Shown one piece after another: positions 1 to 64,000 of a DNA stretch of 64,000 bases. Source of the stretch: an uncultured Candidatus Bathyarchaeia archaeon. Lineage in GTDB: Archaea; Thermoproteota; Bathyarchaeia; Bathyarchaeales; SOJC01. The stretch covers positions 11,209 to 75,208 of the forward strand of contig CAYFWV010000028.1 in NCBI GenBank assembly GCA_964346975.1. The letters run 5' to 3'. Positions within the stretch are counted from its first letter, which is position 1; every line of letters begins with the position of its first letter. The notes under the pieces are model-generated. The model had not been told where the DNA came from. It saw only the letters and a program-made list of their open reading frames with translations, and searched no databases. Both the position numbers and the translations under genes were made by a program.

Positions 1-964
1 CGAATCCAAGATCTTGCAAGGCTTTGAGGAAATAGTTTCTGTTTTCCCAAACCTTCTTCACGTGTTCAGGCTCTGTTTCCAGCACATCAATGGCGGAGAT
101 GCAAGCTGCAGCTACTCCGGGAGGTACCCCACCGCTCAGGAGCCAGCTTCTCGACTTGTTGTAGGCAAAGTTCCGGAGATCTTTTCCTCCCGTTACGTGT
201 CCTCCTATGACTCCAAATGCTTTGGAAAAGGTCCCCATTTCCACATGAACCTGATCTCGATTCAAGTGGAAGTGCTCAACGATTCCGCGTCCTCCCTCTC
301 CAAGGATTCCTTCTCCGTGGGCGTCGTCCACGTAGACCCCCGCGCCATGTTCCTCCGCGATTTTCGCAATCTCTGAAAGCGGAGCAGTATCTCCATCCAT
401 ACTGAAGACGCCGTCTGTGATAATCCAGATCTGTTTGTAAGGTGGATCATGTTTCTCGGCTTCGTCCATGATTCGGGCGAGGTTCTCTGGATCTTTATGT
501 TTGAAGATAGCTCGATCTGCACGACTCAATCTCACTCCATCTATGATGGATCCGTGGTTGAGTTCGTCTGACACGAAGAGGTCTCCTTTTCCACACAGTT
601 GAGGAACCAATCCTTGATTGGCCATGAACCCTGTTTGGTAAGTCAAGGAGGCTGGGGCTCTTTTGAACTTGGCCAAGCGGCGATCCAGTTCCTCGTGCAG
701 CGTCATGTTGCCTGCAATGGATCGGTCACTGCCTGCCCCTGCGCCGAACTTTCTCGTTGCTTCTATCATTGCATTGACAACCTTGGGATGTGTAGAAAGG
801 TTGAGGTAGTTGTTGGCACAGAGCATGATGACTTGTTTGCCATCAATTGTGCAGACTGGCTCGCTTGCAGTCTGCAGTTCTTTCAGTTCCCAGTTCAAGC
901 TATCTTGGACGAGGCGTCTGTATTCTTCGCCCAAGTATTCTGTTGGATGTCGGTTTGCACACAA
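1..964 (-). CDS. kbl: 2-amino-3-ketobutyrate CoA ligase / glycine C-acetyltransferase (PLP enzyme); C-terminus runs off the left edge
   Basis: Not in the ORF track because it has no stop in the window. My minus-strand translation from TTG 962-964 gives LCANRHPTEYLGEEYRRLVQ..MLCANNYLNLSTHPKVV..ITDGVFSMDGD..YVDDAHGEG..GTFSKAFG (PLP-Lys motif), colinear with the Kbl/AONS family. AGAGGT lies 7 nt upstream. Sits directly downstream of tdh. Confidence 0.85.
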   Translation of the reverse strand, partial: MCANRHPTEYLGEEYRRLVQDSLNWELKELQTASEPVCTIDGKQVIMLCANNYLNLSTHPKVVNAMIEATRKFGAGAGSDRSIAGNMTLHEELDRRLAKFKRAPASLTYQTGFMANQGLVPQLCGKGDLFVSDELNHGSIIDGVRLSRADRAIFKHKDPENLARIMDEAEKHDPPYKQIWIITDGVFSMDGDTAPLSEIAKIAEEHGAGVYVDDAHGEGILGEGGRGIVEHFHLNRDQVHVEMGTFSKAFGVIGGHVTGGKDLRNFAYNKSRSWLLSGGVPPGVAAACISAIDVLETEPEHVKKVWENRNYFLKALQDLGF

Positions 965-1026
965 ATCGAGTACCTCTAGATTATTGTTTCCTCTATCCGA
1001 TTACCATTCTCTTAACTTTTACCACT

Positions 1027-2094
1027 CTACCATTCAGGCTTCAAGACCACCTTTGCTGCTGCTTTCTGTTTGATAAGTTCAATGCCTTCGCTGATATTAG
1101 CCATGGCCATTCTATGCGTGATGATAGACGCAATCTTGTCTTGGAAACTCTGCTTCGAAAGCAGTCCTTTTGCTTGGAACCATGTTTCAAACATGCGTCT
1201 ACCAGAGATTCCGTAGATCTTTGCTGCTTTGAAAACGATCGCACTGTTGACATCCAACGCGACAGGTTTGGCGAAGAGTCCAAGTAGTGAAACTCGTCCA
1301 CCTGGTGTTAGCATTCTGAAAGCTTGCTGCAATGCAGTTGAGGAACCAGACATCTCTAGAACAACATCAACACCATTCCCGTTGGTCTTGTCAAGAATCA
1401 TCTGGGGGATCTTCTCACCGTCCTCTTGAGCATTCAGGACTTCGTCGGCTCCCATCTTTGTGGCCAATTCCATCCGAACCTTGTTTGAGCCACCTGCCGT
1501 CGCAAAGATGCTGGCGGCTCCTAGTTCTCTGGCGACAGCTATTGCCATCAATCCAATTGGTCCACAGCCTAGAACTGCCACAGTCTTTCCAGCAACATCT
1601 TCAACGTTATCCTTGGGCAACACGGTCTGAATCGCGTTTCCCAACGGTTCTTGCATGGATGCTACTTCAGGGTCAAGATTCGGATCGTTTTTTCATGCGT
1701 TTCTTTCTGGTAAAGCCACATACTCTGCAAAGGCTCCATCTCTGTCCAATCCCAGGATTTCCAGATTCTGGCAAATGTGCATACGATCCGTTCTACATTG
1801 GTAGCACGTTCCATCAACGATGTGAGTTTCCGCGGAGACATAGTCTCCAATCTGGAGGCTCGTTACGCCCTTTCCAACATCAACTATGACACCGCAGAAC
1901 TCATGTCCCATGACCAATGGAAATTCCTTGATGCGATCACTCATTGACTTGTCCCAGTTCCAAACGTGCATGTCCGTGCCGCAGATTGAAGCGACCTTGA
2001 CCTTGACCATAACTTCATTTTGTTGAACTGTTGGTTGGTCCACAGTGGAGATCTCAGCACCTGGACCTGGTCTTGCTTTAACTATCGCATGCAT
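1027..2094 (-). pseudogene. tdh: L-threonine 3-dehydrogenase (Zn-ADH family) interrupted by one in-frame TGA at 1693-1695 (or a base-call error)
   Basis: Track ORFs 1693..2160 and 1027..1656 are in the same frame. Joined product MHAIVKARPG..ICGTDMHVWNWD..GHEFCG..ALPERNA*KNDPNLDPEVASMQEPLGNAIQTVL..GCGPIGL..KVVLKPEW is colinear with Tdh. ATG 2092-2094 is preceded by GGAGG. Confidence 0.85.
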
Positions 2095-2239
2095 CAGGCT
2101 TCTTCCTCCAAACATGTGGTTCAACGACGTGAAAGAGATAAATCCATTCGACGCTTCCACTAAAAAGCTTATCTAACTAACGTCATTCAGCTATTAGACT
2201 GCCTGTGTGAGAATAGCAGAGGTACATCGAGGAGACTCA

Positions 2240-3361
2240 ATGGTGAAACTTGGCTTCCTTGTCAACCCGATTGCTGGTATGGGAGGGAAAGTGGGACTGA
2301 AAGGAACAGATGGGATGGTTGAACAAGCAGTCAAAATGGGAGCTAAACCTGTTGCTCCGAGGAGAGGTCTTGAGTTCTTGGAACAACTCAAAGAGCTAGG
2401 ACTAGATCCTGAGACTACGTTTCTTACGTGCCCTGGTATCATGGGAGCACAGCTATTCGAATCCGGAGGCTTCAAGGCACGCGTCTTACCTATGAGAATC
2501 AGATCCCCGACTACCTCAACGGATACAAAGAGAGCAGCTCAGCTTCTGAGAGAGCACAACGTTGCCCTGATCTTGTTCGTCGGAGGCGATGGCACGGCCA
2601 GAGACATTCTTGATGCACTGACTGGTGCCAACACTCCGCTGGTACTTGGAATTCCATCAGGTGTGAAAATGTACAGTGGTGTCTTCGCAACCAGTCCAGT
2701 GGACGCAGCCTACGTTGTCGAAGCCTTTGTCAAGCAAGAAGCGGAGCTGGTGGATTACGAGATTGTCGACGTTGACGAAGACGCTGTGAGGAAGGACTGT
2801 TTCAACATGCGCCTCTATGGATTTCTGAAGGGGCCATTCCTGCCAACTCGAGTCCAAGGAAGCAAACAGGCAACCCCCGAAACTTTGCTTGAACAAGACA
2901 ACCAAGAAGCCGTAGCCCGCTTCATAGTTGAGGAGATGAATCCACAAGCCAGCTACATCCTTGGACCAGGAACTACTGTGAGATCCGTTGCCGACACGCT
3001 TGGAGTGGAGAAGACGCTTCTTGGCATTGATATTTACAGCAGGGGCAATATGTTGAAAGATGTTAACGAAGATCGAATTCTTCGCGAAATCAAGGATTGG
3101 GAAACTACCTGGATTATCGTCTCACCAATCGGGAAACAAGGAATCCTGTTCGGCAGAGGAAATCAACAGATTAGCCCGCGAATCATTCAGCTCGTTGGAA
3201 AGGACAGGATCATCGTTTTGGCCACTAAGGGGAAAATACGCGGGATCGAATCCAAGGTTCTGCGAGTCGATACGGGTGAAGAAACAGTCGATGCCATGCT
3301 GAAAGGATACGTGAGAGTAGCCACAGACTACCGTGAATGGCGACTCATGCGAATCGAATGA
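2240..3361 (+). CDS. ATP-NAD kinase-like protein (predicted NAD/diacylglycerol kinase fold, AcoX-like)
   Basis: MVKLGFLVNPIAGMGGKVGLKGTDG.. and ..LILFVGGDGTARD.. are typical of this kinase-like family. ATG 2240 is preceded by GAGGAG. Track ORF 2207..3361. Confidence 0.6.
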   Translation: MVKLGFLVNPIAGMGGKVGLKGTDGMVEQAVKMGAKPVAPRRGLEFLEQLKELGLDPETTFLTCPGIMGAQLFESGGFKARVLPMRIRSPTTSTDTKRAAQLLREHNVALILFVGGDGTARDILDALTGANTPLVLGIPSGVKMYSGVFATSPVDAAYVVEAFVKQEAELVDYEIVDVDEDAVRKDCFNMRLYGFLKGPFLPTRVQGSKQATPETLLEQDNQEAVARFIVEEMNPQASYILGPGTTVRSVADTLGVEKTLLGIDIYSRGNMLKDVNEDRILREIKDWETTWIIVSPIGKQGILFGRGNQQISPRIIQLVGKDRIIVLATKGKIRGIESKVLRVDTGEETVDAMLKGYVRVATDYREWRLMRIE

Positions 3362-3364
3362 AAC

Positions 3365-4618
3365 TCAGGCACCAGCCTTACTCATTCTCCCAAGAAGATT
3401 CATAAGAATCGGCATCAGATCCCTGCCTCGAATGCGGTGAAGCCCACCTTTTGCACAAGCTCTTTCACCGAACTCATCGATCTCATCGACGCGGACGTTT
3501 GGACCCATAATTGCCACAGGAACCGGTTCACCACTGTGCTCACCTTTCATCGAGGATGTTGTGTGATCAGCCGTTAGAGCGATGACAGTCTCATCTAGGT
3601 TAGCGTGATTCAAGATGTATTCCATCAAGGAATCTATGCCTTGGATAGCTTCCATTTTCTTCTTCGGATTATTATCGTGACCAGCGAGATCTGTCGCCTT
3701 CACATGGATAAGCACAAAATCGTAGGATTTCAATGCCCTAACTGCAGCTTCTGCCTTCGCATGGAAATCTGTCAAGTAGGTTCCTGTTGCGCCCTGAACT
3801 GCAAGCAGATGCATACCAGCCGTCTTGCACACGCCCCGAACGAGAGGTGAGACGGCGATAGCTGCAGGGAAAATATCATAAAGAAGCGGTAGGAGATCAA
3901 TCTCTGGTAGTTGCCCAACACCCCTGAAGAGCACAATGTTAGCCGGCAGCAAGCCTGCCCTGACTCTCTCAACATTCACAGGATGGTTCTTCAAGACCGT
4001 GTGAAGTTGCATCGTCAGCCTATTGAGTATCTCTGAGGTGTTGCGGGCTTCTGGACTACCATCCAATGGGTGAGCCTTCAACACCTCAACTCCAGTTTTA
4101 AGGGGATCGGTATCTGAAACCATGACAGAAAGGTTTGGGCCACTGAGACGAAGGATAGCTCGATGCTCAAGCGTGTTCCTGAACAAGATGCCTCCTACCT
4201 CAGGAGGATCGTCTCGGAGAGACGTATCAATAGCTTGAGTCAGTTTCTCAGCATCCTCATTGCTTATTCTTCCGGCGCGGCGATCTAAAATCCGGAGGTT
4301 CTCATCGACAGTTGCAAAGTTGCATCGAAACGCCAAGTCATTAGGAAGGACATCTATGAGAGATCCAATTGCTTCTAAAGCGCCCCTGCCTGAATAGACT
4401 TCCACCACGTCATATCCAAGAAGGGCAAGATGGGCAACATCACTTCCAGGTGGAATCCCTGGGTCAACAATATCTATGATGCCACATATCCCATGTTCCG
4501 CCACACGATCAAGAGCCGGCTTTCTCGCAGCTTCCAACGGAGTCTTTCCCCCCAATTCCTTGAGAGGCACATCCGCCATCCCATCGGCGATTACCAGGAT
4601 AGCTTTCAACACTCGCAC
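3365..4618 (-). CDS. apgM: cofactor-independent phosphoglycerate mutase, archaeal type
   Basis: 417 aa. N-terminus ILVIADGMADVPLKELGGKTPLEAARKPALDRVAEHGICG and overall colinearity with ApgM. Confidence 0.9.
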   Translation of the reverse strand: MRVLKAILVIADGMADVPLKELGGKTPLEAARKPALDRVAEHGICGIIDIVDPGIPPGSDVAHLALLGYDVVEVYSGRGALEAIGSLIDVLPNDLAFRCNFATVDENLRILDRRAGRISNEDAEKLTQAIDTSLRDDPPEVGGILFRNTLEHRAILRLSGPNLSVMVSDTDPLKTGVEVLKAHPLDGSPEARNTSEILNRLTMQLHTVLKNHPVNVERVRAGLLPANIVLFRGVGQLPEIDLLPLLYDIFPAAIAVSPLVRGVCKTAGMHLLAVQGATGTYLTDFHAKAEAAVRALKSYDFVLIHVKATDLAGHDNNPKKKMEAIQGIDSLMEYILNHANLDETVIALTADHTTSSMKGEHSGEPVPVAIMGPNVRVDEIDEFGERACAKGGLHRIRGRDLMPILMNLLGRMSKAGA

Positions 4619-4786
4619 ACTCCAGCCTCTCTTTGTTCATCTCCATAATTAGAATTACTGCTTCTCAACCTGCCGATTAGACAGCAGAATGTTCGCCGTC
4701 AGTGCACTTAAAACTCTATTGAATCCCGTTTCCAGTTCCAACCATGTTCACCTCTAGTTCCATGTGCTCGATCACCATCCTTTCAT

Positions 4787-5215
4787 CTATGTTTCAGCAT
4801 TGCGGCTGGGATCTTCTTTCAATGATCTAGCTAGAACAACGACGTTGTCCTTGATCTGATCAAAAATCTTCTGGACCACTCCATTTGAAGCAAAGTAAGG
4901 ATCATCAATATTCCAAACAACTATCTTCTCCGTGCATTTCTTGCACATTCTCAGAACGGCCTCTCTATGCCTGGATTCCATAGCAACAATCAGATCATAA
5001 CTTTGGAGATCTTTCGTATCCAACCCTTCAGGAATCGGTTTCAGAAAGCTGCGAGCATTCGCCTGAGTCAGATATCTCTTGGCTGCCATAGAGATTGGAA
5101 TCCCAGGACTCGTTCCCGCTGAGTCGACATCCAAACTACTATCCAGCTTTCTCAATATCGCCTCAGCCACCGGACTTCGATAGGCATTGCCTGAACAAAC
5201 AAACAGTATTCTCAT
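4787..5215 (-). CDS. low-molecular-weight protein-tyrosine phosphatase / ArsC-like
   Basis: MRILFVCSGNAYRSPVAEA carries the C-X5-R-S P-loop. Start taken at internal ATG 5213-5215 of track ORF 4787..5311. Confidence 0.8.
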   Translation of the reverse strand: MRILFVCSGNAYRSPVAEAILRKLDSSLDVDSAGTSPGIPISMAAKRYLTQANARSFLKPIPEGLDTKDLQSYDLIVAMESRHREAVLRMCKKCTEKIVVWNIDDPYFASNGVVQKIFDQIKDNVVVLARSLKEDPSRNAET

Positions 5216-5421
5216 AAAGCAACCGTATATTGTAGACGATCTTAAACCTGTTACTGCAGGAGACGAGCACCGAGGGCTTCGGCAGGGGGTTCTCAAGACT
5301 TTTGTACTCATCAGAGTCTATATATTCTGACCTCCAATGAGGCTTTCGATGAGTTTCGTCCATTTTTCGGGCACTCGCACCCTAAACGACAGCTTCATAA
5401 GGACTGGAGGCGAGAAAAAGT

Positions 5422-7053
5422 ATGGTTTCAACCTCAATGTTTGACCTTAGGAATTTTCCGAAAACTGCGGATAAGATTAGGGAGCAGGCGATTGAAGAAG
5501 ACAGGTTAATCAACAACCCTTCGATTGAGCAGCTCAGATTGCTTGTGGAGAGAGAGGTTGGCGTCAGGAAAACCGTGTTTGAGAGTTTCGTTGCTGAAAG
5601 CGAGCCTACTTCACGAGCCGCCATGTTCACCAAGAACAGTGTAGATTACGCTTTTGGAGAAGAGGAGGCAGAACTTCTACGCCAATGTGAGGAAGTCTTA
5701 GGCGCGGAAACTCTGATATCAATTGATCGAATCGTCGGCAACTACAGGAGCGAAACGAGTGTGAGGTTACTTGTGCCTTCACGTTTCGCCCACATCGCAT
5801 ATGGTGGCGGAAACCTCTTCTTACCCGTCAGAAAGGAAGTCGAACAACCAACGTATCAAGTTGTGTTCTTTGCTGACAGTGCGTTTGAATCCAATCGGTC
5901 AAAGAGTCTACCCCAGAAGGACATTATGATACGACTAGCCATGTTGGATGATGGACGAGTTGTCAAAGTCGTGCGAAACAGCAACTACGTAGGAGAGTTC
6001 AAGAAGGGAGTCTTTGCAGCGCAAGACTGGGTTGCCAAGAGCAGAAAAGGTGGGATTTTCCTCCATGCAGGCTGCAGAGAAGACTATCTGCAATCTGCCC
6101 ATGGCGACTATCAAAATGTCAGAACACTGCTGCTTGCCCTAAGTGCCAATGGGAAAACGACTCTGACGTGCCAGATCCTGGCCAGAAAGGGAAAAGAGAA
6201 ATCATGGATCGTCCAAGACGACGGAGGAACCTTGATGCCCGACGGATCTTTCCATGGTTTTGAAGCGGGAGGACTATTCGTAAAAACAGAAGACGTGAAT
6301 CCCGGAGAACAGCGAGAAATATTCTATGGACTACTGAAACCCGGAACCTTAATGGAAAATGTCCACGTCTCACCAGAGGCAGACCTTGACTTCTCCATCA
6401 TGGAGCGAACATCTAACGGACGAGCAGTCATACAGAGAAGAGATCTGATGCACGCCAGCTCCAACATCAACGTAGACAAGATTGACAATGTGATCCTGAT
6501 AACTCGAGGACCATTGATCCCTGCAATAGCCAGATTGACACGTGAACAAGCGGTGGCTTTGATGATTCTCGGACAAGCCACTGAATCCTCTGCTGGAGAC
6601 CCGACCCACGCCGGCGAACTTGCCAGCGAATTCTTCTATGATCCTTTTACCGCAGGTGATCAAGCGGAGCACGCCAACAGATTCTACCAAATCCTGAAGG
6701 GCCTCACTCACATCAACTACTTTCTTCTCAACACTGGAGGCGTCGGCGAAGGATCACGCTACAGAGAAATCTCTGTGAACCACACCGTTGCAATACTAGA
6801 TTCCTTGCTCAGAGGAGGCTTGGAAGACTGGATCGACTCACCCACAGGATTCAAAGTACCCAAAGCCATTCGAATGATTGATGACATCTATCTTCATCCT
6901 GAGAGATTATATTCTACGGAAGAATTCGAGAAATGGCAAAGGAAGCTCAACCGATTCAGACGCTACGCCATAGAGAAAATTGGGGATGCTCTGAATCCCA
7001 GTATAAAGAACGTTTTCAGTGGAGACCCAGGACCAGGCAGCGTAGAAAGCTAG
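5422..7053 (+). CDS. pckA: phosphoenolpyruvate carboxykinase (ATP)
   Basis: 543 aa. Segments YVGEFKKGVFA, LSANGKTTLT (kinase-1a-like), ILITRGPLIPAIARLTREQA and LLNTGGVGEG are colinear with PckA motifs. GGAGG lies upstream of the ATG. Confidence 0.75.
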   Translation: MVSTSMFDLRNFPKTADKIREQAIEEDRLINNPSIEQLRLLVEREVGVRKTVFESFVAESEPTSRAAMFTKNSVDYAFGEEEAELLRQCEEVLGAETLISIDRIVGNYRSETSVRLLVPSRFAHIAYGGGNLFLPVRKEVEQPTYQVVFFADSAFESNRSKSLPQKDIMIRLAMLDDGRVVKVVRNSNYVGEFKKGVFAAQDWVAKSRKGGIFLHAGCREDYLQSAHGDYQNVRTLLLALSANGKTTLTCQILARKGKEKSWIVQDDGGTLMPDGSFHGFEAGGLFVKTEDVNPGEQREIFYGLLKPGTLMENVHVSPEADLDFSIMERTSNGRAVIQRRDLMHASSNINVDKIDNVILITRGPLIPAIARLTREQAVALMILGQATESSAGDPTHAGELASEFFYDPFTAGDQAEHANRFYQILKGLTHINYFLLNTGGVGEGSRYREISVNHTVAILDSLLRGGLEDWIDSPTGFKVPKAIRMIDDIYLHPERLYSTEEFEKWQRKLNRFRRYAIEKIGDALNPSIKNVFSGDPGPGSVES

Positions 7054-7222
7054 CGACAGATGATGACAGACGCCTTGGACAGTGAGCAGGCACTAGGAGT
7101 CTCTAGAACTTTGTTCCAGAATCCTTAAAAGCTGTCGGAACTTTAAGCTTGATTGCTGATGGAGAAGGAGAAAGCTGCGAGTTAAGCCACTGAGAAGACT
7201 GGCTGTAGTAGTAGGTGTATTC

Positions 7223-10200
7223 TTGGTTATTGCAGCCAGTTCCATGGATCTGCGCTTGCTCTCAGTTTCAGCTCAACCTGTCTGGCCTCAGTCGTGGATA
7301 CAAATTGATTGGGACCGAAACGAGAATGGTGAAACTGATGATTGGCGGGACGTTGAAACCGCTCACTATCAATATGACGACGAGTACCTATACTTGAAGC
7401 TTGCATGCTATGGGTCGCCCGGCAGCGATTGGCCTACTCGAGATGCCAGGTACAAATGGTTCATTGATGATAGCGGCTACATGTATTATAGCGGTGGAAA
7501 CGTCTTCGACGCAGAACATCTGCTCTTTGTCGAAGACACAGATCATGACGGTGCCGGCGAAATGTACTTGCTCCATGACATTGACAATGACGATGATTTT
7601 GGGGACTATGAACCCTGGCCCACTGCAGGTTATGCGAGCTATGAAATCACAGACTCGAATGTGGGCGGCTGGAGAATCGTTGCTCCTAATCAGATCGAAA
7701 TGTACTTGGATTGGGCTTCACTCGGAAATCCTCCGGCTTATCAACTATTCTGGTCAACTGACCAACAGAATCCCAATCTCGATCAATCTCCCACAGCGGA
7801 TCGTATGGACGAGGAAGAACCACTACTAATCCACAACGTCGCGGCTACCGGTCAGGTCTCTACACCTTCAACCGTTAGGCAGGGAGAAAACGTGACGATT
7901 CAGATCTCAGTAGAGAACATGGGAACCCAAACAGAAACTTTCAATGTCACGAGCTACTTCAATAGCACAGTTCTCGCTACAAAACTCGTGACAAATCTGG
8001 CAGCAGGACAAAGCACAGTACTCACGTATTATTGGAACACGACAGGCATCCCTGTTGGAGTCTATTCAATAACAGGGTGGGCAGACTCAAGCGCAGCTAT
8101 AACTGAAACCAATGAAGACGATAACTGGTGCACTCAACAAGCTTCTGTGGATATTCAGCCTGCTCCAAAACATGACGTCGCTGCTACCTCTCAAGTTCCA
8201 GCGATGACAAGTGTGGTGCAAGGAACAGTGGTTGACATAAACGTCAGCGTTTCTAATTTGGGAGATTTCGATGAAACCTTCAACGTCACATGTTTCTATG
8301 GTCACAATGTGATAGGAGGGGAAACTGTAGTCGACTTGCCAGCTCAAACAGTTGCCAGCTTGGTTTTCTCGTGGGACACGACAGGTGTTCCATCAAACAC
8401 ATATTACATCCTGGCAATGGCTGATAGTAGCCGAATCATCCCTGAAACTGATGAAGCTAACAATAACTGCACAAGCCTCGAAACTGTGACGGTGTATTCA
8501 CCCGGAGAGGCTGGAAAACTCTTCGTAGATAAAGTCATCAGTGCTGTGGTAAGTGGACACGATCCTCCTGTGGTAGGATTTTCAACAACTTACGAGATGA
8601 CCATAATCGTGAGCAACACTGGAGGGAGCAGCGTCTTCAACATCATAGTCAATGAGACGATTTCAGATGTCTCCTATATTAGTGTAGGCACTCCAAGCCA
8701 GGGCACAATCCTCGCGGTGCCCCCTCCCAGAATAGAGTGGGATGTGGGAATGCTCCCTGTTGGCGGAAGCGCAACACTAACTTTCAGAATAGAAGCCAGT
8801 CCAGACTCCATGACTCCCCTGTATCTCAATCATAAGGAAGATCTCGTTGCTTCAGGAGTCGACTACCTGACCGGTAGCCCCGTGTCAGATACAGCCGACG
8901 AAGACATTATCGTAACCCCCATAATCCGCGACGTGGCTGCGACCAGCCAGATTCCAACGAGCACCCAAGTGCCACAGGGCGATACCATCACAGTACAGGT
9001 CACTGTTGAAAATCTCGGGAACACATCTGAGAGCTTCGATGTGACCTGCTCCTATGATGCCACGATCATCGGCGTCTTGAGAATCTTCAATCTGGGAGCA
9101 GGAAATCAAATCACCGTACCGTTCGCATGGGACACCACAGATGTCCAACCTGGAACCTATTCGATAACTGCAGAAGCTGACTCAAGCAATGAACTTGCTG
9201 AGACCGACGAAACAAACAACATTTGCACTTCACCAACGACTGTGCGGATTCTGATTAACGACATCTCCATAATCAGTCAAGCTCCATCACCCACCACTGT
9301 GACAGAGGGCGAAAACATCACTGTGCAAGCCGTTGTCAAGAATGAAGGAACAGAGCCTGCCTCATTCAATGTGAGTTGCTACAGCAACGAAACCCTGATC
9401 GACAAGCAGTCGGTTGTCAACCTCCAACCGAACATGACAATCACCGTAGAATTCATATGGAATACCACAGGGGTTCCGCATGGAATCTATTTCTTCAACA
9501 CGGTTGCCTCCGTTCTGCAAGATGAGAAAGAGACAGAAGACAATGCCTGCAGAAGCACGACAAGTGCAACCGTGCTTGCAGGGCAACATCAAGTCACGTT
9601 TGACCAGATAGGTGTCTCTTCAGACTTCACGGGTACAGTGGTTACAATTGATGGGGCCGACTACACGGTTGGCAGCTTGCCAATTGGATTCCTGTGGGAT
9701 TCAGGGTCAACTCATAGCTTCACCTTTGAATCACCTCTGATAGTGACTCCAGACGCAAAGCAGTATGCGTGGACAAGTACCACGGGACTGTCCACGTCAC
9801 AGAGTGATTCATTGATAGTGGCTAGCGCAGGCAACGTCACCGGCGTATTCCAGAGCCAATTCTACCTGACCGTCTCCTCTCCATACAGCACAACAGGTGG
9901 GGAAGGCTGGTATGATAGTGATAGCGTAGCATACGCCAGCGTTGACACCGCCCCAGTGGATCATGGAAATGGGACTCGCAGAGTATTCGAGGTCTGGAGT
10001 GACGATGGCTCTGGAACAGAGTATGACCAAAGTAACGGGATTCTAATGGATGAACCAAGAACTGCAACAGCAACCTGGAAGACCCAGTACTTTCTATTAT
10101 TGACGAAGACACTCGGCGGCTTCATCAACCCATCAATATCCGAATGGTGGGATGTCGGAAGTACAGTCACAGTCACAGCCACACCCCAAGTGAACTACTT

Positions 10201-10441
10201 GTTTGACCACTGGGAACTCGACGCCACAAATGTTGGCACCATCAACCCCTACCAAGTGCCTATGACTACAGCTCACACGTTGCATGCCGTGTTCAAACCG
10301 ATAATCACTGGAGGCTCATCAGTTCCGATTGCTGGGTCCAGCCTTGCATGGATCAGTCTCAACATCACTCTGTTTGCAGCCGTGTCTTGCGTGGCATTCT
10401 GCGCAAAAAGGTTCCGAAGATCTGCAGGGGATAGACCGTAA
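7223..10441 (+). CDS. large surface/adhesin-like protein with 4 CARDB-like modules, one DUF11-like module, an InlB-B-repeat-like module and a C-terminal TM anchor
   Basis: 1072 aa ORF. Repeated HDVAATSQ..V.QG..V.I.V.V.N.G...E.FNVT modules. C-terminus LAWISLNITLFAAVSCVAFCAKRFRRS. The true start is probably ATG 7159 in another frame (see findings). Confidence 0.85.
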   Translation: MVIAASSMDLRLLSVSAQPVWPQSWIQIDWDRNENGETDDWRDVETAHYQYDDEYLYLKLACYGSPGSDWPTRDARYKWFIDDSGYMYYSGGNVFDAEHLLFVEDTDHDGAGEMYLLHDIDNDDDFGDYEPWPTAGYASYEITDSNVGGWRIVAPNQIEMYLDWASLGNPPAYQLFWSTDQQNPNLDQSPTADRMDEEEPLLIHNVAATGQVSTPSTVRQGENVTIQISVENMGTQTETFNVTSYFNSTVLATKLVTNLAAGQSTVLTYYWNTTGIPVGVYSITGWADSSAAITETNEDDNWCTQQASVDIQPAPKHDVAATSQVPAMTSVVQGTVVDINVSVSNLGDFDETFNVTCFYGHNVIGGETVVDLPAQTVASLVFSWDTTGVPSNTYYILAMADSSRIIPETDEANNNCTSLETVTVYSPGEAGKLFVDKVISAVVSGHDPPVVGFSTTYEMTIIVSNTGGSSVFNIIVNETISDVSYISVGTPSQGTILAVPPPRIEWDVGMLPVGGSATLTFRIEASPDSMTPLYLNHKEDLVASGVDYLTGSPVSDTADEDIIVTPIIRDVAATSQIPTSTQVPQGDTITVQVTVENLGNTSESFDVTCSYDATIIGVLRIFNLGAGNQITVPFAWDTTDVQPGTYSITAEADSSNELAETDETNNICTSPTTVRILINDISIISQAPSPTTVTEGENITVQAVVKNEGTEPASFNVSCYSNETLIDKQSVVNLQPNMTITVEFIWNTTGVPHGIYFFNTVASVLQDEKETEDNACRSTTSATVLAGQHQVTFDQIGVSSDFTGTVVTIDGADYTVGSLPIGFLWDSGSTHSFTFESPLIVTPDAKQYAWTSTTGLSTSQSDSLIVASAGNVTGVFQSQFYLTVSSPYSTTGGEGWYDSDSVAYASVDTAPVDHGNGTRRVFEVWSDDGSGTEYDQSNGILMDEPRTATATWKTQYFLLLTKTLGGFINPSISEWWDVGSTVTVTATPQVNYLFDHWELDATNVGTINPYQVPMTTAHTLHAVFKPIITGGSSVPIAGSSLAWISLNITLFAAVSCVAFCAKRFRRSAGDRP
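7829..9585 (+). repeat. tandem coding repeats (CARDB-like modules of about 110 aa at ~7829, ~8168, ~8921 and ~9254, with a DUF11-like module between)
   Basis: Recurrent (H/R)DVAAT(S/G)Q..P..V.QG..(V/I)...V.V.N.G...E.F(N/D)VT....N...I in the translation. Confidence 0.6.
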
Positions 10442-10537
10442 CCGAATTCTCATCCGCTGAAGAGCCTTGAGCGTTCACTACGCTTAAATCCTCAAATCTT
10501 CATCAGTCTAGACGGATGAGTCTCTGGAGGAGAACAT

Positions 10538-11434
10538 GTGCAAAAACTGATCTTCTACATGGTGGATGTGTTTGCTGAGCGAAAATATGGTGGAAATCAA
10601 CTGGCAGTCTTCAGAAATACAGGAAACAGCATTGATTCTCAAATGCAGAGCATCGCCAAAGAGATGGGCTTCTCGGAAACAACGTTCATCCAATCAGACA
10701 CACCATCACAGGATGGAGGTTATGCTGTTCGCATTTTCACCCCGAAACTTGAGTTGCCCTTTGCTGGTCACCCAACACTGGGAACGGCCTACGTTATTAA
10801 TCATGAGATTGCGAAGAATCCTGCAACGAGACTCGTCCTGAATTTGAAGGCTGGACGGATCCCCGTCACTTTTGACGACAGCGAAGGCGTAGGTGAAATC
10901 CTTTGGATGAAACAGTTGCAACCAACCTTTGGTCAAACCTTCAAGGCTCCAGGGGTGTCTGAGATTCTGAATCTTGCTGTGACCCAGGTCGATGACCGAT
11001 TTCCGATCCAAGAGGTTTCCACCGGCGTGCCTACAATCATCGTTCCTCTGAGGACACTGGCTGGCGTGAGGGAAGCCACCGTCAATCGAGGAAAATACTT
11101 CGAGTTCATCAAGGGCGTCGAGGCTAAGACCCTGCTCGTATTTTGCGCGGAAACATACGAAGAGGGGAATGACTTGAATGTACGGTTCTTTGCTGACTAC
11201 TTTGGTATCTCTGAGGATCCTGCCACGGGAAGTGCCAACGGGTGCCTGGCAGCTTATCTGGTGAAGCATCACTATTTCGGGAAAAGCGCAATAAACATTC
11301 GAGTTGAACAAGGTTACGAAGTAGGGAGGCAATCGTTGCTCTATCTGATAGCTGAGGAGTGTGAGAGGAAAATCTGCGTGCACGTCGGTGGAAAAGTGAT
11401 CCTGGTTGCCAAAGGAGCATTCTACGCGAACTAG
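10538..11434 (+). CDS. PhzF-family isomerase
   Basis: 298 aa. N-terminus IFYMVDVFAERKYGGNQLAVF and GHPTLGTA are typical of the PhzF/YddE family. GTG start. Confidence 0.85.
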   Translation: MQKLIFYMVDVFAERKYGGNQLAVFRNTGNSIDSQMQSIAKEMGFSETTFIQSDTPSQDGGYAVRIFTPKLELPFAGHPTLGTAYVINHEIAKNPATRLVLNLKAGRIPVTFDDSEGVGEILWMKQLQPTFGQTFKAPGVSEILNLAVTQVDDRFPIQEVSTGVPTIIVPLRTLAGVREATVNRGKYFEFIKGVEAKTLLVFCAETYEEGNDLNVRFFADYFGISEDPATGSANGCLAAYLVKHHYFGKSAINIRVEQGYEVGRQSLLYLIAEECERKICVHVGGKVILVAKGAFYAN

Positions 11435-11516
11435 ATCAACTGCTCAAGTCGCGTGTTGAATGTTGACGCCTTCGTCACTCTCATGTTCTGAGATATGTGT
11501 GTAAAATCCGAAGCGC

Positions 11517-12032
11517 CTAGAACTTCAGGTTCTTCACATATCCATTCCACAGGACAGACGCGAGATAGCCCGCGACTGCACCGTTGATGGTTCCCAGAGT
11601 GAATATGAGAATCTCCAGTCCGAGGCCTTCAGGGAGTATTCCTGTTAACCTGACCGTGGAATAGTAACTCGCCACGCCTACTGCAAGCGTGGAAAAGGTC
11701 ATTGCTGCCGTTAACCGTCGGGGCTTGACTTTCCCGTTGACGGAGTGTATATTCAGAATCGAGAACAAGGCGTCCACCAGCAGGCCATACAAGACTGCAA
11801 ATACAAAGGTGAACGGAGCAGACGAGATCGTCCAGATGGCTGTCAAAGATCCGCTGACAATGGACACGAATGTTGCACCCCACTTTTCCACGAGCAAAGC
11901 AGCTAGAGCCAACAACAAAGCCTGAACTCCGATCAGCATCTTGTTTAGTGGAGACGGGGCGACAATCTTCGTAACGAGAATGATGACACTGAAGAGAATA
12001 GCGATCGCCAATCTCTTGGTGTGACTTCCCAA
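11517..12032 (-). CDS. hypothetical integral membrane protein (about 5 TM)
   Basis: 171 aa, strongly hydrophobic ORF. No family recognised. Confidence 0.5.
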   Translation of the reverse strand: MGSHTKRLAIAILFSVIILVTKIVAPSPLNKMLIGVQALLLALAALLVEKWGATFVSIVSGSLTAIWTISSAPFTFVFAVLYGLLVDALFSILNIHSVNGKVKPRRLTAAMTFSTLAVGVASYYSTVRLTGILPEGLGLEILIFTLGTINGAVAGYLASVLWNGYVKNLKF

Positions 12033-12212
12033 AGGTTCACCGCGCTCTATCCATCAAATCACACTAGTCAATAACACTTGATCGATTTGTCTCCATTCCA
12101 GCGACAACACCATCTCCGACCCCACAGTCGCGCGTGCATCAGTCCTAGACTCTCCTGACACTCGTTATTTTATCTATGGGTGTCCCCTGTTATTGCACAG
12201 GAAGTGGATCGC

Positions 12213-12734
12213 ATGATCAGGCCAATCCTGCAGCTGGGAAATGACGGTCTCAGAAGGAAATCGGTGCCAGTGACAAGCTTTCCAGACAAGGCTCTTGACA
12301 GCCTAATTGAAGATTTGACTGAAACCCTTCATGAGGCTCAGAAAAAGTTCCACTATGGGCGAGGAATAGCAGCTCCTCAGATCGGTGAATTGAAGCGCGT
12401 GATTGTCATTGATACGGCGAGTATCAGTGATCCTTTGATAAATCCGGAAATCATCTGGCAGTCTGATGAAACGATCCAGGTGTGGGACAGCTGTCTCAGT
12501 TTCAATTTGGCTTTCTTCGTTCTTCTCAACAGGAGTCAGCATATACAATTGAGCTACCAAGATACAAAGGGTAGGCAGCTGAGGCTGGATGCAACAGAAG
12601 ATCTCTCCGAACTCCTACAGCATGAAATCGATCATCTCAACGGGATTCTCGCAGTCGATCGAATGAGAGCGAAGAAGATCATGATGCGCTCAGAATGGGA
12701 GAGAAGGCGACTGGATGCGCGCAAGCGCCATTGA
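12213..12734 (+). CDS. def: peptide deformylase
   Basis: MIRPILQLGNDGLRRKS.., GRGIAAPQIG (motif 1), DSCLSF (motif 2 variant), HEIDHLNG (motif 3). Start at ATG 12213 inside track ORF 12180..12734. Confidence 0.85.
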   Translation: MIRPILQLGNDGLRRKSVPVTSFPDKALDSLIEDLTETLHEAQKKFHYGRGIAAPQIGELKRVIVIDTASISDPLINPEIIWQSDETIQVWDSCLSFNLAFFVLLNRSQHIQLSYQDTKGRQLRLDATEDLSELLQHEIDHLNGILAVDRMRAKKIMMRSEWERRRLDARKRH

Positions 12735-12831
12735 CGGTCTATTCTGGTCATTACTATCCAGTGTCTGCGTACACATCGCTGAAGTGTGAATGATGACTCA
12801 GAGAATGAGGGTGGAAAGTGGCTTGACCTGG

Positions 12832-13068
12832 TCAAGCAGCTATTCTTCTTTTGTGTGAGGACTCAAGCACTACAATTCTCAAGGCTGGTACGTGTGGGTA
12901 CCTTACGTAGATGACTGGGCAGGTCTCATTTTCACAATGATACCTATTCTTCGTACTCTGCTTCACCAAGGCACTTCCACATTCAGGGCACTGGACCATA
13001 TCAACTAGGCTCCTGGGCATCTCCAAGCGTCTGGGTTCTGATATTTCACTTGCAAGTGGTTCTTCCAA
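12832..13068 (-). CDS. small Zn-ribbon protein (hypothetical)
   Basis: CPECGSALVKQSTKNRYHCENETCP four-Cys ribbon. Start uncertain; ATG at 13020 is possible. Confidence 0.3.
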   Translation of the reverse strand: MEEPLASEISEPRRLEMPRSLVDMVQCPECGSALVKQSTKNRYHCENETCPVIYVRYPHVPALRIVVLESSHKRRIAA

Positions 13069-13327
13069 AACGCCTCTGCAAGAACGAGGAAATCTTTAGA
13101 TGAAAGTCTATGACTCATACCAGACACTGAATGAGAAATGCGGTTCTTGCGATTTAAGCCAGATTGCCAGTTGCACCATATTTCAGAAATCGAAATATCT
13201 TCTAGAACTGAGATATAGACGAAGATCGCGGCTAGTGTGGAGACATCTACGGCGTCAAAGGCTCTACGCTCTACTGAGAATAGTTCTTCTCTAAAGGCAA
13301 CGATCGGCACGGGGTGTGGGATTCTAA

Positions 13328-13497
13328 TCAGTTGAAAAACGTCGGGTTATATGTTCATACTTTGAATTTGAGCATTCAACGAGAGAAGTGATTATTATTC
13401 CGGAGCACCCATCAATTGTCATCCTGCCACTGTTCACAACTCTGATACTAATAGCAACGATCACTTGTAGAAGAAAATCCGTTAGAGGAGCTTGACA
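13328..13497 (+). pseudogene. orphan C-terminal sorting-signal fragment (P-E-x motif, TM helix, basic tail)
   Basis: My translation: ..VIIIPEHPSIVILPLFTTLILIATITCRRKSVRGA*. It opens only 56 codons after a stop and resembles the C-terminus of ORF 24533..27172 (..FIVIPELSVYSLLLLFLLTTLLAYGVR..). Confidence 0.3.
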
Positions 13498-13502
13498 AGC
13501 TA

Positions 13503-13518
13503 CCCTCTCCTTTTTTCC
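13503..13518 (+). terminator. candidate intrinsic terminator (C-rich tract plus T6)
   Basis: CCCTCTCCTTTTTTCC immediately after the stop at 13497. Member of a recurring motif (see findings). Confidence 0.35.
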
Positions 13519-13705
13519 GCGTTGTCATGCAGAAAGGTTGGTTATCTTTTTCCTTTGAGGGTTTTGGCGATTGGCTCCGGAATCTTAACCTGTGAGCTTC
13601 CGTTACGTGTAATGCATCCCTTTAATGAATCCGCAGCGCAAGGTTTTTTCACCAGGCTGACGTAATGTATTGCGTCTGTAACTGAAGAGGGAGAGAGGAC
13701 AAGCC

Positions 13706-14161
13706 GTGAAGAAAGTTTTTGCTTTTACTCTGATGTTAGTGGCGCTCAGCTTATTGATTGTCCCAGCCCAAGCACGCGAAACACCTGTTGTCGTGAAGAG
13801 AGTGAAGAATGTATGTTTCATCTTCGCGAAGGCTGACCATCATGCTAGGAAATTCTCAGTCCACTACGACAATCTCTCACCTAACTCACAAGCGCTGCAT
13901 GCTGAATTCAAGGTGCAAGGAGGATTGGGGTTCACTATAGACACCATCATAATTGAGGGTGGTTCAATGGAGGCTGGCGCAACAGGTGACTACGGAATTA
14001 CCATGAGTTTCAAGATAGAAGTCGATGGCGACAAGATACTAGAGGATAGGATAGTTATTCCGCCACCGCGTGCGCAGGAAAAAATTAGAGGATTTAATGC
14101 TATCTCAAGTGAAAGCTTGAGTCTTCACCGCAAACTCCCTTTTTCATATTCTCATACCTGA
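13706..14161 (+). CDS. small secreted protein (hypothetical)
   Basis: GTG start after GAGGGAGAGAGG. Signal peptide MKKVFAFTLMLVALSLLIVPAQA. 151 aa. Confidence 0.6.
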   Translation: MKKVFAFTLMLVALSLLIVPAQARETPVVVKRVKNVCFIFAKADHHARKFSVHYDNLSPNSQALHAEFKVQGGLGFTIDTIIIEGGSMEAGATGDYGITMSFKIEVDGDKILEDRIVIPPPRAQEKIRGFNAISSESLSLHRKLPFSYSHT

Positions 14162-14402
14162 ATAACATTCTGAGGCGGGCTACGAAATTGGAGACCAAAG
14201 GGTTCACCTACAAGCGATAGCACGAAAAAAAGTGTCTTATCCTGAAGTGGGCCGGGAGAGATTTGAACCAGGACAAATGGAGATTTCACCTGACCTTGCT
14301 TCCTGCACCCTCCCCTTTGTTCTCTCTTGTTTCCCTATGAGAATGGAAACTGGTTCTACAAACCATAATAGGCGGGTATGCCAATTAAGACAAAGAGGGG
14401 AA

Positions 14403-17400
14403 ATGATGAAGCACATTAGTTCAGTCTTGCTTAGATTACTTTTGCCGGTTATTCTCGTACTTACACAACTACTGTTCCCATTGATTTTCATAGCACAGGT
14501 TAGCGCAGACGATCCGTTCACGTTTTCATCTTGGGCGTCAACAACACCTCTAATTGATGGACAACTCAGCCCAGCGAATCCTTGGACCGCAGCCCCAGCG
14601 GAATGGGATGATGCGGACAGGATTGAGTTCTCTCTATCATGGGGTGCTGAAGTTCACAATGCCTCTCTCTACGTTAAGAACGATTACATCAACCTCTATC
14701 TAGCGTTTGTAATTGAGAATGAAGACTACGACTCTGATGATAGGGTAGTGTTTAACTTCGACAACGATGGCGACGGAGTGAAAATGATTGGAGACGACCA
14801 ACTCTGGGTTGATACGACGATTTCTTTTGTTTCGTGGGACCACCGCGCAGGTTATTTTGAAGATGGATTCTTCCCGACTCCTGCTGACGTGGCTTCATTT
14901 GAAAGGGATGTTTTAGATCTTGGTGACCTGGACGGTGTGGGCGCAGTCCAGTTCTCCGGGGCGAGTCCTAGTGAACCAGGTAATTATGTCGTCGAAATAG
15001 CTCATCCACTCGATACACTTGACAGCAGTCACGACTTCAGCCTTGGTGAGGGTCTTGGGCATGGAGCTTCAGTAAGCATGAATGTTGTGTACCTGGAAAA
15101 CGGTAATCCCCTTTCAGGTGATGGGTGGCCTACACTCACATGGGGCGACTGGTCTCAAATGGCTTCTATTACCCTTGCGGATCCTCCTAATCGAGGTCCA
15201 CTAGGCTTCGGAAGAAATCTGAAAATTGATGGAATTGAGATTACTCAAGCTGTACAATACTGGGATGACTTTGGACATGGAGATAACAGTTTATCTCTTG
15301 CTCGTGGAAAAAGCACTATTGTGAGAGTCTTCGTTGATCCAGGTATCTATGGAACAAGAATACATGATGTGACAGCCTACTTGTACGCAACTTCAGCTGC
15401 TGGTGACAGTCTGGCGCATCCTGGAATCTGGACCCCCAACGGACCCCTGTTCGCAGCAGCTAGGATTCAAGCTCCGCTTCCACCAAACTTCTTCACGAGA
15501 GCAAGAGAGGAATACACGATTAACTTCCTGCTTCCAGACTATTGGGTCACCCGTGGAAGCCTGAATCTTGTGGCCTTTGTGAAAGCCACCGATGGAATGA
15601 CTGAAACTCTCTACTCAGACAACTGGATGAGCTGGGTGCCAATCTCATTCACTCCAACAGAATCCTTGAGAATAGGATATTATCTGATTGACTATCGACC
15701 TGACGCTGTAGGTCCAGGTCAGAACATCCCATCAGCTGCCAAGGAAGTGATAGCCCATACGTTCTTTGAGAAGGTCACTCCTATGCCTGATCTGTCAGAT
15801 CCAGTGCAGTTCCTGCTTGCCGGAGCTCCCATTGTATGGGACGGTCCAGATTTCACAAATCCATTTGACGCAGGGAATCAACGTGAACTACTTGAAGACC
15901 TTGAGGAAATGAGGCGTGCGTTGGAAAGGGCGGGCGTATCATACGATCTGATCTGTGGGTTGTATGGCGGAGCAACCCAAGGCACACGCATCGGACAAGT
16001 TCCTAGTATCCCCAGCAGAGTCTTTGTTGCTCATGAGGATCGACCGTGGAGCTTCGCTCACGAGATCGGCCACAATTACGGGCTTTACCATAGTTGGGAT
16101 GAACGAAGCGGTAATCCATATCTGGGCCATCCAGATAGAGAGAACTCGAGCCAAACATTCGGCTATGATACACAACAAAACTGGTTTATCAACGTGGGTT
16201 ATCCTTCAGAACCTGGGGATGTTGCGAAGTCTCCACTGCATCTTTTTGAAGGCCAATATGGCAACCTGATGAGTTATGAGAATCAATACCGATGGATTGA
16301 CCCTTATGAATGGGAAGAACTTATGGAAGTTTTTGATCCTCCAGTTGCAGCGCTGCAAACCTTACCTTCTAGCAATATCCAGAGTTCCTCTCCTGGCCTT
16401 CAAGTTTCGGGCAGAATCTACAAGAATAACACAGGCAGTTTGCGTCCAGTTTTCCAAATACCCTCCATCCTGAACATCAGCGTCCCCAGTGGTCCATATA
16501 CTGTTGAGCTCAGAGGGGCTCCTCCTGGAGAGGAGGTGTTGTACAGCCAAAGCTTTGATGTCCAATTTGATACCGATGCTTGGGAAGGTGTTCCATTCTC
16601 CGACACGGCTTTCTTCATGCTAGATCTACCATTTATGACTGGTACATACAGCGTATCCCTCTGGAACACCAGCATATCCCCCGCCGTGTTACTCGACAAG
16701 ATCACAGCTAGTGCCAACGCCCCTCAAGCAACGATAACCTATCCAAACGGTGGAGAAAACGTTGGAGACTCGTTCAATGCTACTTGGACCGCTTTTGACC
16801 CTGATGGTGATCCCTTAACCTTCAAACTGTCTTATAGTAGTGATAATGGTGCGACGTGGAGACCATTATCTCCGCGTATATATGGGACAGGTTACCTTGT
16901 GGACGGTTCAGCGCTTCCAGGCAGTTCAGAAACTTTGATTCGAGTTGAGGTCTCAGATGGGATCTACATGAGTGAGGATCAATCTGATGCAGTCTTCGAC
17001 GTGCCTTTCAAAGGGCCGCGATCCGCGATTGGTATCGGAGTAGGACCCAGTAACACGTACAATTTTGGTGAGCCAATTATCTTCAAGGGGTCAGCCTTTG
17101 ACCTTGAGGATGGTGCGCTTTCGAATTCATCTCTCACCTGGACCTCGGACATTGATGGTTTCTTAGGAACGGGCAGAGTATTCACCACAACTGATTTGAC
17201 GCCAGGGATACATAGTATTACGTTGACAGCTCTGATAGTGATAATAACAATTCCTCGTATTCATTTGATGTAACTGTGGAGATTCATGATGTTGCTGTGA
17301 TTGATGTTTCTCCAGCGAAAACGATAGTTGGTGAAGGGCATGATCTCTCTTTCAATATGACACTTGAGAATCAAGGGCTCTCATCGGAGATTTTCAACGT

Positions 17401-18127
17401 CACCCTATCACTCTACGAGATTAATGCTACCTCTGTCAACGTAGAACTATATGGGCTGGCAACAGCTGGGTGGGGAGCCAACCCGAACAATATTACAAGC
17501 CCAGGACCAACCATAATGGTCAATCAGTGGGATCACATCAAGCTGACCTTACACAGCGCAGATTCGCTCACACACAACTTCTTCGTTGACTATAATGGAG
17601 ATCAAACTCCTACAGCTGGTGAACCTACATCTCCTGATTTCACGTCAATCATTGAATACGACTTTGTAGCGGACACTGTTGGCACATTTTTGTACTATTG
17701 CCATTTCCATGGCTCGGTAATGTTTGGCACCCTCATAGTGCAGGAACCATCCATACTATCATACTATCAGGAAAGCATCCCTAATGAGGAGCATTTGGAT
17801 GCTGGAGAGAGGCGTTCAAGTGTCCGTCCCCACACTTGTCTCGGAAAAGGCTACTATATCTTCGCTGCTGCTGCAGGTCCTGTCCCTAATGAAATCGAGA
17901 CAGTAGACAATACCTTCATTGTTGGACAGATAATCTTCATCACCATCCCAGGTGATGTTGATGGAGACCGCGATGTAGACATTTTTGACATCGTAGCTAT
18001 GGCCACAATCTATGGTGTTGTCGAACCTGATCCATCCTATGATCCCAACTGTGACATCGATGGCGACGGTGACGTGGACATCTTCGACATCGTGGCCGCA
18101 GCTAGCCACTATGGGGAAAGCTGGTAG
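14403..18127 (+). pseudogene. secreted metzincin-type Zn metalloprotease with Asp-box/PKD-like, CARDB-like, cupredoxin and dockerin modules; reading frame broken at ~17229-17234 (or an indel error)
   Basis: Track ORFs 14232..17273 and 17276..18127. Signal peptide MMKHISSVLLRLLLPVILVL..AQVSA from ATG 14403. HEIGHNYGLYH at 16059-16091. YSSDNGATW Asp-box. H..YYCHFHGSVM type-1 Cu ligand pattern. Two DxDGDxDVDIFDIV dockerin segments. The PKD-like strand ..GIHSITLTA|DSDNNNSSYSFDVTVEIHDVAV continues across the frame change. Confidence 0.8.
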
Positions 18128-18178
18128 CGCGTGCGTGATGGTTCAGGAGCTGGAAGTGTGGAAGGGGGGCATCTGCAG

Positions 18179-18889
18179 ATGTTCAAGGTGCTTGTCCTCT
18201 TCGTGATTGTAGCGACAGCAGTTCTGCATGAACCCGGAGCATGTTCTCCCCTCGAATGTGTCATTCCCGTCGTCTATCGATCTCAGGAAACTGGCTACTA
18301 TTGTGGTCCTGCAGCTGTTCAGATGGCCCTTGGTCATGTTGTAGTTGCTGCGCCAAGCCAGGACATGTTGGCATCGGAAATGGAAACAGATCCAGTGGAA
18401 GGCGCCACATATACCGATATGATGCGTGTACCCTTTGAGACGCGGAATCTCCCGGATGTCTACGAGGGAACCTTGGAACTGGAGGATTTGCAGGAGGCAA
18501 CAGATCATGGTTTCCTGACCATCATCCTCATCTATTTTAGCACTGCACTGATGTATCAACACTATGTGCTTGTCATCGGCTACAATGCCAGCGGAATCTA
18601 CGTACATGATCCATGGCCCCTAAATGCGAGTCAACCTGCAGGCCGATCCACGGGAGCCAACGCGTTCATCTCGACTGATCTGCTAGCCGATCTGTGGGCC
18701 TGTGATCCTGCCCACTGGGGACTTGTCATACCGTATTCAACCACGCCTGGAGAAGGACCATCATGGTGGCAGCAGTACTGGTTTCTCCTGATCGCCGTTC
18801 CTGTTTCCATAGCAGCGGTTGCCACAATAATCCTGGTGAAAAGGAAGACATCCACAACTGAGAACTCGAATATATCCAAGGCAATCTAG
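18179..18889 (+). CDS. C39-like (papain-fold) cysteine peptidase with a C-terminal TM anchor
   Basis: SQETGYYCGPAAVQMAL (Cys), HYVLVIGY (His), VHDPW (Asp). ATG 18179 after GGAAGGGGGG. C-terminus WFLLIAVPVSIAAVATIILVKRK. Confidence 0.7.
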   Translation: MFKVLVLFVIVATAVLHEPGACSPLECVIPVVYRSQETGYYCGPAAVQMALGHVVVAAPSQDMLASEMETDPVEGATYTDMMRVPFETRNLPDVYEGTLELEDLQEATDHGFLTIILIYFSTALMYQHYVLVIGYNASGIYVHDPWPLNASQPAGRSTGANAFISTDLLADLWACDPAHWGLVIPYSTTPGEGPSWWQQYWFLLIAVPVSIAAVATIILVKRKTSTTENSNISKAI

Positions 18890-18936
18890 CATGGACGCAT
18901 GGTACCGAGGAGATGTCACCCGAGACTATTCTTGCA

Positions 18937-18952
18937 CCCTCTCCCTTTTTCC
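18937..18952 (+). terminator. candidate intrinsic terminator (C-rich tract plus T5)
   Basis: CCCTCTCCCTTTTTCC 48 nt after the stop at 18889. Confidence 0.4.
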
Positions 18953-19162
18953 GTGTTTTGAGTAGAATTTTCTTCTATCACACCTCTTGTGCAAACTATG
19001 ATTCTCTCTAGTTGATGAAGAGAGAGTTGCGCGGTACATGCGCACACTCGGTGGAAAAAGTGTTTCAGGTGTGAACAATAGAAAGATTAGCGGTATTCCG
19101 CATCTTTTGATGTAAGAATACGCTTAAATCTCGATGATGCCCCCTTTCCTCGAGGAGTACTT

Positions 19163-19987
19163 TTGAGTGAGAAACCACGCGAATATGCATATTCTGGCAA
19201 ACTTGAAGAGGCAACGAGACTTGAAGCACAGGCTAAAGCCCTTGAAAAGATAATTGAGAAGGAACTTGAAGTAATAGGTTTAAAACCGAATATGAAGGTG
19301 CTGGATGCGGGGTGTGGAACTGGTGCTGTTACAAGGAGAATGGCTTCGAAGATTCTCCCAGAAAAGGCGTATGGGGTAGATGTTGACCCTGTATTTATTG
19401 ATGTGGCAAAGAAGGCAGCAGCCAGAGAAGGCGTGAAGAATGTTCACTTCGAGCTGGGAAACATTGATAACCTGAAATTTGAGAAAGGAACTTTTGATTT
19501 GTCATACTGCAGACTGGTTCTCATGCATGTAGAGAACCCAGTTACGACGATCTCAGAGTTGAAGCGGGTAACCAAGAGCGGAGGCATTATTGGGGCATCT
19601 GATGTTGATGATGGCGCAATGCTCTGGTTCCCTCAAACGCCAAAGCTTTTCGAGCTCTGGTCAACATTTGGTCAACGGGCAAAGACCAGAGGAGATGACC
19701 GATATATTGGCAGACAGCTTTTCTCGATATTTACCGAGGCAGGCTTGAACTCTGTCAGTATCTATCCTCTTCCAATGTATGCCACTCAGCAGAATCCTGA
19801 AGCGTTGAAGATGCTTGTCAGTGTTCCAGTTCAAATTGTGGAGCAGGACAAAGAGGAGTTGATAAAAGAAGGCGTGATCACGACAGAAGATTATGAGGAA
19901 GCGGAGAAAGAAACACAACTCCTACTGAGCCATCCTGGTGCATTTGCTATGGGGTTGACTTTTCTTGCCATAGCAAACGTCCCCTAA
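19163..19987 (+). CDS. class I SAM-dependent methyltransferase
   Basis: VLDAGCGTGAVTRRMA motif I and DLSYCRLVLMHV. 274 aa, TTG start. Confidence 0.8.
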   Translation: MSEKPREYAYSGKLEEATRLEAQAKALEKIIEKELEVIGLKPNMKVLDAGCGTGAVTRRMASKILPEKAYGVDVDPVFIDVAKKAAAREGVKNVHFELGNIDNLKFEKGTFDLSYCRLVLMHVENPVTTISELKRVTKSGGIIGASDVDDGAMLWFPQTPKLFELWSTFGQRAKTRGDDRYIGRQLFSIFTEAGLNSVSIYPLPMYATQQNPEALKMLVSVPVQIVEQDKEELIKEGVITTEDYEEAEKETQLLLSHPGAFAMGLTFLAIANVP

Positions 19988-20105
19988 TGCAGGCACCTGG
20001 AGAAGTCTCCAGAACTGCTCCCACTGGCTACGCACAATTGGATGAACCCCTGAGCTTCACGCTAAACTTCGTGGCTCTAGAACACGTCCTGTAAGTGCAC
20101 TTTTT

Positions 20106-20123
20106 CTCCACTCCCCTTTTTTC
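20106..20123 (+). terminator. candidate intrinsic terminator (C-rich tract plus T6)
   Basis: CTCCACTCCCCTTTTTTC downstream of the stop at 19987. Confidence 0.35.
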
Positions 20124-20236
20124 TGCAGATGATGCAGGATTACTCCGCAAGTAGTTTTCGCGGTGTGCAATACTGATTCAGCCTTCACAAGAATTTTACT
20201 GCTCTTACAATTCAGAATCTATCGGGTGATCCATCT

Positions 20237-20425
20237 ATGTCAATTCAGAGACGCATAATTATTGTCATGCTCTTTCCCATCACTACCTTACTATGGTTTT
20301 TAGGTTGGGTCCTCTGCTGGATTGGTAATAGACATCGATCTCGAAGAACCACGCAGAGCCTCGATGACAACCTAGTCCAAGCTGTGGGTCTTCATGAAGA
20401 AGCAGTCCTAACCTCTCAGAACTAG
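20237..20425 (+). CDS. small membrane protein (hypothetical)
   Basis: 62 aa. One TM helix (IIIVMLFPITTLLWFLGWVLCWI) followed by a basic stretch. Confidence 0.3.
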   Translation: MSIQRRIIIVMLFPITTLLWFLGWVLCWIGNRHRSRRTTQSLDDNLVQAVGLHEEAVLTSQN

Positions 20426-20495
20426 ACAATACATACAAAGCTCCTGCTACTAACCACGTCGTCTTGATTTTGGTTGGGGACGTAGACGCTGAAAT

Positions 20496-20585
20496 ATACG
20501 ATACAACTGTGACATCGACGCGGACGGGGACGTCGACATCTTTGACATAGTACTAGCTGCCAGCCACTACGGAGAAAACCGGTAG
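20496..20585 (+). pseudogene. relic 3' end of a dockerin-encoding gene
   Basis: My translation is ..YNCDIDADGDVDIFDIVLAASHYGENR*, compared with DPNCDIDGDGDVDIFDIVAAASHYGESW* at 18040-18127. A stop lies 1 codon upstream at 20490-20492. GDVDAEIYD lies in another frame just before. Confidence 0.5.
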
Positions 20586-20681
20586 CTACTTACATAAAGC
20601 ATAATATCGTAACGAACATATCGTAGTCGTCAGAACTCAAGAGGGATAGGGCATGAAGAACCTTGTGTCACTGGCATCCGT

Positions 20682-21371
20682 ATGGCAGAAGGAACTAGTG
20701 CCTTAGCATATCCCGAATTTGTGTGGGAGTCAAATATGCAACACTTTCGTGACGATCCATACCATGCAACGATTGAAGTTGTCAATGATCAGTGTAAAGG
20801 CCTTGGAATAATCAAAAGCTTAGGAATACAGCAATGCAAGCTGTTGGACGTTCGAAGTTTGCCTGATGGTCTCACGCGACATCTTATCAGCTTTCCATCC
20901 TCCGAAACCTACACAATACCCCAAGAACGAAGGCATGAGGTGATGATTCGTCGAAAGCAAGGTAAGGAAACCTTGCTTTGGTTTGACACTGATGGCTGTG
21001 GTGTGTGCCAGACTCTTTTGAGAACCAACTCTTTCTTGGTGTCTGGAAGAAAATTTGAGGGCAACACACTAGTGTATTCATTTGTAGCTCCCACTCTGGA
21101 GGCATTTCAAAAAGCTCTCGTTCAACTTGAAGAGAATGGGCTCAATCCTAAGATCATCGAAGCTGGCACCTATCGATCCAAGACTAAAGTGCTGACCGAG
21201 AAGCAGGAAAAAGCCTTGTGGCTGGGTTTGAAGATGGGATTCTTTGACTATCCGCGAAAGGTAAACACGTCTGAACTCTCACAGAGACTTGGAATCAAGC
21301 CGTCAACGTTGTCGGAGATACTCCGAAGGGGCATGCGAAGACTGCTTGAGTACCATTACAAGGGTGAGTAG
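20682..21371 (+). CDS. HTH_10 (Bat-type) DNA-binding transcriptional regulator
   Basis: C-terminal LTEKQEKALWLGLKMGFFDYPRKVNTSELSQRLGIKPSTLSEILRRGMRRLL is the classic archaeal HTH_10 module. Confidence 0.75.
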   Translation: MAEGTSALAYPEFVWESNMQHFRDDPYHATIEVVNDQCKGLGIIKSLGIQQCKLLDVRSLPDGLTRHLISFPSSETYTIPQERRHEVMIRRKQGKETLLWFDTDGCGVCQTLLRTNSFLVSGRKFEGNTLVYSFVAPTLEAFQKALVQLEENGLNPKIIEAGTYRSKTKVLTEKQEKALWLGLKMGFFDYPRKVNTSELSQRLGIKPSTLSEILRRGMRRLLEYHYKGE

Positions 21372-21557
21372 GCGTCTACGGACACACACGAAGTCAATGG
21401 ACAGCGGGAGTTTCCACCCTACATCCATGGTCTAAGATGTCCTATGAGACTGGTTTGGTTAGAGCAAAGCCCGTAGATGTTCGGGACACAGCTAAGTATG
21501 ACGAGTGTCATAGCTGTGCCAGCTAACCACCAATGGAGCAATCTGAGGAAAGAAAAG

Positions 21558-22361
21558 ATGAATGTAAAACACCTAGCTATAATGACTCTGTCATTCCTGA
21601 TGATTTCCAGCGTTTCACTACTTGCAACCGTTAACGCCGACTCATGGCCGACTCTACCAACAACACCAGTTCAACTCACCGTCGTTGACGGAACAACATC
21701 CTACTTCATATCTACACTCAGTGGCGTACCTGGAGGATTCGACGTCCACAATGGAGCGTACCCTGGCTGGTGCATCGACCGCTCAACCACGATGATTCGC
21801 GGCGTCTCGCACAATGTGACCCTGTACTCCAGTCTAACCCCACCGTCCGCCGTCAGCAGCATCAACTGGGTAGCCATCAACTACATCCTGAACCACAAGC
21901 AAGGCAGCATGATGGACGTGCAAGAAGCCATCTGGCACTTCACCGATGCATTTTCCCCCATCAGTGCCACTGCACAAGCTATGGTCGACGCAGCCAATGC
22001 GAATACAACTTATGATCCTATGACGGGAGCAGTACTGGCCATCATCGCCCTCTCACAAGGCGCCCCTGGTGTACAAGACTCGATCATCGAACTCAGCATT
22101 CCTGGAATGGGCCTTTCACCTGGCTACTGGAAACACAACGTCAAGGTCTACAACGGCGGTCGTGGCAGCTACAGCGGAGACCCCCACATCACACCAACTC
22201 AACTAGAGGCCTACGCAACGTATATCGCAGCGAATTATCACCCTGGATTCACTCTCTCGTGGGCAAATGAACGATTTCAGAATAACGCCTACAAGGACAT
22301 GTGGCTGACCATAGCCAACTGGTTCAACGCGGCTGCAGGTCTGCTACCCTACGAAGACTAG
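21558..22361 (+). CDS. secreted protein with a thioester-domain-like Cys / Q-x-A-I-W signature (paralogue 1)
   Basis: ATG 21558 after GAGGAAAG. Signal peptide MNVKHLAIMTLSFLMISSVSLLATVNA. GWCIDR ... NYILNHKQGSMMDVQEAIWHFTD. Confidence 0.75.
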   Translation: MNVKHLAIMTLSFLMISSVSLLATVNADSWPTLPTTPVQLTVVDGTTSYFISTLSGVPGGFDVHNGAYPGWCIDRSTTMIRGVSHNVTLYSSLTPPSAVSSINWVAINYILNHKQGSMMDVQEAIWHFTDAFSPISATAQAMVDAANANTTYDPMTGAVLAIIALSQGAPGVQDSIIELSIPGMGLSPGYWKHNVKVYNGGRGSYSGDPHITPTQLEAYATYIAANYHPGFTLSWANERFQNNAYKDMWLTIANWFNAAAGLLPYED

Positions 22362-22384
22362 ACAGAACGCTAACGCAATCCAAA

Positions 22385-22403
22385 CCCCCCTCCCCTTTTT
22401 ATC
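22385..22403 (+). terminator. candidate intrinsic terminator (C-rich tract plus T5)
   Basis: CCCCCCTCCCCTTTTTATC 24 nt after the stop at 22361. Confidence 0.4.
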
Positions 22404-22809
22404 TCAACACGCGGCAGATTCCACCCTGGACAACTGGGATAGTTGATGACCTCCCCGACACTACCGGAAGTTTAATCTGACGACAATCGACTACCAACGA
22501 ACTCTCATGAGTACACTGCATTCGTATTATTCCTCACTCACCGGACGCGCGATAATACGAGCTGCTCCTGCCTCAACCGAGGATAGTTATCTTGGCTCGG
22601 CGAATCCCTGGAACGACACCGGACTGGCTAAACGCAACACACCGGCAGTCAGAAGTCAATTCACGGAAGATCGTGGTTAACGCATAATGTCGAGGATGTG
22701 CATGCACTCACGTGCCTATTGAGTATTCTTCTAGAAATATTCTCCAGAAGCCTTAAAGCGAGTGGTCGACGTGAGCAAGTTGGTTTAAGTCAAGAAAGGA
22801 GAAAAAAAG

Positions 22810-23619
22810 ATGAAGCTAAAGAATCTGTCGATTTTCCTTGCCACACTTGTGGTGTTATCAGGATCATTCATGACGCAAGCAGGAGCCGCACCATTTCCAA
22901 CTTTGCCATCCACCCCAGTCTACATGACGGTGGTCAACGGTAGCATCAGCTATTTCACCATCACACTAAGCGACGTTCCTGCGGGCTATGATGTATCAAA
23001 CGACACCTATGTTGGCTGGTGCCTAGATCGTGGTCACAACATGACCCGAGATGTCGCTCTGGCCGTAACATTGTACTCGAGTTTGAGTCCACCTGACTCC
23101 TTGAATACAAAACCTTGGAACCAGACCAACTATATCCTGAACCACAAGCAAGGCAGCATGATGGACGTGCAACAAGCCATTTGGAACCTTATGGGATGGT
23201 GGAACTTCACAAACCTAACCCCGACCGCACAGACCTTGGTCAACGAGGCCAACGCTAACTCCGGCTATGTTCCCGCATACGGCGACATCGTAGGCGTCAT
23301 CTGCTATCCAGCTGACGCGGACGAACAACTCGCACTAATAGAAGTCACACCGATGCTAGAGCCAGGATATACACCTGGGTTCTGGAAGCACAACATCGGT
23401 GTTGCCCTCGGCTACAATCCTGGAGCATACAGTGCTTTCCGTAACGGAGCAAAACTAACCTACACAATGTTGCAGGGCTATGCAGCAACAGTTGGAGTGA
23501 CGCTGGAAGAAGCGTACGCGGCTTTGACTGCACGGCGTATTCCAGGTGCGAATGTGATTCGCGCCGATATGGCTAACGCTTTCAACTCTGCAGCAGGCTA
23601 CGGTCCATTCGAAGACTAA
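22810..23619 (+). CDS. secreted protein with a thioester-domain-like Cys / Q-x-A-I-W signature (paralogue 2)
   Basis: ATG after GGAGAAAAAAAG. Signal peptide MKLKNLSIFLATLVVLSGSFMTQAGA. GWCLDR ... NYILNHKQGSMMDVQQAIWNL. Colinear with 21558..22361. Confidence 0.8.
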   Translation: MKLKNLSIFLATLVVLSGSFMTQAGAAPFPTLPSTPVYMTVVNGSISYFTITLSDVPAGYDVSNDTYVGWCLDRGHNMTRDVALAVTLYSSLSPPDSLNTKPWNQTNYILNHKQGSMMDVQQAIWNLMGWWNFTNLTPTAQTLVNEANANSGYVPAYGDIVGVICYPADADEQLALIEVTPMLEPGYTPGFWKHNIGVALGYNPGAYSAFRNGAKLTYTMLQGYAATVGVTLEEAYAALTARRIPGANVIRADMANAFNSAAGYGPFED

Positions 23620-23652
23620 GACTCCGCAATAAACTAGAGTTATTCCTCTAGA

Positions 23653-23668
23653 CTCCCTCTCTTTTTTG
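23653..23668 (+). terminator. candidate intrinsic terminator (C-rich tract plus T6)
   Basis: CTCCCTCTCTTTTTTG 34 nt after the stop at 23619. It overlaps the track start of ORF 23666, which argues that the ORF starts further downstream. Confidence 0.4.
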
Positions 23669-23767
23669 TGTCTCACTAATCTCACACGCATGCATATTTA
23701 CGCGCTCGCCATCTTGCTCTATCCGTGCGTGCGCACTCAATTGAAAAAAGTCTATTCGGTGCAGGAG

Positions 23768-23777
23768 TATAAAATAA
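23768..23777 (+). promoter_or_regulatory. TATA-box-like element for the nitroreductase gene
   Basis: TATAAAATAA about 30 nt upstream of in-frame TTG 23807. Confidence 0.35.
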
Positions 23778-23806
23778 GGTTAAGGTGGAAACTTCTGAAA
23801 ACGGAA

Positions 23807-24397
23807 TTGTTAGATTTAGTGAAAAAGAGGCGGAGTATCCGGAAATACAGGAAGCACGCTGTTCCACTAGAAAAGATATACAGGATACTGGAAGCTGGAA
23901 GCTACGCTCCTTCCGGAGCCAACAGCCAACCTTGGATCTATATCCTAGTAACAGACAGTAGACTGAAAGAGGCAATTAGAAAAGAAGCTGAAGAGGTAGA
24001 GAGAGACTTTCACACAAAAACCCCTGCCAATCTCAAAAGGTGGTTCGAAAAACAGAAAGTCACTTCAGAAAAGAGCTTTCTCACAGACGCTTCGGCCCTA
24101 ATCGTAGTAGCCAGCTTCACCAAAGCACCCTATTGGCTTCAATCCACATGGATCTCAGTTGCCTACATCCTGCTTGCTGCAGCAAGCGAAAATTTGGCCA
24201 CTCTCACTTACACACCCTCCTCCACCGCCTTCCTGAATAGACTGCTCAACATACCAGAGAACTACCGCTCTGCTGCAATTTTGCCCATTGGTTGTCCAGC
24301 AGAAACTCCGTCTCCAGAAACAAGACGCCGAAAGCCCCTAGAACAGATCGTCTACCAAAACAAATATGATGCTACGCGAGCTAGCATCAGCAATTGA
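23807..24397 (+). CDS. nitroreductase family protein
   Basis: LLDLVKKRRSIRKYRKHAVPLEKIYRILEAGSYAPSGANSQPWIYILV is a typical nitroreductase N-terminus. Start uncertain: TTG 23807 is favoured, while the track ORF opens at 23666 and an ATG lies at 23690. Confidence 0.75.
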   Translation: MLDLVKKRRSIRKYRKHAVPLEKIYRILEAGSYAPSGANSQPWIYILVTDSRLKEAIRKEAEEVERDFHTKTPANLKRWFEKQKVTSEKSFLTDASALIVVASFTKAPYWLQSTWISVAYILLAAASENLATLTYTPSSTAFLNRLLNIPENYRSAAILPIGCPAETPSPETRRRKPLEQIVYQNKYDATRASISN

Positions 24398-24532
24398 ACG
24401 ATCATACGCGGCGATACGTTAGATACCAACTCGTTCGGCGGCGCACAACATCACAGGTTCTGCATCTGGAACCCAAATCAACTACGCCGCGCACGCGCAA
24501 GTCTTAAAGATGAGTAATCATATGATTTTCCC

Positions 24533-27172
24533 ATGAACACTCTGCATCGATCTAAAGTGCACCCACACCGATCCAAGGTATTCGTTGCTATCTTGATTTT
24601 TTCCCTTATCTCCATTCCATTCTTGGTGCCTTCTATTCAAGCAGCTCCCCTAGTTTGGAGTGTAGAGACTGTGGATGCAGCTAGTGAAGTAGGTGCATTC
24701 TCCTCTCTTGTTTTGGACTCTAATGATTATCCCCACATCAGCTACCGTGATTCAAATTGGACTAATTTAAAGTATGCTAAGTGGACAGGCTCACTCTGGG
24801 TCATGGGGCCTGTTGACGCGGTGGGGAATGTTGGGCAATGGACCTCTCTGGCCTTGGATTCCAGCGATCACCCGCACATCAGCTATTATGACATTGATAA
24901 TCGTGATTTAAAGTATACGACATTCTATGCAACGACTAACTTGTCAGTCCAGATAACAACGTCAGTTGATACGATTGGTGAAGTGGGTGGACACTCGTCT
25001 ATAGCCATAGACTCTCTTGATAGACCCCACATCAGCTACGTTGACTTCACGCATCAGGCTTTAAAGTATGCCTGGTGGAATGGCTCAGCCTGGAACATCG
25101 AGACTGTTGATGATCCACCAAACTACGTTGGTGACACCTCCCTTGCCTTGGATTCCAGCGATCGACCCCGCATCAGCTATAGCGCAGATGAAGTGAAGTA
25201 TGCGCGATGGACGGGAACAACCTGGAACATCGAAATAGTTGAGAACGTGACTAACACACACAATTCCCTGGTTCTGGATTCGGATGATAACCCCCACATC
25301 AGCTACAACGATTGGTCAACCAAAAATCTGAAGTATGCGCGATGGACGGGTTCAGCTTGGTCTATCGAAACAGTTGACGCTGCCTTGACTGTAGGAGAAT
25401 TCTGCTCCCTTGCGCTGGATTCTAATGATTACCCCCACATCAGCTACTATGACGCATATTGGCAAGATCTGAAGTATGCAGGATGGAACGGAACAAGCTG
25501 GTTCATCAAGAATATAGATCATCTCGGAGACGTTGGTAACTGGGGAACATCAATCGCGATTGATTCCCATGATAACCCCCACATCAGCTATCACGACTAT
25601 ACCAACCGTAATCTAAAGTATGCTCAGGATCCAGATGAATACTTCTACGATGTTGGCTACGCAGCTTTTGACAGCAATGGTGATGGGTTCCATGATGGTG
25701 TGGAGGTATGGATGGATGTGGACACCACTTACTTGGGCCCCCTCAATATTTCGGTTCAGGGTTTTCTCACCGATGAAGTGGGTATGGTGCAGAGTTCCAA
25801 TAGATCAAGTTGGGAAATCACTGGGATCTCCTTTGAGCATGGTTATGTTCATCTTTATCTCCCTGCGGGGGCGCCTGAAGGATGGTATGACATTGGACTT
25901 GCCCTGTATGATGAGCGATTCGCAATCGAAGGAGGTCGATTATTTCATGACGCTGCCTACCTATATCCACCCAATATGCAGGCATTAACGATTCAGGTGA
26001 GTGGCGCTGGATCAACTAGTCCGTCTCCTGGTACGTGGTGGGCTACCCAAGATACCGAACTAGAGGTGCTTGCCATTCCTGATTCCGGTTGGATATTGGA
26101 TCATTGGGTTCTCGATTCAGGAGATGCAGGAACTGATAATCCGATTAGCATTACGTTGGATTCAGATCATGTATTGACAGCGGTATTTGTTGAGGAGTCC
26201 CAAATTGGGTTTCTGCAGGGCAGAGTCACCGATCTTGACTCCCATCTGCCAATCGTGGGGGCCGAGGTTGCAGTGGGGGATCTTTATTTCAGCACCACCA
26301 ACGGTTCAGGTCATTACTCGATGGAACTTCCCACTGGAAGTTATAATGTCACAGTTACTGAAGAAGTGTATAATAGCGGAACAGCCCTGGTTTCGGTGAT
26401 CGCTGGAATCACCACCGTTCAAGACTTCCACCTTCAACGTAGCCATTGGATCCTAATCATGGAAGTTGAGGGATCGGGCACTACCGATCCACCTCCAGGA
26501 GGAATGACCTTCTTAATTGGGGCAGAGATCCCGATTCAAGCATTCCCTGCCCACGGGTGGTTTCTAGATCATTGGATCGTTGACTCAGTCTTTCACGATG
26601 CTGTTAACCCCTTCTTCATACTCATGGATACCGATCACGTGGTGAGGGCTGTTTTCTATGAAGAGGCTCCAACTCAACCCTTTATTGAGAGCTGCAACTC
26701 CGAGGGAGAACACCAAGATAGCTTTGACCTTGGTCAAACGGTTTACGTGACCGGAGCAGGATACCCACACTCCTCATCTTTTGACTGCTACGTAGTAGTT
26801 GACGTGGAATCTTGGATTGACGGAATGGTTATCCCCGGGCGTGTTTCTGGAACTGAACCTATAGTTACCTCGAACCCTGATGGGGAGATCCTGGTGACAG
26901 TTGTGTGGTCAGACACCCATACGATGGGGGACTTTGATGTAGTGATTGATGTGAATGGAAACGGGCACTATGAAGTTGGAGTCGACGCGTTAGATAATGA
27001 TGACATTGAGGTTACGAATGGGTTCATCGTGATTCCTGAACTATCTGTGTACTCATTGCTTCTGCTATTTCTTTTAACAACTCTTTTGGCATATGGAGTT
27101 CGCACTGCTAACTTCGGTTTACGTTCAAGAACCAAGCGCGCGCGCATCTGGAGAATCAAAGACACCCCATAA
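24533..27172 (+). CDS. surface protein with a 7-bladed beta-propeller-like repeat region, two InlB-B-repeat-like modules, a CarboxypepD_reg-like module and a P-E-x C-terminal sorting signal
   Basis: 879 aa. Signal peptide ..VFVAILIFSLISIPFLVPSIQA. Seven ..LD(S)xDxPHISYxDxxxxxLKYAxW.. repeats. GRVTDLDSHLPIVGAEVAV. C-terminus IPELSVYSLLLLFLLTTLLAYGVR plus a basic tail. Confidence 0.85.
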   Translation: MNTLHRSKVHPHRSKVFVAILIFSLISIPFLVPSIQAAPLVWSVETVDAASEVGAFSSLVLDSNDYPHISYRDSNWTNLKYAKWTGSLWVMGPVDAVGNVGQWTSLALDSSDHPHISYYDIDNRDLKYTTFYATTNLSVQITTSVDTIGEVGGHSSIAIDSLDRPHISYVDFTHQALKYAWWNGSAWNIETVDDPPNYVGDTSLALDSSDRPRISYSADEVKYARWTGTTWNIEIVENVTNTHNSLVLDSDDNPHISYNDWSTKNLKYARWTGSAWSIETVDAALTVGEFCSLALDSNDYPHISYYDAYWQDLKYAGWNGTSWFIKNIDHLGDVGNWGTSIAIDSHDNPHISYHDYTNRNLKYAQDPDEYFYDVGYAAFDSNGDGFHDGVEVWMDVDTTYLGPLNISVQGFLTDEVGMVQSSNRSSWEITGISFEHGYVHLYLPAGAPEGWYDIGLALYDERFAIEGGRLFHDAAYLYPPNMQALTIQVSGAGSTSPSPGTWWATQDTELEVLAIPDSGWILDHWVLDSGDAGTDNPISITLDSDHVLTAVFVEESQIGFLQGRVTDLDSHLPIVGAEVAVGDLYFSTTNGSGHYSMELPTGSYNVTVTEEVYNSGTALVSVIAGITTVQDFHLQRSHWILIMEVEGSGTTDPPPGGMTFLIGAEIPIQAFPAHGWFLDHWIVDSVFHDAVNPFFILMDTDHVVRAVFYEEAPTQPFIESCNSEGEHQDSFDLGQTVYVTGAGYPHSSSFDCYVVVDVESWIDGMVIPGRVSGTEPIVTSNPDGEILVTVVWSDTHTMGDFDVVIDVNGNGHYEVGVDALDNDDIEVTNGFIVIPELSVYSLLLLFLLTTLLAYGVRTANFGLRSRTKRARIWRIKDTP
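24686..25630 (+). repeat. seven tandem coding repeats of about 143 nt (propeller blades)
   Basis: CC(C/G)CACATCAGCTA recurs at about 24732, 24875, 25027, 25170, 25294, 25434 and 25577. Confidence 0.7.
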
Positions 27173-27272
27173 CACCTATCTTTTTTTAGGTGGTTCACAC
27201 CAGCCGCATATGAGGAGTCTATGCAACCTTTCATGTATTTCCTGCGTTGAATAAGAAAGGGGTTGAAGGTGC

Positions 27273-27935
27273 TTAATCATTCCCTCTCTGAATATCATGT
27301 GCTAACGCAGTAATGATAGAAACTGGCCATAACACAACCATAATCAAAGCTAAAGTCCACTGAATAGTGTAAGTAACATTCGCATCAAATACCCATAATA
27401 GAGGATACCCGAAGATTGCGATTTCCACGCCCATTGCAAACACTAACACATAGATGATTATAGACCAAGGCCATAACCTAGAAAGGAAACCTCTTAAATT
27501 GACTGGGAGATGTTTACGCCACCATTTGAGCGGCTTATTTATCCTGGTGGCGGCAGCAAAACCCAATATTGACATAAAAATTGGGGCAAAACCTCCTCCA
27601 ACCAACCACAAAATGAGTGATAAAAGCCCAAAGATCCAAGCGCCATACTTCTTATCAATGAATGCGCTCGCCCATATCGTGACCAAGATACCGAAAATTA
27701 CTGCGACTATTCCTGTAATTAGGAGATTGGGAATTATCGTTAGAGCAGTTTCAGTTGCATACTCCCAAAACTTCTGTGCAGGTCCAATTGCATCTATCAT
27801 TATGTCGTTTAGCGTAACATTACCTTGAAGCATTTCAAATAAACCATGTTCGATACCTGCTAATCCCACAAGAACACCAAATGTTGAGGCTACCGTTTTA
27901 GTAGCTCCGTCATTTTTTGAAAAATACACTTCCAT
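27273..27935 (-). CDS. hypothetical integral membrane protein (about 6 TM)
   Basis: 220 aa hydrophobic ORF. No family recognised. Confidence 0.6.
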   Translation of the reverse strand: MEVYFSKNDGATKTVASTFGVLVGLAGIEHGLFEMLQGNVTLNDIMIDAIGPAQKFWEYATETALTIIPNLLITGIVAVIFGILVTIWASAFIDKKYGAWIFGLLSLILWLVGGGFAPIFMSILGFAAATRINKPLKWWRKHLPVNLRGFLSRLWPWSIIIYVLVFAMGVEIAIFGYPLLWVFDANVTYTIQWTLALIMVVLWPVSIITALAHDIQRGND

Positions 27936-28047
27936 CTTTTTTCTATTGGATTTAGTATTGGGTTTAGTATTTTTATATTCATGTGTTATAGAATTAGGGT
28001 TACCCTAGAAGCGGAGCAGTTCATCTGATAAAATAGGCTTCACCAAT

Positions 28048-28404
28048 TTGTCTAGAAATAGAACCTTAGTTCATCACGCTTCTATCCATCTTCTCAGGAT
28101 ACCACCGGCGAAACTGGAATCTGCCAGAGTCTCTTGTGGTCGGAAACTGAAGGTTGGTGATCAAGTGGTTAGCCACAAATCACCTCTTCAATACGTCTTA
28201 AGTTTCAGTTTTTTAGGATTTGTGGAAAGGAATCCTGCCCTATGGACGAGAAAATCGCTAAAATGCGCGCAACAGTTATTAACTGTCAAATCAACAATAA
28301 AAGGAAAGGAGTTTAGTATAAAAGTGTGCTGTCATGAGCATAAGGGTGAACCAGAGGAAGGCCACAAACACGAAGGCAGTTGTTGCCATTCGCATAATAA
28401 ATAG
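28048..28404 (+). CDS. hypothetical ORF ending in a Cys/His-rich tail; possibly only a 26-aa micro-ORF (28324..28404) is real
   Basis: Tail VCCHEHKGEPEEGHKHEGSCCHSHNK*. AAGGAAAGGAG lies 12 nt upstream of in-frame GTG 28324. The N-terminal 90 aa are unconvincing. Confidence 0.25.
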   Translation: MSRNRTLVHHASIHLLRIPPAKLESARVSCGRKLKVGDQVVSHKSPLQYVLSFSFLGFVERNPALWTRKSLKCAQQLLTVKSTIKGKEFSIKVCCHEHKGEPEEGHKHEGSCCHSHNK

Positions 28405-28514
28405 TCGAACAAATTAAAACTCAGCCTTCTCTCCGTGTACAATAGAATAGTATTACATACATTGTCAGCGCGCGCATTTCTTCGAATAGGTTCTTCTTTC
28501 TTGGTTTTGGCTGT

Positions 28515-29051
28515 TCAGCAGGATAACCTAGTGTTATCAGCGCGCGCGCACAGTGGATCACTATTTGAGTTTTCACATTCCTGGGATGAACCCCATTTCC
28601 CCACGGAGTAGACGGCTTCGGCAACCTGCTTCTCATGCATCAGAAACCGCACTCGCAGCCTGAACCGCTGTAGCGGCATCAAAAAACTGTGAGGACGGAG
28701 ATTCACATACGGTCTCCCATAGACTATTTTCCCTGTTAAACGATTGATGACCTCATCGAGGCGCACCGTCAGCGTCATGGTCTCATTGAGTTGCTGACGT
28801 GTCCGGAAGAGCTTCGCAAAGAGCTTCATGTCCGCCTTGAGGCGTTTCCGCTGCTCCTGTAGACTCAAATGCTCATAGGTCTGCAGATAGTCAGCATCCC
28901 GTTCCGCCTGGATCGTGCGCACCATCTTCACAAATTGGCCCTTGTGACAGGCACGGGTTCGGCGAAGATCCTTCGCCACCGTCTTGCTGCAGACACCTAG
29001 TCTCTCAGCGATCTGCTGTTGCGTCAACCCTTGAGTGTAGAGCTCATACAC
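28515..29051 (-). CDS. HTH-domain protein (hypothetical regulator or mobile-element remnant)
   Basis: N-terminus VYELYTQGLTQQQIAERLGVCSKTVAKDLRR is a helix-turn-helix. GTG start. The frame stays open (basic residues, no start codon) up to 29249. Adjacent to the tRNA-Ser 3' end. Confidence 0.5.
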   Translation of the reverse strand: MYELYTQGLTQQQIAERLGVCSKTVAKDLRRTRACHKGQFVKMVRTIQAERDADYLQTYEHLSLQEQRKRLKADMKLFAKLFRTRQQLNETMTLTVRLDEVINRLTGKIVYGRPYVNLRPHSFLMPLQRFRLRVRFLMHEKQVAEAVYSVGKWGSSQECENSNSDPLCARADNTRLSC

Positions 29052-29280
29052 TGTTTTCCGTCGATTCCGCTCCTTCCAATACTGCTTCGTGCTTTGGAAA
29101 TACTTGTCAATCCGACGATAAGCAGGTGTTTTCTTTCGCCTCAGCTTGCGAGGTTCTTGTAGAAGGGTGCTGAAAGCGTGAGAATCTGTTACCTGAAAAA
29201 CGTGAGAATCGCTCTGTTTCTGAAAATCGATTATCTGCGCTGTGAGTGCTTAAAAAGGTGCTGTAACACGTGGATTAAGC

Positions 29281-29364
29281 GCGGGGTGCGGGATTTGAAC
29301 CCGCGAGGCCCAAAGGACCACAGACTTAGCAGGCCTGCCCCCTACCAGGCTAGGGTAACCCCGC
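29281..29364 (-). tRNA. tRNA-Ser(GCU), class II with a long variable arm; no encoded CCA
   Basis: Hand fold: GCGGGGT TA CCCT AGCCTGGTA GGGG G CAGGC CTGCTAA GTCTG TGGTCCTTTGGGCCTC GCGGG TTCAAAT CCCGC ACCCCGC. Confidence 0.92.
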
Positions 29365-29432
29365 ATGGTTTTCACGTAGCCCCGTAGCTTTTAGATGGAG
29401 TGTCTACTATTTCTCTTCTAGTGCGCACGAAG

Positions 29433-29966
29433 TTAATCTCCGATCTTATCGGTTTTGATCAGCTCTCGTAGTCGTTGAACCCCATCAATCTCTATGATGT
29501 ACTTTGAGACACTGTCTGGGACGAGGGTTGTCCAGGATCTGTTGTCCAGCATTCGTTCTCGGATCTCAGTAGCAGAATACAGGTGCCGTTTACTGAAGGG
29601 AATAGCTTTGACAGGAAATCCAGCTTCTCTGAAAAGCCGACACGTAAGAGGTTCGTTGGAGTAGACACATGCAAACTTTGGAGCATACCCTTTCACTTCA
29701 GCAACCCACATCATGTGGACATGCATGTCTCTGATGGGAATCAGCCAGTATTGCGAGTGCGGAATCTCCGCTTCGGTCAAGGCCGCACGTATCATCGTGA
29801 GTCTTTCGCCAGCAGTGAAAGGATTGTCTAATCGGTGACTGTACTGTGCACTCCCAATTACGATGACTACTTCATCAGCTTCGGAAAGAATATACTTGAT
29901 GGCATGAATGTGACCTAGGTGAAAAGGTTGAAACCTCCCCACGTACAGCCCTCGTTTCGACATCAT
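29433..29966 (-). CDS. nadM: nicotinamide-nucleotide adenylyltransferase (archaeal type)
   Basis: MMSKRGLYVGRFQPFHLGHIHAIKYILSEADEVVIVIGSAQYSHRLDNPFTAGER matches archaeal NMNAT. Start at ATG 29966 or 29963 inside the track ORF. Confidence 0.85.
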   Translation of the reverse strand: MMSKRGLYVGRFQPFHLGHIHAIKYILSEADEVVIVIGSAQYSHRLDNPFTAGERLTMIRAALTEAEIPHSQYWLIPIRDMHVHMMWVAEVKGYAPKFACVYSNEPLTCRLFREAGFPVKAIPFSKRHLYSATEIRERMLDNRSWTTLVPDSVSKYIIEIDGVQRLRELIKTDKIGD

Positions 29967-30252
29967 GAACCCTCGAGCCAACGGTGATATGACTAACTTC
30001 ATCTTTGCATGTTTTAAGTCTTCAGTAGACACACAGATGTCGCGTTTTCAGGAGAAATCGCATCCAACTATGATGAAGCACATGCAGTCCGTGTCAGCTT
30101 TCTCCGGTGCACAGAGATACTTGTTCACGTGCACGAGCTTGGAAGTCCCATTTTCAAGGGAAGGACATGGAGCTCTCTGGCTCATCTGTAGAATGAGGCT
30201 CTTTGAACACGATGTTTGGAATTGCTGCTGCATTGCGGAAAAGCGCACTAAC

Positions 30253-30259
30253 TTTAAAT
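30253..30259 (+). promoter_or_regulatory. TATA-box-like element upstream of psmB
   Basis: TTTAAAT 35 nt upstream of ATG 30294. Confidence 0.35.
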
Positions 30260-30293
30260 GCTGGGAGTGTATACCCAATTATTATTTCGTGGG

Positions 30294-30923
30294 ATGACCA
30301 GTTTGGTGGAGCAAGACCAACAGTATCCATATTATATGATGCCGGGTGCAACGACGCTCGGCGTTGTATTCTCTGAGGGCGTGATTCTCGCTTCTGAAAA
30401 GAGAATAACGTACGGTTATTTTGTGACAAGCAAAGCTGGCAAGAAAGTCTTCAAGATCACTGACCACATTGGAGCGGCTTGCGCAGGACTCGTCTCTGAC
30501 ATGCAGATGCTAGTGAGAGAAGTTGAGGCTCACTCGAACCTCTACAAGCTAGATGTAAGCAGGAAGATCTCCGTCAGGTCAGCTGGAAAAGTCATGTCCA
30601 ACCTTCTCTTCAATAGACGGCTGTTCCCACTCATTACGCAAACAATAATTGGCGGAGTGGACGATGACGGCCCTTCCATCTTTGTTCTTGATGTTCTCGG
30701 CTCTCTGATCCCTGACAAGTACGCAGCGGTAGGTACAGGCGCAGAGATCGCTGTAGGGGTTCTCGAGGAGAACTACAAAGAAAACATGAATCTACACGAC
30801 GCCAGAGAGATGGTTCTTCGAACTATCAAATCCGCAATCAGCCGGGACTCCATGAGCGGCAACGGAGTTGATCTGCTCATCATCACTGAGAAAGGCATGA
30901 TGGAAGAATCAGTAAAACTGTAG
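30294..30923 (+). CDS. psmB: proteasome subunit beta (with propeptide)
   Basis: ..MMPGA|TTLGVVFSEGVILASEKR.. has the catalytic Thr after the G-T processing site. ATG 30294 is favoured over ATG 30258. Confidence 0.9.
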   Translation: MTSLVEQDQQYPYYMMPGATTLGVVFSEGVILASEKRITYGYFVTSKAGKKVFKITDHIGAACAGLVSDMQMLVREVEAHSNLYKLDVSRKISVRSAGKVMSNLLFNRRLFPLITQTIIGGVDDDGPSIFVLDVLGSLIPDKYAAVGTGAEIAVGVLEENYKENMNLHDAREMVLRTIKSAISRDSMSGNGVDLLIITEKGMMEESVKL

Positions 30924-30997
30924 TCGCACCCGCTGCCTCTACGAGGGAACTCTGAAGACGCTCTGAAGACACGACACTAGGGAAACATGAGCGATGC

Positions 30998-31010
30998 GCC
31001 TCTCCTTTTC
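30998..31010 (+). terminator. candidate intrinsic terminator (C-rich tract plus T4)
   Basis: CCTCTCCTTTTC 75 nt after the psmB stop. Same motif family as in the accessory region. Confidence 0.3.
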
Positions 31011-31114
31011 ATGACAACACCTGAGCACTCAGGCCGAGCGCAGACGCTATGCGCTCGGAGGATACGAGGTTGAGAAACAGCAGGTCCCTTGTCTTCGGTC
31101 TGACGTGAGGATAG

Positions 31115-31217
31115 TGCGGCGGGCCGGATTCGAACCAGCGAACCCCTACGGGAAAGGATCTTGAGTCCTTCGCCTCTGGTCGACAACTGTTCTTTGACCT
31201 GGCTTGGCTACCGCCGC
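31115..31217 (-). tRNA. tRNA-Leu(CAA) with an 18-nt intron at a non-canonical D-arm position
   Basis: Hand fold: GCGGCGG TA GCC AAGCCAGGTCAAA G[AACAGTTGTCGACCAGAG]GC G AAGGA CTCAAGA TCCTT TCCCGTAGGGGTTC GCTGG TTCGAAT CCGGC CCGCCGC A. The intron is at plus coordinates 31174-31191, plus or minus 2 nt. Confidence 0.8.
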
Positions 31218-31340
31218 TCACACGCTTCAAAAAGTGACGACCTGAGAATTTAAGCATTGCCAGCAGACACTAGTGACAATGCTAGGTTCGGTGTGAATCT
31301 CGGTTTCCGAGCTTCCCCAAGGTTTAAACTTTGCACACCC

Positions 31341-31348
31341 ATAAAAAT
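31341..31348 (+). promoter_or_regulatory. TATA-box-like element; near-leaderless start of the NrdD-like gene
   Basis: ATAAAAAT ends 23 nt before ATG 31371. Confidence 0.4.
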
Positions 31349-31370
31349 AGCCACTGAAAGGCGACTACTC

Positions 31371-34516
<3,146 letters not shown>

Positions 34517-34527
34517 TCAAGAATCAA

Positions 34528-34992
34528 ATGACCGAAACCACTTTGCTCGTTTCAAAAATCAAAGATGGCACTGTGATCGATCACATAGCGGGTGGACATG
34601 CACTGGACGTGGTGAAGATTCTAGGAATAACAGGGAAGACAAATGGCATTGTGTTAATAGCTATGCACGTACCTAGCAAACAGCTAGGCCTCAAAGATAT
34701 CGTGAAAGTAGAAGGACGAGAGCTGGATCAAGAGGAGGTTGACAAAATCGCTCTGCTTGCTCCGGGAGCTTCTATAAACATAGTTCGCAACTATCAAGTG
34801 ATCGACAAGAAACGCGTGAAACTCCGAAGCCCAATACGCGGAATCGTGAAGTGCGGTAATCCCGCGTGTATATCAAACAGCAATGAGCCAGTCCAGCCGC
34901 AATTTCAGGTGAAGTCACAGAAGCCCCTGATGATTGGGTGTCACTATTGTAACTTCATAATGGAGAAGAAGGATATTCTGAAGCAATTCTAA
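34528..34992 (+). CDS. pyrI: aspartate carbamoyltransferase regulatory subunit
   Basis: LLVSKIKDGTVIDHI..G.ALDVVKILGI and the C-terminal Zn domain CGNPACIS..CHYC. Confidence 0.9.
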   Translation: MTETTLLVSKIKDGTVIDHIAGGHALDVVKILGITGKTNGIVLIAMHVPSKQLGLKDIVKVEGRELDQEEVDKIALLAPGASINIVRNYQVIDKKRVKLRSPIRGIVKCGNPACISNSNEPVQPQFQVKSQKPLMIGCHYCNFIMEKKDILKQF

Positions 34993-35348
34993 GGATTGGT
35001 CTGAAGAAGAAGGATAGCCTTAGCCAAATCACCGCCACTTTCTTCAAGAGCTTGTTTCGCCTCTTCAAGACTCCTCCCTGTCTGATCCGCAACAAGCTTC
35101 ACATCCTCCTGAGGAATGACCAGCTTCTCTTCTTCAGTCTCCAACGACCTCTCAGAGATCTTTCCTCCAGTCACCTGGAAAACCCGTTGACCTTTAAGGT
35201 TCAAGATGGCGACCTCTGCATCATCAACTACAATCTCTTTAGAGCTGGTCTTGAAGATAACTTGATGTACATCTGGCATTGTATCCATACTCAACCCCAT
35301 ACGTTTCATCATTCGTCTTGTGTCACGTGGACTCAAACCCTTACGCAT
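34989..35348 (-). CDS. nac: nascent polypeptide-associated complex protein (NAC plus UBA)
   Basis: MRKGLSPRDTRRMMKRMGLSMDTMPDVHQVIFKT.. and C-terminal AKQALEESGGDLAKAILLL. ATG 35348 abuts the upstream stop. Confidence 0.85.
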   Translation of the reverse strand: MRKGLSPRDTRRMMKRMGLSMDTMPDVHQVIFKTSSKEIVVDDAEVAILNLKGQRVFQVTGGKISERSLETEEEKLVIPQEDVKLVADQTGRSLEEAKQALEESGGDLAKAILLLQTNP

Positions 35349-35349
35349 C

Positions 35350-35865
35350 TCAACCACTCCCAATAGATCCAAACCTAACTTCGTTGATGCTCCTTTTCCT
35401 TCTTTCGGCAACTCCTCTTCGAACACGAATCGCAACACCCTGATCGAATGTTCTCATCTCTTCTCCGCTCAAGACCGCTCTCCCTACCGCCAAGAGCTTC
35501 CTGTTGCCGTCAACAACAACAACCTCCTCTCCAGTCCGGATTTCCTTGTCACAGTCACTCACATGTTTGGCGAAGACGCTTCTACCCGAGGAGACGAAAT
35601 CCCTAGCGTCATCAAGAATCTTCACCCACAATCGATGAGGCTTCAGTTTCAACAGTCTACCAGCACCCTGGATTCCCAGTGAAAAGAGGCCGTCAGTGGG
35701 GCGCAAGGTTGCCAGAAGCTCGTCTTCAAAGTAGATGTGACGGACTCTCCCAGTGCGACGAGACAAGTGAACATCAACACCGTCAGGAAAGAGGGCTTTT
35801 CCAGCACTACGTCCAAACTGATAGTCTGCGATGGATCGAATTCTATTCAGGTCGTCGCTTGACAT
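35350..35865 (-). CDS. PUA-domain RNA-binding protein (TGT-C2/PUA-like)
   Basis: MSSDDLNRIRSIADYQFG.. and ..IRTGEEVVVVDGNRKLLAVGRAVLSGEEM are typical of PUA domains. ATG 35865 after GGTGGA. Confidence 0.7.
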   Translation of the reverse strand: MSSDDLNRIRSIADYQFGRSAGKALFPDGVDVHLSRRTGRVRHIYFEDELLATLRPTDGLFSLGIQGAGRLLKLKPHRLWVKILDDARDFVSSGRSVFAKHVSDCDKEIRTGEEVVVVDGNRKLLAVGRAVLSGEEMRTFDQGVAIRVRRGVAERRKRSINEVRFGSIGSG

Positions 35866-36052
35866 ACTTCCACCAGTCGTTGGAGGCCAAGTGCGTCTTT
35901 CGTAGACTACCCTATTAAGGATTTGATTTTCTCCCATCCTATTCACCCACCTCTCTCACATCAAAAGAATCATATCATTACTGAGTAAACACGCTCAAGG
36001 TTCTTCATCCAAACATCATCAACAAGGAACCGCTGGATTCACTCATGAACAA

Positions 36053-36466
36053 TTGGAACTATCATCACCGTACGAATGCATAAACCATGGCGTGTGCTGT
36101 CGCGGGTTCGACCCTGTAGTCGAATACATACACAGGCTTGATGCCCGTGAGGACCTGAGAACGATCCTAGATTTTCTTGGAGAAGACTATTCGGATGAGA
36201 AGTTGCGTCCGTTGAGGATTCAGCTTGCCCCACTTGTTGGTCAGAGACTTGATGAGATTGCTCAGGCGAAGAATGTGAGTCAGACGGAAGCGTGGAAGCA
36301 GTTAGTAGAACAAGATCTGAAAACAATGGAAAAGACAGACGCAAAATTCAAGAAATTGAGAGAACGCTCCAAGAGGAAGCGTCAAGTGAAGGGATCATGG
36401 TGCATGTGCAAGCCCCAACAAGATACGCTAAAGGGCGCGTATGCACAAGGCTATGACTGCTATTAG
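36053..36466 (+). CDS. hypothetical protein
   Basis: 137 aa ORF with a charged helical C-terminal half. No family recognised. Confidence 0.35.
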   Translation: MELSSPYECINHGVCCRGFDPVVEYIHRLDAREDLRTILDFLGEDYSDEKLRPLRIQLAPLVGQRLDEIAQAKNVSQTEAWKQLVEQDLKTMEKTDAKFKKLRERSKRKRQVKGSWCMCKPQQDTLKGAYAQGYDCY

Positions 36467-36642
36467 CGGTACAGATAATTCCATACAGTATAAACAATAA
36501 CAAGAGCAATAACAACCGTGGCTACGGCATAGGTGCTTCTTCTGCTCAGTTTTAGGGCACCTGGTTTTACACCTCTCAAAACGAAGTATACCACCACAAC
36601 TAGGAATGGTACGATTAACCATAGCAAGCCTTCAGTATTCAT
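36463..36642 (-). CDS. small membrane protein (hypothetical)
   Basis: MNTEGLLWLIVPFLVVVVYFVLRG..AVATVVIALVIVYTVW (2 TM). ATG 36642 after GGAAGGG. Confidence 0.35.
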   Translation of the reverse strand: MNTEGLLWLIVPFLVVVVYFVLRGVKPGALKLSRRSTYAVATVVIALVIVYTVWNYLYR

Positions 36643-36807
36643 CCTTGTAGTCCCTTCCGTAGAATGAACTGCAAAACATTTAAGCATTCTCGCAGCCTCT
36701 AACGCTTGTTCGCAAGGCGTTCGCCTTGCATCCTTAGGTTTCAAGCTAACGTGCGCTCACAAATAATGCTAGGTCATCGCAGCAAACTAGCAAAAGGGAA
36801 GTAAGAT

Positions 36808-37053
36808 ATGACAATTGATGATCGTGACCACGCCTCTAAACAGCGCAAGGAAACCACCATTAACATTCGTCGCGTTATCGGTATCCTTGCTCTTGGAGTA
36901 GCTGCCCTATTTCTGGTGATTATTCAAAGCGCAGTCGCGACGTATAATTTTCTGCTGAGATCATATGTAGGTGGCGTTTTTACGGCATTGTATATTCTGT
37001 CCGTACTCATCGGGGCGGTATTTCTCAGCATGGAGCAAAAAGATAGTGGCTGA
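36808..37053 (+). CDS. small membrane protein (hypothetical)
   Basis: 81 aa, 2 TM (VIGILALGVAALFLVIIQ, VFTALYILSVLIGAVFL). Confidence 0.4.
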   Translation: MTIDDRDHASKQRKETTINIRRVIGILALGVAALFLVIIQSAVATYNFLLRSYVGGVFTALYILSVLIGAVFLSMEQKDSG

Positions 37054-37439
37054 CTGATGCCAGAAAAGCCTAATCCCTTCTTTGTTTTATGATTCTCTTG
37101 GGCGAGTGCTGTTGCACGACGCCGCGTGCGTATCAGTCCCAAGGTTGCTATGATGATTGATCTAGTGGACAAAAGAGACAGCCAGAAACCAATGAAGACC
37201 TCTGAGTAGAGGACTTGGCTCCCTGCGAAGTAGAGAGAATTCAAAACCAATCCTGCGAGCAGTGCGAGTAAGACTTTCTTGGTAGCGTCGGTCTTCCGCA
37301 GAGTTATCAGACCCAAGAAAGCCGCTATGATCTGTAATATGAACATTGAAATCAGGATAGTAGACGACAATATGGTGCCCAGACTTGGTCCCAACCGATC
37401 CGAATATTGAGAGGAAGACGGCCACTGCACGCTTGTCAC
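36924..37439 (-). CDS. membrane protein (hypothetical); its 3' end overlaps 36808..37053
   Basis: 171 aa. The N-terminal 110 aa are hydrophobic. The tail is probably non-coding read-on. Confidence 0.4.
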   Translation of the reverse strand: MTSVQWPSSSQYSDRLGPSLGTILSSTILISMFILQIIAAFLGLITLRKTDATKKVLLALLAGLVLNSLYFAGSQVLYSEVFIGFWLSLLSTRSIIIATLGLIRTRRRATALAQENHKTKKGLGFSGISQPLSFCSMLRNTAPMSTDRIYNAVKTPPTYDLSRKLYVATAL

Positions 37440-37442
37440 TAC

Positions 37443-37688
37443 TCACACGCCATCAATCCTTGAGAAAACTTGCTCTACATGCATGAAGGACCAGAAAGTT
37501 CCTCTATGCCAGGCGTACGCATCCGTAGCAAACGGAAAGAGTATCGACGCAACCAAGAGACCATAGCCAATGGTGAGGAACAACTTAAGAGGTTGAACCA
37601 GTCTCAAACCGTTCCCAGAATATCTCTGCGTACGCAAAGTCGTGACATAAACCTTCAAGAGTTTACTCACAAGTCCACACCTGTACAA
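37443..37688 (-). CDS. small hypothetical protein
   Basis: 81 aa ORF whose stop lies 4 nt from the next start. Weak support. Confidence 0.25.
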   Translation of the reverse strand: MYRCGLVSKLLKVYVTTLRTQRYSGNGLRLVQPLKLFLTIGYGLLVASILFPFATDAYAWHRGTFWSFMHVEQVFSRIDGV

Positions 37689-37798
37689 GAGAGAATTGCT
37701 CTAATAGAGCCATGGGTTAGAACAACCTAGTCCACATTCTAGAACACATCAAGCTGGCGATATGGTGTTGGCTGTCGCTACGCGCGGGCAGAAAGGAC

Positions 37799-38164
37799 TC
37801 ACGTTCTCTGTTTAGCCTTCCATGCATACCAGATAATAAGTACTAAGGCAACTACTTCTACAATTGTGATTGCTGCTATAGCGCTGAAATAGTCAGCTGT
37901 TGCCTCCGCCAGCCCAAACGGATAAGCCATTGCTATTAAGACAATGCTATAAATGATGTTCACCCAGCGATTAACAGAATCTTTCAGAATTAGGGTAAGG
38001 AAAGCCATGATTGGCGGAATCAACAACGAAACCGCTAATACCAGTCTCATTTCAGGTGTTTCTGGCATAAAACCTGGCATACTTTGCCCAATTATACTTA
38101 CTGCAATCATACAAAATTCGAGAAGAGACCAGAGCACTGCAATCTTTATCTTCCAATCTTCCAA
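37799..38164 (-). CDS. membrane protein (hypothetical, 4 TM)
   Basis: 121 aa hydrophobic ORF. Confidence 0.55.
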   Translation of the reverse strand: MEDWKIKIAVLWSLLEFCMIAVSIIGQSMPGFMPETPEMRLVLAVSLLIPPIMAFLTLILKDSVNRWVNIIYSIVLIAMAYPFGLAEATADYFSAIAAITIVEVVALVLIIWYAWKAKQRT

Positions 38165-38448
38165 GACTCTTCACCTCCCCTTAAGCAGAATTACTAAAGC
38201 CTACCGTCTTTCCTTCTCGGTTTATAAGACTTGCCAAACCTGCGGCGTCCATGTGATTTCCAGCGATTGAGGTCTTTTCCTACACGTTTCCAAGAATCGA
38301 ACACTATAGTGACGAAAAGCCATTTGGGTGGAGAAAGCTATGCGGTCTGCAATCTTCGAGTCACTTGTTGGACGTAGTCTGGGAGCCATTGGAATGGAGA
38401 AAAGTTAAACTATTGATGTAATTCTTGTATAGGAAGAATTGATCTATC

Positions 38449-39402
38449 TTGACCTTTGACGGATTGAAAATCATTGATTTCCATGCTCACTTTCCAACAT
38501 CTAGATGGCTGAATTGGAGAGCCTCGTGGAAAGAACGCCTGGCTGAGCGATACGGAGAGAGAAACGCTCAGATACTGATGGAGCAGTCAGCTCGGAATGG
38601 GGAAGAGATGAGGCGGCTTTGGGGCTTTGCTCCACCTGACTCTGAGATGGTTTCCGATGATGAGCAGGCAGCTAGATGGGCTGCAGACATGGATTCAAAA
38701 GGCCTGAGCAGAGTGAACTTCGTGACTGGAGGAAGCAATGAGAATCTGGCGACTGTGATTGAACATTATCCTGAAAAGTTCTCTGGCTTTGCTCATCACA
38801 ACATCTTCTCCGAAGAAGCTTCTTCAGACCTTGAATATGCGGTCAAAGAACTGGGGCTAAGGGGATACAAGGTCATAGCTTCATCTCAGACAAGACCAAT
38901 AGATGACAAGTCAATCTATCCAGTCTGGGAGATGGCAGAGAAACTTGAGATTCCTGTGATCATCCATTTCGGCATCTTAGGAGGAGGCGGAGGAATGGCA
39001 CTCGATCAAAGAAACATGAATCCATTGACACTCTGGGAAGTGGCAAAAATGTTTCCGCGAACACCATTCGTCATCCCACACTTTGGCGCCGGATACTTCA
39101 GAGAGCTTCTGCAGCTTTGCTGGTCATGTCCCAACGTCCTTGTCGATACATCGGGATCAAATAGATGGATGCGGTGGATGCCGTACGACATTGACCTCAA
39201 AGGAATCTTTAGAAAGGCCGTCGAAACAGTTGGGCCAGACCGTTTAATCTTCGGAAGTGATTCGAGCTACTTCCCACGAGGCTTCAGTTTACCGTACTTG
39301 AGAGAACAGCTTAGAGCATGTCGATCTATCGGGCTCGAAGAAGGGAGCATAAGAAAGATTTTCAGTAGTAACTCAGCGAAACTCCTCAAGATCGACTTAT
39401 AA
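38449..39402 (+). CDS. amidohydrolase-2 family metal-dependent hydrolase (TIM barrel)
   Basis: KIIDFHAHFPT.., ..IPVIIHFG.., ..FVIPHFGAGY.., ..LIFGSDSSYFP.. 317 aa, TTG start. Confidence 0.7.
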   Translation: MTFDGLKIIDFHAHFPTSRWLNWRASWKERLAERYGERNAQILMEQSARNGEEMRRLWGFAPPDSEMVSDDEQAARWAADMDSKGLSRVNFVTGGSNENLATVIEHYPEKFSGFAHHNIFSEEASSDLEYAVKELGLRGYKVIASSQTRPIDDKSIYPVWEMAEKLEIPVIIHFGILGGGGGMALDQRNMNPLTLWEVAKMFPRTPFVIPHFGAGYFRELLQLCWSCPNVLVDTSGSNRWMRWMPYDIDLKGIFRKAVETVGPDRLIFGSDSSYFPRGFSLPYLREQLRACRSIGLEEGSIRKIFSSNSAKLLKIDL

Positions 39403-39616
39403 GACAAGTCAGTCCTTAAGGCGTCTAGGCAAAGAAATGATCATCGCTCTGTCTTCTCCGCCCGATGGCACCTTTTTCAATCAAACAACCTGCCCTAGTT
39501 CTTGCAGCAGCAATATTCTGAGCTGGTCAACATTGATCTACTTACCGAATGCTTGCTCAAGATAAGTATAGACTAAAATAATCTGATGCGTATCAAAGAA
39601 AGCTGGAATGTGACCT

Positions 39617-41197
39617 TTGGTGAATAGTGGCGAAATACCTTTGGAGCTCACGACGTCTAACAAGATCACTATCGACTACACACAGCATGCTGAACGTGTC
39701 AAAGACGTATTTCCCACCCATTTCACAAGGCCCAAAATTCGCGAATTCCCAAGAAGCAGAGAGGACATCGTTGACAAACTGCTTCAGTACAACAGCAGCA
39801 TTTGTGCTCCAAGGAAAGTGATTCAGAATGTTGAGTCTCTCTCTCAGCCGGATACCTATGCAATAGTAACTGGTCAACAGCCTGGTTTGTTTACGGGGCC
39901 ACTCTACACTATTTACAAAGCAATCTCTGCGGTTGTTTTGTGTGAGCGTCTGTCGGATAGCAAGAAGACGCTGGTTCCAATATTCTGGAACGCATCTGAA
40001 GACAGCGATCTTTCCGAAGTTGACCACGTCACGATTTTCAAGCGAAATACCCCGTTCACCATCCTCTACAATCTGCAACCAATGAAAGTAGCCTTCTCAC
40101 ACCTACAGCTTGACAAAGAATCATGCAGAAAGATGCTTTCAACAATCGATCTCACCTCTCCAGACTCGGAATTCAAGTTGAGGCTAATGAAATCGATCTC
40201 CAAGGTGATTGATCTCTCAACGACTGTTTCCGATTTCTTCTCAAGGCTTATGGTTCATCTCCTTGGTGACTTTGGGCTCATAATGGTTGAACCTAACCTG
40301 CTTCGATGCTCGATGACTCCGATTTTTCAGAAGCTGATCAGAAAGCCTGTTGAGTGTACAAGGATTCTGTCTCAAACGAGTGCTTGGCTGAAAACTGTAG
40401 GCTATCCAGCTCAGATTCACAAGAAACCTGATAGCTGCAATTTTTTCGTTATCGGTGATGAGGGAAAGAGACTACAGGTGACATACAACAGAAGTGCCCG
40501 CAGGTTTCAGTCTGGAAACGAAAGCTTCTCTGAAGCAGAGATTCTCAAGCTACTGAGCGACAACCCCCAAGCATTCAGTGCGAATGCGGTTATCAGACCA
40601 ATTACACAAGATTTCCTTTTCCCAACGTTTGGCTATGTAGCTGGACCAAATGAGATAGCTTACTTGGCGCAACTCAAGGGAATATATGAGTTTTTCTCCC
40701 TGGAGATGCCCATTATCTTCCCAAGGTTCGGCGCAACAATAGTGGAGAAAAAAATATCGAAAGTGGCCACGAAATGTAAAGCTGAGATAGCTGAATTCAG
40801 GAACCCTGAAAAGCTGCTGAAAAAGCTTGCTGGGAAGAAACTCGAAGTCTTCAACTCACTAAAACAAGAGGTATCAAGACGCATGATAGCAGCTGCCGAA
40901 CAAGCCGAGGCTGTCGACACGTCTCTGGTTGAGTCCATTCAGATAGCAAGGACTAAAATTCTCAAGACAATCGAAACTCTTGACAACAAGCTCGCAGCGA
41001 AGATTAAGGAAAATGACACAGTGACTAGACAGCAAGTCATGAAGGCTTTCAACAATCTCTTTCCGAATGGAAACCTTCAAGAGAGGCAGATAAGTGTCCT
41101 TGAATACCTCGCGAAATACGGAGACAGGTTCCTCCAAACCGTCTATGAAAGGTTTTCGAAGGCTAAATTTGGTGAACATGTCGTGATTGAATGTTAG
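39617..41197 (+). CDS. bshC: bacillithiol biosynthesis cysteine-adding enzyme BshC
   Basis: AIVTGQQPGLFTGPLYTIYKAISAVVL..VPIFWNASEDSDLSEVDHV.., SANAVIRPITQDFLFPTFGYVAGPNEIAYLAQL.. and QERQISVLEYLAKYGDRF are colinear with B. subtilis BshC/YllA as I remember it. Confidence 0.85.
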   Translation: MVNSGEIPLELTTSNKITIDYTQHAERVKDVFPTHFTRPKIREFPRSREDIVDKLLQYNSSICAPRKVIQNVESLSQPDTYAIVTGQQPGLFTGPLYTIYKAISAVVLCERLSDSKKTLVPIFWNASEDSDLSEVDHVTIFKRNTPFTILYNLQPMKVAFSHLQLDKESCRKMLSTIDLTSPDSEFKLRLMKSISKVIDLSTTVSDFFSRLMVHLLGDFGLIMVEPNLLRCSMTPIFQKLIRKPVECTRILSQTSAWLKTVGYPAQIHKKPDSCNFFVIGDEGKRLQVTYNRSARRFQSGNESFSEAEILKLLSDNPQAFSANAVIRPITQDFLFPTFGYVAGPNEIAYLAQLKGIYEFFSLEMPIIFPRFGATIVEKKISKVATKCKAEIAEFRNPEKLLKKLAGKKLEVFNSLKQEVSRRMIAAAEQAEAVDTSLVESIQIARTKILKTIETLDNKLAAKIKENDTVTRQQVMKAFNNLFPNGNLQERQISVLEYLAKYGDRFLQTVYERFSKAKFGEHVVIEC

Positions 41198-41868
41198 ACA
41201 TTATGGCGCTAAGCCCGCACCCTGATGACATAGAACTGTCCTGTGGTGGCCTAATAGCCAAGATGAGCGAGAAACGATATCATGTCGGAATAGTAGATCT
41301 GACCAAGGGTGAATTGGGAACTGAGGGAACGGAGAGTATTAGAGCTGAAGAAGCGCGAAAAGCAGCGAAGGTGCTTGGCATGCAGATCCGGGAAAATCTG
41401 GACTTCGGGGATTGTAGACTGGATCACGGCTTTGACAAAGCCATTAGACTTGCTGATACTATTCGGAAACATCGACCGTCGCTGGTGATTGCGCCTTATG
41501 AGGCTGGTCATCATCCCGACCATATTGCGGCAAATCAGCTGGCAAAGAAGGCTGTTTTCCTAGCCAAACTCATAAAGATAAGAACAGATCATCCTGCCCA
41601 CTCCGTGAGAGCTGTTGCATACTATATGCTTGAACAGCAATTTGTCCCTTCGTTAGTAGTTGACGTCACACTGCAGTATGATACAAAGATAGAAGCAATC
41701 AAAGCCTACAAGTCCCAAAAGAACTTGATACACGGAGTCGGAGGACTACTCGAGCACGTGCAGGTTCGAGATCGGTTGTTTGGATCCAGAATTGGCGTTA
41801 AATATGGTGAGCCATACTACTATGAAAGACCCTTGAAAGTTGATGATCCGGTGATTGCGTTAAGATGA
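41191..41868 (+). CDS. bshB: LmbE/PIG-L family deacetylase, BshB1-like
   Basis: IMALSPHPDDIELSCGGLIAKM..VGIVDLTKGELGT..R.EEARKAAKVLG..GHHPDH. Overlaps the bshC stop by 7 nt. Confidence 0.85.
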   Translation: MLDIMALSPHPDDIELSCGGLIAKMSEKRYHVGIVDLTKGELGTEGTESIRAEEARKAAKVLGMQIRENLDFGDCRLDHGFDKAIRLADTIRKHRPSLVIAPYEAGHHPDHIAANQLAKKAVFLAKLIKIRTDHPAHSVRAVAYYMLEQQFVPSLVVDVTLQYDTKIEAIKAYKSQKNLIHGVGGLLEHVQVRDRLFGSRIGVKYGEPYYYERPLKVDDPVIALR

Positions 41869-42974
41869 GGATTGGAATTGCATGTTTCCCTACCTTCGGA
41901 GGTAGCGGAATCATCGCCACAGAACTCGCAAATCTACTGTCAAAGAAGCATGAATTGCATCTGGTCAGCTATGATACGCCTGTCCGATTCGATGACACTA
42001 TGGACTTTCACTTTCATAAGGTAGAACTGCTGAGTTACCCTCTCTTCAAACGTGTGCCCTGTTGCTACACTCTGGCTCTGGTTTCAAAACTGGTGGAAAT
42101 CACAAGAAAGTACTCATTAGATCTTATTCACACACACTATGCGGTTCCCAACGCTGTCTCCGCCTATTTGGCCCAAAAGATTTGCAACAACTCTGTCAAA
42201 GTGGTAACCACACTGCATGGTACTGACTCCTACCTAGTCGGGCTTCATCCATCGTACAAAGAGGTTACACAGTTCAGTATGCAGCAAAGCAATGAGTTGA
42301 CAGCAGTCAGCAAATATTTGAGGAGACGCACAATCAACGAGTTCAACCTATCACGGGAGATCCAAGTCATCCCAAATTTCGTCAATCCAGAAAAGTTTAG
42401 GAAACAGGAAAAGATAGAACCTCACAAGATCATATGCCATTCCTCGAATTTCAGGGCAATCAAGCGAATCCCCGATATTGTCAAAGCCTTTGCTATAATA
42501 AATGAGGATTGCTCACGTTCAGATATCAAGTGCAAACTATACTTGATCGGAGATGGACCTGAACGCCTCAAAACTGAAAGATTGGCCCAAGCTCTAGGAG
42601 TTGCGAAAGAAACTTCTTTCTTGGGAAATGTGAGAAATGTGCATGACCTGTTGGGAAAGTCAGACTTGTTTCTGCTGCCATCTGAAGATGAAAGCTTCGG
42701 TCTAGCAGCATTGGAGGCTATGAGCTGTCAAGTGCCTGTAGTTGCCAGTAGAGTTGGTGGTCTACCTGAGCTCATTTCACATGGTGTGGACGGTTACTTG
42801 ACTGGAGTTGGAGAACCAGAGGAGCTAGCTGAGCACTCGCTAAAGATTCTGAAAGATCCGAGACTTCAAGGGGAATTCGGTAGAAACGCCCGCGAAAAGG
42901 TTCTCAAGAAGTACACTCCTGACAAAATCGTACCACAATATGAAGCTCTATACAACAAGCTAATGGGCATGTGA
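41865..42974 (+). CDS. bshA: GT4 glycosyltransferase, BshA-like (N-acetyl-alpha-D-glucosaminyl L-malate synthase)
   Basis: [28 protein letters not shown].H.. resembles BshA [23 protein letters not shown]. ..[29 protein letters not shown]. ATGA overlap with bshB. Confidence 0.85.
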   Translation: [369 protein letters not shown]

Positions 42975-43178
42975 TGATTCAGGCTTTGGCTGATGACGAC
43001 ACAAGAAGACGGATACAGGGAAATGCACTCAGTCAAGCTTAAGGAAGCGCTATAAGCCGCCGTTGCTTTCCATCCTGACAGATGGAAAAAGTGTCTTTAC
43101 CCACTTCCCCCAACAATGCAAATTCGTATGTAATCATAGCTCTCAGTAAAAGCGCTTGCAAGTCTAGGTGAGATCCGC

Positions 43179-43703
43179 GTGAACTGCGAAGTTTGTGGTC
43201 GAAGAGTGGATGGTGTACCATACAAAGCCATCATTGAAGGCGCACGACTAGTGGTCTGTCGTGACTGTGCAGTTCTAGGTTCAATGAGCTGGGAACTGAG
43301 GAACAAGCCCAGCGCTCAAAGGTCGAGTGTCAGGATCCGGAAACCAGCTAGAATGAAAACAAAGAAAGCTAGTAGACCACAATCGCTTGTGGATACCGCT
43401 TTTGAGTTGGTTCAAGATTACGGGCTTCGCATCAAACGTGCTAGAGAAGAACGCGAGTTGACTCCGGAAGACCTGGGTCGAAAAATCAACGAAAAGGCTT
43501 CGGTCCTAAAGAAGCTGGAAAACCAGAAAATGAAACCAGCAGACAACCTTGCTAGGAAACTTGAGCGTGCCCTAAGAATCCAACTTCTTGCCCCAGCTAC
43601 AATAGCAAAGGTTTCACCCAAAGAAGTTTCAGGAAGAGCTATGCCAAAGCCTGTAACACTGGGTGATCTCGTCAAGAATGCGCCAGCGGAGGAAACAGAA
43701 TAA
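43179..43703 (+). CDS. mbf1: archaeal multiprotein-bridging factor 1 (Zn ribbon plus HTH_3)
   Basis: MNCEVCGRRV..VCRDCA.. and IKRAREERELTPEDLGRKINEKASVLKKLENQKMKP. Confidence 0.85.
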   Translation: MNCEVCGRRVDGVPYKAIIEGARLVVCRDCAVLGSMSWELRNKPSAQRSSVRIRKPARMKTKKASRPQSLVDTAFELVQDYGLRIKRAREERELTPEDLGRKINEKASVLKKLENQKMKPADNLARKLERALRIQLLAPATIAKVSPKEVSGRAMPKPVTLGDLVKNAPAEETE

Positions 43704-43714
43704 CACGAGCTATT

Positions 43715-44965
43715 ATGGTGCAGCGCCGCTTGAGAGATGAACCAAGCGGCTTGAAAGAGCTTGAGAGCTTGGGCGAGGCTGCAGGCTATGTCACGGTGGC
43801 AGCAATAGAGCAGATACGAAAACCTGATGCTCGCTTTCAAATAGGAAGAGGCAAAGTGAAAGAAATCGCTCAACTGGTGAGAGAGAGAGAAGCAGAAAAG
43901 ATAATCTTCGACAATAGGTTGAAATCCGTTCAAGCCTACAACCTCGCTAAAGAAACCAGCGTGGAAGTGATAGACAGGTTTCAGCTGATACTGGAGATGT
44001 TTGCACGAAGAGCCTCAACAGCAGAGGCGAAACTTCAGATTGAGCTTGCCAAACTCCAGAATGAGCTAGCCCACGCAAAGGAAAAAGTTCGACTAGCGAG
44101 ACTGGAAGAACAGCCAGGTTTCATGGGTCTAGGAGCCTATGAAGTTGACGTATACCATGAAGCTGTCCGCAAAGAAGTGAACTCAATACAACACAAACTT
44201 GCCAGGGTCAAGAGAAAGAGAAGTCTGCACAGGACTCAGAGGCGGAAGCTTGGCTTTGCATCCATTTCCTTGTCTGGCTACACCAATGCTGGAAAGAGCA
44301 CTCTCTTCAACGAACTGGTCAAGGAATCTGTTCCAGTAAATGGCGGACTGTTTACGACACTCTCCACGACTACGCGAGCGTTCAATCTGTTTGGCAAACG
44401 AACATTGCTGACAGACACTGTTGGATTCATTGACAAGCTGCCAATAGAGTTAATACAGGCTTTCCACTCAACGCTTGAAGAGACAATCTTCTCAGACCTA
44501 ATCTTGCTGGTAGTGGATGGCAACCAGCCAAGCGAGGAGATTTCCAGAAAGCTTGCCGCAAGTCTTGAGACCCTGCAAAGAATTGGTGCATATGGAATTC
44601 CCATTGTTACGGCTCTCAACAAAACTGACATGCTCTCGGGAGGGGAAGTCGTTCAACGTGAGGAAGCCATGAGAGATTCAGCCCCAAACATTGTGCCAAT
44701 ATCAGCTCTCAAGGGTGAAAACATCAAGCTTCTGAAACAGAAAATCAGTCAGCTCCTCGGAAGCTATGTCAATATACATTTCTCAATCCCGCTTTCAAAC
44801 AAGAACCTGTCTTTCATTTCATGGCTGTATACCCACACGAACGTCAAGAACATAAAATACAGCGGCGATTGTGCTGCTGTGCAGATTGAAGCAGTCCCAG
44901 ACTTCTCGGAAAAAGTTCTTGGCCAAATAAAGAAACACGATGGAACCGTCAAAGAATATGCCTAG
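43715..44965 (+). CDS. hflX: GTPase HflX
   Basis: HflX N-domain plus ISLSGYTNAGKSTLFNEL..LFTTL..DTVGFI..NKTD. Confidence 0.9.
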   Translation: MVQRRLRDEPSGLKELESLGEAAGYVTVAAIEQIRKPDARFQIGRGKVKEIAQLVREREAEKIIFDNRLKSVQAYNLAKETSVEVIDRFQLILEMFARRASTAEAKLQIELAKLQNELAHAKEKVRLARLEEQPGFMGLGAYEVDVYHEAVRKEVNSIQHKLARVKRKRSLHRTQRRKLGFASISLSGYTNAGKSTLFNELVKESVPVNGGLFTTLSTTTRAFNLFGKRTLLTDTVGFIDKLPIELIQAFHSTLEETIFSDLILLVVDGNQPSEEISRKLAASLETLQRIGAYGIPIVTALNKTDMLSGGEVVQREEAMRDSAPNIVPISALKGENIKLLKQKISQLLGSYVNIHFSIPLSNKNLSFISWLYTHTNVKNIKYSGDCAAVQIEAVPDFSEKVLGQIKKHDGTVKEYA

Positions 44966-45554
44966 TGAGAAACTGGGAGCAAAAGTGCCTGAAGTAACAG
45001 TATTAAGGTGGGGGCATCGGTTCAGAGACCAGAGGTTAACAACGCATATAGCTCTAGTTGCGAGAGCCCTAAATGCTTCAGGAGTCATTCTTTCCGATTC
45101 AAAAGATGAGAAAATAAAGAAAACTGTCGATGAAGTGGTGAAGAATTGGGGCGGCCCCTTCTTTTTTCGAATGGGCATTCCGTGGAAATCGATCATCAAG
45201 ACATGGAAATCCAAAGGCGGAATAGTTGTTCACTTGACTGTCTATGGGGAAAATATCCAGGCAAGTGATGTAATCGAACGAATCCGAAGGACAGGAAAGG
45301 ATGTGCTTCTGATCGTAGGAAGCAAGAAGGTTCCAAGTGAATTCTTTTCGCGTGAGTTTTCAGATTTTAATGTGGCAATTGGTAACCAGCCTCATTCTGA
45401 ATGCGCAAGTCTCGCCGTTTTCTTGGATCGGTTCTTCAAAGGTGAAGAACTGCTGAAGGAATTTCAGAATGGAACATTGAGTGTTGTTCCCTGCAAGCAC
45501 GGCAAAAGAGTCATGTCAAAAGCAAAGCTGAGAAGGAAGAACTATCAACAATAA
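44958..45554 (+). CDS. trm56: tRNA (cytidine56-2'-O)-methyltransferase
   Basis: VTVLRWGHRFRDQRLTTHIALVARALNASGVIL.. matches aTrm56. ATG 44958 overlaps the hflX stop. Confidence 0.85.
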   Translation: MPSEKLGAKVPEVTVLRWGHRFRDQRLTTHIALVARALNASGVILSDSKDEKIKKTVDEVVKNWGGPFFFRMGIPWKSIIKTWKSKGGIVVHLTVYGENIQASDVIERIRRTGKDVLLIVGSKKVPSEFFSREFSDFNVAIGNQPHSECASLAVFLDRFFKGEELLKEFQNGTLSVVPCKHGKRVMSKAKLRRKNYQQ

Positions 45555-45576
45555 ACAGATTTATTCACCACATTAC

Positions 45577-45587
45577 TATAGTATATA
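45577..45587 (+). promoter_or_regulatory. TATA-box-like element upstream of tfe
   Basis: TATAGTATATA about 25-30 nt upstream of TTG 45611. Confidence 0.35.
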
Positions 45588-45610
45588 CTTGACGATAGAG
45601 GTAGCTCAGG

Positions 45611-46120
45611 TTGGCGCTAGTAGACGATGAGACGCTGAATAAAGTGGCTGAGGCTCTAGGAGAAGAGGAAGCGATAGAGATAATCTACACACTGAAGAAC
45701 ACAGGGGAAATCACTGACGATCAGATAGCCAACAAGACAGGAATCCGCCTAAACTCGGTGCGCAAGATCCTCTACAGATTCTATGATCACTCACTTGTCT
45801 CACTGAGGCGGTCAAGGGACCAAAACACAGGCTGGTTCATATTCCACTGGAAGTTTCAGCCTGACCAACTTGAAGGATTCATCTCAAATCAGAAACGGCA
45901 TGTGCTGCAGAAGCTCGACACACGACTCAGTTACGAGAAGAATCATGACTTCTATTACTGTGGCACTCCTGGATGCAAACGGATCCCGTTCGAGGAGGCT
46001 GTCGAACTGATCTTTCGGTGTCCAACCTGCAATGAACCCATGATGCACTTTGAGAATGGAAAATTGGTTGAGTTTTTGTCTCAAAAGGTTGATCAAATCA
46101 GGAAGGAGTTGGGTGAGTAG
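45611..46120 (+). CDS. tfe: transcription factor E (TFIIE-alpha homologue)
   Basis: wHTH ..ITDDQIANKTGIRLNSVRKILYRFYDHSLVSLRR..GWFIFHW.. and Zn ribbon CGTPGCKR..CPTCNEPM. Confidence 0.85.
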   Translation: MALVDDETLNKVAEALGEEEAIEIIYTLKNTGEITDDQIANKTGIRLNSVRKILYRFYDHSLVSLRRSRDQNTGWFIFHWKFQPDQLEGFISNQKRHVLQKLDTRLSYEKNHDFYYCGTPGCKRIPFEEAVELIFRCPTCNEPMMHFENGKLVEFLSQKVDQIRKELGE

Positions 46121-46640
46121 GCGTGTACCGTCTGAGAAGACGGCGCTGAAAATCCTGAGGCACGCTGGCTGTTCTAAGAAAGTTGTTGAGCACTGTGCTA
46201 AGGTTGCTCATTATGCCGCAGAAATAGCTGAATCCTGCAGGAAGAAAGGCGTTCAAGTCGACGTCGAATTGGTTCGTATCGGAGCTTTACTGCATGATAT
46301 CGGCAGGGCAAGAACCCACACAGTGAACCATAGTATTGTGGGTGCTCAACTTGCAAGGGAACTGAAGCTGTCAAACTCTATTGTTTCAATCATTGAGAAT
46401 CATGTTGGTACTGGGATAGATGAAAGCGAGGCGGAAAAGCTAGGCTGGCGGAGGAAGAGTTACGTTCCCAAGACCTTGGAAGAGCGAATCGTCGCATATG
46501 CTGACAAACTGATAGCGGGGTCAACTCTAATGCCGATAGAGATGGCTATGGATCGATTGTGCAGAGAGAATCGGGTTTCAAAGGATGCGGTTGAACGTTT
46601 GAAGCTGTGGCATGAAGAGCTGTCCAATTGCAGAGACTAG
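46113..46640 (+). CDS. HD-domain metal-dependent phosphohydrolase
   Basis: ..VVEHCAKVAHYAAEIA..IGALLHDIGRARTH..H.. GTG 46113 after GGAAGGAG. Overlaps the tfe stop. Confidence 0.8.
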   Translation: MSRRVPSEKTALKILRHAGCSKKVVEHCAKVAHYAAEIAESCRKKGVQVDVELVRIGALLHDIGRARTHTVNHSIVGAQLARELKLSNSIVSIIENHVGTGIDESEAEKLGWRRKSYVPKTLEERIVAYADKLIAGSTLMPIEMAMDRLCRENRVSKDAVERLKLWHEELSNCRD

Positions 46641-46654
46641 GCGAGGAAAACTTC

Positions 46655-47494
46655 ATGTGCCACGTCAGGTTGCTGCAGAAGATCTATGCGCCAGTTTCAC
46701 TGAAGGAGTTGGAGAAAGCTTTAGCAAGATTGTTCGAGGGCCTGAGAGTAGAGCTAGCTAGTGTCGAGACGGAGGAGAACAATTGGGTCAGAGTCGGAGT
46801 CAAGGGTGAGGATGCGAAAGTCGCAGTGCGCCTCCTTGAAAGAGCAGGGAAACTGGCGCCTCTTGGGATGGAGCAGATTGAACAGTATTCTGTCTTGAAC
46901 GGGTTCGTGGTTTCTTCCGGGGTGGAGAGAGGTATTTCCGTGGATGTAGGACTCGTCTATCCAAGAATCATCTACGTCACGGTTCATCTGCAAAACTTGA
47001 GAAGCCAATTGGTCGACGGTGCGACACTTACAATTCAGCAAATCATTGAATTGTTCGGGTTAGCCGTCAATCTCCCGATAGAGATCCGAGTGACTGAAGT
47101 TGGGGCTCACAGACTTGACGCAGAGTTGACAGAAAGACAACTAGCTCTCTACAGTCATTGGATCAGTGGCATAGTGGATCGTTTGATTGTTCTGGGATCT
47201 TCCCGAAAAAGAGTGAAGGATGCAGTGGAGCGGACTGGACTTACACGTGACGTGATTGGAATCGAATCCTTAGGGTTGTTTGAGCAAGTTGTTGTCTGCA
47301 AGCTTGGAACCGATGCAAGAGGACTGATTGCAAGAATAGGAAAGCGTTTGTACAGAGCGAGACTTGTTGCTTTTTCTCCTAGAAGAATCTTGGCAGCCTC
47401 AAATGATCACTGGCGAACAGAGGTATCAAGCTTCGAACATAGCAAATATAAGCAACACTACAGTATACAAGCTCAAGTCTGGAAAGGAAAATAG
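46655..47494 (+). CDS. conserved archaeal protein (DUF2110-like)
   Basis: About 280 aa ORF in the conserved TFE, HD, Zn-ribbon and aEF-1beta neighbourhood. The family assignment is from memory of that neighbourhood, not from motif matching. Confidence 0.45.
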
Positions 47495-47496
47495 TG

Positions 47497-47694
47497 ATGA
47501 GCTCTACAAACAAGCCTACGGCTGCGCTGCAAACCCCAATCTGCACAAGCTGTAATCGAACAATATCTCCAGGTGCAAAGGGCACGAAATTCAGTTGTCC
47601 CAACTGTGGAGAAATAGTGATCTGGAGATGTGAAAAGTGTCGTCAATTTGGCCGCCACTACAATTGTCCCAAGTGTGGATTCAAGGGGCCGTGA
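47497..47694 (+). CDS. Zn-ribbon RNA-binding protein (translation-associated, DUF1610-like)
   Basis: CTSCNR..CPNCGE..RCEKCR..CPKCG: four CxxC pairs in 65 aa, immediately upstream of aEF-1beta. Confidence 0.7.
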
Positions 47695-47696
47695 AA

Positions 47697-47972
47697 ATGG
47701 CGAACATTGTGGTCAGCTTCAAGATCATGCCTGACGGAATCGATGTGGATTTTGAGCGATTGAAAAAGCAGATTGAATCAGCTCTACCTCCTAAAGCATC
47801 GATCTACACGGACTTTCAGACTGAACCAATTGCGTTTGGGTTGAACGCGTTGATTGCACACATCAGATTTCCCGAAGATGAAACAGGTATCTTGGATGAG
47901 ACAGAGCAAAATATGGCCAACGTTCCTGGAGTGAGTAGAATTCAGACTCTTATGGTGCGGAGGACACGCTAG
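47697..47972 (+). CDS. translation elongation factor aEF-1 beta
   Basis: MANIVVSFKIMPDGIDVDFERLKKQIE..EPIAFGLNALIAHIRFPEDETG.. 91 aa, the typical length. Confidence 0.85.
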   Translation: MANIVVSFKIMPDGIDVDFERLKKQIESALPPKASIYTDFQTEPIAFGLNALIAHIRFPEDETGILDETEQNMANVPGVSRIQTLMVRRTR

Positions 47973-47991
47973 AACCTGTCTACTTGTAACA

Positions 47992-47998
47992 TTTATAA
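47992..47998 (+). promoter_or_regulatory. TATA-box-like element upstream of cdc48
   Basis: TTTATAA 58 nt upstream of ATG 48056, with AAGGAAG near the start. Confidence 0.35.
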
Positions 47999-48055
47999 GT
48001 AACCCAAGTCTTTTCGACTTCAAACAGCATCATAAATCACAAAGGAAGAAAAAGA

Positions 48056-50227
48056 ATGAGCGAGATACAACTTCGCGTCGGAGACGCGAAACAAAGGGAT
48101 GTGGGCCGAGGTATCGCACGTCTGGATCAGAGCACTATGCAGAAACTGGGAATAAGTGCTGGTGATGTAATAGAGATAACCGGGAAACGCACCACCAGCG
48201 CCATCGCGTGGCCTGCGTACAGCGAAGACCAAAATCGTGGCATTATTCGAATCGATGGATTTGCTCGCAAAAATGCAGGTGTGGCCATAAATGAGTACGT
48301 GGTTGTCAAACCAGCAAGTGTGAAAAATGCCACGAACGTGGTTCTCGCCCCTGTGGATATGCGTCTGAACGTGGATGAAGACTTCACGAATTTTGTCAAG
48401 AACCGTCTAATGGAACGAACCTTTGTTGAAGGGGACACAACACTGGTGATGATGCTAGGTCACGCAATCCCTTTTACTGTCACAAAGAGTCGACCTCATG
48501 GAATTGTGCGCATTACCAAGGATACACACTTCCAGATTCTCAACGAACCCGCTCCAGAAGTCAAAGGAGTTCCTAGAACCACCTATGAAGACATAGGAGG
48601 GCTTCACGAAGAGATTCAACGCGTAAGGGAAATGGTGGAACTGCCGCTCAGGCACCCTGAGCTCTTCCAAAGACTTGGAATCGAGCCCCCAAAGGGCGTG
48701 TTGCTTCACGGCCCACCCGGCTGCGGCAAGACTCTGCTGGCAAGAGCTGTAGCAAACGAATCGGAGGCGAACTTCTTCTCCATAAATGGCCCTGAGATTA
48801 TGAGCAAGTTCTATGGTGAATCTGAAGCGAGGCTAAGAGAGATCTTCCAGCAAGCTCAGCAAAACTCTCCAAGCATAATTTTCGTAGACGAGTTGGATGC
48901 AATCGCACCGAAAAGAGAAGAGGTGACTGGCGAGGTTGAAAGGAGAGTGGTTGCCCAATTATTGGCTTTAATGGATGGTTTGAGTGGAAGGGGTAACGTG
49001 ATTGTTATTGGAGCGACCAATCGACCCAGCGCCCTTGATCCCGCACTGAGGAGACCTGGCCGCTTTGACCGAGAGATCGAGATAGGCGTTCCAGACAAGC
49101 AGGCGCGTCATGAAATAATGCAGATCCACACACGCGGAATGCCCTTGGCAGAAGAAGTCGACTTGAAGAAGTTGTCAGAGATGACTCATGGTTACACAGG
49201 TGCGGATCTTGCAGCTCTAAGCAGAGAGACAGCTATGAAATCTCTGCGCAGATACTTGCCTGAGATCAATCTTGAGGAAGAACACATCCCACCAACGGTT
49301 CTTGAGAAGATGGACGTGCGGATGGAAGACTTCCTGAATGCCTACAGAGAAATAACTCCCACAGCTATGCGAGAAGTGTACATAGAGACCCCAACCGTAA
49401 ACTGGACTGATATCGGTGGATTGAAGAATGTCAAGCAGCAGCTGGTTGAGGCGGTTGAATGGCCTTTGAAGACCCCTGAAATCTTCAGCAGACTGGGCAT
49501 CAAACCACCAAAAGGAATTCTCTTGTTCGGTCCACCCGGCTGTGGCAAGACCATGTTGGCGAGAGCAGTTGCGACTGAAAGTGAAGCCAATTTTATAACG
49601 ATAAAAGGACCTGAAGTTTTCAGCAAATGGGTAGGGGAGTCTGAAAAGGCTATCCGAGAAGTGTTTCGAAAGGCGAGAATGGCTTCACCCTCAGTGATCT
49701 TCTTTGACGAGTTTGACTCTCTTGTACCGCGGAGAGGGATGGGATTCGCAGACAGTGGCGTTACAGAACGTGTAATCAGCCAGCTCTTAACGGAGATTGA
49801 TGGGATTGTCACATTGGAAGACGTAGTTGTGATCGCAGCAACCAATCGACCCGACATTATAGATCAAGCGGTTCTCAGACCAGGAAGATTTGACAGACTA
49901 ATCTATGTGCCTGAGCCGGACGAAGAGGCTAGGCTAGAGATTTTGAAGATTTACACCAAGGGCATGCCATTGGACAAAGATGTGGATATCCAGGTCCTTG
50001 CTAGGGGGACGAAAGGCTATAGTGGCGCAGATTTACAAGCCTATTGTCGTGAAGCCGCCTTGAACGCGCTTCGAACGAACATAGACTCGAAGGTGGTGAC
50101 ATTGACAGACTTCAATGAAGCTGGAAAAGGCATAGGTCCAACGATTTCACCAGACATGGAAACCTGGTATAAAGGGTTTATCAAACAGGTCAGGAAGCTT
50201 CGCAAGCCAACAACACCTGTCGCGTAA
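48056..50227 (+). CDS. cdc48: CDC48/VCP-type AAA+ ATPase (two AAA domains)
   Basis: N-domain [19 protein letters not shown]. Two Walker A motifs [11 protein letters not shown] and [17 protein letters not shown] and DEFDSL Walker B motifs. Confidence 0.95.
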
Positions 50228-50239
50228 GAGGTGTGTAGC

Positions 50240-50488
50240 ATGAACGTGAGAACGTGGAAACCGCACCCTCTTCACACAGTCATGATTGAACTACTGCAGA
50301 GAAAGGGACCGGCAACTGACACCGATCTGCTGAGCATGATGAAGGAAGTCTACAGCGACTTGTCCTTCAATGTCTACAATAAGGAGCTTATGCGCCTGGA
50401 GATAGAGGGTCTGATTCATGTTTCTACCTTGACGAAAGGTAAACGAAGAGTTGAGCTGCTCAAAAAAGCTGAAAGTGGGGAAAAATAG
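50240..50488 (+). CDS. small hypothetical protein (possibly wHTH-like)
   Basis: 82 aa directly after cdc48. No family recognised. Confidence 0.4.
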   Translation: MNVRTWKPHPLHTVMIELLQRKGPATDTDLLSMMKEVYSDLSFNVYNKELMRLEIEGLIHVSTLTKGKRRVELLKKAESGEK

Positions 50489-50499
50489 CTCCAGTGGTC

Positions 50500-50781
50500 T
50501 CACAGGTTCTTCGTGTTTTCTTTGGAGAGTCCACGGGCTGTCCTTCTCGCTGTTGCTCCGAGCTTGGTGGAAGGAACATAGGCTCCACCCGTGAATGTGA
50601 ATCCACACTTTCTACAGCTCCAAATCCCAACACTACAGCGCTTGACGCTTGGAGCTTTACACTTTGGACAAGTATGGCGTCTCTTGGTTTCTGACACAAC
50701 CTCCACATATCGCTTCCTCACAGTAGCGCCATATCGAGCTGCGAAGCCGCCAGCCAAGCCAACTTTCTTGGTTCTCCCCAT
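50500..50781 (-). CDS. rpl37ae: ribosomal protein L37Ae (eL43)
   Basis: [44 protein letters not shown]. Confidence 0.93.
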   Translation of the reverse strand: MGRTKKVGLAGGFAARYGATVRKRYVEVVSETKRRHTCPKCKAPSVKRCSVGIWSCRKCGFTFTGGAYVPSTKLGATARRTARGLSKENTKNL

Positions 50782-51575
50782 CAGTCTTTCACCACAAGTT
50801 TCCGCATTTCTGCTGCCTTTTCAACCGCGACTTTTGAGAGTTCCAGAATCCGTTCAACAGTGAAGTACCCATTTCCTCCTTTCTGGATCGCACATATTTT
50901 TCCATCCTTCTCCACAGTGATTGTCAATCTGGAATCCATCACCTGTTCTTCCTCCAACCAAGGATCTACAACGAATCTATCGTTTATCTTAGCAAAAGTC
51001 ACTGGTATCGGATGGTTTTGGATTGGCAGAGGAATGTACCCCGGCTTCACTTTGATCTCCCCATTTTCCAGCTCATACTTGAACATTTTGGTGTTCAGTA
51101 GAGCTGCTAGAGCAGCGATGGCTGAGGCGTCAATGAGGTTTCCATCATGATTCAACACGTATAAATCGATGAAGACGATGACTACCTTCTTTCCCGGCTC
51201 CAGACAGAGTGCCTCGACATCTATAGCTTTAGATTCCCGTATACCTCTGTCAACAACTCTTGCGAGCTCGATGGCATCTTCGTTAGGAGGACCTGGTTCG
51301 AATAGAGGCGACGCGAGAGGAACCAGCTCAGCATTAACTGTCATGACTCCATCGTTTGGAGTGTCTGGAAACGGTTCTCCGATTTGGATTTTCACTCCAA
51401 CTAGGACCTCAGTATTGCCTAGAAGAACACGAGCTGAACCTTCGGCTTTTTCAATGAGGCCGACCTCCAACTTCATCTCGCGATAATCATACAAGCTTCT
51501 TCCATCTAGTCTTTTGCCGCTGTCGATCAATTCCGCAATCTGCTTTTGCTTCACGCGTGAAATGGCTGACATCAC
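50781..51575 (-). CDS. rrp42: exosome complex component Rrp42
   Basis: RNase PH-like, 264 aa. ..[29 protein letters not shown].. Overlaps neighbours on both sides. Confidence 0.9.
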
Positions 51576-52309
51576 TCTTCAACCTCCTCCCTTACAGCCT
51601 CATATTTGGCTTTTATAGCTTGTTTCTGCAACTCGTAAAGCTGTTTGCAGCCCTCTAGAGAAAGGTTGATGATCTGTTCGAACTCTTGAAGATCCAATTG
51701 TCCATCCATCTGAAGCAGTGTCACCGCGTTTAGGTTGGGCATATATGCAAGAGGAACATCTGCTTCCCCTTTCTTGTCTTCCACATCATTCAAATCCAGA
51801 ACAATCTTCCCTTCCACCTTGCCTGCAGCACACGCAACAGTCAAATCGCGCAATGGAATTCCGGCATCTGCCAAGGCCAATGAAGCAACAGTTATTCCGG
51901 CACATCGTGTTCCACCATGGGCTTGAAGAACTTCTATGAAAAGGTCTATTGATGTACGTGGGTAGTATTCCAGAAAAACAGATGGCTCTAAAGCTTGGCG
52001 TATGACTTTTGAGAGCTCTATGTCTCTTCTGGAAGGGGCAGGCGATTTTCTTTCATCAACTGAAAAGGGCGCCATGTGATATCGGCATCTCAAAAGGGCG
52101 CGATCAGGCTGTGCAAGGTGTTTGGGGTGGGCTTCCCGCGGTCCATAGACAGCCGCCAGGATTTTGTTCTTACCTTGCTCAATATATGCTGATCCGTCTG
52201 CGTTGCCAAGGACACCTACTTCAATCTTGGTTGGTCTAAGTTCTGTAGGCTTTCTTCCATCTACTCTAATATTGTCCTTGCTAATCATTTTCTCCTCTGT
52301 CTTAGGCAT
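51572..52309 (-). CDS. rrp41: exosome complex exonuclease Rrp41
   Basis: [46 protein letters not shown]. Confidence 0.93.
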
Positions 52310-53009
52310 TTTTTTCTCCTATCTCCTCTTTTTCTTTTTGCAACATCTCAGTGACCCTATCTGTCAATCCACTTGTGTGGGACTCGTTTTCGATTTTGCG
52401 GATAGCTGTAGCAGCAAGCTGGATGTTTCTTGGGTTATTCCCGATTATTAGAGTCAAACCGTTTTGACCTAGAAGAATCTGGCATCCAGTTTCGCGCTTT
52501 ATCATGCTGATCATCGAACCTTTCCTACCGATTATTCTTGGGATTTTTGATGGAGTGATTCTGATAATCTGGCCACGTGAAATCTTTCCTAGTCCAGGTT
52601 CTCGCACTGTCAGAAGGGGATCTCGAGTTCTATCAGTGGACACGATTTTTGCTATGACCAAGTCACCTACATCAAAAATCGATGATAGGTCGTCTTTCTG
52701 GGGGCGATAGGAGCGTTCAATAACATCAGAAGCACGCAACAGTCCTGGATATGGAGCATTTATGTCCAAGATCCATCCGCTCATTATTAGGTCTGTTACT
52801 TTGCCGATTATGGTGTCTCCAACCTTTGGAGTGTAGAAAGCTTTCAATGCGACAACACTTACCAATCTCTCGCTGTACTGAACAAGTCCAACATGCGTTG
52901 AGTACACTTTTTCATTCTCCTTATAGGTGTTCTCCCCGGCGACGTAGTTTCCTTCAGCTACGAGATCGCCAGGAGCCACAAGTTGTCTATTCTCATAGAA
53001 CGTGGGCAT
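52302..53009 (-). CDS. rrp4: exosome RNA-binding subunit Rrp4 (S1 plus KH)
   Basis: ..[23 protein letters not shown].. (S1) and ..[23 protein letters not shown] (KH). Confidence 0.9.
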
Positions 53010-53048
53010 TTCTTATTACATCATCCTCAATCTTTTCTCAACCATTCT

Positions 53049-53735
53049 TTAAACTCTTTTAGCCTCTGCGGTTCCTTTCGTGAGATCTCCAAGTTTGTCT
53101 AGAAAGGGTCCATAGAGGCCTGCTGGCATTTCAATGACAGAAATCCATGAGCCGTCTGCTCGCCATTCATCACTTTTTATCTCGCCATAACCCTTAACTG
53201 TGCCATATGCTCTGGCTGCGAATTCAGTGGGGATGCTGACCTTCACTCGAATGTTCTCTACTTTTAGTGGAAGAATCGGACGCAACAGTTTCATGACTTC
53301 TTTGGCTTGCTCCTCAGTCTCTTTAAATGGATCAATTGAGTAGCGTATCTGATCCATTGCTTGTTCGACTCGAATAGGTGGGTGTGGTAGGTTCGATCTG
53401 GGATCCACGGCTTGTCTTGCTATGAAGGCGATTATCTGTTTTCTCTTCTCTGAGGTTAGCTGTTTTCTCTGATCGGTTGTTAACTGCAAAGTTCCCTTTC
53501 TTAGTATTGTTGTCGCGATTTCTTTGGCGTCGATTGTCTTGAAAGCTGCTTTTAGTTTGTCTTCACTAGCTCGGGTTCCCTTGTTTGCGTCACTGAATAT
53601 CGTTTCCGCAGCTAGAGCTTCAGAGATCGATGTAGTCTTTCCCATTCTGTAATTTAACGCAGGTTGGGGCTTCACTAGAATCTCAAATTGCTCACCGTCG
53701 CGGCTTATTCGTGCAACGGTGTATCGTTCACTCAT
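53049..53735 (-). CDS. sdo1: SBDS-family ribosome maturation protein
   Basis: YTVARISRDGEQFEILVKPQPALNYRMGK... 228 aa, in the conserved position between psmA and rrp4. Confidence 0.9.
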   Translation of the reverse strand: MSERYTVARISRDGEQFEILVKPQPALNYRMGKTTSISEALAAETIFSDANKGTRASEDKLKAAFKTIDAKEIATTILRKGTLQLTTDQRKQLTSEKRKQIIAFIARQAVDPRSNLPHPPIRVEQAMDQIRYSIDPFKETEEQAKEVMKLLRPILPLKVENIRVKVSIPTEFAARAYGTVKGYGEIKSDEWRADGSWISVIEMPAGLYGPFLDKLGDLTKGTAEAKRV

Positions 53736-53750
53736 CTTGGTTTTTCACTC

Positions 53751-54473
53751 TTAGTCTACGGCGCTAAGATACTTCTCAACTTCGTCGTCGGGAATGGCGT
53801 GATATGTCTTTGTCGCGAAGGGCACTGTACTGATTTTTATCCTTACCTGTTCTTCTCGAGCTTGCAGAGCTTTCTTTAGGCATTTCGCTGCTAGGCTCAC
53901 AGTCTCATCCAGTTTCAAAGCTTCACTGTATTCGGCTTTCAAGACTGCTTCAACTGCTTCTCTTCCTACTCCGACCGCAACAGCTTTATACGCTCTATAG
54001 GTTCCACTCGGGTCAGTGGAGAAAAGCCGGCTTCCGGTCTTGTCGACGCCACCCAAGATTATTGATACGCCGAAGGGTCGCACTCCTGCGTGTTGTGTGT
54101 ACAGCTGCTTTATGTCGCCTATGCGCTTGGAAATCATCTCGATATCGATTGGTTCATCATACATTAGTCTGTTGCTTTGACAAAAGACTCGAGCTTGATC
54201 TATTAGAATACGGGCATCAGAGCCCAAACCCACAACTGCTGCACCTATGTGGGCATCCACTTCGAAAATCTTCCACGTGAAGCTTGAGTCCTGCAGTTTT
54301 GATTCGATTTTTTCCTCTGCTCCCAAAACTATACCTTCTGGACAGACTAATCCTAGTATTGTTGCCCCACGATTCACGGTCTCAAGGGCGTACTCTACTT
54401 GGAATAGTCGACCATCTGGAGAGAAAACAGTAATCGCTCGATCATATGCGCCTGGTGCTGCAAATATTGACAT
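53751..54473 (-). CDS. psmA: proteasome subunit alpha
   Basis: ..YDRAITVFSPDGRLFQVEYALE.. ATG 54473 is preceded by GAGGTGA. Confidence 0.93.
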   Translation of the reverse strand: MSIFAAPGAYDRAITVFSPDGRLFQVEYALETVNRGATILGLVCPEGIVLGAEEKIESKLQDSSFTWKIFEVDAHIGAAVVGLGSDARILIDQARVFCQSNRLMYDEPIDIEMISKRIGDIKQLYTQHAGVRPFGVSIILGGVDKTGSRLFSTDPSGTYRAYKAVAVGVGREAVEAVLKAEYSEALKLDETVSLAAKCLKKALQAREEQVRIKISTVPFATKTYHAIPDDEVEKYLSAVD

Positions 54474-54634
54474 TAATTTCACCTCATGCAGACGTTACTC
54501 ACTTGCTTGACAAGAATCAGCAAGCTTAACTAAAAACCTTTTCGCATCATTTCGAACGGTCGGGAGATTGCGCTCGAAGAGAATCGGACACGTAAGTTGG
54601 CCGTTATGTATTATTGAGGTAAGGCTTATTATGA

Positions 54635-55699
54635 ATGCACTCCGTTTTCTATTGGTGGTGCTCTGTCCTGGGGGTCAGACTTGGTGAAATGGTTCCCAAA
54701 ACAACTATTTCGCTAGTGTGTCTCGTAGGTAAATCCATTGCTATTGACGCCTACAACACGCTTTACCAATTCCTTGCGATTATCCGTCTCCCAAATGGGA
54801 CTCCGCTAAAGGACCGAAGTGGCAGGGTTACAAGTCACCTCAGTGGTCTTCTTTATCGCAACTCAAACTTGATGGAGGTTGGTGTCAAAATCGTCTATGT
54901 TTTTGACGGAGCACCACCGGTGCTGAAGGATGCTGAGATCAAGCGGCGGTCGAAGGGGAAAGCAAAAGCACGAGTATTGTATAGAAAAGCTCTAGCGGAA
55001 GGAAAAATCGAAGAAGCTCGCACCTATGCTCAAGCTACATCTCGTGTAGAGAGCTACATGGAAACTGATAGCAAACATCTTCTAACTCTTATGGGGATTC
55101 CTTGGGTTCAAGCTCCAAGTGAAGGAGAAGCTCAGGCTGCATATTTGACTAAGAAGGGGATTACAGATTTCTGCGCCAGCCAAGACTATGATTCACTCCT
55201 GTACGGGGCTCCCACTCTACTGAGAAATGTGGCCATAAGTGGTCGGCGTAAGCTCCCGAAAAGACCAATATATGTCGACGTAGTTCCAGAGATTGTTGAG
55301 CTTCAAGGAGTCACAAGTAAACTGGGCATATCCTATGAACAGCTGATTGACATAGGGCTGCTTATAGGAACCGACTACAACCCAGGAGTCAAAGGAATCG
55401 GCCCCAAAACCGCCTTGAAACTAGTCAAGGAACACGGCAGCTTGGATGAAGTGCTGGAGGCAGTCGTTACAGACTCTCAGCAATCCCTTGAGCTGAGGAG
55501 AATAAAGAACATGTTTCTCCATCCGAAAGTAACTGATGACTACAGTCTAGGCTGGAATGAACCTCAAGAAGATTCTCTTGTTCGGTTCTTGTGTGGAGAA
55601 CATGACTTTGCTGAGGATCGCGTGCGGAAAGCGCTGGACAAGATGCGGCGAATGGGAGATGGGAAGGCTCACACAACGCTTGACACGTTTATTAGATAG
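54635..55699 (+). CDS. fen: flap endonuclease 1
   Basis: LGVRLGEMVPKTTISL..GKSIAIDAYNTLYQFLAIIR..GIPWVQAPSEGEAQAAYL..GTDYNPGVKGIGPKTALKLV. Start uncertain (see findings). Confidence 0.9.
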   Translation: MHSVFYWWCSVLGVRLGEMVPKTTISLVCLVGKSIAIDAYNTLYQFLAIIRLPNGTPLKDRSGRVTSHLSGLLYRNSNLMEVGVKIVYVFDGAPPVLKDAEIKRRSKGKAKARVLYRKALAEGKIEEARTYAQATSRVESYMETDSKHLLTLMGIPWVQAPSEGEAQAAYLTKKGITDFCASQDYDSLLYGAPTLLRNVAISGRRKLPKRPIYVDVVPEIVELQGVTSKLGISYEQLIDIGLLIGTDYNPGVKGIGPKTALKLVKEHGSLDEVLEAVVTDSQQSLELRRIKNMFLHPKVTDDYSLGWNEPQEDSLVRFLCGEHDFAEDRVRKALDKMRRMGDGKAHTTLDTFIR

Positions 55700-55701
55700 G
55701 C

Positions 55702-56394
55702 TCAAGTCGTATGACCGTAACTTCCAGTCAATGGCACAAAGGCGACCCCGCCGAGATTCTCTCTCTTCAAGTTGCCATCGGAGCTTTTTGTTATCTTAAG
55801 TAGAGTTTGAAATAGGTGCTTGCTCCCTACAGGAATAACCAATGACCCTCCAGTTTTGAGTTGGTGCACAAGTGGAGGTGGGACTTCAGGGGCAGCAGCG
55901 GTTACGAGAATGCGATCATAGGGACTCCTCTCTGTGTAGCCCATAGAGCCGTCTCCATGAACTACGGTCACTCTATCACCGAATCCATTGCGTATTATGT
56001 TCTCTCTTGCTAGTTTGGCCAGATCTTCGACAATTTCCACGGTGTACACGTGACCCCGCTCTGATCTCGGAGCATCTATTGGAGCAACAATCTCTCCTAT
56101 GGTTGCAGCATGCCACCCACATCCTGAACCGATCTCCAAGACCTGGTGACCCGTTTTCAGTTGCAAAGCTTCATTCATGATTCCAACCATGTGAGGTGCA
56201 CTTACTGTCTGGCCTTTGCCTATTGGTAGTGGTGCATCAACAGATGCGTATTCAATTGACCGTTCCGGGAGAAAAAGGCTTCGTGGAACGCTTTTCATCG
56301 AGCGAACGATGCGTTGGGAACGTACAACATTGTCTCTAGCAAGGCTTTCCACCAGTTCTATCCAGGTCTTGGTGTCCCTCTTCATCTTGGTCAC
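55702..56394 (-). CDS. pcm: protein-L-isoaspartate O-methyltransferase
   Basis: ..VPRSLFLP..QTVSAPHMVGIMNEAL..VLEIGSGCGWHAA..DRILVTAAAPEVP. Confidence 0.9.
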   Translation of the reverse strand: MTKMKRDTKTWIELVESLARDNVVRSQRIVRSMKSVPRSLFLPERSIEYASVDAPLPIGKGQTVSAPHMVGIMNEALQLKTGHQVLEIGSGCGWHAATIGEIVAPIDAPRSERGHVYTVEIVEDLAKLARENIIRNGFGDRVTVVHGDGSMGYTERSPYDRILVTAAAPEVPPPLVHQLKTGGSLVIPVGSKHLFQTLLKITKSSDGNLKRENLGGVAFVPLTGSYGHTT

Positions 56395-56455
56395 TGTTCA
56401 CCAAGATTATCTAGCTGTTTGCTTAAAGCATTGCGACCACGTTGCAAGCAAACTC

Positions 56456-58320
56456 TCATTTGACTGTCACGGATTTCGCCAGGTTGCGGGGCATATCCGG
56501 ATCGCAGCCTCGTTCAAGAGCCATATAGTAGGCAAATAGCTGAAGAGGAACCACGTAAGGTATGGGCGACAAGACTCCTGGGATTCCTTTCGTGATTTCA
56601 ACATAATCGTCTGCAAGCTCAATAATGCTTTCATCTCCTTCTTCACAAATCGCAATGACTGAAGCTCCTCTAGCTTTCATTTCAAGTATGTTGTTCATCA
56701 AAGTCTTTCTCGTGTCGTCAGGTGGACATATGAAAATGACTGGAAAACCTGGCTGTATCAGACTAATTGGACCATGTTTGCTTTCTCCTGCTGGAAAGGC
56801 TATTGATGGTATATACGCGATCTCCATTAGCTTGAGGCGACCTTCCAATGCAGTTGCGTAGCTCATTCCTCTGCCCAAGAAGAAAAAGCATTTCTTGTCT
56901 CTGTACTTTCTTGCCAGTTCCATCACTTTTCTCTCTTGTGTTCGAACAATTCTTTCCACTATGTCAGGGATTCTATCGATTTTATCCTCCAAGAGATCAA
57001 TTTCCTCTTGTGAAACCTTTCCTCGCTTCTTTGCCAGTCGGACTGCTAGTTGAGATAGAACGGATAGCTGAGAAGTGAATGTCTTGGTTGCGGCCACTCC
57101 AATCTCTGGTCCAGACTGTTGACCTATGTAGACTCTCGAGACTCGTGTCAAGGTGGAACCTACAACATTTGTCAATCCGAGTATTGTAGCTGCTCTTTGT
57201 CTTGCGCTTTCGACAGCAGCTAGGGTATCTGCAGTTTCCCCGGATTGACTTACGGTCAATATTGTGCTGTCAATGTTTACGGATTTGCCATGTTGTTCGA
57301 CGAATTCTGAAGCTATCGCGGGATGAGTGGCTAGAAAAGACAATTTTGAGAACATGTAGGATGCTGCTAGGCAAGCGTGATATGAGGTGCCGCACGCAAC
57401 CATGAAAACTTCTCGTGCCCGGTCTAGGAAGGTTGTCATGAGTTCCAGATACTTATCCTGCAACCTGAGTGTGTTGCGAAGGCAAGCTGGCTGTTCATTA
57501 ATCTCTTTGAGCATGAAGTGGGGATATCCTTGCTTCTCCGCCATCTCTGAGACCAGTCAATCACTCTTGGCTTGTATTGCACTTGAACTCCAGAGGAGAT
57601 TTTCCTGACTTCAAGCGTGTCTTTAGTAACTACAGCGAATTCCCCGTTTTCAAGGAAAACAACCTCATTTGTCAGGGGTAGAATCGCAGGAACGTCTGAA
57701 GCCAAATATGATGCTCCATCCGCAATTCCCAAGACTAAAGGGCTTTCATTTCTAGCACAAATGAGAGTATTCGGGTTTCCAGCGGAAACCACTGCTATTG
57801 CATAGGATCCATGGAAACGTTGAACCGCACTCAGTACCGCGTTCTTGAAGTCGGAACCAGCCCCTGTTTGAGATCCAGGGTCTTCGTTGGGTTTGCGCAT
57901 CAAATTCTCTTCTAGAAGATGAGCTATTACTTCGGTGTCAGTCTTCGACCTGAACTTGTGTCCTAGATCCTCCAGCTCCCTTTTCAGTTCAGCGTAGTTT
58001 TCGATTATGCCATTGTGAACAACTGCGATTTGAGGTGGCTCTGAACAACCGAAGTGGGGATGGGCATTGACCTGAGAGGGTGCCCCATGAGTAGCCCATC
58101 GCGTGTGCCCAATACCGATGCGCCCCGGCAGGTCATCCAGATTCCGGATAGCGTGAACTTCATCGATTTTTCCTGCATCCTTTTTCAGATAAATCTTGCC
58201 ATTATCTATCGTTGCCTCTCCAACGGAATCGTAGCCGCGATACTCAAGTCGTTTCAAAGCTGCATGAATAATTGGAGCAGCATTTCCCTCAGTCAGGATA
58301 CAGCCAAATATGCCGCACAC
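56456..58320 (-). pseudogene. glmS: glutamine--fructose-6-phosphate aminotransferase, frame broken by a 1-nt length change at ~57546-57555 (or an indel error)
   Basis: Track ORF 57436..58320 (MCGIFGCIL..RGYDSVG..HTRWATHG, GATase-2) plus ORF 56456..57544 (MAEKQGYPHFMLKEINEQP.. SIS domains ..VTVK). The junction reads ..YKPRVIDW / SEMAEKQGYPHFMLKEI in two frames. Confidence 0.9.
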
Positions 58321-58583
58321 TTTCTCATCACTTTAGTTAGTCTTACACAGATTTCTCGTTTGTTGAGACTATGAGTAAAGCGTGAACTATAAGGATTTTT
58401 AGAAAGCGAATTGTAGCTCTAAAGATTGCTTTCTAGTGGTTTGCAGTGTTCTTTGGAGATTTAGTTATCTTTCTCAAAATTGACTCTGAAATGGTGCTGT
58501 TCTAGAAATTGATTCAGTGATCCACTTCCTTTAATGAGTACAAGCTAGGATGAAGTGGCAGGTCAAGCCAAACCATTAACAAA

Positions 58584-58599
58584 ATATTTATAATAAAAA
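58584..58599 (+). promoter_or_regulatory. AT-rich TATA-like element upstream of 58624
   Basis: ATATTTATAATAAAAA 25-40 nt upstream of ATG 58624, with AGGAG at 58606. Confidence 0.4.
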
Positions 58600-58623
58600 C
58601 TGCCCAGGAGAAGTGGACAATCA

Positions 58624-59586
58624 ATGAAGAAGAAATTCCTGATCACAAAAGATACGGCTTCAACAGAGATTAAGGAAATCGCGGTATATACCAACCCGAA
58701 GAAACTAAAACTATTGCTGAATCCACTCACTTGGAAGGTTCTCTCGACCATTGGCGAGGAAGAGATGTACCCTATGGAGATAGCAAAGAAACTTGGCATT
58801 CATGAACAGAAGATCTACTACCACGTGAGAAAACTTGCGGAAGCAAACGCGATCAGAAAAGTTCGGGAGGAAGAGCGGAAGGGAGCTGTGGCCAAATTCT
58901 ACAGAGCCTCTTTTCCTGCCTTTGGAGTTGAGCTGCCTTTTGGCAGTCATATTCAGCAAACATCTCAAGTCGACATACCCTCCATGAAGCTACGACAATT
59001 CCTTGATCCATTTGTGAAGAACAATTCCTTTGATGGTAGAATCGTGGTGGGGAGCCCAGATCCCCATGGGCCTTTCAAGACCGTCGCTCGCGACGGCCAT
59101 TATGCTTCTTATTTAACGTTCTTTCTGGGACAGTATGCGAAGCTGCCAGATGAATTTGCCATCAAATTGGATGTTGACATAAAAGCTGAGAAGGAGGAGA
59201 AAAGCAACCTAATTCTAGTAGGAGGGCCGGGAACTAATCTTCTCACACAGGAGATCAACAGGCATCTGCCGATAAGATTCAACATGCTGCCTTCACAGCA
59301 AGGCTTTCTGTTCAACGGATTGGTTTCACCTCAAACCCAGAGTGTATATACTTCGGACTCAATGGGTCTTGTGGCCAAAATCCGAAATCCTTGGAGAAGA
59401 GAGAATAGAATCATGGTAGTCGCTGGAAACAAAGCCAACGCCACCAAAGGATGCGTTCTGGCGTTGGCGAAGTTTTCTGATCAAGTCCTTGAGAAATTCC
59501 AAGATCAGGAAAGTTACGCCGCGGTAATTCAAGGCTTCGATTTAGATGGAGATGGAAAAGTAGATTCGATAGAGGTTCTGGAATAG
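58624..59586 (+). CDS. wHTH (ArsR-like) domain protein with an uncharacterised C-terminal domain
   Basis: LLLNPLTWKVLSTIGEEEMYPMEIAKKLGIHEQKIYYHVRKLAEANAI. The C-terminal 220 aa are unassigned. Confidence 0.55.
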   Translation: MKKKFLITKDTASTEIKEIAVYTNPKKLKLLLNPLTWKVLSTIGEEEMYPMEIAKKLGIHEQKIYYHVRKLAEANAIRKVREEERKGAVAKFYRASFPAFGVELPFGSHIQQTSQVDIPSMKLRQFLDPFVKNNSFDGRIVVGSPDPHGPFKTVARDGHYASYLTFFLGQYAKLPDEFAIKLDVDIKAEKEEKSNLILVGGPGTNLLTQEINRHLPIRFNMLPSQQGFLFNGLVSPQTQSVYTSDSMGLVAKIRNPWRRENRIMVVAGNKANATKGCVLALAKFSDQVLEKFQDQESYAAVIQGFDLDGDGKVDSIEVLE

Positions 59587-59667
59587 AAGGCGAAGGCAGG
59601 ACGCCTTGATTATATCAGTTAGTCCCGAAACGAGCGGACAGAATCACCAAGCTGGATAGAAAGCAAG

Positions 59668-60099
59668 ATGAGAGTAGTCGAGTCAATAACCGCGCGGGGT
59701 CACAAGAATATTCAAGCCTCCAATAAAAGCACATTCGAAATCACAAAAGATGCCTACGTAACGCCAAGTGGTGACTGTATAATCGCAGTCGAAGCCAACA
59801 AAAGCCTGAGGGATCTAAGCGACGACTTCAAACGAACCCTACGCAACAACGACGCAAGAATAGCAATCACTATCAAAGTTGGCACCAAAAAAGAAGAGGT
59901 GATTGCGTGTGGCCATCTAAAACTGATGTTAGCCAGCCCCACGAGTATTGTTGTCCGAAAGAGTTCCTTTGTCTGCGAAAGAACGTTGGCGATAGGAGCA
60001 AACAAGTCAGCTCGAAACCTATCGAGATCACTAGTCAAAAAGCTGAAGGACCCAAAGAACAGAGTGGACTTAGAGTTGACAGTCGACAACGAAGACTGA
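59668..60099 (+). CDS. DUF371-family protein
   Basis: ITARGHKNIQASNKSTFEITKDAYVTPSGDCIIAV fits the H.N..A.H..T.E.T......GDCI signature as I remember it. Confidence 0.55.
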   Translation: MRVVESITARGHKNIQASNKSTFEITKDAYVTPSGDCIIAVEANKSLRDLSDDFKRTLRNNDARIAITIKVGTKKEEVIACGHLKLMLASPTSIVVRKSSFVCERTLAIGANKSARNLSRSLVKKLKDPKNRVDLELTVDNED

Positions 60100-60188
60100 C
60101 CCTCCTCAAGCAGAAGCTGTATTCTCAATTAGGCTTCAGAATTCACAAATATTATGAAAGAAGCGAACTTCCGTAATGTCGACCTGAA

Positions 60189-60368
60189 ATGAACCAGAAA
60201 GACCTATTTCTGAGAGAGGTAGTTGAAAAATTCGGCGACAGAGTAGGAGAGCAACCAACCACCGAAAAAGTAGAGCAATTTGCAAAGCACGGCACCTTGT
60301 ACCTCTTCTTCGAACTCATAAATCTTCGGCAGGAAGTGGCAAAGTTAAAGAAAGTAGCTGAAAAGTAG
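60189..60368 (+). CDS. small hypothetical protein (59 aa, below the track cutoff)
   Basis: My translation: MNQKDLFLREVVEKFGDRVGEQPTTEKVEQFAKHGTLYLFFELINLRQEVAKLKKVAEK*. It looks more protein-like than the antisense track ORF 60152..60373. Confidence 0.3.
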   Translation: MNQKDLFLREVVEKFGDRVGEQPTTEKVEQFAKHGTLYLFFELINLRQEVAKLKKVAEK

Positions 60369-60458
60369 ATCACAAGCAGCCTACCAACACCCTCTGCTCA
60401 AGAATCCTAGATCCAGACTTGACTTAGTGAAATTAGAGGATGTAGGCACGGTGGAAGG

Positions 60459-60533
60459 CGGGCCCGACGGGAATTGAACCCGCGACCTACGGATTAAGAG
60501 TCCGCCGCTCTGACCTTGCTGAGCTACGGGCCC
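60459..60533 (-). tRNA. tRNA-Lys(CUU); no encoded CCA
   Basis: Hand fold: GGGCCCG TA GCTC AGCAAGGTCA GAGC G GCGGA CTCTTAA TCCGT AGGTC GCGGG TTCAATT CCCGT CGGGCCC G. Confidence 0.92.
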
Positions 60534-60933
60534 ACAAATCTGCTTTTAGGAATGAACCTATGCCAAGAAATTTAGAGGTTTCGGTCTCAGTGAGTCAGTG
60601 CAGTCGGAAATGCTACTCCATCCGAAATCCTTGATCCTTTTCGTCACTTTTCAGCTTTTAGTGCCCATGAGACATAGTTGTTAGGATCTAGTGTTAGATC
60701 CTGCCAGCTCTGAAGCATTCTCGTGTTGATTCTCGATTCTTTTTTCTAGAACGAAATAGCCTGCGGCTACACTTCCTGAGATTTGAGTACTGGCCAAAGA
60801 CTGTCGAGAAGGCGCTCACTTGGTTTCTATCTTGGCAGAACAATCGTTCAGCGCTTGGTTTTCATGTCCCTGAATCTCAATGTGACAGTTATGCTAATAT
60901 CAATCCCTTTCAAAATATGCGCAGTGAGCGCAA

Positions 60934-61737
60934 TTGGGTCAACTGGTTCTGATCGGGTTAGGACTATACGATGAGAGTGATATTTCTTTGAGAGGTCTAG
61001 GTGAAGCAAAGAGTGCAGACATTGTCTTCGCGGAATTCTACACCAGTCTAATGGCTGGACTAAGCATCGAGGGACTGGAAAACCTCACTGGAAAGAAGAT
61101 TACCGTGATCTCCAGAAGATGGCTTGAAGAGGAAGACTGCCAGCAGCTACTTGAAGCTGCTGTGAAGCGGAAAATAGCACTATTGGTTCCTGGCGATCCA
61201 CTGATCTCAACCACTCATGTCGATCTGCGTATAAAGGCAGAAAAAGCTGGAATAAGAACGAAAGTAGTTCATGGGTCTTCCATAACCTCAGCAGCAATGG
61301 GCCTATCAGGTCTGCAAAACTACAAGTTTGGACGGAGTGTGACAATCCCTTTTGTCTACTCCGCTGGTGTGTCTGAGGCCCCCTATAACGTGATCAAAAT
61401 GAATCAACGTCTGGGGCTTCACACGCTATGCTTCCTCGACATGGAGGCAGAAGAAGGACGATACATGACCATAAAAGAAGGATTGGCAACTCTTAGAATT
61501 CTTGAGAAGAAAAGAAAGGAGAAAATAATAGCAGACGAGATGCTAGTAGTCGGCATTGCATGCGCCGGCTCAAGTAATCCAATTGTCAAAGCCGGGAGCC
61601 TCAGGGATGTGATCGATCATGACTTTCACACACCTCCACATTCACTCATATTCCCCGGCAAGCTCCATTTCGTCGAAACAGATGCGCTTATAGAATTAGC
61701 AGACGCACCTGAAAGCATAAGGCGAAAAGGAAGATGA
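60934..61737 (+). CDS. dph5: diphthine synthase
   Basis: LVLIGLGLYDESDISLRGLGEAKSADIVFAEFYTS..LVPGDPLISTTH. TTG start. Confidence 0.9.
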   Translation: MGQLVLIGLGLYDESDISLRGLGEAKSADIVFAEFYTSLMAGLSIEGLENLTGKKITVISRRWLEEEDCQQLLEAAVKRKIALLVPGDPLISTTHVDLRIKAEKAGIRTKVVHGSSITSAAMGLSGLQNYKFGRSVTIPFVYSAGVSEAPYNVIKMNQRLGLHTLCFLDMEAEEGRYMTIKEGLATLRILEKKRKEKIIADEMLVVGIACAGSSNPIVKAGSLRDVIDHDFHTPPHSLIFPGKLHFVETDALIELADAPESIRRKGR

Positions 61738-62018
61738 CGATCCGCAAACTTGTAAAGAGATACATAGAAAACGCTGGACAGGCTCTTGGGCAAACAAGGC
61801 TTGGACACAATCTTTCTGATGAAGGAGCTGTCAGAAAAGTGTTGGAGTGTGCGGAAAGATACTATGAAGACTCTATATATTTTGCCAAGCAAAAGAGATT
61901 TGAGACCGCTCTGTGCTCCATAGCGTATTGCGAAGGTCTACTCGACGCACTTAAGCTGCTACATTTGGTGGAGTTTGAATGGTCAGCAAGAAATCAAGAG
62001 GAACGAAGCATCCTGTAG
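61734..62018 (+). CDS. DUF357-family protein
   Basis: 94 aa. ..AERYYEDSIYFAKQKRFETALCSIAYCEGLLDAL. Has the usual partnership with ribL. Confidence 0.55.
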   Translation: MTIRKLVKRYIENAGQALGQTRLGHNLSDEGAVRKVLECAERYYEDSIYFAKQKRFETALCSIAYCEGLLDALKLLHLVEFEWSARNQEERSIL

Positions 62019-62455
62019 TTGTGACAGCAGGAGTATTTGACCTACTTCATCTAGGGCACGTCAGGTTCCTTGAAGAGGCCAAAAGAGCAGGTGGCAAGAA
62101 TGCGAAACTCATTGTCATAGTTGCAAGGGATATGACGGTTGAAAAGCGGAAAGGCGAAAAACCTGTAGTGTCAGAAGACCAGCGGCGGGCAATGGTTGAA
62201 GCGCTCGAAGTTGTCGACGAGGCAATCCTCGGCTATGAAGTATTCAACATAGGTGCAGTGATAGACAAAATTAGGCCAGACGTGATTGCTTTGGGACATG
62301 ATCAAAATGGAATCGAAGAGCTGGTGAGAAAAGCGATCGACCAGAAGCAACTTAAGACAAAGGTAGTAAGAATAGGGCAGTTCAGTGAAGATGAGCTCAA
62401 TTCAAGCTCAGAGATCAAGAGAAAGATCATTGAACTATACAAGAGAGAAGCCTAG
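61979..62455 (+). CDS. ribL: FAD synthase (archaeal FMN adenylyltransferase, cytidylyltransferase fold)
   Basis: VVVTAGVFDLLHLGHVRFLEEAKRAGG..LIVIVARDMTVEKRKGEKPVVSEDQRRAMVEALEVVDEAILG. Confidence 0.85.
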   Translation: MVSKKSRGTKHPVVVTAGVFDLLHLGHVRFLEEAKRAGGKNAKLIVIVARDMTVEKRKGEKPVVSEDQRRAMVEALEVVDEAILGYEVFNIGAVIDKIRPDVIALGHDQNGIEELVRKAIDQKQLKTKVVRIGQFSEDELNSSSEIKRKIIELYKREA

Positions 62456-62569
62456 CTGCAATTGTCCCCGCGCAAATACCCTGAGCACATCATATTGAGC
62501 TACTTATGGAATTGAGTGTTGGCCTTCTGCTTCGAGCAAGCCTGACAAGATGAATGAGGAGGTCGCTTG

Positions 62570-63307
62570 CTAGGGCATTATGAAGATGTCTAGCTTGATC
62601 TTTTGTCCATCTCTTATCCTGAGCTGATTTCTCAGGTAATGTGGTGCAATGATCTCCAAGACAGAAGCGTCATAATGGGTTCGAAAAGCGACTATCAAGG
62701 CACCTTTTGAACTATTGTTTATGAGAGTGGGATAGCATTTAACTGGCCCGAAGGTCCGTGTCTCATCCTTGAATCCTTCAACTTCAATTGCAGGATAACC
62801 CTCCAGCTCTTCTATAGTTCTTCTATCATAGTCAGAGGCTAGCCTAACATTCAGTGTGCCGGGATAGGGGTCAAATCCAAGTTTCTCGATGAACTGTTTA
62901 CGGTAGCCATCTTGCTTCACGTAATAAGCACCCTCTCCAAGACCGCTGAAAACCACGCCCTCCAACGTTATTGAAAGTGCGTGAGATGCTTCTATGACAG
63001 CTTTCAGCTTGGAATAAATGTTCTTTAACTGTGCCTTGCCGAGATCAGTTAGAGTAACCAGACTACCTTCAGGCGTTGTTGATCGCTGAATCAGTCCAAG
63101 GTTCTCCAGTCCTATTAGGTGTCGAGAAGCTGTTTGTTGGGAAACTCCAGTCTTCTGGGCCAAGTATTGAGTAGAAATTCTGGTGGTTCTGTGATAGGCT
63201 CCCATCTCAGCAATCTTGCACAGAATGAATTGTAACCGCCAAGGCTTTGCTTCTTCCGTGCATCGTGCCAATCTAAGCAACCCACCCAAGAAAGAGAGGC
63301 TACCCAC
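62570..63307 (-). CDS. ribK: wHTH-fused CTP-dependent riboflavin kinase (RbkR-like bifunctional regulator/kinase)
   Basis: N-terminal ISTQYLAQKTGVSQQTASRHLIGLENLGLI. C-terminal GVVFSGLGEGAYYV..KLGFDPYPGTLNVRL..IIAPHYLRNQL matches the MJ0056-type kinase. Start uncertain. Confidence 0.8.
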   Translation of the reverse strand: MGSLSFLGGLLRLARCTEEAKPWRLQFILCKIAEMGAYHRTTRISTQYLAQKTGVSQQTASRHLIGLENLGLIQRSTTPEGSLVTLTDLGKAQLKNIYSKLKAVIEASHALSITLEGVVFSGLGEGAYYVKQDGYRKQFIEKLGFDPYPGTLNVRLASDYDRRTIEELEGYPAIEVEGFKDETRTFGPVKCYPTLINNSSKGALIVAFRTHYDASVLEIIAPHYLRNQLRIRDGQKIKLDIFIMP

Positions 63308-63358
63308 CTATAAGAGTGAGTACAGCTGTCCCTTCAAAGAATACCTACTTTGCGCAAG

Positions 63359-63757
63359 CTATGGGCTACATATTTCCGATATGTGTTCTAGTGCTTCCTG
63401 ATACTCAACTAGATATTCTCTTGCAAACTCGTTGGCGAGTTTTTCTGTACCTCTGTGTTTCTCACCTTGGCTGCGCAAATGGTGATAGAACTCATGGAGC
63501 AAAATATATGGATTGTAAAGGATATCCCGGTGTGACAAGAATATTGTCCTATTGGAGGCGCTGTAGCATCCTCTTCTCTTTGTCTGTCCCTTGGGCATTC
63601 CGATCTTGATATTTGGCGCTTGAACTCTATAATGTGAGCTTAACTGGTTCAGCGCCCTTTCAGGTTCCTTAGATAGAATTAGAGACACTATTCTTGCTTT
63701 GAAAGGATAATCAGGAGTCAATCTCAATAGCCTCGGGATGACCTTGACTCCATTCAT
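63359..63757 (-). CDS. small putative Zn-metallopeptidase-like protein (HExxH)
   Basis: 132 aa with ILLHEFYHHL. Sits 52 nt upstream of ribK on the same strand. Confidence 0.4.
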   Translation of the reverse strand: MNGVKVIPRLLRLTPDYPFKARIVSLILSKEPERALNQLSSHYRVQAPNIKIGMPKGQTKRRGCYSASNRTIFLSHRDILYNPYILLHEFYHHLRSQGEKHRGTEKLANEFAREYLVEYQEALEHISEICSP

Positions 63758-63909
63758 CGAGCTGCCTGCAATTCAACTTCCATCAATATTATATACTTGT
63801 ACTTACCTTCTTAAACTTCGTTGGGGAGCTGGGACATGATCCAGCTGAGAAGATGGGTGAACACCATCGACCCGTGGAACCTGATCCAGGTAATGCTGGC
63901 GGAGGGAAA

Positions 63910-64000
63910 ATGGTGAGTACAGAATCGACGCCTTATCGTACAAAGGTAGTTGCTGAGGTTGTGGCTTTTGTCGCTGTGTCAGTTGCGCTTAGCTATGTGA
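63910..64000 (+). CDS. N-terminus of a membrane protein (runs off the right edge)
   Basis: GGAGGG, then ATG 63910: MVSTESTPYRTKVVAEVVAFVAVSVALSYV... Confidence 0.3.
   Translation, partial: MVSTESTPYRTKVVAEVVAFVAVSVALSYV

Follow-up and report, generated by a model that had tools for sequence, protein, structure and literature searches.

We analyzed the window, which is the whole stretch of 64,000 nucleotides of archaeal DNA, and found that the ORF at 14403..17273 and the frame open at 17216-18127 are one gene, split by a single missing base. The source genome is a 1.54-Mb MAG of an uncultured Bathyarchaeia archaeon (87% complete, 81 contigs). The upstream frame (ORF-A) begins at ATG 14403, with an SD-like GAGGGG 5 nt upstream (the ORF-caller set the start instead at GTG 14232), and stops at TAA 17271-73. 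The downstream frame (frame C) contains no stop between 17216 and TGA 18125-27, and ORF-B was called within it from GTG 17276. ORF-A shares 34-80% identity with homologues P0001-P0010 over 96-100% of its length. Homologues are single ORFs of 1112-1482 aa, and unbroken frames of 1209 and 1334 aa are present in the genomes of two relatives. Homology follows frame A as far as ..GIHSITLTA (GCT 17229-31) and frame C from (S)DSDNNNSSYSFDVTVEIHDVAV (GAT 17234-36), which is where the original prediction had located the frame change, and TLTA[T/S]DSDGNN.. is read in one uninterrupted frame in all 10 homologues. Furthermore, nucleotide alignment with four intact homologue loci revealed a single-base gap in the window directly 3' of GCT. 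The single-ORF homologues, the unbroken relatives and this gap in the DNA alignment bear out the proposal that the two ORFs form one gene with a 1-nt length defect. The features of the gene are listed below.

14403..17273, + strand: ORF-A, upstream frame, starting with the signal peptide and including most of the PKD-like domain, then 13 out-of-frame codons (LIVIITIPRIHLM) and TAA
14403..14507, + strand: Sec-type signal peptide (MMKHISSVLLRLLLPVILVLTQLLFPLIFIAQVSA), read from the sequence; predicted N-terminal helix at residues 7-24
14520..15188, + strand: CBM9-like / DOMON-like beta-sandwich, from Foldseek and from Pfam CBM9_1 in relatives
15210..15716, + strand: beta-rich domain upstream of the catalytic domain (IEITQAVQ..GKSTIVRVFVD..), conserved in the family alignment; model strands with pLDDT 50-80
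15720..16367, + strand: metzincin-type zinc metalloprotease domain, nearest to M66 (StcE-like), from Pfam, the StcE match and invariant residues
16059..16091, + strand: zinc site HEIGHNYGLYH (HExxHxxGxxH)
16269..16271, + strand: candidate Met-turn methionine M623 (..YGNLMSY..), 60 residues after the third His and invariant in the family
16380..16712, + strand: beta-sandwich domain after the catalytic domain, conserved in the family; strands with pLDDT 60-88
16716..17006, + strand: Ig-like (Big_7-type) domain, from Pfam in relatives, with one Asp-box YSSDNGATW (16833-16859), read from the sequence
17040..17278, + strand: PKD-like domain; frame break before the last strand(s)
17229..17236, + strand: break GCT / CT / GAT; one base absent from the codon after Ala, which is Thr or Ser in homologues
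17231..18127, + strand: downstream frame, with the PKD end, CARDB with nested cupredoxin, dockerin and stop
17279..17428, + strand: CARDB-like sandwich, N-terminal half; strands A-C (HDVAVIDV.., LSFNMTLENQG, FNVTLSLYE)
17432..17746, + strand: cupredoxin with type-1 copper ligand set H115 (17573-75), C157 (17699-701), H160 (17708-10), M164 (17720-22)
17750..17944, + strand: CARDB-like sandwich, C-terminal half, from the alignment and model strands 174-238
17948..18124, + strand: dockerin with two Ca-loop-plus-helix segments (GDVDGDRDVDIFDIV.. at 17951-17995, CDIDGDGDVDIFDIV.. at 18050-18094)

Protease and accessory domains

Homologues start with similar hydrophobic leaders, and a signal-peptide cleavage site is predicted in the window. 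The region first described simply as N-terminal and beta-rich turned out to be a CBM9-like / DOMON-like beta-sandwich, for which Foldseek retrieved CBM9 (7nwo, TM 0.63, prob 1.0), NxrC (7b04_C) and ethylbenzene dehydrogenase gamma (2ivf_C); Pfam CBM9_1 matches 2 of 11 family members (3.3e-5).

The catalytic domain gave marginal matches to Peptidase_M66 (PF10462, 22.3 bits, cut-off 20.6) and Reprolysin_4 (PF13583, 22.8 bits, cut-off 22), spanning about 50 of 306 profile positions, and a match to StcE (3ujz_A, E 8e-5) with an alignment of 57 residues. The metzincin zinc site HEIGHNYGLYH was confirmed at its predicted coordinates with the extended motif present, and H553, E554, H557, H563 and M623 are invariant in the 11-sequence family alignment. 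The protease model has a pLDDT of 62 overall and below 50 over residues 562-634, which include the Met-turn region, so the Met-turn itself is assigned as putative. On this sequence evidence the intact protein appears to be a StcE/M66-like metzincin with presumptive protease activity.

Among the accessory domains, Big_7 matches 5 of 11 family members and BNR 1 of 11, the window's own scores being E 0.078 and, for the 12-residue BNR model, E 0.14. The Asp-box signature S-x-D-x-G-x-T-W is present (SSDNGATW, 16836-16859); it is a single motif inside an Ig-like domain rather than a sialidase propeller. The following domain is termed PKD-like because no Pfam match to PKD (PF00801, PF18911) was found on the window's own piece, PKD matches occur in 3 of 11 family members, and the best matches of the family profile to collagenase PKD domains have E-values of just 0.011-0.017. 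Similarly, the sandwich after it is termed CARDB-like because CARDB (PF07705) gave no Pfam match on the window sequence, even with the insert removed, while relatives with the same cassette carry PF07705 and homologues whose CARDB is uninterrupted align with the two halves on both sides of the insert. The PKD, CARDB and Asp-box assignments of the original prediction are supported only through family members, alignment and model; the window's own sequence gave no significant Pfam match to PKD, CARDB or BNR.

The CARDB, cupredoxin and dockerin tail

The cupredoxin had been placed after CARDB, but the alignment shows that it is nested inside the CARDB-like sandwich. Its identification as a cupredoxin is supported by profiles and fold: the family profile matches nitrite-reductase type-1 copper domains with the ligands aligned (2dv6_A, 2.4e-12; also aligned with 2vmj_A), the AlphaFold model of the downstream frame has a pLDDT of 91, and Foldseek hits to this model include nitrite reductase, a multicopper oxidase and laccases of the two-domain type (prob 1.0, E about 1e-6). 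NCBIfam Cu_nitrite_red also matched the window (8.3e-5). Pfam searches supported the proposed domains in part, with M66 and Reprolysin_4 above cut-off but Cu-oxidase_3 marginal on the window sequence (17.3-20.5 bits, below the cut-off of 21); relatives match Cu-oxidase_3 (PF07732), Copper-bind (PF00127) or Cupredoxin_1 (PF13473) above cut-off.

The ligands lie in THNFF (17570-17584) and in a C-x2-H-x3-M loop (YYCHFHGSVM, 17693-17722), and they suggest that the cupredoxin-fold insert binds copper. Some relatives have N, D, E or Y at the position of the second His, and not every copy of the cassette would therefore bind copper. These replacements would also fit an insert without redox copper, a merely structural, spacer or adhesive Ig-like module that travels with the dockerin. 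The genome has no other cupredoxin of the same type and no Copper-bind match, the proteins that carry the cassette have functionally unrelated heads, and the host class is mainly anaerobic, all of which would suit such a module. However, the window shares with 14 of 17 relatives the complete ligand set, the H-N motif that follows the first ligand and a short amicyanin-like loop. An alignment of 12 module sequences shows no variation at H48, C90, H93 and M97, and the genome contains a multicopper-oxidase-like ORF. We regard the copper-free module as unlikely, though it is the strongest of the competing explanations considered here, and prefer a copper-binding insert.

The two-segment dockerin (tandem segments GDVDGDRDVDIFDIVAMATIYG and CDIDGDGDVDIFDIVAAASHYG; model helices 251-259 and 284-291) was recovered by the family profile, which matches the solved dockerin 2y3n_B at 1.6e-13. 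The single-sequence Pfam score is marginal (Dockerin_1, PF00404, 24.6 bits in the six-frame genome scan and 20.5 in hmmscan; cut-off 22.9). As had been stated, no cohesin is present in the window, the sole weak Cohesin match (8945-9190) being to CARDB repeats of the ORF 7223..10441. The search for cohesin modules in the genome was successful: about 10 cohesin ORFs were detected with a custom profile made partly from sequences of the same genome, together with about 25 dockerin ORFs, and Pfam-supported cohesins are located on contigs C54, C10 and C67 (PF00963 at 24.4, 27.1 and 30.7 bits). Four of the 10 custom-profile ORFs have a C-terminal transmembrane segment and a basic tail and are probably membrane-anchored, with sub-threshold Pfam scores for anchored cohesins (18.3 and 16.2 bits). 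It is plausible that the protease was assembled onto a cohesin of this genome through its dockerin.

The architecture had been considered unusual, and the protease-plus-cupredoxin fusion is indeed rare, found in the window and in one other protein (P0009). The CARDB[cupredoxin]-dockerin tail, however, is widespread in Bathyarchaeia as an exchangeable cassette, recurring on many unrelated secreted heads. Of 10 proteins scanned, 7 have a NosD-like beta-helix as their head, and cohesin, FG-GAP/LamG and stand-alone forms were also found, as were cohesin-CARDB[cupredoxin]-dockerin adaptors and tandem cupredoxins with dockerins. The cassette is present in at least 27 clusters at 50% identity. Among 301 genomes sampled from the class, 22 contain it, 19 of which belong to one family, and no description of it was found in the searchable literature. 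The nearest relative differs by module (catalytic domain 85%, P0005; PKD 82%, P0003; cupredoxin 66%, P0009; dockerin 78%, P0010 and P0016), and the protease probably gained its tail by module exchange.

Nature of the missing base and history of the gene

To judge the break, other public sequences were compared. The sequence across it is identical in Logan contig ERR2564001_599337 (run ERR2564001; window 16494-18492), and the break is also spanned in metagenome contig JABAOH010056413.1 (window 16003-17677). Since these two other assemblies show the identical sequence, the lesion is probably real rather than an assembler artefact. A sequencing or assembly error, or a low-coverage consensus, in a gene that is intact in the organism would account for the 298 downstream codons without further lesion and for the retention of all copper and calcium ligands, and the source is a MAG in 81 contigs. 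In addition, the three agreeing records are 100% identical to one another, so they may share one sample or read set, and they could also reflect a systematic error, or a population in which a minority allele is intact. However, these records were separately assembled and have different contig ends, and the GCT CT GAT context is not a homopolymer. The rest of the genome appears unbroken (ORFs of at least 100 aa cover 85%, mean 295 aa), and the genes adjoining the broken one align to Pfam models over the full model length, which is not the picture of widespread frame errors. A pattern scan that permitted the extra base found the deletion form alone in the scanned collections. An intact gene seems improbable to us.

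Other explanations for the break are far weaker. Programmed -1 ribosomal frameshifting occurs in archaea, for example in the Sulfolobus fucA1 gene, and such a shift, or transcriptional slippage, could yield a full-length protein (TLTA-S-DSD), because a -1 shift at GCT reads TCT (Ser), the residue found there in P0003, and the downstream frame is entirely preserved. The overlap (17216-17270) has no X_XXY_YYZ slippery heptamer or homopolymer run, and all homologues are in one frame, indicating no conserved recoding site, so we give recoding very little credence. Equally hard to credit is a chimeric assembly that fused, at the conserved PKD/CARDB boundary, a protease gene from one population with a separate cupredoxin-dockerin gene from another, producing both mosaic and break. 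The difference in nearest relatives between modules and the conservation of the junction region among many genes agree with it. However, the order protease-PKD-CARDB[cupredoxin]-dockerin recurs in a single frame in P0009, which comes from an independent JGI contig, two other assemblies pass unbranched through the junction, GC content is flat across it, and joining two sequences at a word they share should not delete one base. Least probable of all are two genuine genes, one for the protease and one, starting at GTG 17276, for a cupredoxin-dockerin protein that stands alone. Stand-alone cassette proteins of about 310 aa exist (P0018, P0020, P0022, P0024) and the 283-aa ORF is listed as a protein in a gene catalogue (P0015), but the stand-alone proteins have their own signal peptides while neither a signal peptide nor a preceding SD-like sequence was found for ORF-B, which starts mid-domain. 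Homology in the ORF-B frame extends upstream of the GTG into the last PKD strand, and ORF-A ends within a domain, plus 13 unrelated residues, so that the alignment contradicts this explanation.

We consider it probable that an intact gene for a dockerin-tethered StcE/M66-like protease had its cassette tail exchanged in and was then broken by the loss of one base. The intact product would be a metzincin of about 1,240 aa, presumably Sec-exported, whose C-terminal dockerin would plug into a cohesin protein and keep the protease on the cell surface, so that peptides would be freed next to the cell. Its tail, a CARDB-like Ig sandwich with a cupredoxin in one loop followed by the dockerin, would have been obtained ready-made by module exchange. 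With the base lost towards the end of the PKD-like domain, translation would stop 13 codons on, at TAA 17271-73, and the truncated product would keep the signal peptide and the catalytic domain and lose the PKD end, the CARDB/cupredoxin region and the dockerin. The downstream frame is probably silent because it has no signal peptide and no ribosome-binding site. Because the 894 downstream bases are otherwise undamaged, we infer that the lesion is recent or a within-population variant, and the gene is probably freshly dead and not functional in the source genome.

Implications and comparison with known systems

Archaeal dockerin-tagged proteins are already known; what is new here is a recurrent dockerin cargo with a blue-copper-type domain nested in a CARDB-like sandwich. 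A further idea, which we hold to be unlikely, is that the cohesin-dockerin network of Bathyarchaeia serves to expose electron-transfer modules with type-1 copper at the cell surface. If this were true, the CARDB[cupredoxin]-dockerin cassette would act as a redox relay outside the cell that can be plugged in, a copper counterpart of multihaem cytochrome conduits, and its presence on the protease and on NosD-like beta-helix proteins would either couple redox to polymer attack or reflect only free exchange. If copper is bound, uncultured archaea of sediment and soil, usually regarded as acetogens or anaerobic fermenters, would have redox copper centres extracellularly on a modular scaffold, which is relevant to extracellular electron transfer and to the oxidative breakdown of lignin or humic matter. 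For its part, the gene clearly illustrates how modules are shuffled among secreted archaeal proteins, followed by decay that is apparently recent.

Lloyd and colleagues (Nature, 2013) reportedly proposed that extracellular peptidases of Bathyarchaeota/MCG, mainly cysteine peptidases (clostripain, gingipain-like), degrade detrital proteins. The window protein is from the same archaeal class and is likewise predicted to be secreted, with a plausible role in extracellular protein harvest, whereas it is a metzincin with a dockerin tether and is broken in its source genome.

Non-cellulosomal cohesin-dockerin systems have been described in Archaeoglobus fulgidus, ANME-1 and ANME-2 (Peer et al. 2009; Chadwick et al. 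2022, PMC9012536; Timmers et al. 2017, PMC5244752), where the dockerin cargo comprises substrate-binding, S-layer and scaffoldin-like proteins (PMC9012536, PMC5244752). As in those systems, a secreted non-carbohydrate-active protein would carry a C-terminal two-segment dockerin, and the source genome likewise encodes CARDB spacers, small cohesin proteins and adaptors that combine cohesin with dockerin. In the literature searched, neither a cupredoxin nor an M66-like protease is described as dockerin cargo.

The protease is most similar to peptidase family M66 (StcE of E. coli O157:H7, PDB 3UJZ, PF10462). The zinc sites are near letter-identical (HEIGHNYGLYH versus H[E/D]VGHNYGLGH), with 57 residues of homology around the site and a conserved downstream Met, and both proteins are large with Ig-like accessory domains, the window protein being, like StcE, predicted to be secreted. 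The similarity is only 22-26 bits, however, and the catalytic fold in the window is putative, the model being poor. The window protein also differs in being archaeal and in its accessory set (CBM9-like, Big_7, PKD, CARDB, cupredoxin and dockerin).

The cupredoxin has the fold of single-domain cupredoxins (amicyanin, plastocyanin, nitrosocyanin) and of the N-terminal extra domain of Hyphomicrobium denitrificans nitrite reductase (2DV6). It shares with them the ligand set His...Cys-x2-His-x3-Met, aligned with solved sites, and the H-N motif; the Pfam scores of the window copy are just under cut-off and its copper site is predicted. In contrast to these proteins, which are soluble, lipid-/membrane-anchored or part of an oxidoreductase, the window domain is inserted in a loop of another Ig-like (CARDB) domain and is tethered by a dockerin.

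One-base break in the gene and its reality

The gene is divided on the plus strand between an ORF of 1013 aa (14232..17273) and an ORF of 283 aa in a different frame (17276..18127). The upstream frame likely starts at ATG 14403, which has an SD-like GAGGGG before it and a hydrophobic leader after it. It runs to ..GIHSITLTA, where the unrelated residues LIVIITIPRIHLM and a stop follow; the downstream frame is open already from 17216 and reads (S)DSDNNNSSYSFDVTVEIHDVAV... Ten homologues of the upstream frame (P0001-P0010, 34-80% identity, 758-1482 aa) pass this region in a single frame, with the consensus ..H[N/S]ITLTA[T/S]DS[D/H]GNN..VTVE[L]HD[V/I]AV.., and nucleotide alignment with four homologue loci opened a gap of just a single base in the window, immediately after GCT 17229-31 (GCx-ACx-GAC in the homologues vs GCT-.CT-GAT in the window). 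The original prediction of a 1-nt length defect at this place is thus borne out. No second copy of the gene was found in the genome assembly.

The deletion is probably real and not an artefact, as the same sequence occurs in other assemblies, the genome does not look rich in frame errors and the break does not lie in a homopolymer. A 1999-base Logan contig of the public run ERR2564001, identical to window positions 16494-18492, encodes the same 283-aa product without any change (no mention of this run was found in the literature). Metagenome and genome collections were further scanned with a pattern that would match the break with or without one additional base: the metagenome collection returned one record, JABAOH010056413.1, which lacks the extra base and equals window positions 16003-17677, and the genome collection gave no match. 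The assembly (1.54 Mb, 81 contigs, 86.7% complete, the window being C28:11209-75208) is 85% covered by ORFs of at least 100 aa (mean 295 aa), and the nearby PEPCK, PhzF-like, deformylase and methyltransferase genes cover their Pfam models over the full length, so the assembly does not look riddled with frame errors. An intact minority allele may exist alongside the deletion form, and the three agreeing records (window, Logan contig and JABAOH010056413.1) may share the same source reads. Nothing in the sequence suggests recoding, with no slippery heptamer or nucleotide run in the 17216-17270 overlap and no frame change in the relatives.

Features flanking the broken gene are:
7223-10441, plus strand: secreted CARDB-repeat protein of 1072 aa, which combines at least four CARDB repeats (163.8 bits) with a Flg_new_2 domain and ends in a hydrophobic anchor
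18131-18889, plus strand: Peptidase_C39_2-like protein (8e-12), directly 3' of the broken gene and with a transmembrane segment at its C-terminus
20504-20585: dockerin gene-end relic of 82 bases, 79% identical to 18046-18127, 2.4 kb downstream

The relic encodes CDIDADGDVDIFDIVLAASHYGEN; its first dockerin segment (VGDVDAEIYD) lies in a different frame, and there are stop codons upstream. It indicates that such genes decay at this locus. No conserved operon with the neighbours is evident, as the small secreted ORF at 13706..14161 and the C39-like ORF are absent beside the homologues at two other loci (L025 and L026). The window also carries a full-length peptide deformylase gene of this archaeal genome (12180-12734, plus strand; Pep_deformylase 1.5e-39, profile positions 1-154 of 156).

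Protease part and nested tail

The upstream frame had been read as a metzincin zinc protease, and the evidence agrees with such a putative assignment. Around the zinc site, the window's own sequence matches Peptidase_M66 (22.3 bits, cut-off 20.6) and Reprolysin_4 (22.8 bits, cut-off 22). A single-sequence PDB search with this region found StcE (3ujz_A) as the closest solved protease (E 8e-5), in a 57-residue alignment that extends well past the zinc motif. In an 11-sequence alignment, H553, E554, H557, H563 and M623 are invariant, which fits HExxHxxGxxH plus a putative Met-turn. The family profile of the protease matched only adamalysins in the PDB (E 0.1-0.6). AlphaFold modelled the 943-aa protease part at a pLDDT of 62 (below 50 over residues 562-634), and Foldseek returned no usable match for its catalytic domain, the CBM9-like domain alone being matched. 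This N-terminal domain is CBM9/DOMON-like (7nwo, TM 0.63; NxrC; ethylbenzene dehydrogenase gamma), and two family members have a CBM9_1 Pfam match. The predicted PKD, CARDB and Asp-box modules stood in part: relatives match Big_7 (5/11), PKD (3/11) and BNR (1/11) and CARDB is recognized by alignment, but the window's own PKD piece, Asp-box domain (Big_7/BNR) and in-silico joined CARDB halves gave no significant Pfam match. The Asp-box is one SxDxGxTW motif within an Ig-like domain.

The 298-aa downstream frame was modelled with a pLDDT of 91, as four strands (21-65), an eight-strand block (68-171), five strands (174-238) and two terminal helices (251-259 and 284-291). Four homologues that lack this eight-strand block (P0003, P0007, P0008 and P0010) align on both its flanks as an ordinary CARDB followed by a dockerin; the cupredoxin is therefore an insert of ~105 residues in a loop of the CARDB-like sandwich. 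The cupredoxin of the original prediction is thus present by fold and ligands, but it is nested in this sandwich and is no separate bead on the string.

For the tail model, Foldseek found nitrite reductases, laccases of the two-domain type and a multicopper oxidase of Nitrosopumilus (probability 1.0). A profile built from 12 sequences of the insert alone matched copper nitrite reductases in their type-1 copper domains (2.4e-12). H115, C157, H160 and M164 align onto the known type-1 copper ligands, in agreement with the predicted type-1-copper-like set, and the loop (C-x2-H-x3-M) is short, as likewise in amicyanin and plastocyanin. All four ligands are kept in 14 of 17 relatives, the second His being N or D in the other three (3/17), and further relatives have E or Y there. 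Conservation of the ligand set speaks for a copper site in the predicted domain. The cupredoxin may also be a passenger on many heads, since some variants have lost a ligand and the CARDB[cupredoxin]-dockerin cassette that forms the tail is promiscuous. The cassette relatives P0019, P0020, P0023, P0026, P0031, P0172, P0174 and P0175 have D, E, Y or N in place of the second ligand His and keep the Cys and Met; as judged from sequence, their copper sites may be degenerate or of a different type. The two-segment dockerin was supported by a profile match to solved dockerins (1.6e-13), with both Ca-loop-plus-helix segments intact.

Spread of the cassette and probable module exchange

When the tail was used as the query of an exhaustive HMMER search, 7102 matches were returned at E <1e-3, mostly to the dockerin alone, and the whole cassette was covered in one stretch in ~27 cluster representatives at 50% identity. 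All named relatives of the studied proteins are 'Candidatus Bathyarchaeota/Bathyarchaeia archaeon'. The heads joined to the cassette in other proteins are:
stand-alone form of ~310 aa, a signal peptide plus the cassette
cohesin-cassette adaptor of ~465 aa
extra cupredoxin plus the cassette (JGI name 'plastocyanin')
NosD-like beta-helix (7 of the 10 larger proteins scanned)
FG-GAP/LamG protein with the cassette

By the homologue and tail searches, P0009 is the only protein besides the window's own in which the protease head is joined to the cassette. Elsewhere, the cupredoxin occurs as tandem pairs that carry a membrane anchor at the C-terminus, or with a dockerin directly after it. P0036, P0042, P0044, P0050, P0057 and P0081 have tandem cupredoxin modules held by a transmembrane anchor at the C-terminus and lack both CARDB and dockerin; such pairs may be the membrane-bound ancestor form of the module. 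The cupredoxin module was present in 22 of 301 sampled genomes of the class (19/43 in one family, and 1/6 other genomes in the window's own family), and the protease gene in 2/24 genomes of the window's family.

The nearest relative differs module by module. The catalytic domain is 85% identical to that of P0005, which has a different type of tail, and the PKD is nearest to P0003 (82%). The cupredoxin is 66% identical to that of P0009, whose dockerin is just 41% identical, and the dockerin is 78% identical to those of P0010 and P0016. The junction shows no change in GC content. Such differing relatives are a signature of module exchange, so the description of the architecture as mosaic is justified. 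A phage-integrase-family gene (L026 8773-9213, minus strand) lies directly after the P0009 gene (5059-8709), and this neighbour and the patchy distribution hint that the protease-plus-cupredoxin gene is mobile. P0016 (L027 1-1368) has a PKD-CARDB[cupredoxin]-dockerin tail 54% identical to the window's, which may be a further remnant or an artefact of the contig end; its reading as a second broken copy gained no support, because the sequence upstream is AT-rich and stop-filled, with no shifted protease frame.

Cohesins, copper proteins and the tether

As predicted, the window holds no cohesin: the sole Cohesin Pfam match (8945-9190) is false, as it sits on the CARDB repeats of ORF 7223..10441 and Cohesin stays short of E 0.01 there. 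In the rest of the genome, Pfam-supported cohesins were found on C54 (a 168-aa secreted protein and a cohesin-2xCARDB-dockerin protein), C10 (a cohesin-dockerin protein) and C67 (another such). A custom profile found ten cohesin ORFs. Four of them encode secreted proteins that have a cohesin-like module at the N-terminus and end in a transmembrane segment and a basic tail:
C13:5050-7890
C57:15221-17296
C13:8615-10048, minus strand
C23:9434-10882

These four scored 1e-11 to 1e-25 with the custom profile, and Pfam on the three other than C57 gave 18.3 bits, 16.2 bits (both sub-threshold) and no match. Their hydrophobic segment and basic tail make them candidate membrane anchors, and thus candidate surface anchors for the ~25 proteins of the genome with dockerins of this type, just one of which has the cupredoxin. 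The sole other copper-redox-type protein seen in the genome is a multicopper-oxidase-like ORF (C53:843-1301, plus strand; Cu-oxidase_2 35 bits, 453-aa frame); no plastocyanin-family match was found in the genome.

From its domains, the intact gene would encode a surface-tethered StcE-like metzincin. The break would sever the tether, and the remaining product would be at most a free protease with a ragged C-terminus; the downstream frame has neither an export signal nor a ribosome-binding site. We found no paper on cupredoxin plus dockerin in archaea, nor on the cassette. Each ingredient is already known, and what is new is the nested CARDB[cupredoxin] domain and the recurrent cassette that it forms together with a dockerin. 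In archaea, the tethering of secreted proteins by non-cellulosomal cohesin-dockerin systems is documented (PMC9012536, PMC5244752), and the same tethering is also credited to Peer 2009 and Bayer 1999, as cited in those two papers.

Follow-up and report, generated by a model that had tools for sequence, protein, structure and literature searches.

Two tandem genes of an uncultured Bathyarchaeia archaeon, referred to here as P1 and P2, probably encode Sec-secreted two-module proteins in which a warhead of the thioester domain (TED) type, with an internal thioester that we infer to link Cys72 and Gln173 (P1 numbering), precedes a four-helix C-terminal module, the pair being the product of a recent local duplication. 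All TEDs that have been described and validated come from surface proteins of Gram-positive bacteria, in which they form covalent bonds with proteins of the host, and TEDs were found "exclusively in Gram-positive bacteria" (Walden 2015). No earlier report of an archaeal TED was found in the searchable literature, in agreement with an earlier note on this DNA, which knew of no characterized archaeal case. The same note proposed that these archaeal proteins contain a TED relative, an idea that holds as far as the Pfam and Foldseek matches to TEDs are concerned (see below), but in which the bonding Gln was misassigned.

The gene pair and its genomic context

Both open reading frames are present in the window (the whole stretch of 64,000 nucleotides that was analyzed) as the earlier note had drawn them (Table 1), and encode secreted paralogues with 42% identity over the full length (E 3e-64). 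A longer reading frame of P1, starting at 21477, is also available; the start given in the table is favored because the alignment of the homologues begins there and a purine-rich stretch lies directly 5' of it (GAGGAAAGAAAAG-ATG). A T-run follows right after the P1 stop codon, and another purine-rich stretch precedes the ATG of P2. P2 matched the domain profiles (A2, 1.6e-68; A4, 2.1e-26), and HMM scans of all six frames revealed no further copies of the N- or C-terminal module elsewhere in the window. The Sec-type signal peptides claimed for both proteins could be recognized by eye as a Lys-containing n-region that passes into a hydrophobic core, with the cleavage site (VNA/D and AGA/A) marked by small residues; correspondingly, the AlphaFold model of P1 begins with a helix (residues 3-19) that passes into a disordered linker, with low pLDDT over residues 21-27. 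Also as described before, both proteins carry GWC(I/L)DR (Cys72 in P1, Cys71 in P2) and NYILNHKQGSMMDVQ(E/Q)AIW, with the Gln exactly 50 residues past the Cys, as well as the C-terminal PG(Y/F)WKHN and P(Y/F)ED-COOH motifs.

Table 1. Features of the tandem gene pair, in positions of the window
Feature	Position	Strand	Description
P1 gene	21558..22361	+	267 aa; signal peptide, TED-like domain and C-terminal four-helix domain
P1 predicted Sec signal peptide	21558..21638	+	residues 1-27, cleavage after V-N-A; read by eye
P1 TED-like domain	21639..22103	+	residues 28-182; five beta-strands flanking three core helices
P1 Cys72 codon	21771..21773	+	predicted thioester Cys, W-C-I-D motif, strand end
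P1 Q122-E-A-I-W126	21921..21935	+	equivalent of TED helix-alpha2 TQXXΦW; not the bonding Gln
P1 Q173-D-S-I-I-E178	22074..22091	+	predicted thioester Gln, ΦQζΦΦ-type strand motif
P1 C-terminal four-helix domain	22104..22361	+	residues 183-267; motifs PGYWKHN, ANWFNAAAG..PYED
P1-P2 spacer	22362..22809	.	448 bp, read from sequence
P2 gene	22810..23619	+	269 aa; P1 paralogue, same architecture
P2 features			Cys71, Q121-Q-A-I-W125, Gln173, PGFWKHN, terminal ..PFED

The HTH_10 gene that had been placed upstream of the pair is indeed found at 20682-21371 (PF04967, E 2e-17), and is missing at the locus of a 78%-identical orthologue. An operon or regulatory link with HTH_10 or with a nitroreductase was rejected, since neither gene occurs at the orthologous locus and the locus comparison identified no conserved neighbor gene for any of the three architectures; the HTH_10 neighbor is incidental. 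The window also carries peptidase genes nearby, encoding a C39-like peptidase and a metallopeptidase-like protein.

Relationship to bacterial thioester domains

At the level of sequence profiles, residues 71-153 of P1 aligned with positions 3-94 (out of 102) of the Pfam TED model (PF08341) with a score of 21.0 bits (E 4.5e-4), narrowly missing the gathering cut-off of 22 bits. P2 gave no direct match to this model, TED_2 (PF20610) matched neither protein, and the NCBIfam scan, including the TQXA model, returned nothing for P1 or P2 at E <= 1; the hmmscan check suggested in the earlier note thus gave a match just below the cut-off for P1 and none for P2. A comparable score (23.6 bits, 1.6 bits over the cut-off) is reached by TIE-pLS20, an experimentally validated Class II TED, whose Y56-C57 falls on the same profile positions (3-4) as W71-C72 of P1, the Cys column (position 4) being shared. 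Weak matches to Pfam TED were obtained with 26 of the 48 close homologues (best E 6.1e-5), with no other family recurring, and only 3 of the 136 wider relatives reached this model at E < 0.01. It follows from the sub-threshold score of P1, the blank results for P2 and NCBIfam and the few wider matches that the Pfam and NCBIfam models as they stand miss this archaeal family. Among PDB sequences, no TED was retrieved by phmmer (with P1 and P2) or hmmsearch (with full-length, N-domain and C-domain profiles), and the matches to an aldehyde dehydrogenase, a Sel1 repeat protein, a coronavirus spike heptad repeat and the p75NTR death domain (E 0.33) were judged spurious. A Class II TED profile built from three sequences (TIE-pLS20 and the only two relatives found in a word-indexed homology search) aligned with the archaeal profile in hhalign with a probability of 0.3%. 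We regard this value as saying little either way, because a phmmer search of the PDB with TIE-pLS20 likewise recovers no TED and its profile reaches SaTIE only at E 0.06.

The AlphaFold model of P1 (pLDDT 89.6) displays a layout of strands, three helices and strands, the arrangement described for TEDs (Walden 2015). In the PDB, the top 12 Foldseek matches of this model are all crystal structures of bacterial TEDs (5A0G, 5A0L, 5A0D, 5A0N, 2XID and 2XIC), with TED matches at a probability of 0.90-1.00 and E of 6e-5 to 3e-2. In the comparison with TED structures that the earlier note had called for, TEDs thus fill all of the first 12 places for a predicted model. Because the target-normalized TM for isolated TED entries is 0.40-0.50 (at most 0.50) at an rmsd of ~6 Å, the relationship to the known TEDs is a distant one. 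Overall, the beta-barrel and three-helix subdomains of the TED fold are both predicted for P1, and the sequence and model comparisons largely support the classification of the N-terminal domain as a compact and strongly diverged form of bacterial TED.

The best structural matches are Class I TEDs (PF08341), namely CpTIE-TED (5A0G), SfbI-TED (5A0L), PnTIE-TED (5A0N) and Cpa/Spy0125 (2XID). Like these, P1 has (in the model) strands, three core helices and strands in the same order, a Cys at a strand end within an aromatic-C-Φ-acidic/polar motif, Q-x-x-Φ-W on the second helix ~50 residues past the Cys, and, toward the domain end, a ΦQζΦΦ-like strand with an invariant Gln; both P1 and P2 are secreted, with the domain directly behind the signal peptide. 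On the other hand, the archaeal domain (~155 aa) is about 20-25% smaller than the Class I domains (~175-215 aa), its Cys-Gln spacing is 101 residues as compared with 129-153 (Walden 2015), Trp stands for Y/F/L before the Cys and Val/Ile for Thr before the helix Gln, and the Pfam score is at or below threshold. Class II slipknot TEDs (BaTIE 6FWV, SaTIE 6FX6 and TIE-pLS20; PF20610, TED_2) have the Cys and alpha2 motifs in common with P1. However, a domain of 155 aa has no room for their beta-sandwich insertion or slipknot, and SaTIE is only a weak Foldseek match to P1 (rank 18, probability 0.23). By predicted secondary structure, the N-terminal helix insert of Class I and the beta-sandwich of Class II are both absent from the archaeal domain.

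The same searches bear on the idea that P1 is a secreted cysteine-dependent enzyme (peptidase, transglutaminase or amidase) with Cys72 as its nucleophile. Such an enzyme would fit with the secretion of P1 and its one invariant Cys, as well as with the C39-like peptidase and metallopeptidase-like genes nearby, but neither papain-like nor transglutaminase nor NlpC/P60 structures appear among the Foldseek matches headed by TEDs, and Pfam scans of the family show no peptidase family. A Cys-His hydrolase was rejected because the domain lacks a conserved His (across the wider family, His113 stays under the threshold of 75% conservation), and an enzyme of any of these kinds is highly improbable.

Candidate thioester residues

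The TED literature sets out distinct roles for the conserved motifs of the bacterial domain. The Gln and Trp of TQXXΦW, on helix alpha2, do no more than make hydrogen bonds to the main chain of the thioester Cys and are not essential; the Gln that forms the bond belongs to a weak strand motif, ΦQζΦΦ, which comes much later in the sequence, and this Gln and the Cys are the sole universally conserved TED residues (Walden 2015, Miller 2018). In the archaeal family, a counterpart can be assigned to each of these motifs. Five residues (W71, C72, A124, I125 and W126) are invariant in 48/48 homologues. Cys72, the sole Cys of P1, is present in 151 of the 152 diverged domains (representatives clustered at 50% identity) and ends strand 66-72 in the family motif W-C-[V/I/L]-[D/E/N/Q], which parallels the universally conserved strand motif [YFL]CΦζ of TEDs with Trp deviating from Y/F/L. 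The helix motif [V/I]-Q-x-A-I-W, placed by the model on the second core helix (118-130), corresponds to the conserved, non-essential TQXXΦW, with Val/Ile deviating from Thr; its Gln122 is retained in 47 of the 48 close homologues and in 143 of 153 wider domains, with R, E, A, S, T or N taking its place in ~15 domains that retain both Cys72 and Gln173. Gln173, located 101 residues past Cys72 at the start of strand 175-180 (motif [V/A/I]-Q-x-[S/T]-[I/F]-I-E), occurs in all 48 homologues and in 142 of 143 diverged domains, and matches the universally conserved bonding Gln in the weak ΦQζΦΦ strand C-terminal to the TED helices. This motif conservation is not due to chance. Cys72 and Gln173 are both present in 275 of the 293 domain instances, and the only Cys-less domain (P0198) is also devoid of Gln173 and Trp126, yet keeps Gln122; Gln173 disappears only along with the Cys. 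It is this pattern of conservation and co-loss across the aligned domains that singles out Cys72 and Gln173.

Covariation was assessed by DCA over 11,781 residue pairs with only ~209 effective sequences. Pair 73-176 ranks 3rd, a predicted contact that puts residue 73 beside residue 176, and pair 72-173 ranks 29th, a signal that depends on one sequence; the helix carrying W126 should be close to the Cys, because pair 72-126 ranks 32nd.

The earlier note had assigned the thioester to Cys72 and the Gln of Q-x-A-I-W, that is, Gln122 of a TED-like domain. The high conservation of Gln122, the proximity of its helix to the Cys indicated by DCA, and the position of the corresponding Gln adjoining the thioester Cys in TED structures (Walden 2015, Miller 2018) can all be read in favor of this assignment. 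Against it, the TQXXΦW Gln merely hydrogen-bonds the Cys backbone in all solved TEDs and is, by mutagenesis, unneeded for the bond; moreover, Gln122 is substituted in the ~15 domains with an intact Cys72 and Gln173, persists in the Cys-less domain, and couples with Cys72 at rank 1,705 only. We therefore consider a Cys72-Gln122 bond very unlikely, and Cys72 with Gln173 the likely thioester pair. Two caveats attached to the original assignment, a Cys-Gln spacing below that of TEDs of known structure and a Val in place of Thr, fall with it, because the partner Gln is Gln173 and Q-x-A-I-W is the helix-alpha2 motif: the relevant spacing becomes 101 residues, the 50-residue gap resembles the 54 aa between A-F-C-I-E and T-Q-M-L-I-W in the crystal-verified Class II SaTIE, and the Val belongs to a motif that is incompletely conserved even in true TEDs.

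A TED fold without a thioester would make P1 a non-covalent binding module, with Cys72 either a free thiol (a metal or redox ligand) or a buried structural residue. Such a possibility is consistent with the remote homology to true TEDs (a sub-threshold Pfam score, a modest TM and the low hhalign probability against a three-sequence profile), with the substitutions next to Cys72 and Gln122 and with the reduced size relative to Class I TEDs, and the bond itself is one that we infer. On the other hand, a near-invariant Cys and a distant Gln that are lost jointly in a degenerate domain bear the signature of a linked pair, their joint conservation and co-loss would be hard to account for by an ordinary buried residue, and a metal site would lack a conserved His or second Cys. 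All things considered, we regard a thioester-free domain as unlikely. A disulfide between Cys72 and Cys164 was rejected: Cys164 is found in 80 of 154 wider domains, position 164 of P1 is Ala, and Cys72, as the sole Cys of P1, cannot form a disulfide.

The C-terminal module, domain architectures and family

The C-terminal half of P1 is predicted to be an independent, uncharacterized four-helix module. When modeled alone, it folds into four helices at an AlphaFold pLDDT of 96, and it also occurs as stand-alone secreted proteins. The impression that the C-terminal halves resemble nothing known was borne out by the absence of any Pfam match, a blank NCBIfam scan of the C-domain relatives, and no significant PDB fold match in Foldseek with the C-domain alone (best E 1.4). 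Distant relatives of this domain are tagged by PF27764.

In sister proteins, the same N-domain is followed by a type I dockerin (PF00404) in place of the four-helix module, and because a dockerin occupies that place, the analogy suggests that the C-terminal position may hold a docking module. These sister proteins share the dockerin with cellulosome-type components, whereas P1 and P2 have none and end in an unrelated four-helix domain. Relatives also fuse the N-domain to stalk repeats (PKD, SdrD_B, SpaA, DUF11, CARDB, cadherin-like and Big_9), an organization resembling, by analogy, the architecture of fibrillar adhesins. A TIE protein comprises an N-terminal TED, an isopeptide or ester stalk and an LPXTG anchor; P1 and P2 are bare by comparison, having no stalk repeats and ending in ..PYED and ..PFED without an anchor, and it is the larger relatives that carry SpaA, SdrD_B, PKD or DUF11. 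Thus, unlike Class I TEDs, the domain is archaeal and without an LPXTG/sortase anchor, and its partner in the short forms is the novel four-helix domain or a dockerin as opposed to isopeptide/ester stalks. An LPXTG context is not expected in archaea. The lack of a membrane anchor in P1 and P2 is odd for an adhesin.

A domain profile search over 50%-identity clusters collected 1,829 representative clusters of the N-domain family at E <= 1e-3. P1 and P2 are thus members of an extensive family of environmental archaea that lacks annotation.

Proposed mechanism and implications

According to the mechanism that we propose, the buried Cys72 thiol of the N-terminal module (~155 aa) would, on folding, attack the side-chain amide of Gln173 with the release of ammonia, giving rise to an internal Cys-Gln thioester, while Gln122 and Trp126 of the middle helix would hold the Cys backbone in place, as do their counterparts in bacterial TEDs. 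As an electrophilic "harpoon", the thioester would then be open to attack by a nucleophile of the target, e.g. a Lys amine, which would leave the protein covalently attached. The four-helix C-terminal module would most likely serve in non-covalent docking or assembly, tethering the warhead to a complex or to the surface of the cell, and the P1/P2 pair probably arose when a stand-alone gene was duplicated locally in the recent past. Complement C3/C4 and alpha2-macroglobulin (CGEQ) employ the same chemistry, covalent capture through an internal Cys-Gln thioester, but in an unrelated alpha/alpha-toroid fold, with Cys and Gln in one four-residue motif and with proteolytic activation. No complement-type thioester match was found for P1 or P2, and the complement-type thioester has been viewed as a convergent solution (Walden 2015).

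More broadly, and tentatively, P1 and P2 may represent a large unrecognized clade of self-activating thioester "harpoon" domains that comprises ~1,800 clusters at 50% identity and forms a third structural class, minimal in having neither of the class-defining inserts, by which Bathyarchaeia, Thermoplasmata and some environmental bacteria could attach covalently to non-host targets (plant or detrital polymers, mineral-bound organic matter, partner cells), partly via cohesin-dockerin assemblies or the new four-helix docking module. A domain of ~155 aa is a possible protein-ligation tool, and a profile built for the family could supply annotation for well over a thousand clusters that now consist of hypothetical proteins. 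A TED fold in a family of sediment and peat archaea would take thioester chemistry into a further domain of life and into host-free settings, and would provide a tangible starting point for learning how uncultivated Bathyarchaeia become attached to substrates or partners. If this interpretation is true, covalent adhesion would be an ancient, general microbial strategy and not a specialty of Gram-positive pathogens.

Fold of the N-terminal module

P1 and P2, the two neighbouring secreted proteins, are full-length paralogues (42% identity, E 3e-64) encoded on the same strand with a 448-bp spacer between their genes. Each begins with what was judged by eye to be a typical Sec-type signal, and the AlphaFold2 model of P1 shows a helix at residues 3-19 followed by a disordered linker. 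The earlier note had proposed that they carry a thioester domain (TED, Pfam PF08341) of bacterial adhesins; all motifs that it quoted were found where it had placed them. The field describes TEDs as Gram-positive surface domains, and our search of the literature found no report of them in archaea; the note's author knew of no characterised archaeal case.

In a Pfam scan P1 matched PF08341 weakly (21.0 bits, E 4.5e-4, residues 71-153 aligning to positions 3-94 of 102), under the cut-off of 22; P2 gave no PF08341 match, and neither protein matched any model in the NCBIfam scan. Weak TED matches were obtained for 26 of 48 close homologues (best E 6.1e-5), and no other Pfam family recurred. Such weak scores are normal in this family, since our calibration sequence TIE-pLS20, a TED adhesin from plasmid pLS20 whose function is abolished by mutation of the Cys, itself scores only 23.6 bits and finds no TED in the PDB by phmmer. 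PF08341 positions 3-4 are occupied by Y56-C57 of TIE-pLS20 and likewise by W71-C72 of P1.

The AlphaFold2 model of P1, built from a 48-sequence alignment, is confident (mean pLDDT 89.6). Four strands (38-44, 50-55, 66-72, 84-91) are followed by core helices (104-112, 118-130, 137-148) and final strands (159-166, 175-180), the same layout as in bacterial TEDs, where three core helices lie between beta-sheet regions (Walden et al. 2015). The structural similarity was borne out by Foldseek, where the top 12 PDB matches were exclusively bacterial TEDs (CpTIE 5A0G and 5A0D, SfbI 5A0L, PnTIE 5A0N, Cpa 2XID and 2XIC; probability 0.90-1.00, E down to 6e-5), and the only other entries to exceed a probability of 0.25 were further TEDs. 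The target-normalised TM-score is at most 0.50, and the relationship is therefore distant, but specific. Judging by predicted secondary structure, the archaeal family is compact and has neither the helix insert of Class I TEDs nor the beta-sandwich of Class II. We conclude with high confidence that the module is a TED-fold homologue. A cysteine hydrolase or transglutaminase is highly improbable, since no His is conserved in the domain and the structure matches included no fold of that kind.

Predicted thioester pair

In TEDs, universal conservation is limited to the bonding Cys, found in [YFL]CΦζ, and the bonding Gln, found in a weak ΦQζΦΦ beta-strand motif (established pairs are Cys109-Gln261, Cys94-Gln247 and Cys138-Gln267), while TQXXΦW (formerly TQxA(I/V)W) belongs to helix alpha2, its Gln and Trp being dispensable and hydrogen-bonded only to the Cys backbone (Walden 2015, Miller 2018). 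The archaeal family has three motifs (P1 numbering): W-C72-[V/I/L]-[D/E] at a strand end, [V/I]-Q122-x-A-I-W126 on the second helix, and [V/A/I]-Q173-x-[S/T]-I-I-E178 opening the last strand. Cys72 is the sole cysteine of P1.

Conservation was assessed in 48 close homologues and in 154 domains of sequences that represent clusters at 50% identity. Cys72 is kept in 48/48 and 151/152 of these, Gln173 in 48/48 and 142/143, and Gln122 in 47/48 and 143/153, respectively. Both Cys72 and Gln173 are present in 275 of 293 domain instances, and in about 15 instances they are kept while Gln122 is replaced by R, E, A, S, T or N. Only one domain among the 293 lacks the Cys (residues 31-185 of homologue P0198, where Arg replaces it); there Gln173 has become Pro and Trp126 has become Leu, with Gln122 retained, and from its sequence this domain appears to be a degenerate copy that is no longer reactive. 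An apparent Gln173 to Val change in another homologue, P0050, is an alignment shift of one residue. The contact map obtained by mean-field DCA of 264 unique domains (~209 effective sequences) was plausible, and among its 11,781 pairs 73-176 ranked 3rd, 72-173 29th, 72-126 32nd and 72-122 1,705th; this underpowered ranking may be taken as supportive of a Cys72-Gln173 pairing.

Based on conservation, co-loss in P0198, DCA ranks and equivalence to the TED motifs, the predicted thioester pair is Cys72-Gln173 for P1 and Cys71-Gln173 for P2, with a separation of 101-102 residues. The earlier note had instead paired Cys72 with Gln122, which we consider scarcely credible, as Gln122 belongs to the alpha2 motif and both the TED literature and its substitution pattern contradict the pairing. 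The short 50-residue spacing that had worried its author is the usual Cys-to-alpha2 distance: the crystal-verified SaTIE has 54 residues from A-F-C-I-E to T-Q-M-L-I-W, its bond being Cys296-Gln467 (Miller 2018). The original idea of a TED relative in an archaeon is supported; its choice of partner Gln is not.

That the domain forms and uses the Cys72-Gln173 thioester is, in our assessment, probable. A TED fold that forms no thioester and serves for non-covalent binding, or carries a free thiol, is rather unlikely and would not account for Cys72 and Gln173 being conserved, and lost, together. In the proposed mechanism the protein would be exported by the Sec pathway, and folding would lead to an autocatalytic Cys72-Gln173 thioester with loss of NH3. 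The bond would lie buried where the strand and helix subdomains meet, with Gln122 and Trp126 keeping it in place, until attack by a target nucleophile produced a covalent link; the C-domain (dockerin in sister proteins) would connect this warhead with the cell or a complex. Computation supports the predicted fold and the residue logic; bond, burial, attack and tethering are presumed from the chemistry of the TED family.

A further pair, Lys114-Glu178, ranked 10th by DCA. Glu178 is nearly invariant except in several variants, dockerin-bearing ones among them, that have A, G, V or C in its place; the pair may form a salt bridge, or Glu178 may tune the reactivity of the adjoining Gln173.

C-terminal module and domain architectures

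A search of a word-indexed protein collection returned 146 homologues of P1 (E <= 1e-3), all hypothetical proteins, the few named ones coming from metagenome-assembled Bathyarchaeia (formerly MCG) genomes. An exhaustive search with the N-module profile reached 1,829 representative clusters at E <= 1e-3 (237 at E <= 1e-30), with Thermoplasmata among the named members. Behind the shared N-terminal module (~155 aa) lies one of three alternative parts: the helical PG(Y/F)WKHN...PY(E/S)D domain, as in the window, a type I dockerin, or a ~140-aa domain ending in ...LAGNIQIHKPPK. Relatives can be as long as 3,310 aa, and the profile matches them in as many as five stretches. Across the wider set, the module occurs alongside PKD, SdrD_B, SpaA, Big_3_5, DUF11, DUF7507, CARDB, cadherin-like and Big_9 repeats, which is a fibrillar surface adhesin architecture, and also with dockerin and occasionally a T9SS sorting tail. 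The 3310-aa protein (P0140) has five stretches matching the domain profile and 12 DUF7507 repeats; six multidomain proteins (P0141, P0183, P0208, P0215, P0225, P0227) carry the TED-like domain at the extreme C-terminus, unlike bacterial TIE proteins.

Modelled alone, P1 residues 183-267 form a four-helix domain with very high confidence (pLDDT 96, pTM 0.87); its G-x-x-P-G-x-W-K motif and an Asn of the last helix are invariant. As the earlier note had it, this half resembles nothing recognised: no match in the Pfam or NCBIfam scans and no significant structural neighbour by Foldseek in the PDB (best E 1.4). It is an independent module, and stand-alone secreted versions exist (~96-133 aa, up to 80% identical). 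More distant relatives, tagged PF27764 and one of them from Blastococcus (Actinomycetota), share the pattern C-TPG(F/Y)WKNH...LLNAAH...NNxGC. Because dockerin alternates with it at the same position, our guess is a docking or assembly module. Two independent non-significant death-fold hints, p75NTR death domain by phmmer with P2 (E 0.33) and AIM2 pyrin domain by Foldseek with the C-domain model (E 1.4, probability 0.18), probably reflect generic helical-bundle similarity.

Genomic setting

Coordinates of features in the window and in locus L008
Feature	Position	Strand	Description
Surface protein	7223-10441	+	1072 aa; four CARDB, DUF11, InlB B-repeat; short alpha2-macroglobulin (MG-type) match covers MG-like Ig domain, not thioester region
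Secreted run	14232-18889	+	Probable secreted-protein genes, upstream of P1/P2; includes 1013-aa ORF with weak zinc-metallopeptidase matches (M66, Reprolysin_4)
ORF in run	17276-18127	+	283 aa; sub-threshold type I dockerin (20.6 bits, cut-off 22.9)
Peptidase	18131-18889	+	C39-like cysteine peptidase
P1	21558-22361	+	267 aa
P1 Lys114	21897-21899		DCA pair with Glu178
P1 Glu178	22089-22091		DCA pair with Lys114
P2	22810-23619	+	269 aa
P2 residues 185-252	23362-23565		p75NTR death domain hint
Surface protein	24533-27172	+	879 aa; signal peptide, ~8 copies of ~45-aa repeat (..LDSxDxPHISY.D....LKYA.W.G..W..), CarboxypepD_reg, InlB B-repeat, DUF7253 match, C-terminal hydrophobic helix
NrdD	31257-33473	+	Anaerobic ribonucleotide reductase; N-terminal DUF7347 winged-helix-like domain before ATP-cone
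L008 C-domain gene	6001-6366 (L008)		Stand-alone; three genes from exosortase/archaeosortase (EpsH) gene

The HTH_10 gene noticed earlier upstream of P1 is real (PF04967, E 2e-17). A P1 orthologue (78% identity) in a Candidatus Bathyarchaeia assembly is single-copy at its locus, without an HTH_10, nitroreductase or large surface-protein gene as neighbour, and synteny with the window is limited to more distant proteasome and cytidylyltransferase genes. Since that locus is single-copy and lacks HTH_10, the P1/P2 tandem arose by duplication in place, and HTH_10 is an incidental neighbour.

The 879-aa protein looks like a propeller-type surface protein. DUF7347 of NrdD recurs in a regulator adjoining the stand-alone C-domain gene in L008. 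Taken with the relatives in which the TED-like domain is fused to dockerin, the secreted run is a hint that this organism has a cohesin-dockerin surface system. The archaeal TED-like family itself lies at or below the thresholds of existing models and is numerous in environmental archaea.
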